Below, in pieces: positions 1-64,000 of a stretch of DNA of 64,000 nucleotides (within the stretch, counting starts at the first letter, position 1; each line of letters opens with the position of its first letter). The stretch covers positions 3,410,001-3,474,000 of the forward strand of contig CATNEN010000024.1 of the NCBI GenBank assembly GCA_950097015.1, written 5' to 3'. The notes under the pieces were generated by a model. The model did no database searches, was not told the DNA's origin, and was given only the letters and a program-made list of their open reading frames with translations. Position numbers and translations under genes: made by a program. The DNA is from Macrostomum hystrix (taxonomy: Eukaryota > Animalia > Platyhelminthes).

Positions 1-240
1 GGTGGAGGAGGTGGTGGATGAGGTGGAGGAGGGAGTAGATGAGGTGGAGGAGGGAGTAGATTAGGTGGATGAGGGAGTAGATAAAGTTGAGGAGGGAGTG
101 GATGAGGTAAAGGAGGGAGTAGATGAGATGGACGAAGGAGTACGGTAGGTAGAGCAGTGAGTAGAGTGGAGAAGGTAGATACAAGGTAGACGGTAGAAGA
201 GTAGAAATGGTAGATAAGAAAGTAGGATGTGTGGAGGAGG
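1..240. repeat. GA-rich low-complexity repeat (intron of RNF11-like gene)
   Basis: Degenerate ggtggaggag/gagtagatga units; the overlapping S/T/P-rich minus-strand ORF is an artefact of the repeat. Confidence 0.8.
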
Positions 241-286
241 GAGTTGGGTAGGTGAAGGGGTGCTGTTTTCACACACAGCAACTCAC

Positions 287-1772
287 TCTCTCTCGTCGTC
301 CTTGTCTCGCTCAATGAAGAACCGAATCGGCAGGTAGCCAATCAGGCCGATTCGTTTGGCAATTTTCACCTGCTCATCCTCAGTGAGTTCTTCTACTCGG
401 CGACTCGAGTCCGGAGACAGAAAGTAGCGCTGCTGCTGCTGTGTCGCGAAATGGCGAGGGGCATTGTGTTTGTGCTTATTTTGTACTTTATGTAGGGTTG
501 AGTATAAACAAAAAACTGGCACCCTTGATTGTACTATTGTAAGTGCACGAATGCAATTAAAGAAATATGACACCTCGCTTAAAATAAGACACACACATTG
601 ATCTGAGCCTTGTGGGCCAAGAAGCGATAATAAACACTCAGGTTCACATGTTCTTCCTTTCTGGCGAACCAAAAAAACTTTCTGCTCATGTTTTTAATTA
701 TACATGTAGCTCATCTAGTAATAGAAGCTAGATACATAATACTATATTTTTATACTATATTTTATACTATACTATATACTATATATAAAATACAGATGAA
801 TGTTCTGGCATAAATTCAATGTTGTAAAAGATTGAGTAAGAAACAAGTCATTTATTAGCACAACTTTTTGGTTGCAACTTATAAAATGTTGTTGTACAGT
901 GAAGTAAATTCACAAACTTTACATCAAATTTTCACATTTTAAGATATTTTCTTATATATATTTATTACTTATTGCTTATAGTTTTGGTCTTTGTAACTGT
1001 TTATAAATAGTTTAAATCATAAATTTAAAGCATTGCAGGATTATCATTATTATTTGTCATGTTTTATAATTAAATATTATATGTGTAAAACACTATTCAA
1101 CACAAACCCCTTAGCAGTTTTTTCTAAATTATAGACATCTTAATCTGATTGGCCTAATTTGGCATAAAGCTTCGGGGCCAGTTTTCCACTTGGCATAATT
1201 TCGAGTAAAATGAAGAAAGCATGCCAATTTTTTTCTGGCATATAGCCAACATAATCTAGACTAAGGCCTATAGAAAAGATATGCTTGTGAGAATTAAAAT
1301 ATATAAAACATTATGAACATATTCAAAGGTTATAAAGTAAGCTTAAGTAAAAATAAAAAACCTTAACAAGATTAGCTTGCTATTTATAAAATATATAAAA
1401 TAAAAACAATTAACAATAGGCCTACCCTTTTATAAGCTGAAAGTTCTGAAACCAAACTGGCTAGGCCTATAGACTTTCGTTAAATAGGAACACAATAGCA
1501 AAATATTTTTAAACTCAATCTCAATATAAGTCTTTTTATTTGGCAAAATATAAATAATGGAACATGACAGCCAAAATTTGCCAAAGCCAAAAAGGTCACC
1601 CTCAGAAAATAATTTCAATTCAATAACATATTACCTGAGGTGCATTAGGTCTACTCCTTCTAGAGCCCCTTTGCTGTCGATTTCTTCGATCACTATTTTC
1701 TCGCAAAAGACTAGTATGGCTACCTTGATTATCTTCCAATGAATTGACACAGTTTCTCAGAGAATTTCCCAT
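287..1772 (-). CDS. RNF11: RNF11-like RING-H2 protein, first two coding exons (1772-1635, ~438-287); RING exon lies beyond the window start
   Basis: Exon 1 MGNSLRNC...HTSLLRENSD resembles RNF11 MGNCLKS...ISLLHES and ends at CAG|GTAA (phase 0). Exon 2 ELTEDEQVKIAKRIGLIGYLP matches RNF11 QLTEEEQIRIAQRIGLIQHLP and ends GA|GTGAGT just before the expected RING CxxC. Confidence 0.8.
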
Positions 1773-3144
1773 AGGAATTTTTTTGTTTTGATATGTTGTT
1801 TGGTTTAATGACTGAACTTTGATAACTAGCTCTTTATTTAGTAGCACGCAAATGGTAGTTGTGTCGTCTGAAGTTTTCTCGAAATCTCATCACAATTCAC
1901 AGAGTGTGTGACGTGTTTAAGAGTGATCGATAGAATAAACGGCCTCTTGGCTCTTTTAGTTTTAAAAAGGAATTCAGTAAGGGTGATTATTAAAAAAGTG
2001 ACAAAATGTTAGGGTTAGGCCCCTATTCCAATTATTTTAAGTATCAAATATGCTTCCCTTCTTAGCGAGTTCCTGGATATTTCGAAAGCTATTATGAACT
2101 ATACAGCTTCAACTAGCCCTTTAAACTTTGCTCCCTCCCTCGATCATCCAGATGATTTCTAATTTTAAACCGTTCAAAGTTTTTACGAGAAACTAAAAGT
2201 ACAAGTCTCCCAAGTAAAACAAAAAGGTCAGCTCACACTTAAGAAGCTTTAAACCACAGTGTTCTATCGCCAGTTTTCATAATTTTCACTTATTTTCGTC
2301 ACATATTTAGTATGACAAATAACTAACTAATATTCGTTTCGAATATTCGTTTTTAGGGGTAAATGGCTATAAAATGCAGCTTTAGTTCTGTTTTAGTATT
2401 TGTACGTCTTTCTGAAATAGTAACTACTGTGATGATAATGATGTCCTAATACCACATAGACTTGAATTATTTCTATATTTTGACATTTATATCAAGCCGA
2501 GCTTACCGAGATGGCACTAAAGCATACAGATGACGCGCAATACTTTTGAAGTCCCTTCCAACAATAAAAGCAAAGTAAAACCGTATAGATAATTATTTCT
2601 TTACCAGAGAGTTGATATGTGTCATTTAATCCTTCATCATGCATCCATCCATTTGTTCTAAATGCCTAATTAGCACAACTGTGTCTGGCATCGCGACTGC
2701 CACCTTCCGCAGCCCATGCAGCTCCATGCACCAACTCATCAGATGTCGTTCCCAGGGCTAGCACAATGGACCCGATGACCCTGAAGATAATTGACAATAA
2801 GTTACCGATCGTCCATAAGCGATAAAAAATATTAAAATACTACGGTAGAAAAATAAATTTTTGTCCTAATTATTCTGCTGATAAAAATAGCTACAAAGTC
2901 AGTTCAATCTAACATTCTCGTTTCTGATGCAAGACCCGCCCATAGATATGTCCAATTCTTTAAGTTTATTCTCGGTTTTCGTAACACGACGCTAAAAGTC
3001 TGAAAAAGATTCAGATTTTTAGGCATTGTATTTTTAATTTAAAGAATAAATTGAACATTTCTAACCTTTTTTTGCTTTTCAACGACAGAGATCATATAGC
3101 AAGACACAAATCAGGACAGCCAGCACCTCGTTTATTAATTTCCA

Positions 3145-6566
<3,422 letters not shown>

Positions 6567-6567
6567 G

Positions 6568-6660
6568 CCACGGAGAGAAGGCTTTGGGGGCTTGTCGTGC
6601 AATTGGCGTCCTTGAGGGCCAACCACCCAGGCACAGTGAGAGAACACACTGTCTGACAAC
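6568..6660 (+). mobile_element. SINE family B internal fragment
   Basis: gccacggagagaaggctttgggggcttgtcgtgcaatt...ttgagggcca matches the middle of 7902-8253. Confidence 0.75.
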
Positions 6661-7901
6661 AAAAATAAGTTTGGGCAGTTGTGCACACCTTGTGAGCAGG
6701 AGTAGGATATATGCGCTAGCAGGAGCCGGTGGAATGGGCAGCATTGTCTCTCCTGGCTCTGGGTTCATAGTCATCGAATGATGCGCATAAGAGGAGTTTC
6801 ACAGGATACACTTTAACCAGACAGAGAAGCGCAATATAGAAACTAAACTAGAGTTCCGCCGTTGCTACGGATTCGGGCACGGGAAGTTACGGATGAGGAA
6901 ACGGTTGCGGGAACTTTTGTTTTCCTGTTTCTTGAGTTTTTGCCGACTAAAGCCCTTTAGTAGCAATTTTCGAATTTCTATCTGCGTGTGTGTGGAGTTG
7001 AGCGTGTGGTTCTCTAGTCCCCAGCCTGTGGAAACTCAGGCTCTAGAGATTAAAATACTATGTGCATGATGTGCGGTGTTAGAGGGGTTTAACCCCGAGC
7101 CTTTTTGAGTTCTAAACTACACATTTTTGCATTTCTGAGAGCTACATGTATCTGTATGTAATTATTTTTGTTAAACACGTCACCTCCGTTGATGCATGTC
7201 AGAGAGAAGCTGCTGAACAATTCCGGTAATCCGAGAGAGGTCCCGATCGGAATGTTTCTGCCGTGGCGCAGTTGCGAGGCTGTGAACCGGACTCGACGTC
7301 TGTGGCGTCACATTGGCGGTGACTCGCCGGCTGTATCCAGAACCGTGGGTAAAACGACCAGCAGCCCGGTCGCTCGGAACCGGAACAACGTCGAAAATGT
7401 GCGCTTTAGCAGTAGAAAGAGCACGCTAGTGTTAAAGTTAATCTTTGGTATTCAATTTTTGAACAATCGGACAGCCTTTTATACTGAATTATGATACGTC
7501 AATGCCGTCCCAACCTCTGAACCTTTGCTTTACAGCAAACAATGGTCAGCCAATCCCTCTCTGAGAAGGAATACTCAGTTCAGCGTTGGACATTCAAAAG
7601 CCAGCACAAAGCAAAGTCTGCATGGTGAGAAGCCAAGACTATTCTTATGTAGGGCCAACTGTTTGGGGAAACCCTAAGTTGCATGAGTTCAACCAGCTGC
7701 TATTAGCTGGGGGGGAATTTGGTTGGTGAGTTACCTTTGAAATGCTTCTGTAAATCTCAGCTGGGTTTGGTATCATTTTATTCTGTTGTATTCCATTCTA
7801 TTGTCTCTTAAAACTGTAGACAGATTTATATTAACAAAACAAAAAACCGATGAAAGTCACTGGGCGCAAATTTACCTCAACCCGTTGTAACGTCGTAGAA
7901 T

Positions 7902-8253
7902 GGGGGTCCGTGGCAGGGCGGTTAACTCGTTTGTCTCTCGCACCAAGGTCCCTAAGTTCGATTCCGCGGCGAGGCCACATTTATTTGGGGCGCAGCCGCG
8001 GAGAGAAGGCTTGGGGGCTTGTCGTGCAATTTACGCCTTTGAGGGCCAGCCTCCAATGCACAGTGAAGTGTACACTGCCTGACGATGAGAAAGTCAAGGC
8101 AGATGTACACACCTGTGTGAGCGTGTGCCTGGGTACAGTATCTGTGTGCGTGTGTGCTCAGGAGTCAGCGAAATGTGCAGAATTGCCTCCTCGCTGGCTG
8201 CGGGTCTAGTGTCACCGAATGATGTGCCATTGCCCGCTTGTTATTATTATTAT
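7902..8253 (+). mobile_element. SINE family B, near full length (tRNA-derived head, ATT tail)
   Basis: A-box-like gtggcagggcgg, B-box-like gttcgattcc and a (att)n tail; homologous copies at 6568, 17549, 27335 and 45075. Confidence 0.85.
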
Positions 8254-8784
8254 ATCGTCGTAGAAGGCACAAAGCGTTGGTGGCACGATAAGATCAAATG
8301 GGTTGGGGTTGGATGTGTTGCAGTGTATTAGAAAGAGTCATAGATGTACGAGTACGAGTATTTAGCTCATTAGGATGCATAGAAGGTTCATTAGAAGATC
8401 TTGGCATTCCAACAGCATTAACACATCAATTCCACTTGCATTCCTTCCTTTCCCGCGTATGCGACAACTTTAAAGCTGCAACTGCCGTTCAAAGCGACCA
8501 GCGAAGAGGCAGTTGGAGCCCTCTTACAACATGTGCTGCTTAATGAGCGGCATCTGCGGCTTCAGCATTCAGCGAAAGTCAAGCACTGGCGGCCAGTCCA
8601 GTTCTACATTCGTCCGACCGACCTGCTTCGTTGAAATTGTGCACCAAGATTGACAAAATCTTTATTTGTCACACTGAAAGTTGCTGTGCTGAAAGGGACC
8701 AATCTTCAGTGAAATATTCCAGTATACAAACTTTTAGTCCAGGCACTTACTAACGCCACCTTTTCTCATTTTTACCACTTTTTT

Positions 8785-9125
8785 ACTCAAGCCTCCATAC
8801 CTACCAACACCTCCTGATCACCAGCCAACTCAAGCCTCCATACCTACCAACACCTCCTGATCACCAGCCAACTCAAGCATCCATACCTACCAACACCTCC
8901 TGATCACCAGCCAACTCAAGCCTCCATACCTACCAACACCTCCCGATCACCAGCCAACTCAAGCCTCCATACCTACCAACACCTCCTGATCACCAGCCAA
9001 CTCAAGCCTCCATACCTACCAATACCTCCCGATCACCAGCCAACTCAAGCCTCCATACATACCAACACCTCCTGATCACCAGCCAACTCAAGCCTCCATA
9101 CAAACAAACACCTACGGATCACCAG
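8785..9125. repeat. 43-bp minisatellite, ~8 copies
   Basis: actcaagcctccatacctaccaacacctcctgatcaccagcca at 8785, 8828, 8871 and onward. Confidence 0.92.
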
Positions 9126-9379
9126 ATCCTACATTTACTTCCACTATGACCAACCTACTCAAATATTCACCCATATAAACGCACCGGATGCTGCACAGCT
9201 TCCACGAACATATTTTTTATGGGTCTGATCGTTAGTTTTTTATAACAAAGAAATGTCACTTTTACTGTATGTACTGGCAACTGATCTTTCAAATTTCTTT
9301 GAGTTGCTCATTTCACGAAAAATTTATTCTTTGATGGATGGAAGCATTCTCATATTCAGACTGTACCGGGGAAGTCCCC

Positions 9380-9562
9380 GTAGCAACAGAGAACCAATGT
9401 CCCCCCAGCAACAAAGCAACAGAGAACCAACGTCCCCCCAGCAACAGAGCAACAGAGAACCAATGTCCCCCCAGCAACAGAGCAACAGAGAACCAATGTC
9501 CCCCCAGCAACAGAGCAACAGAGAACCAATGTCCCCCAGCAACAGAGAACCAATGTCCCGCC
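9380..9562. repeat. ~36-bp minisatellite, ~5 copies
   Basis: Repeated agcaacagagaaccaatgtcccccagcaac(ag). Confidence 0.88.
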
Positions 9563-11974
9563 AAATAAACTTTTTGATCAAAATTATGATTAATAATACC
9601 TGTTGTTCGACATTCACAGTTTCTTGCTGATCGATCGCTCAACATACGACCTGCTAAAAGGACACTACTAATGTTAGTATCAATCGGACATGATCGGGGG
9701 ACAGTCAAATAGCTTAAAAGTCTTGGGACTGCGCGTTGCTGGCCAGACGCGGGGAAGCTCTATTTACAATGGCTACAGCTGAACAATCGCAGGGAGGCAC
9801 CAAAGAGAATTTATAAATGCTTCCCATTGTGCAGACCTCCTGCATTATTCTTAAAAGACAACGGCTGTTAATATTTTTTGTCTAAGAGAGTATTTTAGGG
9901 ATAGAGGGAACAGTCGGAGCAGCGTAGTGCCCTGCGTCAAGTATTACCAGTGAGCAGGGGCTTACTGCAGCGACTGAAGAAGAATTGTGGGAGAAAAGAA
10001 TGAATAGAAACAGCAATACAGAAGGGCTGGTTGCTGTAAACAATGGAACGCAAGAGAAACCTTGCTCACTTCCTTCTGCTTCTATTCCTAAATTTTCCTT
10101 CCCAGAAATTTCCCCAGAGCCTACCACGAGCTTCTTTGTAATTTTTTCTAGCCTGATTTCCACGAAGGTTGCCGTTGGCAACAGCGCTCGCTCGCGTCCT
10201 TTCTCTCCCTTCCCTGGGATGTTGTCCCCCAGGGCTGTCTCTGCTTGGACAGATGCGCACTAAACCTCCGCTTGCCAGGATGAGGCCAACCCGCAGCATG
10301 CACCTGAGTGCCATGGTTGGTGACAAATAACTAATGTCAATTCAGAAAGCTGCTGAGTAGCTAAGTCCCAATCAAAGTGTGGGAAATTCTCCAGCGCTAC
10401 AAGCACGGTTTAGGGACTAAAATAGGGCGGGAATTGGAACAACTGCTCACAATGCAGCCGTGACTCGGTGGTGAGTGACTCGCACTGGCAGCTAACTCTG
10501 CTAGTTGCCATGAGCAAGCGGCTATGAGCGAAACTCGGCCTGGTGACTTGTAGCTGACGCATGAATCACTGCTTTCGGCAGCACTTCCAGCAGCAGCAGC
10601 AGCAGCAGCAGCAGCTTCACCACCAGCGACAACTAAGACGTCGCGACTGGGTTCGCAAGCTCGGCCAGGCGGGTTGCTCCGATGGCAGCAGCATGCTGAG
10701 TCTGGAGTTCGGCTTGGCAGGCGCTCGGGCATTTCAACGGCCGCCAACTGGGCGACATCGAGGCGACGCCGGGGACTCCAACTGGATGTCGGGCGCAGCG
10801 GCTGGAAGCAGCTTGCCAAGGATTGGTGGCGCCATTTCTGCTGGACTGAGAAGTCAACCCTCGACAGCTTCTTATCAGCAGCGGCAGCATCTGGCCTCTC
10901 CAAGGTAAACCGGAGTTGTATCTGGCTTAAATCGTAACGTAATGCGTTGGAATATTTGTCCTAAACTACCCAGTCCTATAGTGACATGTCCATTAACAGT
11001 TGGACTACCAAGCCCTTTTGCTTAATTCAAGTTTGTCAAGTTTGTCTCAATTTAAATGAAAAACGCTTTCAATACGTAATTAATAGCCTTTTCAATTTGA
11101 AAATCCAGGTGCTTGCTTACGTCACCTAGACGGGAGCCGTCGCCGCAGAAATCACCTCGTGATCAGCAGCAGGCATCATCATGCACGCCGCCTCCGCCGT
11201 TACTGTACATCAGCGGCAGCCGGCAGGCTCCGTCAGCAACTCGGAGACCGTGGCAGCGAGCAACTCAGCACAATCATCAGCAGCAGGTGCAGCCAGCAAG
11301 ATCCGCTCTGTCGGCGGTGGCGATAGCGCGGCGTAGACCTGGACGCAGCGCAGTGTCAGCCGCGGCCAACTTCGGCTCCGGGCTCAGCAGGCGGACAGTG
11401 GGACCGTGGCCGGCTGCCGACATCAGCGCCGAAGATGAGACCGTGACCATGCTGCGCCATCTGCTGGAGTCGGCGACAACCTGTCCGCTGGCCGAGGCCG
11501 ACACTCGAGCAGATGACGGCGCTAGACAGCAGGCCGGAGAGGCGACGACAGCAGAGGTGGCGAGGCTGAGATGAGTGTGGTTTAACAGTGGAAAGACTAC
11601 GCTGTTTTTCTCAATTCAGCTGGGGAAATACCACGGGGATATTTCAAATACCAACCGTCTACTTCACGAAAGCTCCCAAACCGAATGACTGATTTTGTAA
11701 AAGTCCACCGTACGGATGGATCTAAATTTTACGCCTTGAACGCCTGCAGGAAAAAATGTGGGTATTTGACGTGGTTTTTCTTCTTGTTCAGAAGCTAATG
11801 TGTGATGCCGGAGCCCACAGCAACCCACTGTGACTTCGCACAAACGCATTTTCGTCAAACAACAAGTCTACTACGAGACTACAAGTCTACTCGTATAATT
11901 AGTCAAATGAGTTTAAGTATTTCAGTCAATAAATGCTTGTTGCAAGGTTGATAAACAAATAGCTTTTTGGTCTA

Positions 11975-12604
11975 TACTCAGCAACAACTAAACCCCCCCC
12001 CAACTCACGCTGTCACACGGGCACAAAAGTTAAGCAATGTCTTTAATTCTAGTCTCAGTATCGTGTGTAGTAACCACGAGCATGCAAAAGTGCCGTGACT
12101 CGTCGTGGCATCCTGATCACCAGCCGGTTGATGAACTCTTGGGGCAGCTGCTGCCAGGCATTCAGCACCGCCAGTCGCAACTGTTCAGCATTCTGTGGGG
12201 CATCCTGCTGAACTCTTCGCTTTACAAAGTCCCAGACATGCTCGATGGGGTTCATGTCTGGAGACTTTGACGGCCAGTTCAATGTGCGAATGCCGAGCTG
12301 CTCCTTCAGCAGCTGCACGTGTGCTGCTCGATGTGGCGCAGCGTTGTCGTCTTGAAGCATGCAGTTCTGCGGGCCGCCAAAGGTTGTCGTAGCAAATGGC
12401 AGAAACTGCTGCTGTAGCAGCTCTGCATACGAGCGTAGGTCTGCCCAGTTACATTCTGCTCCAGAATGACAAGCTCTGTTTTGCCATTCAGTGCGATGCC
12501 AGCCCAGGCGTGCAGTGAAACACATTTCTGAGTCACCGATGGCATACAAAACTTTTGGGCCGTGTGACAGCGTGAGTTGGGGGGGGTTTAGCTGTTGCTG
12601 AGTA
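11975..12604 (-). mobile_element. Internally deleted Tc1-family (DD34E) element
   Basis: ~45-bp TIRs (tactcagcaacaactaaacccccccc.. / ..ggggggggtttagctgttgctgagta) flanked by TA. It keeps only the C-terminal catalytic half, QDDNAAPH...WPSKSPDMNPIEHVW (34 residues between D and E), with a frameshift. Confidence 0.92.
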
Positions 12605-13297
12605 TAGATAGCTCTTTTGTGACTCAATTGGGTTCTAGTTAATATCTAAGTTTTATATAATACGCTCGTACATTTTCTTTGTTTTTAATGTTTTTTCATG
12701 CAATGTACTCCGCTTTGACTACAGCAAACAGCGAAGTTCAAAGACTAAACTAGAAAGTACACTTGCACTTTCCATAATCTTTCGCTCGTTTCGAACTATT
12801 TTGTTGACTTTGTTATTGTGTTTTGGTCACCTACTTTAGTTGTGCTTTTGTTACGCGTACTTGCGCCGTGCTTTGTACATTATACTCAGAGATTTGTTTG
12901 GAAATAAATAACATACGTCAAGGACTGAGTCTTTGTTTGTCGATACTCGTACATCGTCAATAAATTTGATTTTTTCTAATGGGTTAAAAGTCCACCATCC
13001 AGGGAAGTAAAAACAATGGTTATAAAAAATTATCTGTTAATTGATTACATGCCAGCTAAAAACTGTGACAGTTAAATACCAATTTTTAGTTGCTACAGAA
13101 GCCTGGGAACTAGCAATAGTGAAAATAGTTCATATGTTCGAGAATGGTCGTATTACTGAATTGGAGTGGAATACAAGTGCTGAATACATGTTTGAGAATT
13201 CTGGAAATTAATTTGAGTTCTGTTTTTTCTTCTTGAATTACGAGCGTAGAAAACAATGTCCATCATGGATGCAGCTCTCGCTTTCGCCGTATCGAGC

Positions 13298-14263
13298 TTA
13301 GGCCTTGTTGGCTGGGTAGCCAGGGTTGTAGTTGGTCAACCGGTAACCAGACTGGTTGAAACCCGTATTGCCCCACGACCGGAAATCGTAGGGCCCAGTC
13401 ACCTGGCGCTGCTCGTTGGGTCCAAGGACGGCTGCTCCACTCATCGGCAACTGTTGACCTGGCTGAGCTGGCTGACCCGGCGCTTGCGAAAAAGAACCGC
13501 TAGAGAGGGGTTGCTGCTGCTGCTGTCCAGCAGGTCCCTGAGGCCATTGGCCAGCCTGGGTCTGCTGGCCCTGAGGCCATTGACCAGCCTGGGTCTGCTG
13601 GCCCTGAGGCCATTGGCCAGGCTGGGTCTGCTGGCCCTGAGGATACTGGCCAGGCTGGGGCTGTGGCTGACCGTAGGTTCCAGGCTGGGGCTGTGGCTGA
13701 CTGTAGGTTCCAGGCTGGGGCTGTGGCTGACCGTAGGTTCCAGGCTGGGGCTGTGGCTGACCGTAGGTTCCTGGCTGAGGCTGTGGCTGACCGTAGGTTC
13801 CAGGCTGGGGCTGTGGCTGACCGTAGATTCCTGGCTGAGGCTGTGGCTGACCGTAGGTTCCTGGCTGAGGCTGTGGCTGACCGTAGGTTCCTGGCTGAGG
13901 CTGTGGCTGACCGTAGGTTCCTGGCTGAGGCTGTGGCTGACCGTAGGTTCCTGGCTGAGGCTGTGGCTGACCGTAGGTTCCTGGCTGAGGCTGTGGCTGA
14001 CCGTAGGTTCCTGGCTGGGCCTGTGGCTGACCGTAGGTTCCAGGCTGGGGCTGTGGCTGACCGTAGGTTCCAGGCTGGGGCTGTGGCTGACCGTAGGCCG
14101 TCGGTATGCCGTAGCCGGGCTGCTGGTAGCCGTAGCCGGCACCTGGCGGCGGCATTTGGTCGTACTGGCCGGGCGGGCCACCAGACTGCAGCCCCTCGAG
14201 TCCGATGGGCGGCGGGGCGCCGCCGTATCCGCCGGGGTTCTGGCTCGGATAGCTTGGGTACAT
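13298..14263 (-). CDS. Pro/Gln/Gly/Tyr-rich repeat protein ([10 protein letters not shown] x~15), 321 aa
   Basis: ATG-to-TAA ORF with non-repetitive termini and a coherent P/G/Q/Y composition; 30-bp codon-preserving repeats. Confidence 0.65.
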
Positions 14264-15529
14264 TCTGTGGCAGTTTTCTCTTGCTAACTCTGGCGCAACG
14301 TTTCACTAGTTAGACTAGACTGACTGCTCTTCGTTAGTGATAAACGCTTGGTCTGCGAGACATTACATATACCCTGACTGGTCAGAACCTGTCTCACTCG
14401 CTTAGTCCACACGCCTTCGTCTCATTGTACGCATTTGCGTGCGCGTGCACAGTCTTGTGCGCAAACAATTATTCGCAGCTGCTCAATGTTCTCACCCCCT
14501 CTTTCCGTCTCCTTTGAGCGGGTGCAGCTCTAGCCTGATGCCTGTGAATCACGAATTGAGTTGTTGAGCATAAAAGGCCGCCAGTAGGAAAGCATTTGTC
14601 GCGGCATTATTTTCAGACTGGCAGGCACGGTGCCGGCGAAATTTGCTCATTTTTTTTGTTCTTCTAAAACTGAAAAGGCACCTTGCCTAAAATTTCACTT
14701 CGAGGCAATGGCCTTCAGGCACTCGTCGGCCATTGCATAATAAGAATTAACTGCCACGTTGCAATGGAATTGTTGGAAATTTTAACCAATGATGCCCATT
14801 GGAAGTCAGAGTTTTAGGCAATGGCCTTTGACACGGTAGCCGGCGATGAACCCTCCATTGCCTTCATTGCGAAGTTTGGTTAAGTAACACATCAAGTACT
14901 GGTTGAAGACGGGCAATATTATAGTGAAATGATGAAAGTTCCCATGGGAAATGATTGACTAGCAGGACGATTTATCCTTCCTACTCGACTCTACTGTGCT
15001 CAATTTTGTATAATGTTCGGTAGTAATTTGACACTTGCACGCGATTTATTTAGCATTCGAGCCGCTGCGCTGCAGCTGATGGCCCTCTAAACTTTTGAAG
15101 CCGCGGTTGCATTCACTCGAAACTGGTTGATGCCAATTCTTGCATACAAGGCTGGGCCAGTGTGGGACAGCGAAGCAAACAGCTAATCGCACACTAGTTA
15201 AAGGGGCTAGAGAATTTGATCAAGTTCCCCCAATGGCCAATTCCCGCGGGTTGGGAAACCATGGCCTTCTCTTGGTGTGTGTGAGCAAGCGCTCAAGCGC
15301 GTCAGGACTGATCATTTGGCTGAAGAAGACTATTATTAAAATTTGCACTAGTACTGCACTGCCTCAGCCTTGCAGCTATTGAGACAAGAAGAGAAGCAAC
15401 TGGCTGCCGGTTTTTGAGAACTCCATCACCAACAATCATTTTACTTCCATTCTTATGTCGCTAGTAGGAAGCAACTGGAATCGACTGCCACGCCGCAATT
15501 CGCCTGACACACTTCAGCAGCCGGCCACA

Positions 15530-18500
15530 ATGAGCACACCTCAGCAGCTTCTTACTAGCGACGAAGCTCAGCAGCTGAACGACGTGTTCGACCTGTTCGA
15601 CTCAGATGGCGACGGCCGCATCGTGGCCAGCGAGATTGGCGCCGCGTTGGCCAGCCTGCACGGACAGCGACCGACTAAGAAGGAGCTAAAGGTAGAGAAA
15701 ACTGTGCTCACTAACTAGCTGGTGTAGCTCTAGACGAACATTACCTACCTCGCTCTCATTGTTCTGAATGGCTAACTAACTGATCGTATCACTTATTCAA
15801 ACATTTGGTTATCGGATCCTACAGCAAATATGCAGGCTACTCGAACATTATCAGTTTGTATAGAATTAACAGCTTTAAACGCATTTGTCAATATGCATTT
15901 CTTGTGTCCAAAGTATAGATTTCTGTGGACACAGAATTGGAAACCAAAGGTAAAATCTTCTCATCAAATTTAGGCGCCACAGAAAGGTCATCGCCTTTCT
16001 TAGCTCATCGTTCAGCGTATGAGAACCATTTGGAGTCAAAACACACTGCAATTTCTCCATATTTTCATAACCGATAACTGAAGTCGATCTCTCTGCTAAT
16101 GCTCTATATAGGATAGTGGTTTTCAATGTTGCTGCAGTATATTGTTGAGACATTGAGACGTTAATATCGAGGAAGTGAGTGTACAGTGTACAGCGATTTT
16201 CAAGACTATCAACTGGAATTGACATTTAGTATGGAGTGTTGGGGAATTGCCTTGCCTTAATGGGACGTCTAGTTTGATAATTAATCAGTGAACTCTACTC
16301 AGATTGGATTTAGATTATTACTTTACTAGTATTACTCGGAGATCAAAACTGGAAGATAGTATACTGCAGGAACTCAACGCCCATAATACGCTCGTATCTC
16401 GCTGCAAGTTCATCCATTACATTCTGTCTCCATCACTTAACTATAGCTAGTAATATCAGCTAAATATAAGCTGTCAATTAGACATTTCTCAATTACGATC
16501 GCATCTGAACTGATGCGTGCGTGTGAGTCTTCTGTAAATGATTGAGTGAGCATCAGAATGCAAATATGCAAATAATTGACCCGAACACAAGTCCGGCATC
16601 TACTAGCAGCTGCTATAGCCCGAGCCTGATTTATATGGAGTACTTTTAAGGCAATCAGAGTTCCGATAAAATTTGCTTGGATAATGTAGGATTTACTTAG
16701 ACTGATATACGTGTGTTGGAATTGCCTCTTTAAGATTGCTGTTCTGATTACTTTTGGAGACTGAGCGTCAGACTTATGACTTGAAGGTCGGGGGTTCGAT
16801 TCCCAAATCCACTGAACTGTTTGTGTCCTTTAGCAAGACACTTAACTCTGCATTGCTTCAGTTCACCCAGCTGTTAAATGGGTACCAGCATTAGCTGGGG
16901 CAATTGAGGGTGGTAGTGGCGTCCCCCCAGTCCATGGACTGAACAGCCGTACGCAGTCTTCAGATGCGCCTCGCAATAGCTGCGGCTGTGCTGTCAGCTG
17001 CACATCTAACCCAATCGAGTCAGGTGTAATCAATTATTATTCATATTATTATTAAATAAAGATTGGTGAGCTGGTCACTTCTAAAGATTAGTGACCCCTA
17101 GATTAATGTGTTAGTGACCCCTAGATTAATGTGTTAGTGACCCCTAGATTGATGTGTTAGTGACCCCTAGATTGATGTGTTAGTGACCCCTAGATTAATG
17201 TGTTAGTGACCCCTAGATTGATGTGTTAGTGACCCCTAGATTGATGTGTTAGTGACCCCTAGATGTGTTAGTGACCCCAAGATTAATGTGTTAGTGACCC
17301 CTAGATTGATGTGTTAGTGACCCCTAGATTGATGTGTTAGTGACCCCTAGATTGATGTGTTAGTGACCCCTAGATTGATGTGTTAGTGACCCCAAGATTA
17401 ATGTGTTAGTGACCCCTAGATTAATCTGTTAGTGACCCCTAGATTAATCTGTTAGTGACCCCTAGATAAATGTGTTAGTGACCCCTAGATTAATGTGTTC
17501 TAATACTTGTTTTAGAAATTGGTGGCTCCAAAACTTAAGTGATCTTGTGTGGATCGGTGGCAGAGCGATTAAAATGTCTGCCTCTCGCACCAAGGTCCCT
17601 GAGCTCGATTCCGCGGCAAGGCTACATTCATTTGGGGCGCAGCCGCAGAGAGAAGGTGTGGAAGCTTGTCGAGCAATTTGCGCCCTTTAGGGCCAGCCTC
17701 CAAGGCACAGTGAAGTGTACACTGCCTGACGATGAGAAAGTCAGGACAGATGTACACACCTGTGTGAGCGTATGCCTGCGTACGGTATCTGTGTGCCTAT
17801 GTGCTCAGGAGTCAGCGAAATGAGCAGAACTATCACGAAATGATGTACGATTGCCCGCAGCCCTCATGCAAAAAAATATATAAGTGGGTCATATGTGTTT
17901 GTGGCTCATAATATTTATAAATAGTTTCGGATTTGTCTGAGCTCCCAAAAGCTAAAACTACACTCACAACTTGAACTTCGATTAATAAAATAAGCAAAAA
18001 ATAAAAAAGCAATAATTGTATGAACAAACAACCTTATTGCAACTAAGACATAGGTTTCGGCATCCAACGGTCTTGGTTTATATTTAGCCTTTGAAAAAAA
18101 TAGTCAAAAGAAGCACAGTGACTCAGGATGGAGTTTAAAAACGGTTAACAATTAGCTATGACTTGCAACCGAGCACTTAAAAACTGAATGTAATGATGAC
18201 AATCATTCTGAATAGTAAAGTAGAATATGCGTAATGCCCGTTAAAGTTTGGTTAAATCTTCCATCTCTTATATAATTGGGTAACTTGGGAATTGGGATGC
18301 TCGCAATATGCGCTTAATAGTAGTAAGAACCTGATTGATAACCGGTTTGCTTTCTAAGGAAATATTTCCGATCAATCATTGTTAAGTTGAAATCCGAATC
18401 GTTAAGCTTGTCGGGCCGGCACATCAATTGGCAGCTCCGGCAGGCTTGGCCGGCGGCACAATGATGGTTGGCCGGTGGGCGTGGTGCAGAACGTAGTCGG

Positions 18501-21500
18501 AGACGCTACCCAGAAAAGTGCGTCGCAGGGTGCCCATGCCGCGGTTGCCCATCACAATGAGCGACACGTCCTCCTCGTTGGCGATCTCAACTAGGGCCGG
18601 CCCGGCACCGCTGGTCATGCGCTCCAGGAACCTGCAATTGGAGAGGCCGGATTGGTTGGTGAAATCTCCCATTGGGATCGAATAGGATTTAGGCAGTATT
18701 TCTGGCATTTGGATGCTGTCACGCAGTTCGGGATTTGTGGGATAAATTAAATTGAAGCATCCGGTTTTACAAAATTCAGACACAATACTGAGGGATCTGA
18801 ATTTCAGAAATTAAGATTCAGGCTACTTTGGGATTCAGGCACTATGCTTTGGGATTCAGGCACTATGCCTTGGGATTCAGGCACTATGCCTTGGGATTCA
18901 GGCACTATGCCTTGGGATTCAGGCACTATGCCTTGGGATTCAGGCACTATGCCTTGGGATTCAGGCACTATGCCTTGGGATTCAGGTGCATTTGTTTGGG
19001 ATTCATGTGCATTAGTTTGGGATTCAGGTGCATTATTTTGGGATTCAGGTGGGATTCAGATGTCAGGATCTAGTCAAAAGTTAATTTAAGACAAGCAAGA
19101 TCAACCAACCTGGTGTGGTTCTGCAGTCCCAGGGACTCGCACTTCTCCTTGGTCTGTGCGGCCAACCTCTTGCCGGCCTGAATGGCCTCGTTGACGCTGT
19201 TGGCATAGAGGTCGGCGGACACTGCGCTGGCAAAGCCGGCGCCCATGGTGACTGGCGGCGGCTCAACAACGTAGGCAAAGATTAGCTGATCCTCCGAGTT
19301 GCGCATGTTGCTGGCGTACCACTCCAGGGCGCGCTCGCAGTGCTTGCTGCCATCCACAGCCAGTAGGATCTTGCGCGTCATTGCTGATTCTTAGCTAGCA
19401 AATATCAAATTAAAATTATTAAGTAGCTGCTTGAGAATTGGAGGAAAGAATGGAATGGAGTGCTAGTGCTATTCTGAGCCACCTATTTTTGTTAAGCCCA
19501 ATTTTCACTTTTAGCATCCTTGTCCCCTTTTGTTCCTTCCTATTGGCTCGTGAATGCCATAGACGAACGCGTTTTTTATTTTCTATTCTATTAAAAATTA
19601 TAACTGAAATTAAATGCCTGCGGCAGCGAAGGGTATGTCAGCTTAGTTGAGCTAGTTGCTCGAAAATGCGTTCGTCTATGGCATTCACGAGCCAATAGGA
19701 AGGAACGGGATAAAAATATTAGCTATGTGAAATATCTATGTGAAAACACTACTACCACTCATATAATTTGATACATGATGCAGGACAGAGAACGCCTAGC
19801 CTACTGCTGTTAACTGATTAGTAGTATGTATAGTTTTGAAGAATCATAAATAAATACAAAAAATATTTACAAATTTTAATACATGCTCGACAAAAAACTG
19901 TTTTTGTCACGTAAACGTAGCCTAAATTTTAAATTGTTAACGAAAGAAAACAAGCCAGATGAATGCCATATGAATGCGATACATTGATTATACAGTAAGG
20001 AGGAAGCAGCTTCAGCCGCTGCAAGCCATTAATTAGAGCAGTTAGAGTTATTGTTAAGCTACATAAATAGCTTACATAGATCACTGCTAGGCCTATATAA
20101 TTTGTTTCACTTAAGACTCAATATAAAAAATGTAAAGCCTTAAATCTCTGCTCAGCAAAGTCAGCAAAAACTTCACATTTAAGAGTGACCTTCGTTTGAA
20201 CTCTTGTTTCTGCAAGAAGACAGCTTATTATTATTAAGAATTCTGCACTTTTATCGCCTCCGGACAACTATAGCCTTATAGGCCTATCTTTCATAGAAAG
20301 AAATAAGTACAAGTTTAAAATTGAAAGAACAATATTTAAAGCCTGGGAGGTTGTATTTTCGAGCCAGTTTAATGAGACTAGCCACCCATTTTTTAGGAAA
20401 TGTTTTTGTGTGCAGCTTACTAGAGCGTGGCCCAGTGTCTAGTAGTCTACACCAGGCAATATGCTAATCTAGCGTACTAATCTAGCCCACTAGGCCAAAC
20501 TGTTTGAATCGCATGACTGGGCAGCTTTCAATAATATATGAATGGAATGAATTCATTGAGAAAGCAACTTACCCTTGGGTGGTTTGCGAAGGAATAAATT
20601 AGACACCGGTCTGTTTCAATAGAGATATCGCGAATTCGTTTGCCTTATAAAAGCGGCCTGTAGTGTGGACAAAATCTAACCCACTGGAGGGCAAAGGCTT
20701 GTTTTCCTCTGGCAGTTTTTAATGCGACACTCAATTCACTTGAGCGTGCGTGTACGCTGGCCAAACCCCCCCTGACAAACCCCCCTCCACAAACTTTGTA
20801 CATTCACTTGTGTTCTCTCAACCACCCCCCCCCCAAATTCCTGCAGAGCCAATCCGACGCCACGGCCGAGATAAAATGCGACGTGCCCCGCGGCGGTTGG
20901 GGGTGAGAAAGGACAAACCCGAGATAGGAAAAAGGCAAACAGAAAAATCTGTCCCTAGGCCCCTACCTTTGAACCAAAAGCAATTTGAATTGAAGGACTT
21001 GGGTTACAGATAATACTATCTACAACTTAACTCCTTGCACACCTGCTAAGATAACTGCAATCTTTAACGTGGCGAACGCTAACGCCCAATACCTTTCACT
21101 AACTAATATTAGGAAGCTTAACAATGACCAAGCTCTCACGTTGAGTCTAGTGACACGGTACACGTGTTTTAATTATTATAGCATGTTCTAAATGCGAGCA
21201 ATGTGCCTAGCATTCTCATCACCAAATGTTTTTGCTAGCGTATCATCTGCTGTTAATGATGGCTCATTGTCATTAGGTAACTCGCTAATGATTAACGAAG
21301 GAGAATGATGACGATGTAGAACATGCTATCCGACCATGCAGCGACACCACATACAATGTCAATATATCAATTCAAGTTCAGCACGAACACTCGCTTTCCT
21401 GCCCCCTAAAATCCGCCTGTCCTCTCCCATATTTGCCTACAGGGAGAAGAGAGAGGGCAATCCGTTTAGCTTCAGCGTGGGAAAATAAGCTTTTTGGTTC

Positions 21501-24500
21501 GGCTAGTGGCACGAATATGAGACATCCATCACAGCACTGCCTACGGAACAGTTTTGTTACACGATCCGGCTTCGGAGAGGGTGTACAATTCGCGGGCTGC
21601 CCATGTGCTTGTGTGTGTTTTTCTTGACTACTGGCTGACACACACTAAAGCATCATGGGACTAATGGCTGACACACACTGAAGCATCATGGGACTAATGG
21701 CTGACACACACACTGAAGCATCATGGGACTAATGGCTGACACACACACTGAAGCATAATGGGACTAATGGCTGACACACACTGAAGCATCATGGGACTAA
21801 TGGCTGACACACACTGAAGCATCATGGGACTAATGGCTGACACACACACTGAAGCATCATGGGACTAATGGCTGACACACACTGAAGCATCATGGGACTA
21901 ATGGCTGACACACACACTGAAGCATCATGGGACTAATGGCTGACACACACACTGAAGCATAATGGGACTAATGGCTGACACACACTGAAGCATCATGGGA
22001 CTAATGGCTGACACACACTGAAGCATCATGGGACTAATGGCTGACACACACACTGAAGCATCATGGGACTAATGGCTGACACACACACTGAAGCATCATG
22101 GGACTAATGGCTGACACACACACTGAAGCATCATGGGACTAATGGCTGACACACACACTGAAGCATCATGGGACTAATGGCTGACACACACACTGAAGCA
22201 TAATGGGACTAATGGCTGACACACACTGAAGCATCATGGGACTAATGGCTGACACACACTGAAGCATCATGGGACTAATGGCTGACACACACACTGAAGC
22301 ATCATGGGACTAATGGCTGACACACACTGAAGCATAATGGGACTAATGGCTGACACACACTGAAGCATAATGGGACTAGTGGCTGACACACACACTGAAG
22401 CATCATGGGACTAATGGCTGACACACACTGAAGCATAATGGGACTAATGGCTGACACACACTGAAGCATAATGGGACTAATGGCTGACACACACTGAAGC
22501 ATCATGGGACTAATGGCTGACACACACACTGAAGCATCATGGGACTAATGGCTGACACACACTGAAGCATCATGGGACTAATGGCTGACACACACTGAAG
22601 TATTGTGACCAATGAAATGTTTTATTAACAGAAAATATTAGAATATATTTAAAAAGTTTTTTTATAATAATTATATTTAATATATTTATAAATATATTTA
22701 TTGAATTATTGTTTTACTCAAATATATTTTTAGTAGATAGCTAAAGCTTAGAATCGCGCAGAGAGTTATTTGATTGAAATCAAGTTTGCAGTAGGAGCAG
22801 ATTCAGTGCGTGCTCTCTAAAAAGTCGGGATTCACAATACATTCCTTAGGCGGCGCCTTATTCGCGCGAAGTGCATCGTGGGAATGCTTATTGAAGACAA
22901 CTCCGGCACGCTGGTGCTGCCGATCTATGCGCCGATGCTTGCTTTGAGTCTCCAGGTGTTTGACAGTAAAGATGTGCTGGCTATCGAGCTCCAGGGCCTT
23001 GGTGAATGACACTCGCAGGTAGGCGTTGATAACCTCATTGCGCAACTGCGGATAAGATAGCAGCGTTGGCGATAAGATTTGTCGTTCGAACTCTAGCCAC
23101 AGTAGGCGGAGTCTGTTGATGCCGGCGACAAACTTCAACGATCCCATCATCTGGCCAGCGACTTCGTCGGTTAGCGCCGTCAGCATTGGCTGCTCGCTGT
23201 AGCGAGATCTCTCCAGCATGATGTCGCACTTGGTCACCACGAACTTAGTCAACGGACCCATGATGACGTTCATAATCATCACGAGAATCAGCGTAGTCAC
23301 CTTCAGATTATAAACCATTTCTGGCTCGGCATCTTTTGGGAAGCTCGTCATTGTTAGGGACAGGGCCACAGCACCCCGAAGACCGGCGTGGATAGCAATG
23401 ATCTGCTCCTTGCCTGCGGCGAATACGTAGAATATGATAGAGCCTTCAAAATTTTGACTAGCTGCCAAGGGTAACCCTCAACAATGGTAGCGGGTGAGTG
23501 AGCCAGGTCAATAAAATGTCAAGGTTATTGTGCCAATCCTTCAGTTAAAGTTCAGTCATTGTAATGATAAATAATAATAATAATAATAGATTACAGCAGC
23601 AGCTATTGCGCGGCGCATCTGAAGGCTGCGTATGACTGGCTGTTCAGTCCATGGACTGGGGGGGACGCAACACCCACCCTCAATTGCCCGAACTGATGCT
23701 GGTACCCATTTAACAACTGGGTGAAATGAAGCAATGCTCAGTTAAAGTGTTTTGTAAAAGAACACCGATCTTCTCAGTGGAGTCGGGAATCAAACCCACG
23801 ACCCCCAAGTCGTGAGTCTGACGCTGTAACCACTAGGCTAAAACAGTTCACTGTTAGTCTTTGTACTGAACCCAATGTGTTCTACTAAAGGCTCGTTTCC
23901 ACTGTCATCAAATGATTCGTTCTCTGGCGTATAAAATGACGAGTGGATATTAATAGCGGATTCGCATGCTGTGGCATAGGTTTGATGGCACTGTGAACTG
24001 CCTTCACATATACCCCACTGCTTGAAGCCACTGAATTCAAGAAGAAGTACTGATAGAACCAACATTGACAAGCTGTCCTCACCCTGCAACTTCTTGGTTC
24101 GGAAAAAGTTTAACATGTAGCTCAGCGTCATAGTTGAGAAGGCCCGTCCTATTAGGCATAAGAAGAGCGTGTACACCATGAGCGAGATGTTGAGCTGGTG
24201 GTCATCGGTCCACTTATGTCCATCGGTTAGCATTACAAGTTCCACACCAATGGACAGGAAGATGAGCGTGTCGCTTAGCGAAGCGGTCATGTGTAGCAGC
24301 AGACTGAAGATGCGCTTCGAGCTGTCCGATATGTTGCCTGATTTGTGCGAGGAAATGAAAGCACTCAAACTCAAACGGACTCAAAATGACTCGAAAATAA
24401 ATCCATAATCCCTCCTGCTTCGGACTTAGAAGATCAAGTGGATAAGCCAGGATTTCTAAAACTGTCAATCAGAGTAAGGCGAAAGGGAGGGCCGCAGAAT

Positions 24501-27500
24501 TTAGGATGAGGAAAGGAAGTTGAACCTACTGAAAGTTTCTACTCGTAGCTAAGATAAAACAATAAAATATTGAAAAATCAGGTTTATAAAAAGCATAGCT
24601 ATAATATTACAGTCATCTGTTTCTGTGGACACTACAGATATAAAAGGTGCGAGTCTCAATTACTCGAGATCAGGGAGAGGTGAGTCTCAATGACTCGAGA
24701 ACTGGGAGAAGTGAGTCACGATGACTCGAGATCTGGGAGAAGTGGGTCACGATGACTCGGGAACTGGGAGAAGTGAGTCGCGATGAGTCAATATCTACGA
24801 GATGTGTGACGATGACTCGAGATCTGGGAGAAGTGAGTCTCAATGACTCGATAACTGGGAGAAGTGAGTCACGATGACTCGAGATCTGGGAGAAGTGGGT
24901 CACGATGACTTGGGAACTGGGAGAAGTGAGTCGCGATGAGTCAATATCTAGGAGATGTGTGACGATGACTCGAGATCTGGGAGAAGTGAGTCTCAATGAC
25001 TCGAGAACTGGGAGAAGTGAGTCACGATGACTCGAGATCTGGGAGAAGTGGGTCACGATGACTCGGGAACTGGGAGAAGTGAGTCGCGATGAGTCAATAT
25101 CTACGAGATGTGTGACGATGACTCGAGATCTGGGAGAAGTGAGTCTCAATGACTCGAGAACTGGGAGAAGTGAGTCACGATGACTCGAGATCTGGGAGAA
25201 GTGAGTCTCAATGACTCGGGAACTGGGAGAAGTGAGTCTCAATGACTCGAGATCTGGGAGAAGTGAGTCACGATGACTCGCGATCTGGGAGAAGTGAGTC
25301 TCAATGACTCGAGAACTGGGAGAAGTGAGTCACGATGACTCGAGATCTGGGAGAAGTGGGTCACGATGACTCGGGAACTGGGAGAAGTGAGTCGCGATGA
25401 GTCAATATCTAGGGGATGTGTGACGATGACTCGAGATCTGGGAGAAGTGAGTCTCAATGACTCGAGAACTGGGAGAAGTGAGTCACGATGACTCGAGATC
25501 TGGGAGAAGTGAGTCTCGGGAACTGGGAGAAGTGAGTCTCAATGACTCGGGAACTGGGAGAAGTGAGTCACGATGACTCGCGATCTGGGAGAAGTGAGTC
25601 TCAATGACTCGAGATCTGGGAGAGGTGAGTCACAATGACTCGAGATCTGGGAGAGGTGAGTCACAATGACTCGAGATCTGGGAGAGGTTAGTCACAATGA
25701 CTCGAGATCTGGGAGAGGTTAGTCACAATGACTCGAGATCTGGGAGAGGTGAGTCACGATGACTCGGGCACTGGGAGCTGTAACTTCAGAATGTTGTCAC
25801 TGACGCATTCTTACACTTGGCGTAAGCGGCCATAAGCACGCCGCACACAATAAGGCTAAGTATGCCGGACAGGTTAATAGCTTCGGCCAGCAGATAGCTG
25901 AGCATGCCGCAGCTGAGCATGATGGCCGGCTCGCAAATGACGGTCATGTGAGTCCGCTTGGTGATGATGGCGCAGAAGAGAGCTGAAGCAGTGCCAAGAA
26001 TGCAGGATCCCAAAGTGGATACGAAAGTATTCCCTACGGCCTCCATAATTTCACCGATGATGTTCATACTGGCCTCTTTCACACCCTGTACGTTGGTCAT
26101 GGCCTTGAATAGAGAAATAGTCATGGCGTCGTTGAGCATAGCCTCGCCGCTGACCAGAAAATGCAGGTGATAATCGGCTTGAAGCTCTTCGAATGCTTGG
26201 ATAACCGCCACGGGGTCAACGGCAACGATTATTGAACTGTTCAAAGACGAATATGTGAAGGTGAAGCTTTAGCATATATTTAGTTACGTCACTACTAGCT
26301 ATGAGCATTGCATAACACCGCCACTAGCTCACCTGTAGAAGAAGCTTTCTACGGGCCCGAAACCCTTCATGTAGGGAATGAAGCCGGCATCGTGCAGCAG
26401 CGACAGCATTGACCCGATAAACAGGAAGTTGAATAGAGTGCCCAAGATGGCGAAAATCAGGATCGATGGCACATTGTTGAGGAATACCGGGTGAAACAGG
26501 TTATAGGCCGCGTCCAGAATTATGGGCGGCAACAGAATCGTGAAGAATAAGTAGTGGGTTAGCTTCAGACCAGATACTAGGGTCATGTACTCGTTGCCAA
26601 AGCTGCGCATTACCCACGATACCAGGACGCCTAGGGCGATGTATGCCGCCGACTCCGGAAAGATTCGATGCAGGCCGTAGAACGCGTAGATCACTCGAAA
26701 GGCGAACATAATCAAGATAATCATCATAATGAATAGGTAGTTATTCACAAAGAATAAATTCTCGGTATTTTGCTTCAATGAACTGCTGTTCGCCTCCATT
26801 TTGTTGATATCGATTTCTTATTTTACGTGGATTAGACTTCTAGTATGCTGCTTACAGATGCTAAAGTACCTGAAATTATCTCCACTTTTATGTTGGACGA
26901 CATGTCTATGGTAGATCCCGCTAAGAAATGCATCAAAATTAAAAGAATTAAGAAGAAAATGAGTGGCGAAATGAGTATATTCTCAGGACTTCAGTGTTAA
27001 TCGTTTACTGTGCCCGTTTTAGCACAAGGGGGAAATTCAAGCCGAAATTATCTTTGCTGGGACTAAATGGAGCCACGCCAAGTCACCTCACCTTTTCAAA
27101 TATACATTTCAAGTGTACATGCCAGGTGTACTTTGCCTTGGCATGATGAGCTGGTGCTACCAGAAGCTCTGCCAATGTTTATACCATAAACCTATACCTC
27201 AGACTATGAAGGCTGAGATGATGCAGGCACATGTGTTCGACAAGCTGCTGAAATTTGAACGCCTTAAAAAGCTATAACGAGGTGAAGTGCTGATTGTCGT
27301 ACGTAGGGATGTTCTCACATCCACATAATACGAGTAATAATAATTGCAGGAGGGCTGCGGGCTATCGCACATAATTTGGTGACACTTGACCCGCAGCCAG
27401 CGAGGAGGCAATTCTGCCCATTTCGCTGACTCATGAGCACAGACACACTAATAACGTACACAGGCACACGCTCACACAGGTGTGTACATCTACCTTGACT

Positions 27501-28191
27501 TTCTCTTGACTGACCTTGACTTTGGTGCAAGAGGCAGTGCCACCGCTCTGCCACTGACCACCCTTCAGACTTCATTAGTGCATGCAATCAGAATCGTTTT
27601 TAGATTTTCGTAGTCAATTTTTTCAGAATCGTAGGATATTTAGACGTTCAGGAGTGGGTTTGGACGTTCGTTCGGATGCACGTTTCTCCTATCAATGACG
27701 CCTCAACAGCATCTCTACCGCATGATCAGAGAACCCTTCTCGCGCAACTCCGCTCAGTTACCTGTCCTTAACTTTCGCCTGCGTTGCTCAGTTTAGGACA
27801 AAGCACCCCGCGAATGCGTATCCTCCCACAGCGCATCCTCGCCAGCGCCGATGTCGACTCAAGCGGCTACGTGGACCGCGGGGAGTTTGCCCGAATCGCT
27901 CTCACTGGCAAGCGCTGGCATCAAGGCCGGCAGCAGTCGTCGCAGAAGCAGCAGCCGCTGAGTTCTGAGAAGGATCTGTTCCGTGCATTCCGCGTTTTTG
28001 ACTCCGATCGTGACGGCTTCATTACGCCGGCGGAGCTCCGATCGGCATTGACGCGCCTCCTGCCGGCGGGCGAAGTCACCGACCAGCTAGTGGCCGACAT
28101 GATTAGCGGCGCGGATGTCGACGGCGACGGGCGGGTGTCGTTTGCTGAATTCGTCAGCATCGTCTGTGCAGACAGCTTCGTGCGCAAATAG
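15530..28191 (+). CDS. Calmodulin-like 4-EF-hand protein, 2 exons (15530-15691, 27832-28191), ~173 aa
   Basis: EF loops DSDGDGRIVASE (exon 1) and DVDSSGYVDRGE, DSDRDGFITPAE, DVDGDGRVSFAE (exon 2). Phase-0 donor AAG|GTAGAG and acceptor CCCACAG|CGC. Joining them across 12 kb is inferred from the complementary EF-hands. Confidence 0.75.
16755..17055 (+). mobile_element. SINE family A (tRNA-Arg-like head plus CORE-like domain)
   Basis: B-box ggttcgattccc; tgtgtcctttagcaagacacttaac...cccagctgttaaatggg resembles the CORE-SINE consensus; (att) tail. Confidence 0.8.
17086..17497. repeat. 23-bp minisatellite, ~18 copies
   Basis: Repeated gtgttagtgacccctagattgat. Confidence 0.95.
17549..17870 (+). 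mobile_element. SINE family B copy
   Basis: Colinear with 7902-8253 (ggtggcagagcg...ctcgcaccaaggtccct...cctgacgatgagaaagtca...ctcaggagtcagcgaaatg). Confidence 0.85.
18424..19381 (-). CDS. Universal stress protein (UspA domain), 2 exons (19381-19110, 18631-18424)
   Basis: RKILLAVDGSKHCERALEW and LIVMGNRGMGTLRRTFLGSVSDYVLHHAHRPTIIVP are USP signatures; phase-2 GT-AG intron. Confidence 0.93.
18827..19050. repeat. 21-bp minisatellite in the USP intron
   Basis: Repeated ttgggattcaggcactatgcc, decaying toward the right. Confidence 0.92.
21631..22598. repeat. 31/33-bp minisatellite, ~30 copies
   Basis: ggctgacacacactgaagcatcatgggactaat with a variable (CA) count. Confidence 0.95.
22803..26799 (-). 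CDS. Na+/H+ exchanger (CPA1/SLC9A-type), 4 exons (26799-26333, 26236-25815, 24337-24083, 23413-22803)
   Basis: FFTILLPPIILDAAY, AVDPVAV, GEAMLNDA, CNISDSS, KEQII..AGLRGAVALSL; all introns GT-AG and phase-compatible. Confidence 0.92.
23571..23841 (-). mobile_element. SINE family A copy in NHE intron 3
   Basis: The reverse complement is colinear with 16755-17055, including head, CORE-like domain and tail. Confidence 0.85.
24650..25775. repeat. ~31-bp satellite with higher-order structure in NHE intron 2
   Basis: Variants of gatctgggagaagtgagtcacgatgactcga recur in a fixed order. Confidence 0.92.
27335..27563 (-). mobile_element. SINE family B copy with internal deletion
   Basis: The tail/3' body and tRNA head match family B; the central segment is missing. 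Confidence 0.75.
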
Positions 28192-29281
28192 TCACACCTG
28201 ATTACACCTGAACCATCGCGCTACTTGAATCATATTCGCTCAAATACTGTACATTTATGCAATTCTACGTCATGACCTCTTAAAAGTGGGGAGCATCCTT
28301 TTCTATAGTTGCTCATAAATTTTTGTGGAGTTTTTGTAGTCAGCTGTTTGGTTTCCAGTTAATTATTCTAAATTTTCTAACTAAACTGCTCGTATATCCT
28401 TTCAAGCGAAATACGAGTAGTCGGGAGACGCAGATACCTTAATTGGAAGCGTCTCAACGTCTAGAAAAAGAAGTAGAGAAACTAAAACTAATGACCCTCC
28501 AGCTTAGTTACACTGAAGCGAGCTGAGAAAAATCAGTGATTAAAAGACAAGACTGTTTCACTTTTTTTCATACGCTCTTATTTGCACGTGCTTGCGAGGT
28601 AGAAATGTCAGTGAGCCTATTGCATGTAAATCCTTAGATTGCAGTCAACAATGCGACCCTGATGAGAGTCTGCTGATGACGTCTCGTCTCAGTGACAGCG
28701 TGGAATTAGCATAGGCTTAGCCATCCGACCAAAAAGCGCAGCTGCTACCCCTGCAGCAATCCTAGCATGCTCAAATCTATATCATGGTTTGAGTTGTTGC
28801 TGTTGCAGCTTAGCTGGCTGAAACAAGGTCAACGACCTCTCACTGTACCAGAGAAGTATAGACTAGCAGTAATGAAAGTCCCACGCGTGTAACTAGTAGC
28901 AAGCTTACATAAACCTCTGGCTACATAACTGGCGCGCTAGCATTCACAATGCACCAACATAGCCTATATAGATAACAAATACAGATACTTAGCAACTAGC
29001 TAAATCGCACAAGGGTCGAGGCAGAAGGCCGAAGAGACAACTAGAGCGTTTAAAGGTTATTCACTGGTGTGTGGAGTAAATTAAGTTAGAATAAAATTTG
29101 TTACTTTAAAAAGCTATACAAACTAAGAGGCAATTGTGTCTGGTCGGGGTCTGTGTTCGTGCTCATACCTGTTAGCGCAGTATTATAATTATTAGGGGCG
29201 CAATTTATTTTAAGAAATAATTTTTTAACAAGCATTTTATTATAATTTTACTTGGATAAAAAATGCATTATACGTTTATGC

Positions 29282-29988
29282 CAGAGGTCGGCAAACTCAT
29301 TAGCTAGTGGGCCAAAAAGAGAACCTAAAAGACGATAGCGGGCCGAATTGACTGTAGAAATATGAGAAAGGGCAGAGATAAGACTCGGGAGAGATAAGAA
29401 AGCGGACAGATGTAACGGCAGAGAGATGAGACAGCGGAGAGATGACACGCGGGAGAGATGAGACAGAGGAGAGATGGCACACAGAAGAGATGAGAACGAG
29501 GAGAGATGACACGCGGGAGAGATGAGACAGAGGAGAGATGGCACACAGAAGAGATGAGAACGAGGAGAGATGACACACTGGAGAGATGAGACCGAGGAGA
29601 GATGACACACTGGAGAGGTGAGACCGAGGAGAGATGACACACTGGAGAGATGAGACCGAGGAAAGATGACACGCGGGAGAGATGAGACATGGAAGAGATG
29701 AGACAACGGAGAAATGAGACGCGGGAGAGATGAGACACTGGAGAGATTAGAAGGCGGAGAGATGAGACGGTGGAGAGATAAGATAGCGGAGAGATGAGAC
29801 GCGGGAGAGATAAGACGCGGGAGAGATGAGACACAGGAGAGATGAGACAGAGGAGAGATGAGATAGCGGAGAGATGAGACAGGGGAAAGATGAAACAGGA
29901 TACTGTAAGTGTCGGTAGGGGCAACTGGCCGGATTTGGGAGCTTCGAGGGCCGCATCTGGCCCGCGGGCCGGAGTTTGCCGACCCCTG
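29282..29988. mobile_element. Non-autonomous hAT-type element containing a GA-rich satellite
   Basis: TIRs cagaggtcggcaaactc / gagtttgccgacccctg; exact 8-bp TSD GTTTATGC at 29274-29281 and 29989-29996. Confidence 0.9.
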
Positions 29989-30374
29989 GTTTATGCAAAC
30001 AGGAGTAGGAATATAAAACTGGTATCGAAAAACAAGAAGCTGTCGAGACTGCAAAGAGACTTTGTTAGACGCACGAGGATGTTAAAACAGAGTTTTCTTG
30101 CGATCACAGTTTCCTTCATTTGAAACAATTGCACAAAGAACGTACTGACGTAGTGCGTATAGCATATGTCGGCGGTTTTTTCCTTATTCCGCGTCTTCGC
30201 CGTTTGATTCACCAATAGCGGAGCTAGGAATTTCTGAAAAGTAATTTAATTTAATTTTAACCTAATGAATCACTGTAATCCTAGAAAGCACAACGATTGA
30301 ATTGAATGCGTTCAATAATTCATTCAATAGAAGCTTTCAGACAATTGCATTCAGTTTCACATAATGTCTTTAGG

Positions 30375-30980
30375 CCCACAAACAGTCCATCTCACGCGAC
30401 GTCTTTAGCCCACAAACAGTCCATCTCACGCGACGTCTTTAGCCCACAAACAGTCCATCTCACGCGACGTCTTTAGCCACAAACAGTCCATCTCACGCGA
30501 CGTCTTTAGCCCACAAACAGTCCATCTCACGCGACGTCTTTAGCCCACAAGCAGTCCATCTCACGCGACGTCTTTAGCCACAAACAGTCCATCTCACGCG
30601 ACGTCTTTAGCCACAAACAGTCCATCTCACGCGACGTCTTTAGCCCACAAACAGTCCATCTCACGCGACGTCTTTAGCCCACAAACAGTCCATCTCACGC
30701 GACGTCTTTAGCCCACAAACAGTCCATCTCACGCGACGTCTTTAGCCCACAAACAGTCCATCTCACGCGACATCTTTAGCCCACAAGCAGTCCATCTCAC
30801 GCGACGTCTTTAGCCCACAAACAGTCCATCTCACGCGACGTCTTTAGCCCACAAACAGTCCATTTCTCGTGACATCTTTAGCCCAGAAACAGTGCATCTC
30901 ACGCGACGTCTTTAGCCACAAACAGTCCATTTCACGCGACATCTTTAGCCCACAAGCAGTCCATTTCACACGATGTCTTT
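30375..30980. repeat. 34-bp minisatellite, ~18 copies
   Basis: Repeated gcccacaaacagtccatctcacgcgacgtcttta. Confidence 0.95.
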
Positions 30981-31012
30981 AAGTACATGGTACTCAATCA
31001 AACGCGACAATC

Positions 31013-32958
31013 TCAATTAGTAGAGCCAAAAAGACGGTCATTAAAACATGACCAAGCAATGCTTTGCTCACCTTCCTCATCTCCATTCCTGTTCTTCCTA
31101 ATCAGGCGCAGACAGGGCCCGCCGAGAGTCAGCAGCTGCGGCAGCGCGGCTTTACTAAAATCCAAGCGGATTAGCGTGAATTGGCCCAGAGTGCAGCTCT
31201 CAGCTGATGACATCGCGGCTGACTGCTGTTTTGCTGACAAGCTGATCTGCTCAAGGGCGCGGCAGCCAGCCACTGTCATGCGCTGCCTGCGCCGAAAGGG
31301 ATGGAGTTGAGATGCGGTTTTATACAGAGAACTGGATTTTAGGAAGGTGATAGTGAGAGAATTTCGAATCATTCCTACCTAACAACTAGCGAAGGTCCGT
31401 TAGCTGACTGGGTCTGCAGGCCAGTGATCAGCTTGGCCAGACTAGCGGTCCGACTGCAGCTAACTAGCTCAGAGGACCAGGCGGAGAGCATTTGACACAG
31501 CCGGTCCCGTCTCTGCCTACTCAGAGCACTGATCTGACTGGCAACGTCAGTAACATGACCGCGCGACAGCTGGGCTACCTTTATCACCGCTTGTCGATTG
31601 CCGGCAGTCACCCGACTGGCACTGGCTGCCAGACGGCGGCGCGCCTCGGCCAGCCGGTCCAAGTTGTTGGCCAGCTGGACGGCGCGACTGCGCAGCGCAG
31701 CCGATCTAGCCGACAATTCGTAGACTATGGCGGCGACAGAGTCGACTAATCGTACTGTGTCGCACTGGGCGCACTCGGGACACGGCCGGCCGGTGAACTC
31801 ACAGCACTCGGAGCAGAGGGCCATGTTGCACCTGCGGCACAGCATGGTCACATTGCAGTTGGGATGCCGGTGACAGATCAGCTGTGCCGGCCGCTGTTCC
31901 GGCAGCCTAACTGGCCGATGACTCTTGTGCTGTTTTCGTGGATGAGGGAACAATGAAACAGTGCTGCAATCAAATAAGCTAACAGTTAACAGTACAAGGA
32001 CCACGAGGAGGACCACAACATTTTTTCTGTTCTTCCCAAATTATTTAACTAATCGCCATGAAAATCCAGAGCACGGATTAAAACTGTCCGCTCTATCCAA
32101 TGAATCAACTTCCAGAATCACAAAACATCGGCATGATCGAGATATTCATCGATTCTCGTCGGGGTGTCTGGTGGCAAAAATGGCCAAATTAGGCATAATT
32201 TCTCTGCTCACAAAATTCCATCATGTAACCATAGCTGACTATTTTGGATTGGTTCAAGTGTTAATATTTCATTTTTTATTTATATTTTACGGATTTGCCA
32301 TACAGGTTTATACAAAGCAATGTTGGCTGTCCTTGTCACCAGGATCTTCGACAAGCATCGCTGAATATCTCGACGATGCTGACATCGGATGGCTTTGAAA
32401 GTTAGTTCATCGTAAAGTGTGGAAAATTTTGAATCATAAGGTGGACTTTCACTGAAATCGGTCATTCGGTTTGGGAGCCATGGTGAATTTGGCAGTTGGT
32501 ATTTGAAATTCCCCGTGGTATTTCCCCAGGGGTAGAAATAGCCTGGTTTTTCTACTGCTAAATGGGCAAACCTGGTAGCCGTGGCCAGCCATTCGAGAAT
32601 GGCACATTCGCAGGTTGCAGCTTTCGCAATAGAAAGCCACCGGATAGCGCTGGTCGTTAGCCCCATGGACTTCGTTGATCAGGCAGGTCTCATCCGAGCA
32701 GAGTGACTCCGATGGCAGCGGCTGCAGCAGCAAGGCTACATTGTCCAACAGGGCCCCGCTAACTAAGCCGCAGTCTGGACTGGGGCAAGTTTGCTGCACT
32801 TTGGCTTCATTAGCGCAGCTGGAGCACAGCGGATGCAGGCAGACGGACAGCAGGTGAGTCGGGCGCTGGTCGCGGCAGCCAGGCCTGCAACAGCGGCGAT
32901 AGGCACCGAGACCTCCGCCTGCTGCCTGAGAACCTGGCGTTGATAGCTGGGCGGTCAT
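31013..32958 (-). CDS. TRIM/RBCC-type protein (RING variant, two B-boxes, coiled coil), 3 exons (32958-32572, 31929-31379, 31286-31013)
   Basis: C..C...CLHPLCSSC...CPSPDC; CESCNLRMC..GH..H..H; CHRH...CRRCNMALCSEC; followed by a helical heptad region. Introns are GT-AG and phase-compatible. Confidence 0.8.
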
Positions 32959-33124
32959 GCCTAACTAGGGACTGTGTCTTCCTTTGAGTCAAGATTGAAA
33001 ATTGTCGAATAAAAACCTGCAAAAACGTTGCGTGAAACTGATTAAAGAAAACGACAAGTCTCACGACCTGGCAGCGAGGTCGCTAATTGCGAGGTCCGCA
33101 ATCTGGAGAGTCTGTTCCATTGCC

Positions 33125-34205
33125 CGACTCTCTCCCGTATCCCATCTACGTCTGACTCTCTCCCCTATCCCATCTCCGTCTGACTCTCTCCCCTATCCCA
33201 TCTCCGTCTGACTCTCTCCCCTATCCCATCTCCGTCTGACTCTCTCCCCTATCCCATCTACGTCTGACTCTCTCCCCTATCCCATCTCCGTTCTGACTCT
33301 CTCCCCTATCCCATCTCCGTTCTGACTCTCTCCCCTATCCCATCTCCGTCTGACTCTCTCCCCTATCCCATCTACGTCTGACTCTCTCCCCTATTCCATC
33401 TCCCTCTGACTCTCTCCCCTATCCCATCTCCGTCTGACTCTCTCCCCTATTCCATCTCCTTCTGACTCTCTCCCCTATCCCATCTCCGTCTGACTCTCTC
33501 CCCTATCCCATATCCGTCTGACTTTCTTCACCTGTCCCATCCCTGTCTTTGACTCTCTCAACCTGTCTCATCCTTGTCTTTGAATCTCTCCACTGTCTTT
33601 GAATCTCTCCACTGTCTTTGAATCTCTCCACTGTCTTTGAATCTCTCCACTGTCTTTGAATCTCTCCACTGTCTTTGAATCTCTCCACTGTCTTTGAATC
33701 TCTCCACTGTCTTTGAATCTCTCCACTGTCTTTGAATCTCTTCTCCCTGTCTTTGACTCTCTCAACCTGTCTCATCCTTGTCTTTGAATCTCTCAACCTG
33801 TCTCATCCTTGTCTTTGAATCTCTCAACCTGTCTCATCCTTGTCTTTGAATCTCTCAACCTGTCTCATCCTTGTCTTTGAATCTCTCAACCTGTCTCATC
33901 CTTGTCTTTGAATCTCTCAACCTGTCTCATCCTTGTCTTTGAATCTCTCAACCTGTCTCATCCTTGTCTTTGAATCTCTCAACCTGTCTCATCCTTGTCT
34001 TTGAATCTCTCCCTGTCTTTGACTCTCTCAACCTGTCTCATCCTTGTCTTTGAATCTCTCCACTGTCTTTGAATCTCTCCACTGTCTTTGAATCTCTCCA
34101 CTGTCTTTGAATCTCTCCACTGTCTTTGAATCTCTCCACTGTCTTTGAATCTCTCCACTGTCTTTGAATCTCTTCTCCCTGTCTTTGACTCTCTCAACCT
34201 GTCTT
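33125..34205. repeat. Compound CT-rich minisatellite array (~29-bp, ~19-bp and ~30-bp units)
   Basis: tctgactctctcccctatcccatctccg, then tctttgaatctctccactg and tctttgaatctctcaacctgtctcatccttg blocks. Confidence 0.92.
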
Positions 34206-34807
34206 ATTTAGACTCTGATATCTAGAGGTATAGTCCTATCTCTCTGTCTTTCATTCCGTAAGAAGTAAAAAAGACCACGAATTACTGATTGTAATAAACA
34301 TTTATTTTAAAAAATCAACAGAGAAAATTTGGCCCCTGATTTAAGCGCAGCAATTATAATCAGCCATTAAAGCTGCAATCGATCAGTATTGAAAGAAATG
34401 AAAGAATCTATTGGCACTTTAAAAACAAGCAGTGAACATGATTGCGTTGGGTTAATCTGAAAATCTAACTTAACTATGCAAACTATACTACTTACTTCGT
34501 AGGTATAAAAAAGTATTTATAGCCAGGTAATAAGGCTTCATAAATATGGGTGTAGACAAAAGAATATAGAAAAAAAATTTGAAATTGCAAAAAAATAATA
34601 ATCTAAAAAAACAAATACCTCTATTACATCGACTAATAACTTTGAAAATGTAGCAAAAAATTAATTGATCAAGATGGGGCATATACTTCTCTTTAAAAAG
34701 ATGCGAAAACAAGGCGCAAAGATACTCATAGCTAGATTATAGCTTTCAAATGTCTATATTTAAGCCTTTCATTTCCAGAAAGGAAGGAAGATTTAAGGAA
34801 GCTAAAC

Positions 34808-35135
34808 GGGAACAAGAGCGATCAACAAAGACTTGCTGAGTCTGGGAGCTAGACTGGAACAGGAGCGATCAACAAAGACTTTCTGAGTTGGGGAGCTAGA
34901 CTGGAACATGAGCGATCAACAAAGACCTGCTGAGTTGGGGAACTAGACTGGAACAAGAGCGATCAACAAAGACCTGCTGAGTTGGGGAGCTAGACTGGAA
35001 CAGGAGCGATCAACAAAGACTTTCTGAGTTGAGGAGCTAGACTGGAACAGGAGCGATCAACAAAGACTTGCTGAGTTGGGGAGCTAGACTGGAACAGGAG
35101 CGATCGACAAAGACCTGCTGAGTTGGAGAGTCAGA
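34808..35135. repeat. 47-bp minisatellite, ~7 copies
   Basis: Repeated ggaacaggagcgatcaacaaagacttgctgagttggggagctagact. Confidence 0.92.
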
Positions 35136-35217
35136 CAGGAAAAATAGTTTTAAGCTTTGGAAGATAAACTACAACCTTATTTAATATCTCGATATTGTCA
35201 GTTTTAAATTTGAAGCT

Positions 35218-38200
35218 TCAGAAGTGCAGAGTGCGCAGATAATTGGCCCACTTATTCAAACTGTCGCCCAGATTGCGCCGGCCCAGGCCTAGCCGTAGAA
35301 AATTATCCGAATAGAGCAGCTCGCGGCCTGACACGGCGAACACTCCGCATTCGGACACCAGGCTGTCGCAGAAGTCGCGACCGGTTGGCCAACGATCCAG
35401 CACTGGCTGGCGCAGCTGGACCAGAGCCAATGAGCCGGCAGCTGGCGCCCGGTAGGCGAACAGGTGGTCGAATTCTTGGAAAAACTTCTCCGCCTTAGCC
35501 GCATTGTCCTTTACAATGGACTCGGCGCGCGCGGCCAGAATTGACAAATTGCGCAGAGCGATAAGCGAAAGAACTTCAACTGGTGGCGCCAGGCAGACAG
35601 ACACGAAGTTGCGCAGATTGCGCACCTGAGAGAATCGTTGGCTTGGTTTTAGTTGCATACAACTGTGCACTGTGAGCAGCCACTGGTCCTCCTGTAACAG
35701 CCACTGGTCCTCCTGTAACAGCTCTTAGTCTTCTTGTAACAGCTCCTGGTCCTCCAGTAATAGCTCCTAGTCTTCTTGTAACAGCCCCTGGTCCTCCAGT
35801 AACAACCCGTGGTCCTCCTGTAACAGCCAATGGTCCTCCTGTAACAGCTCCTGGTCCTCCTGTAACAGCTCCTGGTCCTAGCCCCAGGCCAGGCGCTACC
35901 CCCTGGTCCACCTGTAAACAGGCGCCACCCCCTGGTCCACCTGTAACCCGTGTGGCCATCCGATCAGGTTTTTCGCCCGGTTTTGCTCTGGCTTGCTATG
36001 TTTTTTGCCCCATTTCCAGGCGAAGAACATAAACCAGGCGAATTTATCCGGTTTTTCTCTGCCTTTCTAAACCAGGCGAAATTCCGGAGGAAAAACCGTA
36101 CGAGTGCTCTGGTTTTTTACTCGGTCCTTCGCCAGGTTTGGAACCAGTTTAGTAACGCAGGGAAATCCGGAGTAAAAGCGGATGAAATAACATTTCCGCC
36201 TGGAATTTTGCCCGGTTCTTTCTCTGGTTCTTCGACTGGACAAGAGCCGGAGAAAAGAGCTGATGAAAGCCTTTAATTCAGGATTGGGTTGAAAATGGTA
36301 TGGGAGACAGTGTATAATTGACAATTGACATGAAGATTTTCTTGTAATTGTATGTCCTGTAATGTGCTCCTGTTTTGTTCTCTTGCAGTATTTTTTCCGC
36401 TCATCTTTATATATATCATATGAGCGTCTTCGTATTCGTACGTTACATTACGAGCGTAGTTCACGTAAACTGAGAATAAAAATATTGTCATTTTAATGCT
36501 GTCATCGCACACATTTCTGAAGGCTGCATGCTACTGTGGGATTCCAACGTTGATTTCCTCTTTTACAAAAATGTATAAGCAAAGTCCCATCCCCGAATTG
36601 GCCCGCTAGGCGTAGCGTACGTAGCAGCCTTTGTTAATAAAGTTCCATGAATTTCCAGTGCTAGTAGTTAAGAAACCTGTAAATAATTACAATGGAGCGA
36701 TCACGACGCGACAGACGATTTTATCAGCGGGCGCGACGACTGCAAAAAATATTGACGCGGCCTGCGCTGAGTTGACTGACCGACCGCGTTCCCCGGTTAG
36801 TCGCGCTGTACCTAGTACTTCGCGCAGCAGTAGCACTGTCGTCGCAGCATCGTCGCAGCTTCTCAGAGGTGCCGAGTCCGTAGACACCGGTGACAGTGAG
36901 CCCTCCGAGCATGGTGAGTAGCATCGAGGATCTCCAAAAAGCGGCCCTGATATCCGTTGATACAGAAAAACTATCACGCGTTTCCCACAGACTCCAGTGA
37001 CGGCAGCAGTGGAGGCGACCAAAGCCGCAGTGACGCTGAGTCCGTAAACAGCGCTGGCCGCAATGGCAGCGACGGTACAGAGACACCCGACTCTGAGCCC
37101 TCTGAGCATGGTGAGTAGTATCGACGATCTGCAAAATGCGGCCCCGATATCCGTTGATACAGAAAAACTATCGCGCGTTTCCCACAGACTCCAGTGACGC
37201 TGAGTCACTTGACTCCAGCGACAGCGATGGCCAGGAACAGCCAGTTCTTGATCCCTGGCTACAGCTAGTACCGTGGCACAACGGCGAACCCATCACGGGC
37301 ACCATTGGTGAAGCTGCGTGTCATATTAACGACTGCGTCATTGATCTTGGAATCCCAAGTAAAAAAATAACCAGACTTCTACGTCTTGTGCATTGTCTGG
37401 TTCCGGGAAGTCGAATTCCGCGCACTGCAAGAACTATGTGGCGGACGCTAAAGTCCGCCCAGAGTTACATCGGCTCCGCAAAATGCGTCACTGTGTGCAA
37501 CGAGTGCTACGTAAACTACCGAGGAGACTGCAGTCAAAACGGTGGACATTGCAGTGACTGCGGATCAATGAGAGTCGCAAACTTCTGGGTTTTCAACATT
37601 AGAAAGCAGATCCGAACTTACATAGAGTCATGTGGACTGCTGCATAATTTGACTTTTCCTTCCGACTTCAATCCGCACGAAGACACCATCCATTTCTACA
37701 ATAGTCACCTGTACAGACAGTTTCGGGAGTCGATAAACCTAGTTGCTAAGAGCGACCTCTCGTATACTCTGAGCTCTGATGGGTTTCCAGCACGGTCAAC
37801 CAGCAAGGTAGAGGTGTGTCCAGTCTACTTAAGCATCAACGAGGTTCACGATCATGTCAAGTTGCGCTATGTCATAATCTGTGGGCTCTGGGCTGCTAAG
37901 ACCAAAGTGAGTTCAGCGGCTTTCCTTCCGGTGGTCGTCGACGCGCTGATTTCTTTACGCATCCGGGGCGTAACATACACTGACGCTGATGGAGTTCAGC
38001 GTACGATACGCTTCCATCCGTTGCTAGCAATGTTCGACTCACCGGCTCGTGCAGATGCGCTCCGCATGCGACGATGCACGGCTATCTACGGCTGCGAGAA
38101 GTGCTACATTGCTACGCGTCTTCATCCTTCAGGCTCTGGGCGTGTCTTCGACGTCGGCTTAACGCCAGCAATGCAGAATGCTGCTCGACGTCTAGGTTGT

Positions 38201-41200
38201 CTGCAAACTGTCCTGCGGAGCATGGCAGATACGCGCAGATTAGCGGAGCAACACCTAGCAGGTGCTCGGCACCAGAACACAGACATTGGGTGTCCGAGGC
38301 CACTCTCCGTTAGGACGCCTCCCGGGCTTTGACTTCATGCGCGGATGTCCGCCGTGTTATCTCCACCAGCTGCACCTAGGTCTGGTCCGGATGATAATGT
38401 ACCAATTATTCCTGATGCGGGCCGAGAAGCCGGACCGAGGAGAAACTAATTGTCCGGACCTGCACCGGCTTCAACATCAGGTCGATGAGCCGCTGTTCCG
38501 CATCCGGCTGCCCATCAACGTCCAACGCCATGAAGTGCGTCCACTGAGTGACCTCCGCAATTTCCGTGGGCACGAGTTTGAAATGTGGCTGATGGCCTAC
38601 GGCCCTCTCGTTTTGGAAGCCGTCCTACCACCCGCCCACTACCAGCATCTGTTACTTCTTTCCGCTGCAGTGTTCTGGATGACTGCCGATTATGCGCCTC
38701 TGTCTGAGTTGCGGCACGTAGAGATTGCATTGCGCCACTTCCACGACAAACTGTATAGGTTGTACTCCTTAAGAGCACTAACCTATAATGCTCATCAGGT
38801 GTGCTGCCACATGCTGACATACGTCCGTCTGGCCGGCTCTGCGCACCGCCTATCGGCTGGAATTTTCGAAAGCACGCACTTGCGCCTGCAAAAACGCCTG
38901 CATGGGACGCGGCGCACCGACGTCGAGCTGGTTGGCGCCGTGGAGCGCCACATCGGCACCATCCAAGCGCGAGCGCGACTGATCGGGCACGGGGATCAGC
39001 AAGACGAAGAGGAATTATTCCGTCGAACAGAAGTACTCACCCTTCCAGATGTCGTGCTTCGTCGACCGAAGCGCTGGCAAGTCGGATGGCACAGTGCCAC
39101 TCTGAAATCCGGTTGGACAATACGAATTTTCACTCCCGGATGTCAGGATGCGGCAGGCTTCGTGGCCATCGAAGGTGACACTACGACGGATTTCCGATTC
39201 TGCCGAGTGCAAACCATCGAATGTCAAGGTGAGCAGGTTAGGCTCGGACTTCTCGTACTGCCAGTTCTCGCGGCCGTCGACCCGCTGGAGGAACTAGCAC
39301 AGGTTGCTACAACGTCACCTAATCGAGGCTGTCGACTCGCGCACGTCAGAGTATTCGCATGCGATCCCTTCGGCGACTTGAGCTACCTCGGCGACCCGAT
39401 TCATGTGGGGCTGCCACAGTTTCGTGGCGTCTGTGTCGTCACCGACACAAAAGTAGCTCTGCTGGCCCATCCGCAGTTGGGCTATTCGTAGAGTCTGTTG
39501 GCGTCCGTGGCAATGGGATAACTGATTGACATGCTGGGATAACTGATTGACAGGCTAGGATAACTGATTGCCAGCATAAAACGTATTTTCCTTTCGTCTT
39601 TTCCTAACTTTACGATTGGCAAAACAAAAATCTAATTTCTATTATATTTTTTAACAAACTGTAGTAGTCGTTCTAATTGTTAGCGATTTTGTAAAAATGT
39701 ATATATATGCAGGTAATAGTAGATGCAATTAAACCAAAAAATTGAGTCCGGTTTCCAGAAGCATCTGGATGAGATGCTTTATGAGTCATATGTAGCTTAT
39801 TTACGTGTTACTTCTGTATACTATATTCACTTCATTTTTTGTTGTGTTCATATGCATAAGAATAAGAATATTCTTATAGGTGTCAAAACCCTTTTCAGAC
39901 TGACCCCATTGGATTTAAATCATGTCGGATCGCCCCATAACTTGACTGGCCTAAACTTTTCGAATCAAATGATCGCTGACGGGGATGCCCGTGCCTACGT
40001 CGACTCGGATGACGGCAGCGACACCACAATCGGTGGTCGCTCTCCCGGCCCGCCACCAACGTCGACTCAGGCTGCGTCCCAGTCTCTGCTTACTGCTTCT
40101 ACAGCCTTTACTTGGCCGCTGCATGACGGTCCCAAGGCCAACGTCGACTCGGATGACGGCAGCGACACCACAATCGGTGGTCACTCTCCCTGCCCGCCAC
40201 CAACTTCGACCCGCGCGCGAGCCACTGCCGAGTCCAAGTATACGTGGGAGGACTACAACCGGCTACCACCGGCTGCTCCACCATCATTTGAGTCGAGGCG
40301 TTGGGACGAGCGACGCCTACTACCTGCGCAAACTTGCCCGGACTGCGCCTCATGGTACGCGGAGCTGTCGCCGACTAGCCGAGCACGCCGCTTAGCGCTG
40401 CACGGCCGCCACCGACACAGGCGGATCGTGCAAGCGCCAAACTTCTTCGCGATCGAAAAGCCGCCATCACCACCTCCCGTACCGTTGGATCAATTTAAAG
40501 TGAGGAAGCGGCGTCGAAGGCCGCTTCGGGGTCTGTCACCGAGACCCCGCACTGAATACGAGTGACTATTGCGATTGATGGACTGGAGACTGCCTCAATT
40601 GATGGATTGATGACATTGAGATGATGACGACATTGAGATGATGATGACATTGAGATGATGATGACATTGAGATGATGATGACATTGAGATGATGATGACG
40701 ACATTGAGATGATGACGACATTGAGATGATGACGACATTGAGATGATGATGACATTGAGATGATGGACGTTAGACATGCACGTTTGTATGTATACCAGCA
40801 TATGCTGATAAATACACAAGTCCTTGTTGCCGGCACAATTTGTACGGAATTTTTTATTGAGGAGGAAACCGACAGCCTTAATTGTTACTCTTGAGTCCAG
40901 GCCTAGTTAAAGTAACGTACGAGTACAATTAGATTTCACCCATGTGAACACAGAACACAGTATTGACACAAAAAACTCACATTTTTCAGCTGCTCTAATC
41001 CTAATGGGCACAGGAAAGAAGACTACTGCCGTAGTCGGCAAGTCGAAATCAAATTCCACGTCCACTTCAAAGTCGAAGTCGAAGCCGACCTACAAATCAG
41101 CCGCAACAAAGGCGCCGTCGAGTAAGTCCGGTGGAAAGAAGCGCAAAGCTGTAACTGATGACGATGAGTCATTGAGTCAATTTCTCGGTCGTACTGCCGA

Positions 41201-44200
41201 GAAATCACGTCGACTGCAGGATCCGCTATTGTCAGCCATCGAAGATACTGACACCATGTCTGCTGCACAGACTTCGGGCCCTTCCTCGTCTGCTGTCGCA
41301 GAGGGCACCCAACGGGATGACGTTTTCATACAGCATGACATGGTGCCCTACAAACGTGAAGCGGTACCGCGATTCTTTATTTTTAAGTACTCCAACTATT
41401 TCGAAAAAACAGAAGTTGTCAGCACGCGCGATGACATTGTTGGACGCAAACGCGAGTCCCCGAGTAACGTCGATGTCGGCAGCGAAGTCTTAATTGTCGT
41501 CGCTAAGGCGAACAGGACGGCCGCGAAAAAATGGCTCGGGACACTAGTACGTGGGCCGTTCGCTTCCAGAAGCATCGCGACCGGCACAGCGGTCCTAGGA
41601 AACGTACACGCTCAGCCATCGGAACTTCCACGTGCCTGTGCATCCTGCCGGACGTTTGCTACAGAGAACGAGCGACAGTCGTCGCTTATAGACACCCTGC
41701 GTGAGTGCCATCAATTGTTGGTCGTTACTTCTGCACTTTCAGGTCGGGTATAGTGCCTTTTTTGTTTGAACCACCGCATACTTTTTTAGGGAGCCAGTTA
41801 CAGCACAGCACAGTTAAAGAAACGAATCAGCGAGAAAGCGTCCGACTATTAACGGAGCAGCTTCGTGTCGCGAATCGTATGGAGCGAACGCTTTTACGCC
41901 AACTGGAGGACGAGCAGCATCGTAACGTGCTGCTGGTCAGCAGCATGCAGCAGTGCAACTCGCTGCTTATTCAGGGGTCAGAGCTGCTTTCCCAGAATGC
42001 CCGCGAAGTCTCTCAGCCGGCCCGCTTGAGTACAAAAGCTGCATCTGACACCAATGACACCGATGGCGGTGATGACGGCGACGCCAGCGATTCCAGGCAG
42101 GACGCCATGTCCATCACTGTAACGCAGAGCTTGTCCGCAGCGCAGACGCGCGCTCTGAAAGATGCCTGCGACGCCGCCACGCCGAACGTTGACCTAACAG
42201 CTGCTTCTCTTGTGCCATTCTCTGAGCAGCAGGGCTTCGTTAAGGTAGCTTTGAATAAGCGGCACGATGCGGAAGATCGGCTAGAAGCCTACAAAAAAGT
42301 GCCAGCCAAACAGGATGGCGAGGACGCAAAACTTACTGCACTCCGAAAGTCTGTGACGCTGGCAGTTCTCCGAGCTGCCCTGCGTGCCGTCTTCACGGAC
42401 AGGGAGTTCGCCTGCTGCACACTGTCCGGGCGCAAGGCGCCCGGTCAGGCCACATCTTCACCCGCAAACCCGGGAAAATTGGCTGCAGTACGTGTGTGGC
42501 TCGCGAACGCCGGGGTGCAGTGCACTGCGGACAGTCTAAGTCAGGCGTTCACGCAATGCACTGCGACTGCGCGGCAGAGACTGGAACTCCCAACGCGCTC
42601 CGCCCCTCCCCCCCAGCGGAAGCAGCCGAAACCGCCAAAGCCGAAGGCCACAACAGTCGTCATTATAGACTCCGCTGACTCTGCTCAGAGCCGCGAAGTC
42701 TGTCAGCCAACCCTCTCGAATACAACAGCTGCATCTGACGCCAATGACGCCGATGACGGCGATGACGCCGGAGATGCCAGAGAGGTCGAAATGCGGCATC
42801 TGGAGGGGGACGACGATCATAGCGCCATGGACGGCACAGTCAGCTGCGGCGACTTTCTGAACATACTTTTGGCCAGTCAGAAGTGATTTTGAATTCCCGC
42901 ATTTATGCGCCTAGTGACTAGCGACTATGCGCCTACTGACTGTATTCTACAAAATCTTTTGAATAAAAAAACAGAGGAGTATATTGATCTTGTAGGTGAT
43001 TTGGAACAGTTTGATGAATTGCAAGATGGAACGTTACATAGTTTGTATTAACACTAACTGACAATTGTCTTACTTCTTTACTCTTCACGGTATCAGTTGA
43101 CAGAAGCGCACTGTAGATGTTTTACTAAGTCGGCACTACATATTTCCGAGAGTAGACACAATTCGATAGGGATGCAGGGTTTTTCGTCCGGTTTGATCGT
43201 CGTGTCGCTTTTGTTAGGTTTTAGTCTGATTTTGCTCCGGATATTCGTCCGGTTTGATCGTCGTGTCGCTTTCGTTAGGTTTTAGTCTGATTTTGCTCCG
43301 GATATTCGTCCGGTTGGGTCGTCGTGTCGCTTTCGTTAGGTTTTAGTCTGATTTTGCTCCGGATATTCGTCCGGTTTGATCGTCGTGTCGCTTTCGTTAG
43401 GTTTTAGTCTGATTTTGCTCCGGATATTCGTCCGGTTGGGTCGTCGTGTCGCTTTCGTTAGGTTTTAATCTGATTTTGCTCCGGATATTCATCTGGTTTG
43501 ATCGTCGTGTCGCTTTCGTTAGGTTTTAGTCTGATTTTGCTCCGGATATTCGTCCGGTTTGATCGTCGTGTCGCTTTCGTTAGGTTTTAGTCTGATTTTG
43601 CTCCGGATATTCGTCCGGTTGGGTCGTCGTGTCGCTTTCGTTAGGTTTTAGTCTGATTTTGCTCCGGATATTCATCTGGTTTGATCGTCGTGTCGCTTTC
43701 GTTAGGTTTTAGTCTGATTTTGCTCCGGATATTCGTCCGGTTTGATCGTCGTGTCGCTTTCGTTAGGTTTTAGTCTGATTTTGCTCCGGATATTCGTCCG
43801 GTTTGATCGTCGTGTCGCTTTCGTTAGGTTTTAGTCTGATTTTGCTCCGGATATTCGTCCGGTTGGGTCGTCGTGTCGCTTTCGTTAGGTTTTAGTCTGA
43901 TTTTGCCCCGGTTATTTGCCGGGTTCTGCTATTGCACTTTCATCCGGTCATTTGTCGGGTTTTATTTAGGGTACTCATCAGTTTGAGTAGCCGAAGAGAA
44001 ACCCGAGAAAATACCTGATGTCCTCTACGAAATTCCTGACGTTTTCGAGACCACTTTCCCGAGGATTTTCGGGTTTTTAGATAGGAAAAAATGTATTACA
44101 AACCGGGCAAAAATCCCGATCGCCTACCGGGCGAAAAACCTGATCAGATGGCCACATGGGAAACAGGCGCTACCCCCTGATCCACCTGTAAACAGGCGCT

Positions 44201-45026
44201 CGCTTACGCCGGCCAAGATGCGGGCGTCCCTGGTCACCAGCCAGCCGAAGCGCAGGCCGGGCAGGCCGTAGCACTTGGACAGGCCGTTGAGGGTGACCGC
44301 AGACTCGTACAGCTGGCAGGCCGGCACTATTCTGGCCGGCCCGATGCCCGAGTAGATCTCGTCCGACACCAGCAGCAATTGGCGCTCTCTGCAGAGCTGG
44401 ATAAGGGCCAGCCACTGTTCCGGCGTGGGACAATAACCAGTGGGATTGTGCGGAAAGTTGGTCACAAGCAGTCTAATACCCGGCCGTTCATCCAACAAGT
44501 TTCGCAGACGGTCCAGGCAGAAGCGCCAGTCGCAATGCGTCGAACTTGGCGGCTCCGCCTCCCAGCGGTGCACGTTGGCACCGCACGCCCTCAGAGTCTC
44601 GTGCAGGCCCTGAAAGGCGGGCCAGGTGACGGCCGCTTCCGGTCGTTCGTCCGGTTTTTCGTTGCGCAACAGATCGCAAATCACTGTGGCCACAGAGAAC
44701 AGGGCTTCCTGTGGGCCCATCAGTGCCAGCTCCGAGTCAGCCTGACGGCCTGGATAGAGCTGGCTAATGAGTTCGGCTGCCAGGCGCGGATCGCCCTCCG
44801 GACCGCCGTAGCCAAGGCGAACCTCACCCCAGAGGCGCAGACACTCGGCATCGGCCATAGACAGCAATTCGGCCTGGCTAAGCGACTCGCAGTCGGAGCT
44901 GGACACACTGGTGAGGTCTGTGCGGAACTGGAATTGGTTCATGCGATTGGCTAACAGCAGAGCTGAATGGCCATGAAGCTGCTGGCTACAAAGGCCACCG
45001 CTGCTGCTGCTGTCAGGTTGGGAGGC
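35218..45026 (-). CDS. PLP-dependent class I/II aminotransferase of bacterial-like type; exons ~45026-44208 and 35625-35218, separated by an 8.6-kb intron holding the CACTA element; start exon not located
   Basis: SSSDCES, LGYG..EGDP.L, NFPHNPTG, DEIY, GLSKCYGLPGLRFGW (PLP lysine) and LRLGLGR. The donor GGC|GTAAGC and acceptor CTCAG|GTG are both phase 0, giving ...RILAG-VRNLRNFVSVC. Confidence 0.88.
35677..35946. repeat. 21-bp and 29-bp tandem repeats; the 29-bp unit is the CACTA target site
   Basis: ctcctggtcctcctgtaacag units, then aggcgctaccccctggtccacctgtaaac, which resumes at 44163-44200. Confidence 0.85.
36692..39491 (+). CDS. EnSpm/CACTA (Tnp2/TnpD-like) transposase; inferred exons 36692-36913, 36991-37110, 37188-39491, with two frameshifts
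   Basis: Zn ribbon CNEC...CSDC; SSDG (D1); FDSPARA...GCEKC (D2 region); GVRGHSPLGRLPGFDF; C-Y-L-H (C/D(2)H motif); IFES (E). Frameshifts at the A6 run 36744-36749 and at ~38260-38290. Confidence 0.85.
39969..40565 (+). CDS. Transposon-borne protein with a CtIP/Sae2 C-terminal-like domain (~198 aa from the Met at 39969)
   Basis: ERRLLPAQTCPDCASWYAELSPTSRARRLALHGRHRHRRI aligns ungapped to recalled human CtIP [40 protein letters not shown] (17/40 identical), followed by APNFF (CtIP TPENFW). A probable upstream intron lies at 39713-39879. Confidence 0.75.
   Translation: MIADGDARAYVDSDDGSDTTIGGRSPGPPPTSTQAASQSLLTASTAFTWPLHDGPKANVDSDDGSDTTIGGHSPCPPPTSTRARATAESKYTWEDYNRLPPAAPPSFESRRWDERRLLPAQTCPDCASWYAELSPTSRARRLALHGRHRHRRIVQAPNFFAIEKPPSPPPVPLDQFKVRKRRRRPLRGLSPRPRTEYE
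40610..40765. repeat. Short tandem array (gacattgagatgatgat-type) between transposon ORFs
   Basis: About 9 copies of a 17-20-bp unit. Confidence 0.9.
41004..42886 (+). CDS. Transposon accessory protein with coiled coil and C-terminal BEN-like domain; exons 41004-41742, 41790-42886 (~611 aa)
   Basis: A 47-nt GT-AG phase-1 intron joins the two ORFs. K/S-rich N-terminus. LRAALRAVFTDREFACCTLSGRK...NPGKLAAVRVWL...SQAFTQCTATARQRL fits the BEN helical pattern. Confidence 0.7.
43185..43915. repeat. 61-bp subterminal tandem array of the CACTA element, ~12 copies
   Basis: Repeated gattttgctccggatattcgtccggtttgatcgtcgtgtcgctttcgttaggttttagtct. Confidence 0.93.
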
Positions 45027-45074
45027 CTGGAAAGTGGATATTTTATTTTGTGCAATTACGTTGTGACATAATAT

Positions 45075-45388
45075 TAATAATAATAAAAAATTAATTTGAG
45101 GAGGGCTGCAGGCAATGGCACATCCTTTGGTGACACTAGCCAGTGAGCAGGCAATTCTGCCCATTTCACTGACTCCTGAGCACACACAGGGTGTGTACAT
45201 CTGCCCTAACTTTCTCATCGTCAGGCAGTGAACACTCTCAATGTGCCTTCGAGGTTGGCCCTCAAAGGCATAAATTGCAGAACAAGCCCACATACCTTCT
45301 CTCTGTGGCTGCACCCCAAATGAATGAGGCCTCACTGTGAAATCAAGCTCAGGGACATTAGTGTGAGAGGCAGGTGCATTAACTGCTC
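45075..45388 (-). mobile_element. SINE family B copy
   Basis: The reverse complement is colinear with 7902-8253; it supplies the spurious N-terminus of ORF 44124..45335. Confidence 0.8.
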
Positions 45389-46084
45389 ATTAAATTTTAC
45401 ATTAACCATGACATGATATTGCTCTATAGCCAATTATATTATTAGCAAGTACTACTTACCAATTGCCCTATTTTTCTACAGCTATTAAGGCTCAAGGATA
45501 CTTCAATGACAATGCCTCATATTGTTTTTAACTAGAATAGTTGTAGAAAGATCTTTAATAACTCATCTTACTTAAACATGTTTTAATAAAATAAATAGTT
45601 TTTTAAACAATCATCAGCTACAATAAATTTGTTATTCAAAGTTATTTAGATAGCTGTAAGGTAACTTTCAAAACCTATAAATTTTGTAGGCATTCTTTAC
45701 CCAAGACTATTTTTATCTATTTTATATCAAATACACACAACTGCTAACCAAAAAAAACAATTTACTTGCCTATATTCCATGCTTCACTTATACTTAAAAT
45801 TAGAAATTAATAATAATATGAATTTCAATATCTTTATTTTGTTACATATTGCCCTAATACACATTTCTCCTTAAGAAAAAAACATGTTAGGCCTACTTTA
45901 CATCTACATAGGGGGCCAACATAGGAAGTCTAAGCATTTGCTATCCTAGCCACAAATCTTGACCAACTCCTGTAGGTTATCCTTAATCATTTGAATACCA
46001 AAACCAATAGCTTCAAGATTCAAGATATTAATCAAAGGCAGCATGGTAGATGATATTAGGTTTTCTTATAGGTTATAGCTAGCT

Positions 46085-46365
46085 CATACATGCGCAACCT
46101 CCCAAATCTTAGCCGGCCGTGCGACTTAGTTTTTGCTCTCATTTGCGACTTAGTTCGTTTCATTGCTCTATTTACGACTTAGTTTGCTCTCATTTGCTCT
46201 CTTTTTCTCTCCCCTTTTTCCTTTTTTTCACGCCTTCCTTTTTTGTCCCTTGGTCCCCCCTTTGATTTTTTTGCGCTTGGTTGATTGGTTTTTGCGACTT
46301 ACCTTGCTTGGCCCTCGTTTCACCCGGCCGGTTCGGCTGGGTCGGCCGGGTGTTGCGCATGTATG
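46085..46365. mobile_element. Short hAT-like MITE (281 bp)
   Basis: 14-bp TIR catacatgcgcaac / gttgcgcatgtatg flanked on both sides by the 8-bp agctagct. Confidence 0.7.
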
Positions 46366-49300
46366 AGCTAGCTTGAAATTAAAAAGCAAGAAACAAAAAA
46401 GTATAGGCCCACTGTAGGATTAAACTTTTGCCATGCACATGTAATACAAAAATTCATTTTGGCTTAAAGAAAAAATGCTCGTGAAGGCTTCTTTTCTGTA
46501 AATATAAGCTTAAGTAGGCATACCAGAGTCCAAAAACCAACCAGGACACCAGCCTATAGGCCTAATAACAGGTAAATCTGGTAGCTAGCCTTCAGGTCTG
46601 GCTGGCTCAAGTCTAAGAACAAACTAATAAATAAAGCAAAAACACAAGAAGCATTAAATATACATTTTAAACAAAGAAAATAATTTGGAAAGGCATACAA
46701 TTGTATGGTAAACAGTCTCATCACGGTCAGCATCCAACAGCAACTTCTAAGACAGCAGATCTAGAGACTTGGGGTCGTACTATAAGATTAACTAGATCTT
46801 GGCTGCAAATTTGAGTTCTTAATCTTTAACTATGGGGTACGCGAGCGGCGCGCCACGCAAGCTTTATTAGTACAGGCCTTAAATTAGTGTGATGGCGTGA
46901 CGTTTTTAAAAATTGTAAGAAATCATTCAACTTTAAAAGCTTTATTATATAACGATTTAACACCGGTGAAAAGCAGAAATCTGGATAAGTGCAAGTACAC
47001 AGAGCTATGTTGCCTGTTTAAAACTTAATTTCCGTCAATTCAGACGAAGAGGGTGATATATAAGAAAATTCGGTAGTTATTTAATGGCAAATGCCAAACA
47101 CCATAATTGAATATGCGCAGAAAGAATTCGTTGCCAGTTGTAGAGAACAACGGTTGTAGTGACCGCTTATATATTACGTCTTGAATTGAGGAATAACATG
47201 CATTTGAAACGGCGTCACTGGCTCATGGTTTGCATTTAATATTTTGAGTATCAATATCGGTGAATACACAGTGGTTATCTTGCCAAAGCTTAATTGGTCA
47301 ATTACTTGTACGTCAGTATACGTTATATGTTATAAGTTATAAGTTATACGTCAGTTATATTGATTTCAATATTCGGACCTAATTTATATTTATGAGAAAA
47401 TTGCATGATTTCCTCTGCTTGTGGCTTTTTTTGCAAAGCGATAGGTTTTTCAGTATAAATCCATCGATTGCATTTCGGTATTGAAGAAGAAATCGACATA
47501 TACGCTCGTACCAGCACAGATCGAAGCTATATGCCTTAGTGTTTCTAGATTGTGACACATAATCCTTTTAGCGTATTTAATTTGATGAAAAAAAAATTTT
47601 AATCATAAAATATCAATAAGGAATGTCTAGGAAATGTACTTTTTTGCTTTAGTCAATTAGCGCAACTGTCTCGTGCTATCGGCCTATGCTTTACGGCATC
47701 CTGAATCTTAGCTGCATCTACAGGTGACCTACAGAACTTCGTAAATGAAGTTCAAATTCAAGTTTTCTTATTTTTCTCCTTTGAAAGAAGAAATCAAATT
47801 TAAAAGGACAATTCTCCCCAGTTGGGTGCTTGAAACTTATATGAAGACACGCAGATACTTAGCTTGGCGTGTATTCTGCGCGTTGGCGCAAATAATCTTT
47901 CGTAAAAACGAAATCGGCAGTTTCGGCAGTGTTTAAAAATGTGGCTAGTCCTAACTTTCTTCGATCCTCTATTTTAAACTTTCCAAACTTGAATTTTTTA
48001 CTAAGCAGACCGATACGCAGGCAACAAGACGTTTTACAAGCTGAAAGACACGCGCTGGAACAAGAAGAACAATTGAAACGCTTTGCTGCTAATTAGCATA
48101 TAGTCTGTACGATGCGCTAAAGACTTTGACGTTGTCTCTGTCTGTCTCTCCTTTAATAAATGGCCGCGGCATGGCTTTGGCAAACAGTTTGTCCCTATAT
48201 AACAGTGAATACTGTGCGCGGCCGAAATTTCGCTAGCACAGCCCGAGAGAAGAATGATTGAACGGTTGCTAATCAGGATTAGCGGCGATTTTTTTCTCCG
48301 GCCCCGAATCGCGCTTTAAGGACGTACAAAGTGCCCCAGTCAGGCCTATAAATAAATGAGATTGTTTTGGCATCGGAGCTTATCCCAAGGGGAATGTCGT
48401 GCGAATGACGCATGTTTAAGCATTTCTTAAACAAATTATTTGCAGGGGAGCGCACATTTTGATAGTCTCATAAGGTCTATATCTGATGAGACTCAATTAG
48501 TGCGGTCTGTGTAAGCTTCCGACTGTTTTTGGCACCACACAATTTGAATCCATGTGGCTTTATGTAGGCTGTGCCCATTAGAGAATGTTCAAATCATGTT
48601 ATTCTACCTTGTTCTGCTAAATCTACCCGGGATAGAATAATGCATTAGTAAAACCGAGGGAGCCACAAGAGGGCACGGCAGGAAATTGTACTACACCAAC
48701 TGTGGACATGCCAGAAACGGAATTGCTGCGGCTTAGGAAGCGCGGTGGAAAGTTGGGAAGGTGAAGAGAGATGACCAGTTAGACAATCGCAATTCTTTGG
48801 GGTTGGTTTAAGCGTTCGGTGTCTCTCTGCTATCCTTGCTCTTAGCTTCCGCTCTCGCCATGCATATAGTCCTGAATCCTTCGACCTGCCTCCAGCCGCA
48901 GCCAATCCACCAGCTGCTGTTTCCCTTAGTTTCTGCATTGCCCAGCGAATCCCTGCCCCCCGTCTCCGTCGTTTATAACCCGTTTCTTCCCCTCGCCGTT
49001 GTTCCTCTCTCGTCGGCTCTACCTCTTCCAGAAATATCTCCTTCAAGCGGAGGCCTTCGATATGCACTACTTGTAAGGCGAGAGGACTATAGCTAAAACT
49101 GGTGCGTTGGCCCGCCTTGGAAAGTCGATTGACTAAAGAAACACTGAAAGCGTCCCGCGTCCATCTATACATATTTGTGGATATTTTGTTGTGCACTCAT
49201 TCAACCTAGCTTTACTTGGCCTGACTTTAGTAGGTGGTGAGTTTTTTTTAGAATACTAGTTATTTACCGACTGCTTTCAATTTGAAGTTAAAACACTCCA

Positions 49301-50068
49301 CAATTCGGTCAAACATAAACGAATCGATGAAAATACTTCGTTATTTCTATAGGAAACTTGATAGTACATGCCGAATGCCAAAGCAAATCCGAATGTGCAC
49401 CAATAGAGCCCCATCAAAATTGCACTCATCGAAATGAATGTGTGATTGCCGTCCTTATATTTTACCACATCCATCTACCACGGTTCGATGTGTCCCGAAA
49501 ACGTATTTCCGGGTTTATGACAGCATCGGACGAACTACTGTGCGCGTTGTTGCTCTATTTTGTTATATTGAACTGTGTAAAAACTGTTCAAGTGTGGACA
49601 CGGAGATGGAAGTCGAAACCTTTCTAGCACGCCCCGTGCACGCCCAGTTGTTCGACTTTACAGCGTTGAAACAATCGAGGAAAATAAAAAAAGCGCACGG
49701 GGCAATTCGTCGTCAAAGCAGATTTTTTGCCTTTCCCGATTCATACCTTTTACGGGCGCAAAGGAGCGAGGAAGGTTGGCATAAAGCGCAGGAGGGGATC
49801 AAGGAAACGATGACGCCGCGTCCGCAGCAGCTGAACGCCCGGAAAAACAAAGTGCGCGGCGGGCTATTTGCGTCCATGCCCAATATCTCGGTCAGTTCTA
49901 CTTCCTTCATCCCAGAACAGCGCTCTAAATAGAATTTTTATAACCGCAACAGCTACTGGCGAATTGAAGGGCAAGTGACAGTTTGACAGGCAAAAGTTGA
50001 TTATTTAATGCATGCATTCATCCGGAAAATTTCAGAGACAGCTCAAGAAACAATCCAAGAAGGCCAAC

Positions 50069-51202
50069 ATGGACAATGAGTTCCTGAATGTCGTATGGGT
50101 TACAGCGAGTGTGGTAGCCGCCACGGGAACCACAATTCTGCTAGTGGTGCTACTGTGCAAGGCCTCCCAGCGATGCCGTGCTCGCTATCGCCACAGAGAG
50201 AAAATGAGAAAGCATCTGCAGCAGCAGCAAATAGCAGCCAATCGGAAGCTCCGCCTCGGACCAGAGGATGAGCCTTCTGCTGATGATCGGAAGCAGCAAC
50301 AGCAACAGCAACCGCAAAGACTTCAGCCTCAGCCGCAACTGCAGCAGCCAAGGCGCGCCACGACCCAAGTAGTAGAGCCAAAAAGAGACCGGTACGATGG
50401 TCGTGACGAAGACGAAGAGGCTGATAGGAGGCGGTCAGTGACCTGCTGCAACTGCTTCACCATCAGCACCGCCTACCCGGATGAGCCCACAGGTGGCAGC
50501 CGGACCTCCGTATACACATTCGATGACTTTCTACAGCGCTCGTTCAGCCACAGCCAGCAAGAGACTACCCAGAGCGGAAGCTCCGCCTCAGCCGCGCAGG
50601 CAGTGACGTCAGCATCGGCTGTGGCGTCTTCGACGGGCGCAGGCGGCAAGGATGGCGAGAGTCGAAAGAGCTCCATGAAGCAGACTCTGAGTCTGGGCCG
50701 TTCGTCGGCCAAGGGATCCCGGAAGCGCAGCGGCTTGGCTCGACGCCGAAGCCTGCAAGCGCAGGAGTCAGCAGCCAGGGCTGCCAAAGCAGCGAAGGAG
50801 GCAGCATCTGCTGAAGCTGGCTCCTCAGCCACCAAGGATGCTACTGGACAGCAGCAACAGCAACAGCAGCAGCCTGCAGGCGCAGATCCGCTGCGATCGC
50901 TTGCCATCGATATGAGCGACAGCGACTGCGACGACTGCAGCCGGGACCACAGCCGGTCAGCCACCGGTCAGCCTACTGTCAACGCGGACTTCCTTAACGT
51001 CACGGATCGGAGACCGACTGGCGGTCTGCTAGAGAAGTACGAGATGGAGTGGCCGCCAAGACTGTCGAACCGGCCCAGTCCGAGAAGTAGCCAGGCGCAG
51101 CTGGACGGCCTGCATGTGCAGCCGAGGTCCGCGCCAGGCCGCCGGGGACACATCATCTTCGGCCGCGGCAACTCAAGCCTCTACTCCGTTGGTCAAATGT
51201 GA
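50069..51202 (+). CDS. Orphan single-pass membrane protein with a long disordered cytoplasmic tail
   Basis: Long GC-rich ORF (50012..51202; likely Met at 50069). Hydrophobic VVWVTASVVAATGTTILLVVLLC is followed by a basic stop-transfer segment and poly-Q/S/A tracts. Confidence 0.6.
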   Translation: MDNEFLNVVWVTASVVAATGTTILLVVLLCKASQRCRARYRHREKMRKHLQQQQIAANRKLRLGPEDEPSADDRKQQQQQQPQRLQPQPQLQQPRRATTQVVEPKRDRYDGRDEDEEADRRRSVTCCNCFTISTAYPDEPTGGSRTSVYTFDDFLQRSFSHSQQETTQSGSSASAAQAVTSASAVASSTGAGGKDGESRKSSMKQTLSLGRSSAKGSRKRSGLARRRSLQAQESAARAAKAAKEAASAEAGSSATKDATGQQQQQQQQPAGADPLRSLAIDMSDSDCDDCSRDHSRSATGQPTVNADFLNVTDRRPTGGLLEKYEMEWPPRLSNRPSPRSSQAQLDGLHVQPRSAPGRRGHIIFGRGNSSLYSVGQM

Positions 51203-52015
51203 ATAAAAGGCGCTAGTTCTTTATTTTTCTGGTTTTGCTACCTTTGTAGCTTGTAGCATATTGTCAGGGCAATCAATTCAGTACCGTTAAAGTACTGTAG
51301 CGCAGAGGCTTTCAAACCAGCTGGTTAAAAAGTTCTTTAAAAAACTGATGTCTCATTAACCCCGTTTTTTTATTTTCATTGAAAATAGACAACGCGATTC
51401 AAACCACAGTGGAAAGAGCACGGGGTACTTCAAATACTTCAGTAGCCACTGCATACTTCACGATAGTTCCCAAACCGAATCACCGATTTTCGTGAAATTT
51501 CAACATCGGATATTCTGCTCTCTATCGAGTCAAACGCGTGGTTTTCCTATGAATGGAATGAATTAAGCTTGTCTTTCACGTTTGATCTAGAAAGTTTGAA
51601 AAGAAAGCGCCAGTTTATCAGGTGCCACCTGCCAATATCAGGTGACACGTCGGTCCTCGTCTGTTGAAGCCAAATTAGAGTGTTCCGCCATGACTGTTGC
51701 TTGCCAGCTGTTTAGGAAGTCAGAAAGGTTATCAAAGCCCAGCCTTTGCTGATGGAATCGAAAAGGTTTATTTTAAAAAATTGCATGTACTTTTTTACTT
51801 GTGCTTTGCTTGCAATGTACTTTAATGACACTTGTACAATATACGAGATTTATGACGCAAAAAATGATTGTTTCGCAAGAAGGAATTTCGCTTTCCAGTT
51901 ATACATTCGATATGCATTCACTAATTGGTGAAGTCAGGTAAGTCATTGGCCAGACTAGTTTCTGCAGTTAGAAGATGTGATGATAGCTGTGAGATGTATA
52001 GCTTTTGTCAGGCTA

Positions 52016-53553
52016 TCTCAGCCTATGGGCATTCAAACTCAGCCAGCCCATCTTGTCACTGCGGTTTTTTTACCTAAGCTGCTAATTTTTACCATAGACA
52101 TGCATTTTAAGACCATGCTATCTCAGCTTGGGACGAGCAATCTCAGCCAACATATAAGTTCTATGATATTCTGTCTATAGTTTTGTTAACATTTTTTAAA
52201 CAGTCTATTTACAAGAGAAAAACAGGGTAACGCTCGTATGGGATGGGATATATAGAGCAAACTTTGAAAATGGCTACCAGAGACGATCAGTTAACAGGCT
52301 ATTTCAGTTTAGTTGAAAGGTACCTCCTGGATGCATTGTGGGAAGATCCGGTTGCAGGAATTTCCCACCTGGCTATCTTCATTGGCGTCACAACTTGCAG
52401 AGTCTCGGCCCACTCGCTCCAGCAGAAAAATGCGCCATTCCACGCAGGTGACTACATCAGGTCGTCCACCAGCTTCTTCCTCCACCAGTGCGGGATCAGC
52501 GAGCTGCAGCTTGATCGAAGCCTTCACTGCACTATGAGCCATCTCACACGGGTTGAGAAACGGCGAGTAAGCGGGCAGCAGCTGAGTTTCAAACTGATGG
52601 CGGTGCTGCTCCGGCACTGTCACACCGCGATGAAAGCTTGGACCATCGCAGACTATGACGACTCTGGCGTTGCCGATTTACGGGATGACTTGCTCCACGA
52701 GGTCATTGATGAATTGTTGAAACCTCTCCTTTGTCTGGCCTCCTCTGAATAACTCACTCTTCACCAACCCAAGTGCAGATGACACGGCCAGACAGATGGA
52801 AAGATTTGGACCCCTCTGTGTTGGGCAACGCCGTCTCACTGGCTGACCCCGTCGCGACCTTCGCTGTGATCTGCGCGTCCAGAGGTTGTACCCCGTCTCG
52901 TCTATATAGATTACCACCGTATCCAGTTGCAATCCCGCCATGAGTAGCGCATACTCGCGTCGCTTCTCTATCACCGCGGGAGAGTTCGCGCTCAATCGAA
53001 TGTCGCAGTTCTTAGTGGCAATCTTAAATGTATATATAGGGCTCCATCCAGAGCTCTGACTATTGTCTTAATGGAGACCGGTGGCTTGTCTGGAAGCTGA
53101 GCAGCGAGATTAGTCTGCAATGCTTTCAGTGTCGCCATCGGATTTTCATTTAAGAGGCCGATGAGCACTTGGCGCATCTCGTCGTCCAACTTGCAAGAGC
53201 CAATCTTCCGGCCTCCGCGCTGAAGAGCATCAATCCGACCTGTAGCTTTAAAAGTGGCAATGATGTTGCGAGCGGTTTTCAATTTGATGCCAAGAATTGT
53301 AGCGGCTAGACCAATATTCTGTCCTTCCGTCCACGCGGAGATCAAGCGTCTTCAATCAACGTTGCTGGTTGCCCTCATTTTGGCGGAACAGCTTCAAATG
53401 TTAACAAAACTATAGACAGAATAACATAGAACTTATATGTTGGCTGAGATTGCTCGTCCCAAGCTGAGATAGCATGGTCTTAAAATGCATGTCTATGGTA
53501 AAAATTAGCAGCTTCAGTAAAAAAACCGCAGTGACAAGATGGGCTGGCTGAGA
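52016..53553 (-). mobile_element. IS630/Tc1-superfamily element with ~157-bp TIRs and a degenerate transposase
   Basis: 52038-52194 is the inverted repeat of 53397-53552. HTH N-terminus, YIDETGYNLW, IVCDGPSFH, LPAYSPFLNPCE. Two in-frame stops and one frameshift; TA at the probable ends. Confidence 0.88.
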
Positions 53554-54206
53554 TAATTTCCTAATTATTTGCCTATTTTAATTCGTCCGATTAAAATAGA
53601 CAAGAGCAAATCAAGCAGGAAGTATTTGAGTACACTCTCAAGGGTTTTGAAGGACTCAGCGGGCACTCAGACTCAATGTGGCGGGAATTCACTGCTTTGG
53701 CTACTGCTAACGCAAGTTAAGGTGACAAAATTGAAGCAAAAAGTGGGAACCACTGATATTGACTGGGGAGTGTTGGGCAAAAAGTGGGAACCACTGATAT
53801 TGACTGGGGAGTGTTGGGCAAAAACGCGGCAAAGTCAGAGAGTGAGAAAGAAGACCAGCGCAAATAAGCGCGCTATTGGGTAGTCTGAGCATTGCTAAGC
53901 GCAGGTGTTGGTCCCTGTTGATCTGCACTCCGAGTCGGCACTAAATAAGTGGGGATTTATTGCCCATGCCGACAGTGGGTGCGAATTTTTAGGGAAATAA
54001 GTTTTCTCATTGTAGATTCGTTTGAGAGAAAGTGCAAAGGCGAATGTGAAAATTTAAATTTTTTATTAGACTGTCGGTGTGTCTCACGTACAAAATCCTC
54101 GATATCATTACCATTACGCTTGTTTTAACTTGCCAAAGCGATTAACAAAGAATCGAAAATCGACGAAATTAAGCTAGAGAAGAAGGAAGCATCGCTTTGT
54201 GCCAGA

Positions 54207-56900
54207 ATGGTGATGGACATCGGGTTATTCGGCACGCTGCGCAAACTGAAACTCACCAGTTCCAGCCTCCGGGTGGATGACGATTTTACCGATCGATTAA
54301 ATCACCACTACACTGGCATTTTATTGCTGCTGTTTACCTTCATCATATCTGCCAAGCAGTACGTCGGTAAGGAGGATGATGGCTCTCCGGAAAGATGGTG
54401 TCTCACCTGTGAGATGGTGTCTCACCTGTGAGATGGTGTCTCACCTGTGAGATGGTGTCTCACCTGTGAGATGGTGTCCCACCTGTGCGATGGTGTCTCA
54501 CCTGTGCGATGGTGTCTCACCTGTGAGATGGTGTCTCACCTGTGCGATGGTGTCTCACCTGTGAGATGGTGTCTCACCTGTGAGATGGTGTCTCACCTGT
54601 GAGATGGTGGGTAATGTAAAAAGGCTGCCCTAGTTTGGATGGAAAATATAATTATTGGCTTTAACACGAAGGCTTGACAACCTTTTTGTACATTACGATG
54701 CGTCTAAATATCTCTCATGTTCCAGGCCAGCCCCTGCAATGCTGGGTGCCAGCCACCTACACGAAAGCCATGGAGCAATACGCCGAGAACTACTGCTGGG
54801 TGCAGAACACTTACTATGTGGCGTTCGACAGCAGCGTGCCGAAGGAGCAGTCGGAGAGGAGAAACCGGAAAATAGGCTATTATCAATGGGTGCCATTTGT
54901 GCTAGCCTGCCAGGCACTATTATTCCACCTGCCCTGCATCCTGTGGCGACTGCTCAACTGGCAAACTGGCGTGAATTTTCGCGCCCTCAGCCAACTAGCC
55001 TGGGAGGCGCAGGGTCTGGCCCAAGCTGACGCTCGCGGCCGCGCCATTCGTGGCATGGCTAGTCACGTGCGTGATTCTGTAGGCCTGTGCAGCGCCGGAG
55101 CCCCAATAAGGTGTGAAAATGGCCATGAAATTTCATTGATTCCAAAGGCATTTGCATTTTTTAATCACTCAGTTCTCGTTTTAATCTTGAAATATTGAAA
55201 TATCAGTATCATACCTGTAAGATTGTAGCTCAACTGCGAGATTATAGCTCATGTGTGAGATGGTAGCTCACCTGTGAGATGGTAGCTCACCTGTGAGATG
55301 GTAGCTCACCTGTGAGATGGTAGCTCACCTGTGAGATGGTAGCTCACCTGTGAGATGGTAGCTCACCTGTGAGATGGTAGCTCACCTGTGAGATGGTAGC
55401 TCACCTGTGAGATGGTAGCTCACCTGTGATATGGTAGCTCAGCGGTAAGATGTTGTCTCACCTGTGAGATGGTAGCTCACCGGTAAGATGTTGTCTCACC
55501 TGTGAGATAATAGCTCACCTAGTAGATGGTAGCTCACCTGTGAGGTGGTAGCTCACCTGTCAGATGGTAGCTCACATATGATATGGTAGCTCACCTATGA
55601 GATGGTAGCTCACCTATGATATTGTAGCTCACCTGTGTGATGGTATCTCACCTGTGTGATGGTAGCTCACCTGTGTGATGGTAGCTCACCTGTGTGATGG
55701 TAGCTCACCTGTGTGATGGTAGCTCACCTGTGTGATGGTAGCTCACCTGTGTGATGGTAGCTCACCTGTGTGATGGTAGCTCACCTGTGTGATGGTAGCT
55801 CACCTGTGTGATGGTAGCTCACCTGTGTGATGGTATCTCACCTGTGTGATGGTAGCTCACCTGTGTGATGGTAGCTCACCTGTGTGATGGTAGCTCACCT
55901 GTGTGATGGTAGCTCACCTATGAGATGGTAGCTCACCTGTGTGATGGTAGCTCACCTATGAGATGGTAGCTCACCTATGAGATGGTAGCTCACCTGTGTG
56001 ATGGTAGCTCACCTGTGTGATGGTAGCTCACCTATGAGATGGTAGCTCACCTATGAGATGGTAGCTCACCTGTGAGATGATAGCTCGCCTTCAAGATGAT
56101 TAGTTATTCTCAGAATCATAGGTGTGATCATATATTTTATGATCAGTTCTCAAATATGCTCTATTTTAATCCGTTCTGTGTACAGATCCGGCTGCTTCAG
56201 AAGGATCCGGTTCTGTCTAAGCCAGACCCTGTGCTTTCCTTGTTCCAATAATCACGGCCGGTACCTCACCTACTTGTACTTGATCATCAAGCTACTTTAC
56301 CTGGCCAACTGTGTGTGCCAGTTTTTTCTACTCAACGCTTTCCTCGGCATGAGGCCTGGGGAATTGTTTGGCCTAGAACTGCTGGCCAGCATGATGTCCG
56401 GCCGAAGTTGGGAGGAGTCTGGCCGGTTTCCCAGGGTTACGCTGTGCGACTTCTGGGTGCGCACCATTGCTGACAACCACCGACACTCTGTGCAGTGTGT
56501 GTTGGTGATCAACATCTTCAACGAGAAGATTTTCGCCTTCCTCTGGTTCTGGTTCGTGCTAGTCGCCAGCCTGTCCGCCCTGTCGCTGATTTCCTGGTCA
56601 ATTCGCCAGCTGGCACCTGTCAGTCGATACAGATTTGTCGCCGACTTCATTCGCCTCGCTGATAACGTTGGCGGCGGTGGCGGCGGTGGCGGCGGTCCTC
56701 GACGCGGTGAAGCTCGGCTTGTTCGCCAGTTCGTCGATGACGTTCTCCGCTGCGACGGAGTCTTCGTGCTGCGCATGGTGGCAGCCAACGCTGGCGATGT
56801 CATTACAGCAAGTGTGGTCAAAGAGCTCTGGACTGCGTTCAAGAAGTGGCACTGTAACCATGTATTTGATCCAATTGCTAATTCCTCCGATATAGTCTGA
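54207..56900 (+). CDS. Innexin, 3 exons (54207-54366, 54726-55110, 56186-56900)
   Basis: DDDFTDRLNHHYT, KQYVGQPLQCW, YAENYCWVQNTY, YYQWVPFVL, FPRVTLCDF, QCVLVINIFNEKIFAFLWFW; introns phase-compatible. Confidence 0.96.
54393..54608. repeat. 19-bp minisatellite, innexin intron 1
   Basis: Repeated gagatggtgtctcacctgt. Confidence 0.93.
55250..56085. repeat. 19-bp minisatellite, innexin intron 2
   Basis: Repeated gagatggtagctcacctgt / gtgatggtagctcacctgt. Confidence 0.95.
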
Positions 56901-59405
56901 GCATTAGATCGGCTGATCCATTTTATCAATAAAATTTTAGAAAAAAGCTAATAAATTTATAAAAAGTTACTTATAGTCACCAACATGCATCATATTAAAT
57001 CATCCAGTATCATGTCTGTCACTACTTTTAAAGGCTAAACTTTACGCGGATCAGTCTAACTGTTTTTTTGTAAAATAGAACTGTGTGGCAAACTGTGTGG
57101 GCCACTTCGCACAAACGCAATCGCACAAAAGAAAGCGAAAATTCGATTTGAAAATAGATCTCGATTTATGAAAGTTATTCCTGCTAAAAAATCAACACAT
57201 CTGCACTATAGATTGTATTTAATTTAGAAAAAGTTACGGGTGCAAATTGAAATCAGAAAGCTGCGTATTATTAAGATTTTTATGTATTATTAAGATTATA
57301 TAGAGTTTTTAATAAGTTACATTTACTAGGAGGGGAAATTTCGGCGCAAAACAGGTAATAGCTGGCAATCTATGTTAAATACTAAATTAGTTTCTGTAGC
57401 AAAGAAATTTTTAAATTGACTTTTCTAATTCTTTGCAATTATCGAAAACTTGCTTTTTGTTTGTCTGTGTAGTATTGTACAGCCTTCATACTCATATATT
57501 CATAATTATGATGGCATCTTCATAAAAACTTCTGTATATAAAAATGAAAATCCAATCCTTGGTGACTAACAGGTTTCCCATCCAATCCTTGGTGACTAAC
57601 AGGTTTCCCATCCAATAGTATAAATAAAACTTTGCGTTGTCGCGATAGTGAGATTCGTTATCACAACTTTTTTTTAAATAAACGAAAATTGTTGAGGTAA
57701 CTGATAAGAACAAAAAATACCAATCACTTTTCATTATTGCTCTAAAAAGCATGACCAAGCTGCAATAAACGAATCATTAAAAAAAACTCAACCCAGCAAT
57801 ATGTGCTGATCTCTTGTATAGAACTTTTCGGTTTTCAAGAATATTTTACTTCTTGTAAAAAAGCTATTAATTATGAAGCCAGGCTGCCTCTGATTCAGAT
57901 TAGGCACAACCACACCACAAAACCACACCGCGTGTCTGTACATTTTTTCAAGAAGACCGATATTCGGGGAACAGTTTCATTATTCTGTTATAATCCTGCC
58001 ATATGGCTTCTAATAGTAAACATCAACTTGGTAGAAATATATCAACAATGGTTTAAGGATCTTTTGAGTCTTTTCGACTTGTGTTTTAGCTGTAATTACA
58101 TCCTTATGCTAATCTGCAACTGAATAGACTTCGATACTCTTGATTTATAAAGAAAATATTGGGCCGAAATTATTTATTAGAATTCTAACATGTCAATAGA
58201 ATTTATCAAGTCATTGTCTATAATCCAGGTAAGCTGAAATTACGTTTTTGTTGTAATTGATTAGCCCATGAAGACATGAAGTATTGATTACTTATCATTC
58301 CTCTTTTCATGGTTATATATTTTATTATTTAGATTTATAAACTTACCTAATAAACCTAAATTTATTGGATCTGTAGTGTACATACAATATTTAGAGCATT
58401 ACACTAGGCCTAGTCACTTTGTAAACTGCTGTTTTGTTGAATGGTTGTCCAGAGGCTAGAAATCTGTGGTTGATGAAGTGACCAAGCTTTTTTTGGCTGT
58501 TTCATCAATTTAAACCTGGTCACTTTGTCAATTGACAATCAAAAAGCTTTGTTTCAGCAATAGCCACATGTGTGCATTTATATAGATCTAATGAGTAATG
58601 TACATAGCATTTACATAGCCAAATATTTTTAATTAGGCCTAGTGCATGTATACTTGGTAAGTGTAGATTAAAATATCTATTGTCCTATTTTTGCAGAATT
58701 TCAATAATTTTAAATGAATTTTAACATTTTTATTTGTCTTAATGTTTTTTGTGTACTTCACACACATATTTTCAATGAATTTTATTGTAAATTGATTTAT
58801 TTATTAAACCACAGAATTATATATTTCTTTGCAAGAATTCTTTTTTGGTAATAATCACAATCAAGATAATAATCAAATCAAGATCAAAATAAAAAAGCCA
58901 AAACAAACTCTAGAATTGTTCACTTACAATACCACTATAATATGTTTCACATACCATTTCACACAGAACCACACTACACAATATATATAATCTTTCCATG
59001 CCAATTAATTCCCAAAATGAATGCCCTTGTTTTGCCAAAATGTTGGTCAAGAAAAAGTTTGTTTTAGAAAGCTTTATCTGAAGGAGAAGCCTACAAAATC
59101 CAGAGTAGCTATATATATATATTTCTTTGTTAGATAATAATTTTTTAGTTATTAGAATTATTCCAATCTTTAAAGACTAGTCTTTGCTAGTATTCCTGTA
59201 GCCATGTAAATTTTTAAGTATATTGTTTTAAATCTATTTTCAAGTCTCATAATGTTAGCTAGAAGACCAAGAAAATAAATGAAATTATATTCTTTAGCTT
59301 GAGAGCATGATTATTTTATTTGTTGCTTACATTTTTGGCTAGAAATAAGATGGACGCGATGGACAAAATATTCAAATATTCCTGCTCAAATATGCTCTGT
59401 TTTAG

Positions 59406-61854
59406 ATTGCTGGAATTAGTGGCCCCACATATGAGGAGTTCTTCAAAGAGGTAAGTGTAATGAAGGCCAAATAGTTTTTCTATGCCTATTGATTTTAGGA
59501 CTTAAACTTTTTAGCTTAAATTCACACTGCCACGCAGCTCAGCACGGATGGCAGTGGCTACATCTCGGCTCAGGCTGCAGCCGCATTTCTAAAACGCTCC
59601 GGCCTGTCCGACTCGCTGCTGTCGAAGATCTGGGAGGTGGCCGACTTTGAGAAGCGCGGCTTACTCGATAAGCAAGGCTTCTTCATTGCATTGAAGCTGA
59701 TCGCCTTAGTCCAGGCTGGCAAGGAGCCGCTGGTTGGCAACCTCACAGTGCCAGTGTCGCCACCGGCCATCAAGCCGGCCACTCCGCAGCCAGCACCGGC
59801 TGTTTCAGCGGTCGATCATGCCGCCTCTCCTGAAGCCGGCATTGTTTCAGCATCGCCGGCCAAGTTAGCGCCGTCTACAGCTGCGGCTTCTGCATCATCG
59901 TCAGTGTCCGCTGGCGGTTCAGTCGGCATCAACGATCAGCTGATTCAACAGGCCGATGCCGCCTTTCTGAACCTCGGTCCGGAGGCCGGCGATCGATTGC
60001 CCGGCGCCAAGGTGAAGCCCTACCTGCTGCAGTCTGGCCTGCCCACCGCCACCCTAGTGTCAATCTGGGACGCCAGCGACGAGGATCGGGACGGCTGCCT
60101 GACTCGCCAGGAATTTCGCAAAGCTTTCGCCTTGGTGCGGCAGGCTCTCGGGCGAGCGTTGGCGGCTAGAACGGCCGTCCATGTCATGGCCGAGGTGAGC
60201 TGGCTCTGTGACTGTTTCTTCACCGATTGTGGTCTCAATCTGGTGGCAGCTGATTCCTAGCCTAGTGGATAGAGCGTCGGATTTACGATCTGAGGGTCGG
60301 GGGTTCGATTCCCGACTCTACAGGATCAATTCTGTACATCTGGCCTAATTAGATCGTAACCAATCCTCTAGGCCATAGACTACGCCTACAGTCTATGCCC
60401 AGGCACACCCCAGTTTGATTTGTGTTTATGAGCAAATGCAATAGGCAGAATCGCCAGTGCTGACACAGAGCTCCTACAAATATAAGAAGATAATGATATT
60501 ATTCCGACAGGTTGACACGGACAACGATGGCATTGTCTCTGGCCAAGATGTTCGCCAGCTGTTCCTACAGACGGGCCTCGAGCCTGCAGTCCTGGCCCGC
60601 ATCTGGGACCAGGCGGACACTGGCCGCACGGGAAGGCTAACAGCCGAGCAGTTCGCCTTCGCCTGGCGCATGGTCCAGGCCGAGATGGCATCCGCCGATT
60701 CAGCCGGATTAGCGACTGTGGCGGCTGCGTCAGTCGCGGCTTCGGTTATGCCGTCGGTGCCGCAGCTGTCAGATGGCATTCTGGCAGAGGCCAGCCGGGT
60801 CCAACAGCGACGCCAACAGGCCGAGGCCGCCTGCGCCCAGCTTGAAGCCGACCTGCGCGCTCGGCGGGCCGAGCTGCAGCTGCAGCAGCGGGAGGCGGAG
60901 CACCTGGCCTCGGCCTGCGTGCAGCTGGAGCAGCAGAAGCGCGAAGCTCAACGCCGTGTCGAAGAGGTTGAAGAGCGGGAGCGGAAACTGGCCGGCAGCG
61001 TGGACGAATGCGAGCAGCGCCGCGCCGAGGAGGCCGCCCAATTGGAGGGCCTGAAGGCGCGCCTAGCCCAGGACCAGGCCGGGGTCCGCGGCGCCGCCCA
61101 GGAGACCGAGCGACTGCGCCGCGAGCTGACCTCCCTGACCCAGGAGGAGGCCCGGCTTGCCGACTCGGCCCAGGGTGCCAGGAGCCGACTGGCGGGTCTG
61201 GAGCGCGAGCTGGAGGCCGAGAACCACCGCCTGGAGCAGGAGGCGTCCGCGCTGGCGGCTCTGCAGGAGCAGCTGGCTGCGCTAGAAGCTGGCCGTCTGG
61301 CGCCAGACGATGTTGACACCTCAGCTAGTGCCGCCATTCCGGCTGTTGCTAATAACGCGAAAGATCTGTTCTCGGTTGGCGCCGATGATCCCTTCAGCGG
61401 CGGCGACGATCCATTCCAGGAATCGTCTGTAGGCGGCGGTGGCGCCGTTGGTAGCGTCGATTTTTTCTCCGACGATCCGTTCGCTGTCAAGCAACAGCAG
61501 CAGCCGGTGGCCTCATCCGGCCAGAGCGGTCCGTTTCGCTTCGACGCGGCTTTCGGCGGCCCGGCCGACTTTGCTGACGCATTCGGCGGCGGCGCAGCAG
61601 CGGCGGCTCCCCCGCCCTACAGTAGCGCCGATCCGTTCGGCGGCAGCGGCGGTGGCGGCTGGGGCTTCTCCGGAAGCAGCGATTTCGGCGATCCGTTTGC
61701 ACCGAAGGCGGCCCCGCCATTGCTAAACGAGCAGGAGCAGGTGGCCTGGGCAACGGCTGAGAGCGAGCGGGTGGCCAAGCATCAGATGAGCCTGCGGCAG
61801 CGCGAGGAAGAGGAAGTTCAGCGCGCTCTGCGGCTCAGCTTGCACGAGCAATGA
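59406..61854 (+). CDS. EPS15: Eps15/Eps15L1-like endocytic adaptor; exons 59406-59450, 59538-60194, ~60460/60511-61854; start codon uncertain
   Basis: Three EH domains (LSKIWEVAD, LVSIWDASD, LARIWDQAD), coiled coil, several DPF motifs, and C-terminal UIMs (EQVAWATAESER, EEEEVQRALRLSL). Confidence 0.92.
60258..60320 (+). mobile_element. Isolated tRNA-Arg-like head of SINE family A in an Eps15 intron
   Basis: gcctagtggatagagcgtcggat...ggttcgattccc has A and B boxes and matches the family A head; no complete acceptor stem. Confidence 0.65.
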
Positions 61855-61939
61855 GACCCGAGTGATTCCTGAGTAGTTCAATTCAATTGTTTTCTAATCC
61901 TGTTGTATTCATGATCTTGTTCACCATCATTTCCACAAG

Positions 61940-63005
61940 AGATGAGACACTGGAGAAATGAGACACGGGAGAGATGAGACACTGGAGAGATGAGACACAG
62001 GTTAAGATAAGACAGTGGAGAGATGAGACACGGGAGAGATGAGACACAGGTTAAGATAAGACAGTGGAGAGATGAGACAGGGGAGAGATGAGACACGGGA
62101 GAGATGAGACACGGGAGAGATGAGACACGGGAGAGATGAGACACGGGAGAGATGAGACACGGGAGAGATGAGACACAGGTTAAGATAAGACAGTGGAGAG
62201 ATGAGACACGGGAGAGATGAGACAGTGGAGAGATGAGACAGTGGAGAGATGAGACACGGGAGAGATGAGACACGGGAGAAATGAGACACGGGAGAGATGA
62301 GACACTGGAGAGATGAGACACAGGTTAAGATAAGACAGTGGAGAGATGAGACACGGGAGAGATGAGACAGTGGAGAGATGAGACACGGGAGAGATGAGAC
62401 ACGGGAGAAATGAGACACGGGAGAGATGAGACACTGGAGAGATGAGACACAGGTTAAGATAAGACAGTGGAGAGATGAGACACGGGAGAGATGAGACACG
62501 GGAGAGATGAGACACAGGTTAAGATAAGACAGTGGAGAGATGAGACACGGGAGAGATGAGACAGTGGAGAGATGAGACACGGGAGAGATGAGACACGGGA
62601 GAAATGAGACACGGGAGAGATGAGACACTGGAGAGATGAGACACAGGTTAAGATAAGACAGTGGAGAGATGAGACACGGGAGAGATGAGACACGGGAGAG
62701 ATGAGACACGGGAGAGATGAGACACGGGAGAGATGAGACACGGGAGAGATGAGACAGGGGAGAGATGAGACAGGGGAGAGATGAGACACGGGAGAGATGA
62801 GACAGGGGAGAGATGAGACACGGGAGAGATGAGACAGTGGAGAGATGAGACACGGGAGAGATGAGACACGGGAGAGATGAGACACGGGAGAGATGAGACA
62901 GTGGAGAGATGAGACAGTGGAGAGATGAGACACGGGAGAGATGAGACACGGGAGAGATGAGACACGGGAGAGATGAGACTCGGGAGAGATGAGACTCGGG
63001 AGAGC
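61940..63005. repeat. GA-rich satellite (gagagatgagacacgg, 16-bp core with higher-order variants)
   Basis: Same core as the array inside the hAT element at 29282-29988. Confidence 0.93.
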
Positions 63006-63595
63006 ATTTAGAGCCAGGGTCTTGACTTCGGAGCTTTTGAAGTTTGCATGTCGGGGGTGGCCGATCTCTGTTACGGATAACTAAAATAAGTCGAATAAGT
63101 ATTCAGTTGCACTGAAACTCACGCGCAAAAAAAGCTTAAAGCAATCGCAATTTATTTTTTCCCTGAGAACTGTGGACTGATAATTTCATAGTTAAAATGT
63201 CGATAATTTCTCTCTGATAGCAATGATTACTTTATAATCGAATTTGTTGTTTACAGCCTACTGCTTCGGTATCAGTAGCATAAGTAATTATATGCGGATT
63301 TGTCTGTGTTTTTGCCTGTGCTGCTGATAAGTTGATTTTTTTGACAGTATAAACGCGTAAATATTTTGTAACGATTCACCTTCATTTGCACCAATAATTA
63401 GTTTTTTCAATTTTGCACCATTTAATTTTTCATTCAGAAAATTTATATGTTCTCATTGTCCCTATGCCTAAATATAAAGTAGTTTCTAATTGGTTATCCT
63501 GAAATAAATTATGAAATCATTACTATGAGAGAAAAATAAAACGTTTTAGTTTTTTGCATTATCTCTTAAGGATTATGAACTTCTTCTGGGATCAG

Positions 63596-63790
63596 GCAGC
63601 TGTTAAATGGGTACCAGCATCAGTTGGGGTAATTGATGGTTGGTATTGTGTCCGACCAGTTCATGGACTGAACAGCCGTAGGCAGTCTTCAGTTGCTACT
63701 CGTTATATGCAACGGCTGTGCCGTTGGCTGCACGTCTGGCCTAAATGGGGCAGGTGTAAACAATCAGTATTATCATTAGTTCACCCAGTC
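63596..63790 (+). mobile_element. SINE family A, 3' part
   Basis: cagctgttaaatgggtaccagcat...catggactgaacagccgta.gcagtcttcag matches 16870-16965. Confidence 0.75.
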
Positions 63791-63804
63791 GCAAGGTGAC
63801 ACGC

Positions 63805-64000
63805 CTGTCAATAAAGACAGGTTATCTGATATAAAAATCAATCTACACAGGTTATCTGATACACCTGTCAATCTGGACAGGCAATCTGATAGTCCTGACA
63901 ATCTAGACAGGCAATCTGATACACCTGTCAATCTGGACAGGCAATCTGATACACCTGTCAATCTAGACGGGCAATCTGACACCTGTCAATCTAGACGGGC
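63805..64000. repeat. ~30-bp minisatellite running off the window end
   Basis: Repeated atctgatacacctgtcaatctggacaggca. Confidence 0.85.

What the first reader, a model, noticed from the sequence alone, without database searches (positions are those of the whole stretch)
40290..40565. A CACTA transposon encodes a CtIP/Sae2-like DNA end-resection domain
Seen: inside the TIR-bounded element, between the transposase and BEN genes and on the same strand, an intact ORF encodes ERRLLPAQTCPDCASWYAELSPTSRARRLALHGRHRHRRIVQAPNFF...KRRRRPLRGLSPR. Manual alignment to human CtIP as recalled ([40 protein letters not shown]...TPENFW...KRRQPYNAIFSPK) gives 17/40 ungapped identities, exact CxxC-to-RHR spacing and a similar basic-SP tail. 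Established: this domain of CtIP/Sae2/Ctp1 stimulates MRE11 (MRN) endonuclease cutting at blocked or hairpin-capped ends and channels breaks into homologous repair. Inference: the element may carry its own MRN co-factor to process the excision-site break. That could open hairpinned flanks or favour gap repair from the sister chromatid, which would restore the donor copy and raise copy number. It could instead be a dominant-negative decoy. The regulatory T-P of CtIP (T847) reads A-P here and the N-terminal tetramerising coiled coil is absent, so it may be uncoupled from CDK control. I know of no description of such cargo in CMC transposons.
Basis: partly seen in the sequence, partly recalled or inferred. 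Interest (0 to 1): 0.93.

Follow-up and report, generated by a model that had tools for sequence, protein, structure and literature searches.

The report
Flatworm transposon carrying a CtIP-tail gene
A jumping gene in a Macrostomum-type flatworm genome carries its own small gene descended from the tail of CtIP, the host factor that switches on DNA-break trimming; the homology is real and old, but whether the gene is expressed or helps the element is not shown.

Summary
ORF 39723-40565 (+) exists; the likely gene is 39969-40565 (198 codons). Its last ~110 residues are a true relative of the CtIP/Sae2 C-terminal domain. An all-against-1.84-billion phmmer search gave Macrostomum lignano host CtIP (E 7e-21), a coiled-coil plus Pfam-SAE2 protein (E 2.5e-9) and a frog CtIP fragment (E 8.7e-4). 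The ORF itself stays below Pfam's SAE2 cut-off (12 vs 19.8 bits).

It lies inside an 8.2-kb element with 35-nt terminal inverted repeats, a 2-bp target duplication and subterminal arrays. The family is multi-copy and has deletion derivatives.

It is not a fresh capture. Against the host gene's last exon, synonymous sites are saturated (pS 0.81, 53% nucleotide identity) while the MRN-contact motifs persist, and its rate equals the host's.

- The termini are not CACTA, and the transposase matches Transposase_21 only by language-model features.
- This copy's transposase has a 2-bp deletion.
- The Ala-Pro at the T847 position is shared with the host CtIP.
- Transcription of this gene is not shown.
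- Selection within the transposon phase is only hinted at.

The scan noted the same family in at least seven other places of this genome. I found no paper describing such cargo.

The parts
35947..35981 (+). Left terminal inverted repeat. It starts CCCGTGTGGCC, not CACTA.
   Evidence: 35 nt, 94% complementary to 44126-44160; sequence read.
44126..44160 (+). Right terminal inverted repeat.
   Evidence: sequence read.
35945..35946 (.). Target-site duplication AA (left copy). The right copy is at 44161-44162.
   Evidence: The flanking 29-bp minisatellite unit reads CTGTAAACAGG with three A. The two flanks together carry five A. A 2-bp duplication is inferred.
37115..38329 (+). Transposase, N-terminal part (open frame). 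It has DGF...CPV and D.PA...C..C motifs of the CMC type.
   Evidence: ESM Atlas nearest clusters carry Transposase_21, score 0.95 with 193-202 shared features. There is no Pfam match even at E<=10.
38259..39488 (+). Transposase, C-terminal part, in another frame. The frames are split by a copy-specific 2-bp deletion near 38282.
   Evidence: Frame change read. Contigs of all four runs carry two extra bases after 38282.
37111..37187 (+). 77-nt GT..AG intron in the 5' part of the transposase gene. It is duplicated with its exon at 36892-37002.
   Evidence: One RNA-labelled run (X2) has a contig that runs from 37110 straight into the downstream exon sequence, with a 16-letter overhang.
39969..40565 (+). 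CtIP-tail gene of 198 codons plus stop. It is the likely real extent of ORF 39723-40565.
   Evidence: ORF. 1-nt indels between copies fall only upstream of 39969 and none fall inside. Homology.
39993..40210 (+). In-frame internal duplication: two 74-nt copies, 95% identical, 144 nt apart. It encodes the acidic DSDDGSDTTIGG..PPPTST module twice.
   Evidence: family D5. The host CtIP has one related module, DDEGSETLKIA.
40236..40562 (+). CtIP/Sae2 C-terminal homology region. It runs KYTWEDYN, ERR..L, CxxC, 20 residues, RHR, A-P-N-F-F loop, RRRRP tail.
   Evidence: E 7e-21 to M. lignano CtIP, 2.5e-9 to P0003 and 8.7e-4 to a frog CtIP fragment. Invariant columns. AF2 pLDDT is 80-91 only around the CxxC helices.
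40608..40765 (.). 17-bp minisatellite (9 copies) directly downstream of the stop codon.
40911..41750 (+). Third open frame. Function unknown.
   Evidence: No Pfam family at threshold.
41705..42886 (+). BEN-like gene.
   Evidence: Pfam BEN is sub-threshold (E 0.072, 13.7 bits vs 23.2). Atlas nearest clusters are BEN proteins, 0.87 with 186 shared features.
43183..43916 (.). Right subterminal array, 61 bp x 12.

Best explanation
An 8.2-kb cut-and-paste DNA transposon (CMC-like) of a Macrostomum-type flatworm carries, as a regular second gene, a 198-codon 'mini-CtIP'. The gene descends from the last exon of the host CtIP gene.

It keeps the three parts of CtIP that published models and assays tie to MRE11-RAD50:
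- the CxxC...RHR block;
- the loop that lies on the RAD50 outer sheet (here A-P-N-F-F);
- the basic RRxP end.

It has lost the N-terminal coiled coil that tetramerises CtIP.

Most likely it is a stand-alone MRN-binding module that changes how the breaks made by the element's own transposase are processed. I favour local stimulation of MRN clipping and resection at the excision site. That would open or trim blocked or hairpinned flanks and steer repair toward homology-directed or microhomology repair.

Shown: the homology, its place inside the element, the multi-copy family and the old divergence from the host gene. Inferred: that it binds MRN, the direction of the effect, and any benefit to the element.
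For: Homology:
- phmmer over 1.84e9 proteins finds host M. lignano CtIP (E 7e-21, 56% identity), a coiled-coil plus Pfam-SAE2 protein (E 2.5e-9) and a frog CtIP fragment (E 8.7e-4).
- The host tail alone passes Pfam SAE2 (22.9 vs 19.8 bits).
- Invariant R, R..L, CxxC, RHR, F, P and RRxP columns are seen.

Host gene:
- The host gene is an ordinary three-exon gene between an acetyl-CoA synthetase and an EMP24 gene.
- The homology begins about 15 codons into its last exon and ends at the same stop position.

Transposon:
- TIRs, target duplication and arrays are seen.
- Contigs about 98% identical occur in four runs.
- A 6.3-kb internal-deletion derivative, 36545 joined to 42860 across an AAC microhomology, is present in all four runs.
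- A decayed copy is fused into a M. lignano gene model.

Not a fresh passenger:
- pS is 0.81 (saturated) against pN 0.36 over 109 codons, with 53% nucleotide identity.
- Relative-rate counts are 14 vs 9 and 11 vs 11.
- The listed indels between copies that fall inside open frames are multiples of three, except this copy's own 2-bp deletion. The 1-nt indels sit upstream of the ATG at 39969, and none fall inside the CtIP-tail gene.

Literature:
- CxxC...RHR is the conserved 'C-rich-H' block. T847 contacts RAD50 R79. S. pombe Ctp1 has a hydrophobic residue there and works without CDK, and a 15-residue C-terminal peptide of Ctp1 suffices to stimulate Mre11 (bioRxiv 10.1101/2023.08.05.552090, read).
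- Hairpins left by Ac/Ds excision need host nucleases, and no revertants were recovered without Mre11 or Sae2 (PMC3299998).
Against: - The ORF is below Pfam's SAE2 threshold.
- Selection during the transposon phase is not demonstrated. Only 3 synonymous and 2 non-synonymous differences separate this copy from the common contig.
- The old divergence could have accrued in a host CtIP lineage before capture, for example in another species or a lost paralogue.
- Transcription of this gene is not shown. Coverage in RNA-labelled runs is even and unspliced over coding and non-coding parts. The non-coding left end is held by RNA-labelled runs at 0.46-0.63 of words, at least as much as the ORF at up to 0.48.
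- No relative of this cargo was found outside Macrostomum.
- CtIP lacking its tetramerisation domain is reported to be defective in cells (my recollection, not checked here).
- It is not biochemically established that CMC transposases leave hairpinned flanks.
Confidence: 0.55

Rival explanations
1. Neutral passenger. The last exon of a CtIP gene was picked up once by the element. The ORF is still open only because the present copies are young (about 98% alike), and it does nothing for the element.
For: - Between-copy differences in the ORF are too few to show constraint (3 synonymous, 2 non-synonymous).
- Decayed copies exist.
- Expression is not shown.
- The cargo is seen only in Macrostomum.
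- Other long open frames overlap the same GC-rich stretch, so openness alone is weak evidence.
Against: - Synonymous sites against the host exon are saturated, yet every functional motif and the stop position are kept.
- There is no rate acceleration relative to the host gene.
- There are no indels within 594 nt, while the 90 nt upstream carry three 1-nt indels.
- To fit, the donor must have been an unseen, already diverged CtIP gene.
Confidence: 0.33
2. MRN blocker. The tail binds RAD50/MRE11 without the bridging N-terminus and so locally or globally inhibits resection. That would favour end joining of the donor site or protect the excised element ends.
For: - The tetramerising coiled coil is absent.
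- Short motifs that bind the same RAD50 surface are known to switch MRN off, namely yeast MIN and the TRF2 iDDR (abstract of PMC11260466).
Against: - A C-terminal Ctp1 peptide alone activates rather than blocks Mre11.
- A general blocker of resection should be costly to a regenerating, stem-cell-rich host.
- No data from this work bear on the direction of the effect.
Confidence: 0.15
3. The ORF is a 3' exon of an alternative transposase transcript, as in maize En/Spm where one transcript gives two proteins. The CtIP tail would then be fused to transposase sequences.
For: - ORFs 38259-39488, 39723-40562 and 40911-41750 share one reading frame.
- The transposase gene has short GT..AG introns, with one spliced contig seen.
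Against: - No joint links the transposase to this ORF in any run. The only skip nearby (39640 to 39886, ends AT..CA) is not a splice and occurs in one run.
- The spacer 39500-39960 varies between copies (loose ends at 39508 and 39795).
Confidence: 0.05
4. Not cargo at all: a host CtIP exon or pseudogene that merely lies between two chance inverted repeats, or a chance resemblance.
For: Pfam SAE2 is below threshold.
Against: - The host CtIP gene sits elsewhere, in an ordinary gene neighbourhood.
- The TIR pair interrupts a minisatellite unit precisely.
- The same ORF with the same neighbours occurs in about 98% identical contigs of four runs and in another M. lignano locus.
- E-values of 7e-21 and 2.5e-9 over 1.84e9 proteins exclude chance.
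Confidence: 0.02

Closest known systems
Host CtIP (RBBP8 / Sae2 / Ctp1 / COM1) of Macrostomum lignano, PAA54340.1 and PAA88737.1
   Same: - 54-56% identity over the last ~107 residues.
- Same order of motifs: KYT.DYN, ERR, CxxC, RHR, VQAPNFFAIE, PP[ST]P, RRxP.
- Same stop position.
- Same Ala in place of the CDK threonine.
   Different: - The N-terminal coiled coil and the long middle region are absent.
- The acidic module is duplicated.
- The VVR block lacks 4 residues and there are 2 fewer residues after RHR.
- It is intronless, lies inside a transposon and is multi-copy.
- Synonymous sites are saturated.
S. pombe Ctp1 and its 15-residue C-terminal peptide
   Same: - A short C-terminal piece with a basic RRxP-type end.
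- A non-phosphorylatable residue at the S267/T847 position can act on Mre11-Rad50 without CDK (paper read).
   Different: That is a laboratory fragment of a host protein. Here a natural gene encodes only the tail. Activity was not tested here.
Host genes carried by DNA transposons: ULP1-like protease in plant CACTA and Mutator elements, RPA70-like genes in Helitrons, Pack-type transduplicates (from my own knowledge, not checked here)
   Same: A host-derived coding piece sits between the ends of a DNA transposon and is propagated with it.
   Different: - The cargo is a DNA-break processing cofactor, which I did not find reported.
- Unlike Pack-type fragments, it is carried by an autonomous-type element and is far diverged from the parent gene.
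RAD50-binding inhibitory motifs (yeast Rif2 MIN, human TRF2 iDDR)
   Same: Short modules that target the RAD50 surface used by Sae2/CtIP in order to control MRN locally (PMC11260466 abstract).
   Different: They are unrelated in sequence, host-encoded, telomeric and inhibitory.

Membership tests
SAE2/CtIP C-terminal domain (Pfam PF08573) | Profile match at or above the curated gathering score (19.8 bits) | tested here: not met
   12.0 bits, E 0.45, for residues of 40290-40562. No hit for the whole ORF. The host M. lignano tail passes only when scanned alone (22.9 bits).
SAE2/CtIP C-terminal domain (Pfam PF08573) | Significant sequence homology to proteins that are members | tested here: met
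   E 7e-21 (host CtIP), 2.5e-9 (P0003, Pfam SAE2 E 5e-9) and 8.7e-4 (frog CtIP fragment, Pfam SAE2 E 2e-13), for a library of 1.84e9 proteins. The 28 best-scoring named Atlas clusters carry SAE2.
SAE2/CtIP C-terminal domain (Pfam PF08573) | CxxC ... RHR block with conserved spacing | tested here: met
   CPDC, then 20 residues, then RHR. The spacing matches frog CtIP in an ungapped alignment.
SAE2/CtIP C-terminal domain (Pfam PF08573) | CDK-phosphorylated Ser/Thr-Pro followed by aromatic residues (human T847-P-E-N-F-W) | tested here: not met
   The sequence reads A-P-N-F-F. The aromatic residues are kept and the phospho-acceptor is absent. The host Macrostomum CtIP has the same A-P.
SAE2/CtIP C-terminal domain (Pfam PF08573) | Basic RRxP motif near the C-terminus | tested here: met
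   R181, R182 and P185 are invariant in alignment A1.
Full-length CtIP/Sae2/Ctp1 proteins | N-terminal tetramerising coiled coil | tested here: not met
   No helix is predicted before residue 93 and residues 1-86 are mostly below pLDDT 50. The host PAA88737.1 has a coiled-coil N-terminus.
Full-length CtIP/Sae2/Ctp1 proteins | Stimulates MRE11-RAD50 endonuclease | not testable with these tools
   Needs biochemistry or complex modelling. No solved structure of this domain exists to compare with.
CMC (CACTA / Mirage / Chapaev) DNA transposons | Terminal inverted repeats and a 2-3 bp target duplication | tested here: met
   35-nt TIRs at 94%. An AA duplication is inferred from the interrupted minisatellite unit.
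CMC (CACTA / Mirage / Chapaev) DNA transposons | Termini beginning 5'-CACTA (CACTA/EnSpm proper) | tested here: not met
   The termini read CCCGTGTGG and CCCATGTGG.
CMC (CACTA / Mirage / Chapaev) DNA transposons | Transposase of the Transposase_21 (tnp2) type | tested here: inconclusive
   No Pfam match at E<=10 and no word-index homologue. Atlas feature search scores 0.95 with Transposase_21 clusters. DGF...CPV and D.PA...C..C motifs are visible in the translation.
CMC (CACTA / Mirage / Chapaev) DNA transposons | Subterminal repeat arrays and internally deleted derivatives | tested here: met
   A 61-bp x 12 array. The junction 36545|42860 is present in four runs.
Pack-type passive gene-fragment capture | Fragment close to the parent gene at nucleotide level, in a non-autonomous element | tested here: not met
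   53% nucleotide identity and pS 0.81 against the host exon. The element has transposase frames.

The most novel reading that the evidence does not exclude
A transposon family encodes its own pathway-choice factor: a CDK-independent mini-CtIP that recruits or activates host MRN at the element's excision breaks. Flanks are then opened and resected, and the gap is refilled from the sister copy, which would raise copy number. The same process would produce the microhomology-bounded internal deletions seen in the family.
Probability: 0.25. Interest if true: 0.85.

Novelty: new variant of a known kind. Interest (0 to 1): 0.62.

Why it matters
Cut-and-paste transposons depend on host break repair, but how far they steer it is largely unknown. 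A transposon-borne copy of the MRN cofactor's business end would be a natural experiment in repair-pathway manipulation. It would also be a naturally minimised CtIP showing which parts suffice. The apparent host, Macrostomum lignano, has transgenesis (PMC5730564, listed), so the idea could be tested. If the gene turns out to be a passenger, the case is still a clear example of long-lived exon capture by an animal DNA transposon.

Tried and rejected
- Pfam on the whole ORF and on both transposase halves gave nothing at threshold.
- PDB sequence searches with the ORF and with the alignment profile found no relative.
- The AF2 model was mostly disordered (mean pLDDT 58.6, pTM 0.22), so I ran no fold search. 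It would have been meaningless.
- Word-index protein searches were nearly blank. One search found only a decayed copy. Searches found nothing and missed even the host CtIP, so those blanks say little.
- Exact-product look-ups for the window's ORFs and for the decayed copy found no other locus. I therefore could not obtain other genomic copies for a proper dN/dS.
- Two metagenome scans, with the domain alignment and with the transposase, found nothing.
- Chance resemblance and 'host exon between chance repeats' were rejected on E-values and on the precise interruption of the minisatellite.
- 'Recent passive capture of the present host gene' was rejected on saturated synonymous divergence.
- I considered presence in RNA-labelled runs as evidence of expression and rejected it after the non-coding control.
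Full report
**Observation.** The reported stretch 40290-40565 is its C-terminal 91 residues. Two refinements follow from laying contigs of four public runs on 37000-42900. Other copies differ by 1-nt indels at 39881, 39941 and 39963/39965, all upstream of the ATG at 39969. No listed indel falls inside 39969-40565. The upstream 82 codons also translate to an AT-rich, hydrophobic string that does not look like protein. The likely gene is therefore 39969-40565, 198 codons.

**Is it a CtIP/Sae2 domain?**
- Pfam alone does not say so. The whole ORF has no hit, and the tail scores 12.0 bits (E 0.45) on PF08573 against a cut-off of 19.8.
- The decisive test was an exhaustive phmmer search of the 108-aa tail against 1.84 billion representative proteins. 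Only four proteins reach E<=0.001.
- P0002 (E 7e-21, 56% identity over 101 residues) is a Macrostomum lignano protein, PAA54340.1. A longer sister, PAA88737.1, is in the same cluster.
- P0003 (E 2.5e-9) is a 315-aa metagenomic protein with an N-terminal coiled coil and a Pfam SAE2 match at E 5e-9.
- P0005 (E 8.7e-4) is a frog CtIP C-terminal fragment with Pfam SAE2 at E 2e-13.
- The fourth hit is a zinc-ribbon repeat protein that matches only the CxxC stretch, which I disregard.
- BLASTP against the frog fragment gives 20/44 ungapped identities with the same 20-residue spacing from CxxC to RHR.
- The alignment of all five sequences has invariant R, R..L, CxxC, RHR, F, P and RRxP columns.
- The ESM Atlas independently puts the tail next to short SAE2-domain clusters, at 0.91 with 204 shared features.
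- No solved structure contains this domain. An AF2 model is disordered except for short helices around the CxxC block, with pLDDT 80-91, as expected for this family. I therefore ran no fold search.

**The host gene.** PAA54340.1 lies in a 56-kb M. lignano contig between an acetyl-CoA synthetase gene and an EMP24/GP25L gene, and it has three exons. The longer sister has an N-terminal coiled coil, and its tail alone passes Pfam SAE2 at 22.9 bits. This is the host's ordinary CtIP. The transposon gene's homology starts about 15 codons into the host's last exon and runs to the same stop position. The simplest origin is capture of that last exon. This is an inference.

The Ala-Pro that replaces the CDK site (human T847-P) and the string VQAPNFFAIE are shared by the host and the transposon copy. 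They are absent from P0003 and from the frog protein. The capture therefore happened within the macrostomid lineage, and the missing CDK site is inherited rather than a transposon innovation.

**The element.**
- A 35-nt, 94% inverted-repeat pair at 35947-35981 and 44126-44160 bounds 8,214 bp.
- It interrupts a 29-bp minisatellite unit within CTGTAAACAGG. The flanks together hold two extra A, so I infer a 2-bp target duplication.
- The ends read CCCGTGTGG, not CACTA.
- There is a 61-bp x 12 subterminal array on the right.
- The transposase frames (37115-38329 and 38259-39488) have no Pfam match even at E<=10 and no word-index homologue.
- The Atlas places the first half at 0.95 beside Transposase_21 clusters, with RAG1 and Plavaka further off. 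The translation shows DGF...CPV and D.PA...C..C motifs, which I recognise from CMC transposases (my knowledge).
- I therefore call the element CMC-like and leave the subgroup open.
- The two transposase frames are split near 38282. All four runs' contigs have two more bases there, so this copy carries a private 2-bp deletion and is probably not autonomous.
- The last ORF is BEN-like only at lead level: Pfam E 0.072 and Atlas 0.87.

**Family behaviour.**
- Contigs about 98% identical to the window cover the whole 5.9 kb laid, in three RNA-labelled runs from three studies and in one run of unknown kind.
- All four runs also hold a contig in which sequence identical to 36516-36545 runs directly into 42860. 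This is a 6.3-kb internal-deletion derivative lacking all genes. It is joined across an AAC present at both sides.
- A UniProt model of M. lignano (P0001) begins with a frameshifted copy of this ORF fused to an RNA-polymerase-subunit domain. So decayed copies exist elsewhere in the genome.
- The scan's own index lists at least seven other notes on the same kind of element in this genome, five of them followed up. I treat those as leads only.

**Is the gene kept by selection?**
- Against the host's last exon, 109 aligned codons of the domain give pS 0.81, which is above the random expectation of 0.75 and therefore saturated. The same codons give pN 0.36 and 53% nucleotide identity. This rules out a recent copy of the present host gene.
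- A relative-rate count shows no acceleration. There are 14 transposon-specific against 9 host-specific changes with P0003 as outgroup, and 11 against 11 with the frog fragment. The transposon copy even keeps ancestral residues that the host has lost.
- Between this copy and the common contig, the listed differences are 3 synonymous and 2 non-synonymous in this gene, and 15 against 19 over all the element's frames. That is more synonymous than neutral expectation but far too few for this gene alone.
- The listed indels inside open frames are multiples of three (+9, -3, +3, +3, +6, -3), apart from the private 2-bp deletion. The 1-nt indels lie in the spacer.
- Caveat: the old divergence could have built up in a host CtIP lineage before capture, for example in a donor species or a lost paralogue. 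Constraint during the transposon phase is suggested, not demonstrated.

**Expression.** I could not show it. Depth in the RNA-labelled runs is roughly even across genes and spacers, and it tracks the unknown-kind run, including the peak over the internal duplication. As a control I asked which RNA-labelled runs hold the non-coding left end (35950-36650). They hold 0.46-0.63 of its words, at least as much as the ORF's 0.10-0.48, and some runs hold the end but not the ORF. Presence in such runs is therefore not evidence of an mRNA for this gene.

The only sign of real transcription is one contig in run X2. It passes from 37110 into the exon downstream of the 77-nt GT..AG intron 37111-37187, with a 16-letter overhang. 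That concerns the transposase gene, not this one. An earlier follow-up note in the scan calls the gene 'transcribed', and my control does not support stating that.

**How it most likely works.** Published modelling places the CtIP region 792-869 on MRE11-RAD50. The CxxC...RHR block lies near the Mre11 fastener helix, and T847 lies on RAD50 R79. In S. pombe a hydrophobic residue replaces the phospho-site, and a 15-residue C-terminal peptide is enough to stimulate Mre11 (bioRxiv 10.1101/2023.08.05.552090). The transposon protein keeps exactly these parts and has lost the tetramerising coiled coil.

Hairpin-capped flanks left by hAT excision need host nucleases, and no revertants were recovered without Mre11 or Sae2 in yeast (PMC3299998). 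I therefore think the protein is a free-standing MRN-binding module acting at the element's own breaks, more likely as an activator than as a blocker.

The blocker reading has a precedent in short RAD50-binding motifs that switch MRN off (PMC11260466 abstract). The microhomology-bounded deletion derivative fits resection-dependent repair but proves nothing. All of this paragraph beyond motif retention is inference.

**Comparison and novelty.** Host genes carried by DNA transposons are a known kind: ULP1-like proteases in plant CACTA and Mutator elements, RPA-like genes in Helitrons, and Pack-type fragments (my knowledge). A break-resection cofactor as cargo is not something I could find. Searches for CtIP with CACTA, with EnSpm, and for 'CtIP-like' with transposon returned nothing relevant among about 8.4 million texts. 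I rate it a new variant of a known kind. Interest is moderate to high, held down by the lack of shown expression, of within-family selection and of any functional test.

Noticed in passing
window 38282: This copy's transposase is split into two frames by a private 2-bp deletion. Contigs of all four runs carry two more bases here, so intact-frame copies exist elsewhere.
   Followed up: partly
window 36545 joined to 42860: All four runs hold a contig joining these two points across a shared AAC. It is a 6.3-kb internal-deletion derivative that lacks all three genes, typical of abortive gap repair or microhomology joining.
   Followed up: partly
window 36892-37002 and 37089-37199: A 197-nt tandem duplication contains an exon end and a 77-nt GT..AG intron. 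Most copies in the runs have only one unit. Run X2 has a contig with the intron removed (16-letter overhang).
   Followed up: partly
window 39993-40066 and 40137-40210: An in-frame 48-codon duplication doubles the acidic DSDDGSDTTIGG module upstream of the CtIP domain. The decayed copy in P0001 shows another arrangement of the same unit, so repeat number varies between copies.
   Followed up: no
protein P0001 (M. lignano UniProt model, 284 aa): This gene model fuses a frameshifted copy of the transposon's CtIP-tail ORF to an RNA_pol_L_2 domain. It is probably an annotation artefact caused by an element copy next to or inside a host gene.
   Followed up: partly
proteins P0002 and P0006 (host CtIP of M. 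lignano); locus L001 10001-13072: The host CtIP itself has Ala-Pro where human CtIP has the CDK site T847-Pro. This recalls S. pombe Ctp1 and suggests CDK-independent MRN activation in this flatworm.
   Followed up: no
window 44210-44834 (- strand): An aminotransferase class I/II exon (Pfam E 8e-26) ends at profile position 239 of 361, about 50 bp from the element's right end. I did not resolve whether the minisatellite plus element sit in an intron or truncate the gene.
   Followed up: partly
window 52038-52194 and 53396-53552: 157-nt inverted repeats, 98% complementary, lie 1.2 kb apart. They look like a young foldback or small TIR element.
   Followed up: no
window 40608-40765: A 17-bp minisatellite (9 copies) lies directly after the stop codon of the CtIP-tail gene. 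Depth in the unknown-kind run is threefold higher there, so the repeat is also frequent elsewhere in the genome.
   Followed up: no
window 56124-56897 and 60457-61851: Host-type exons are present: an innexin (Pfam E 9e-53) and an EH/EF-hand domain. Both fit an invertebrate genome.
   Followed up: no
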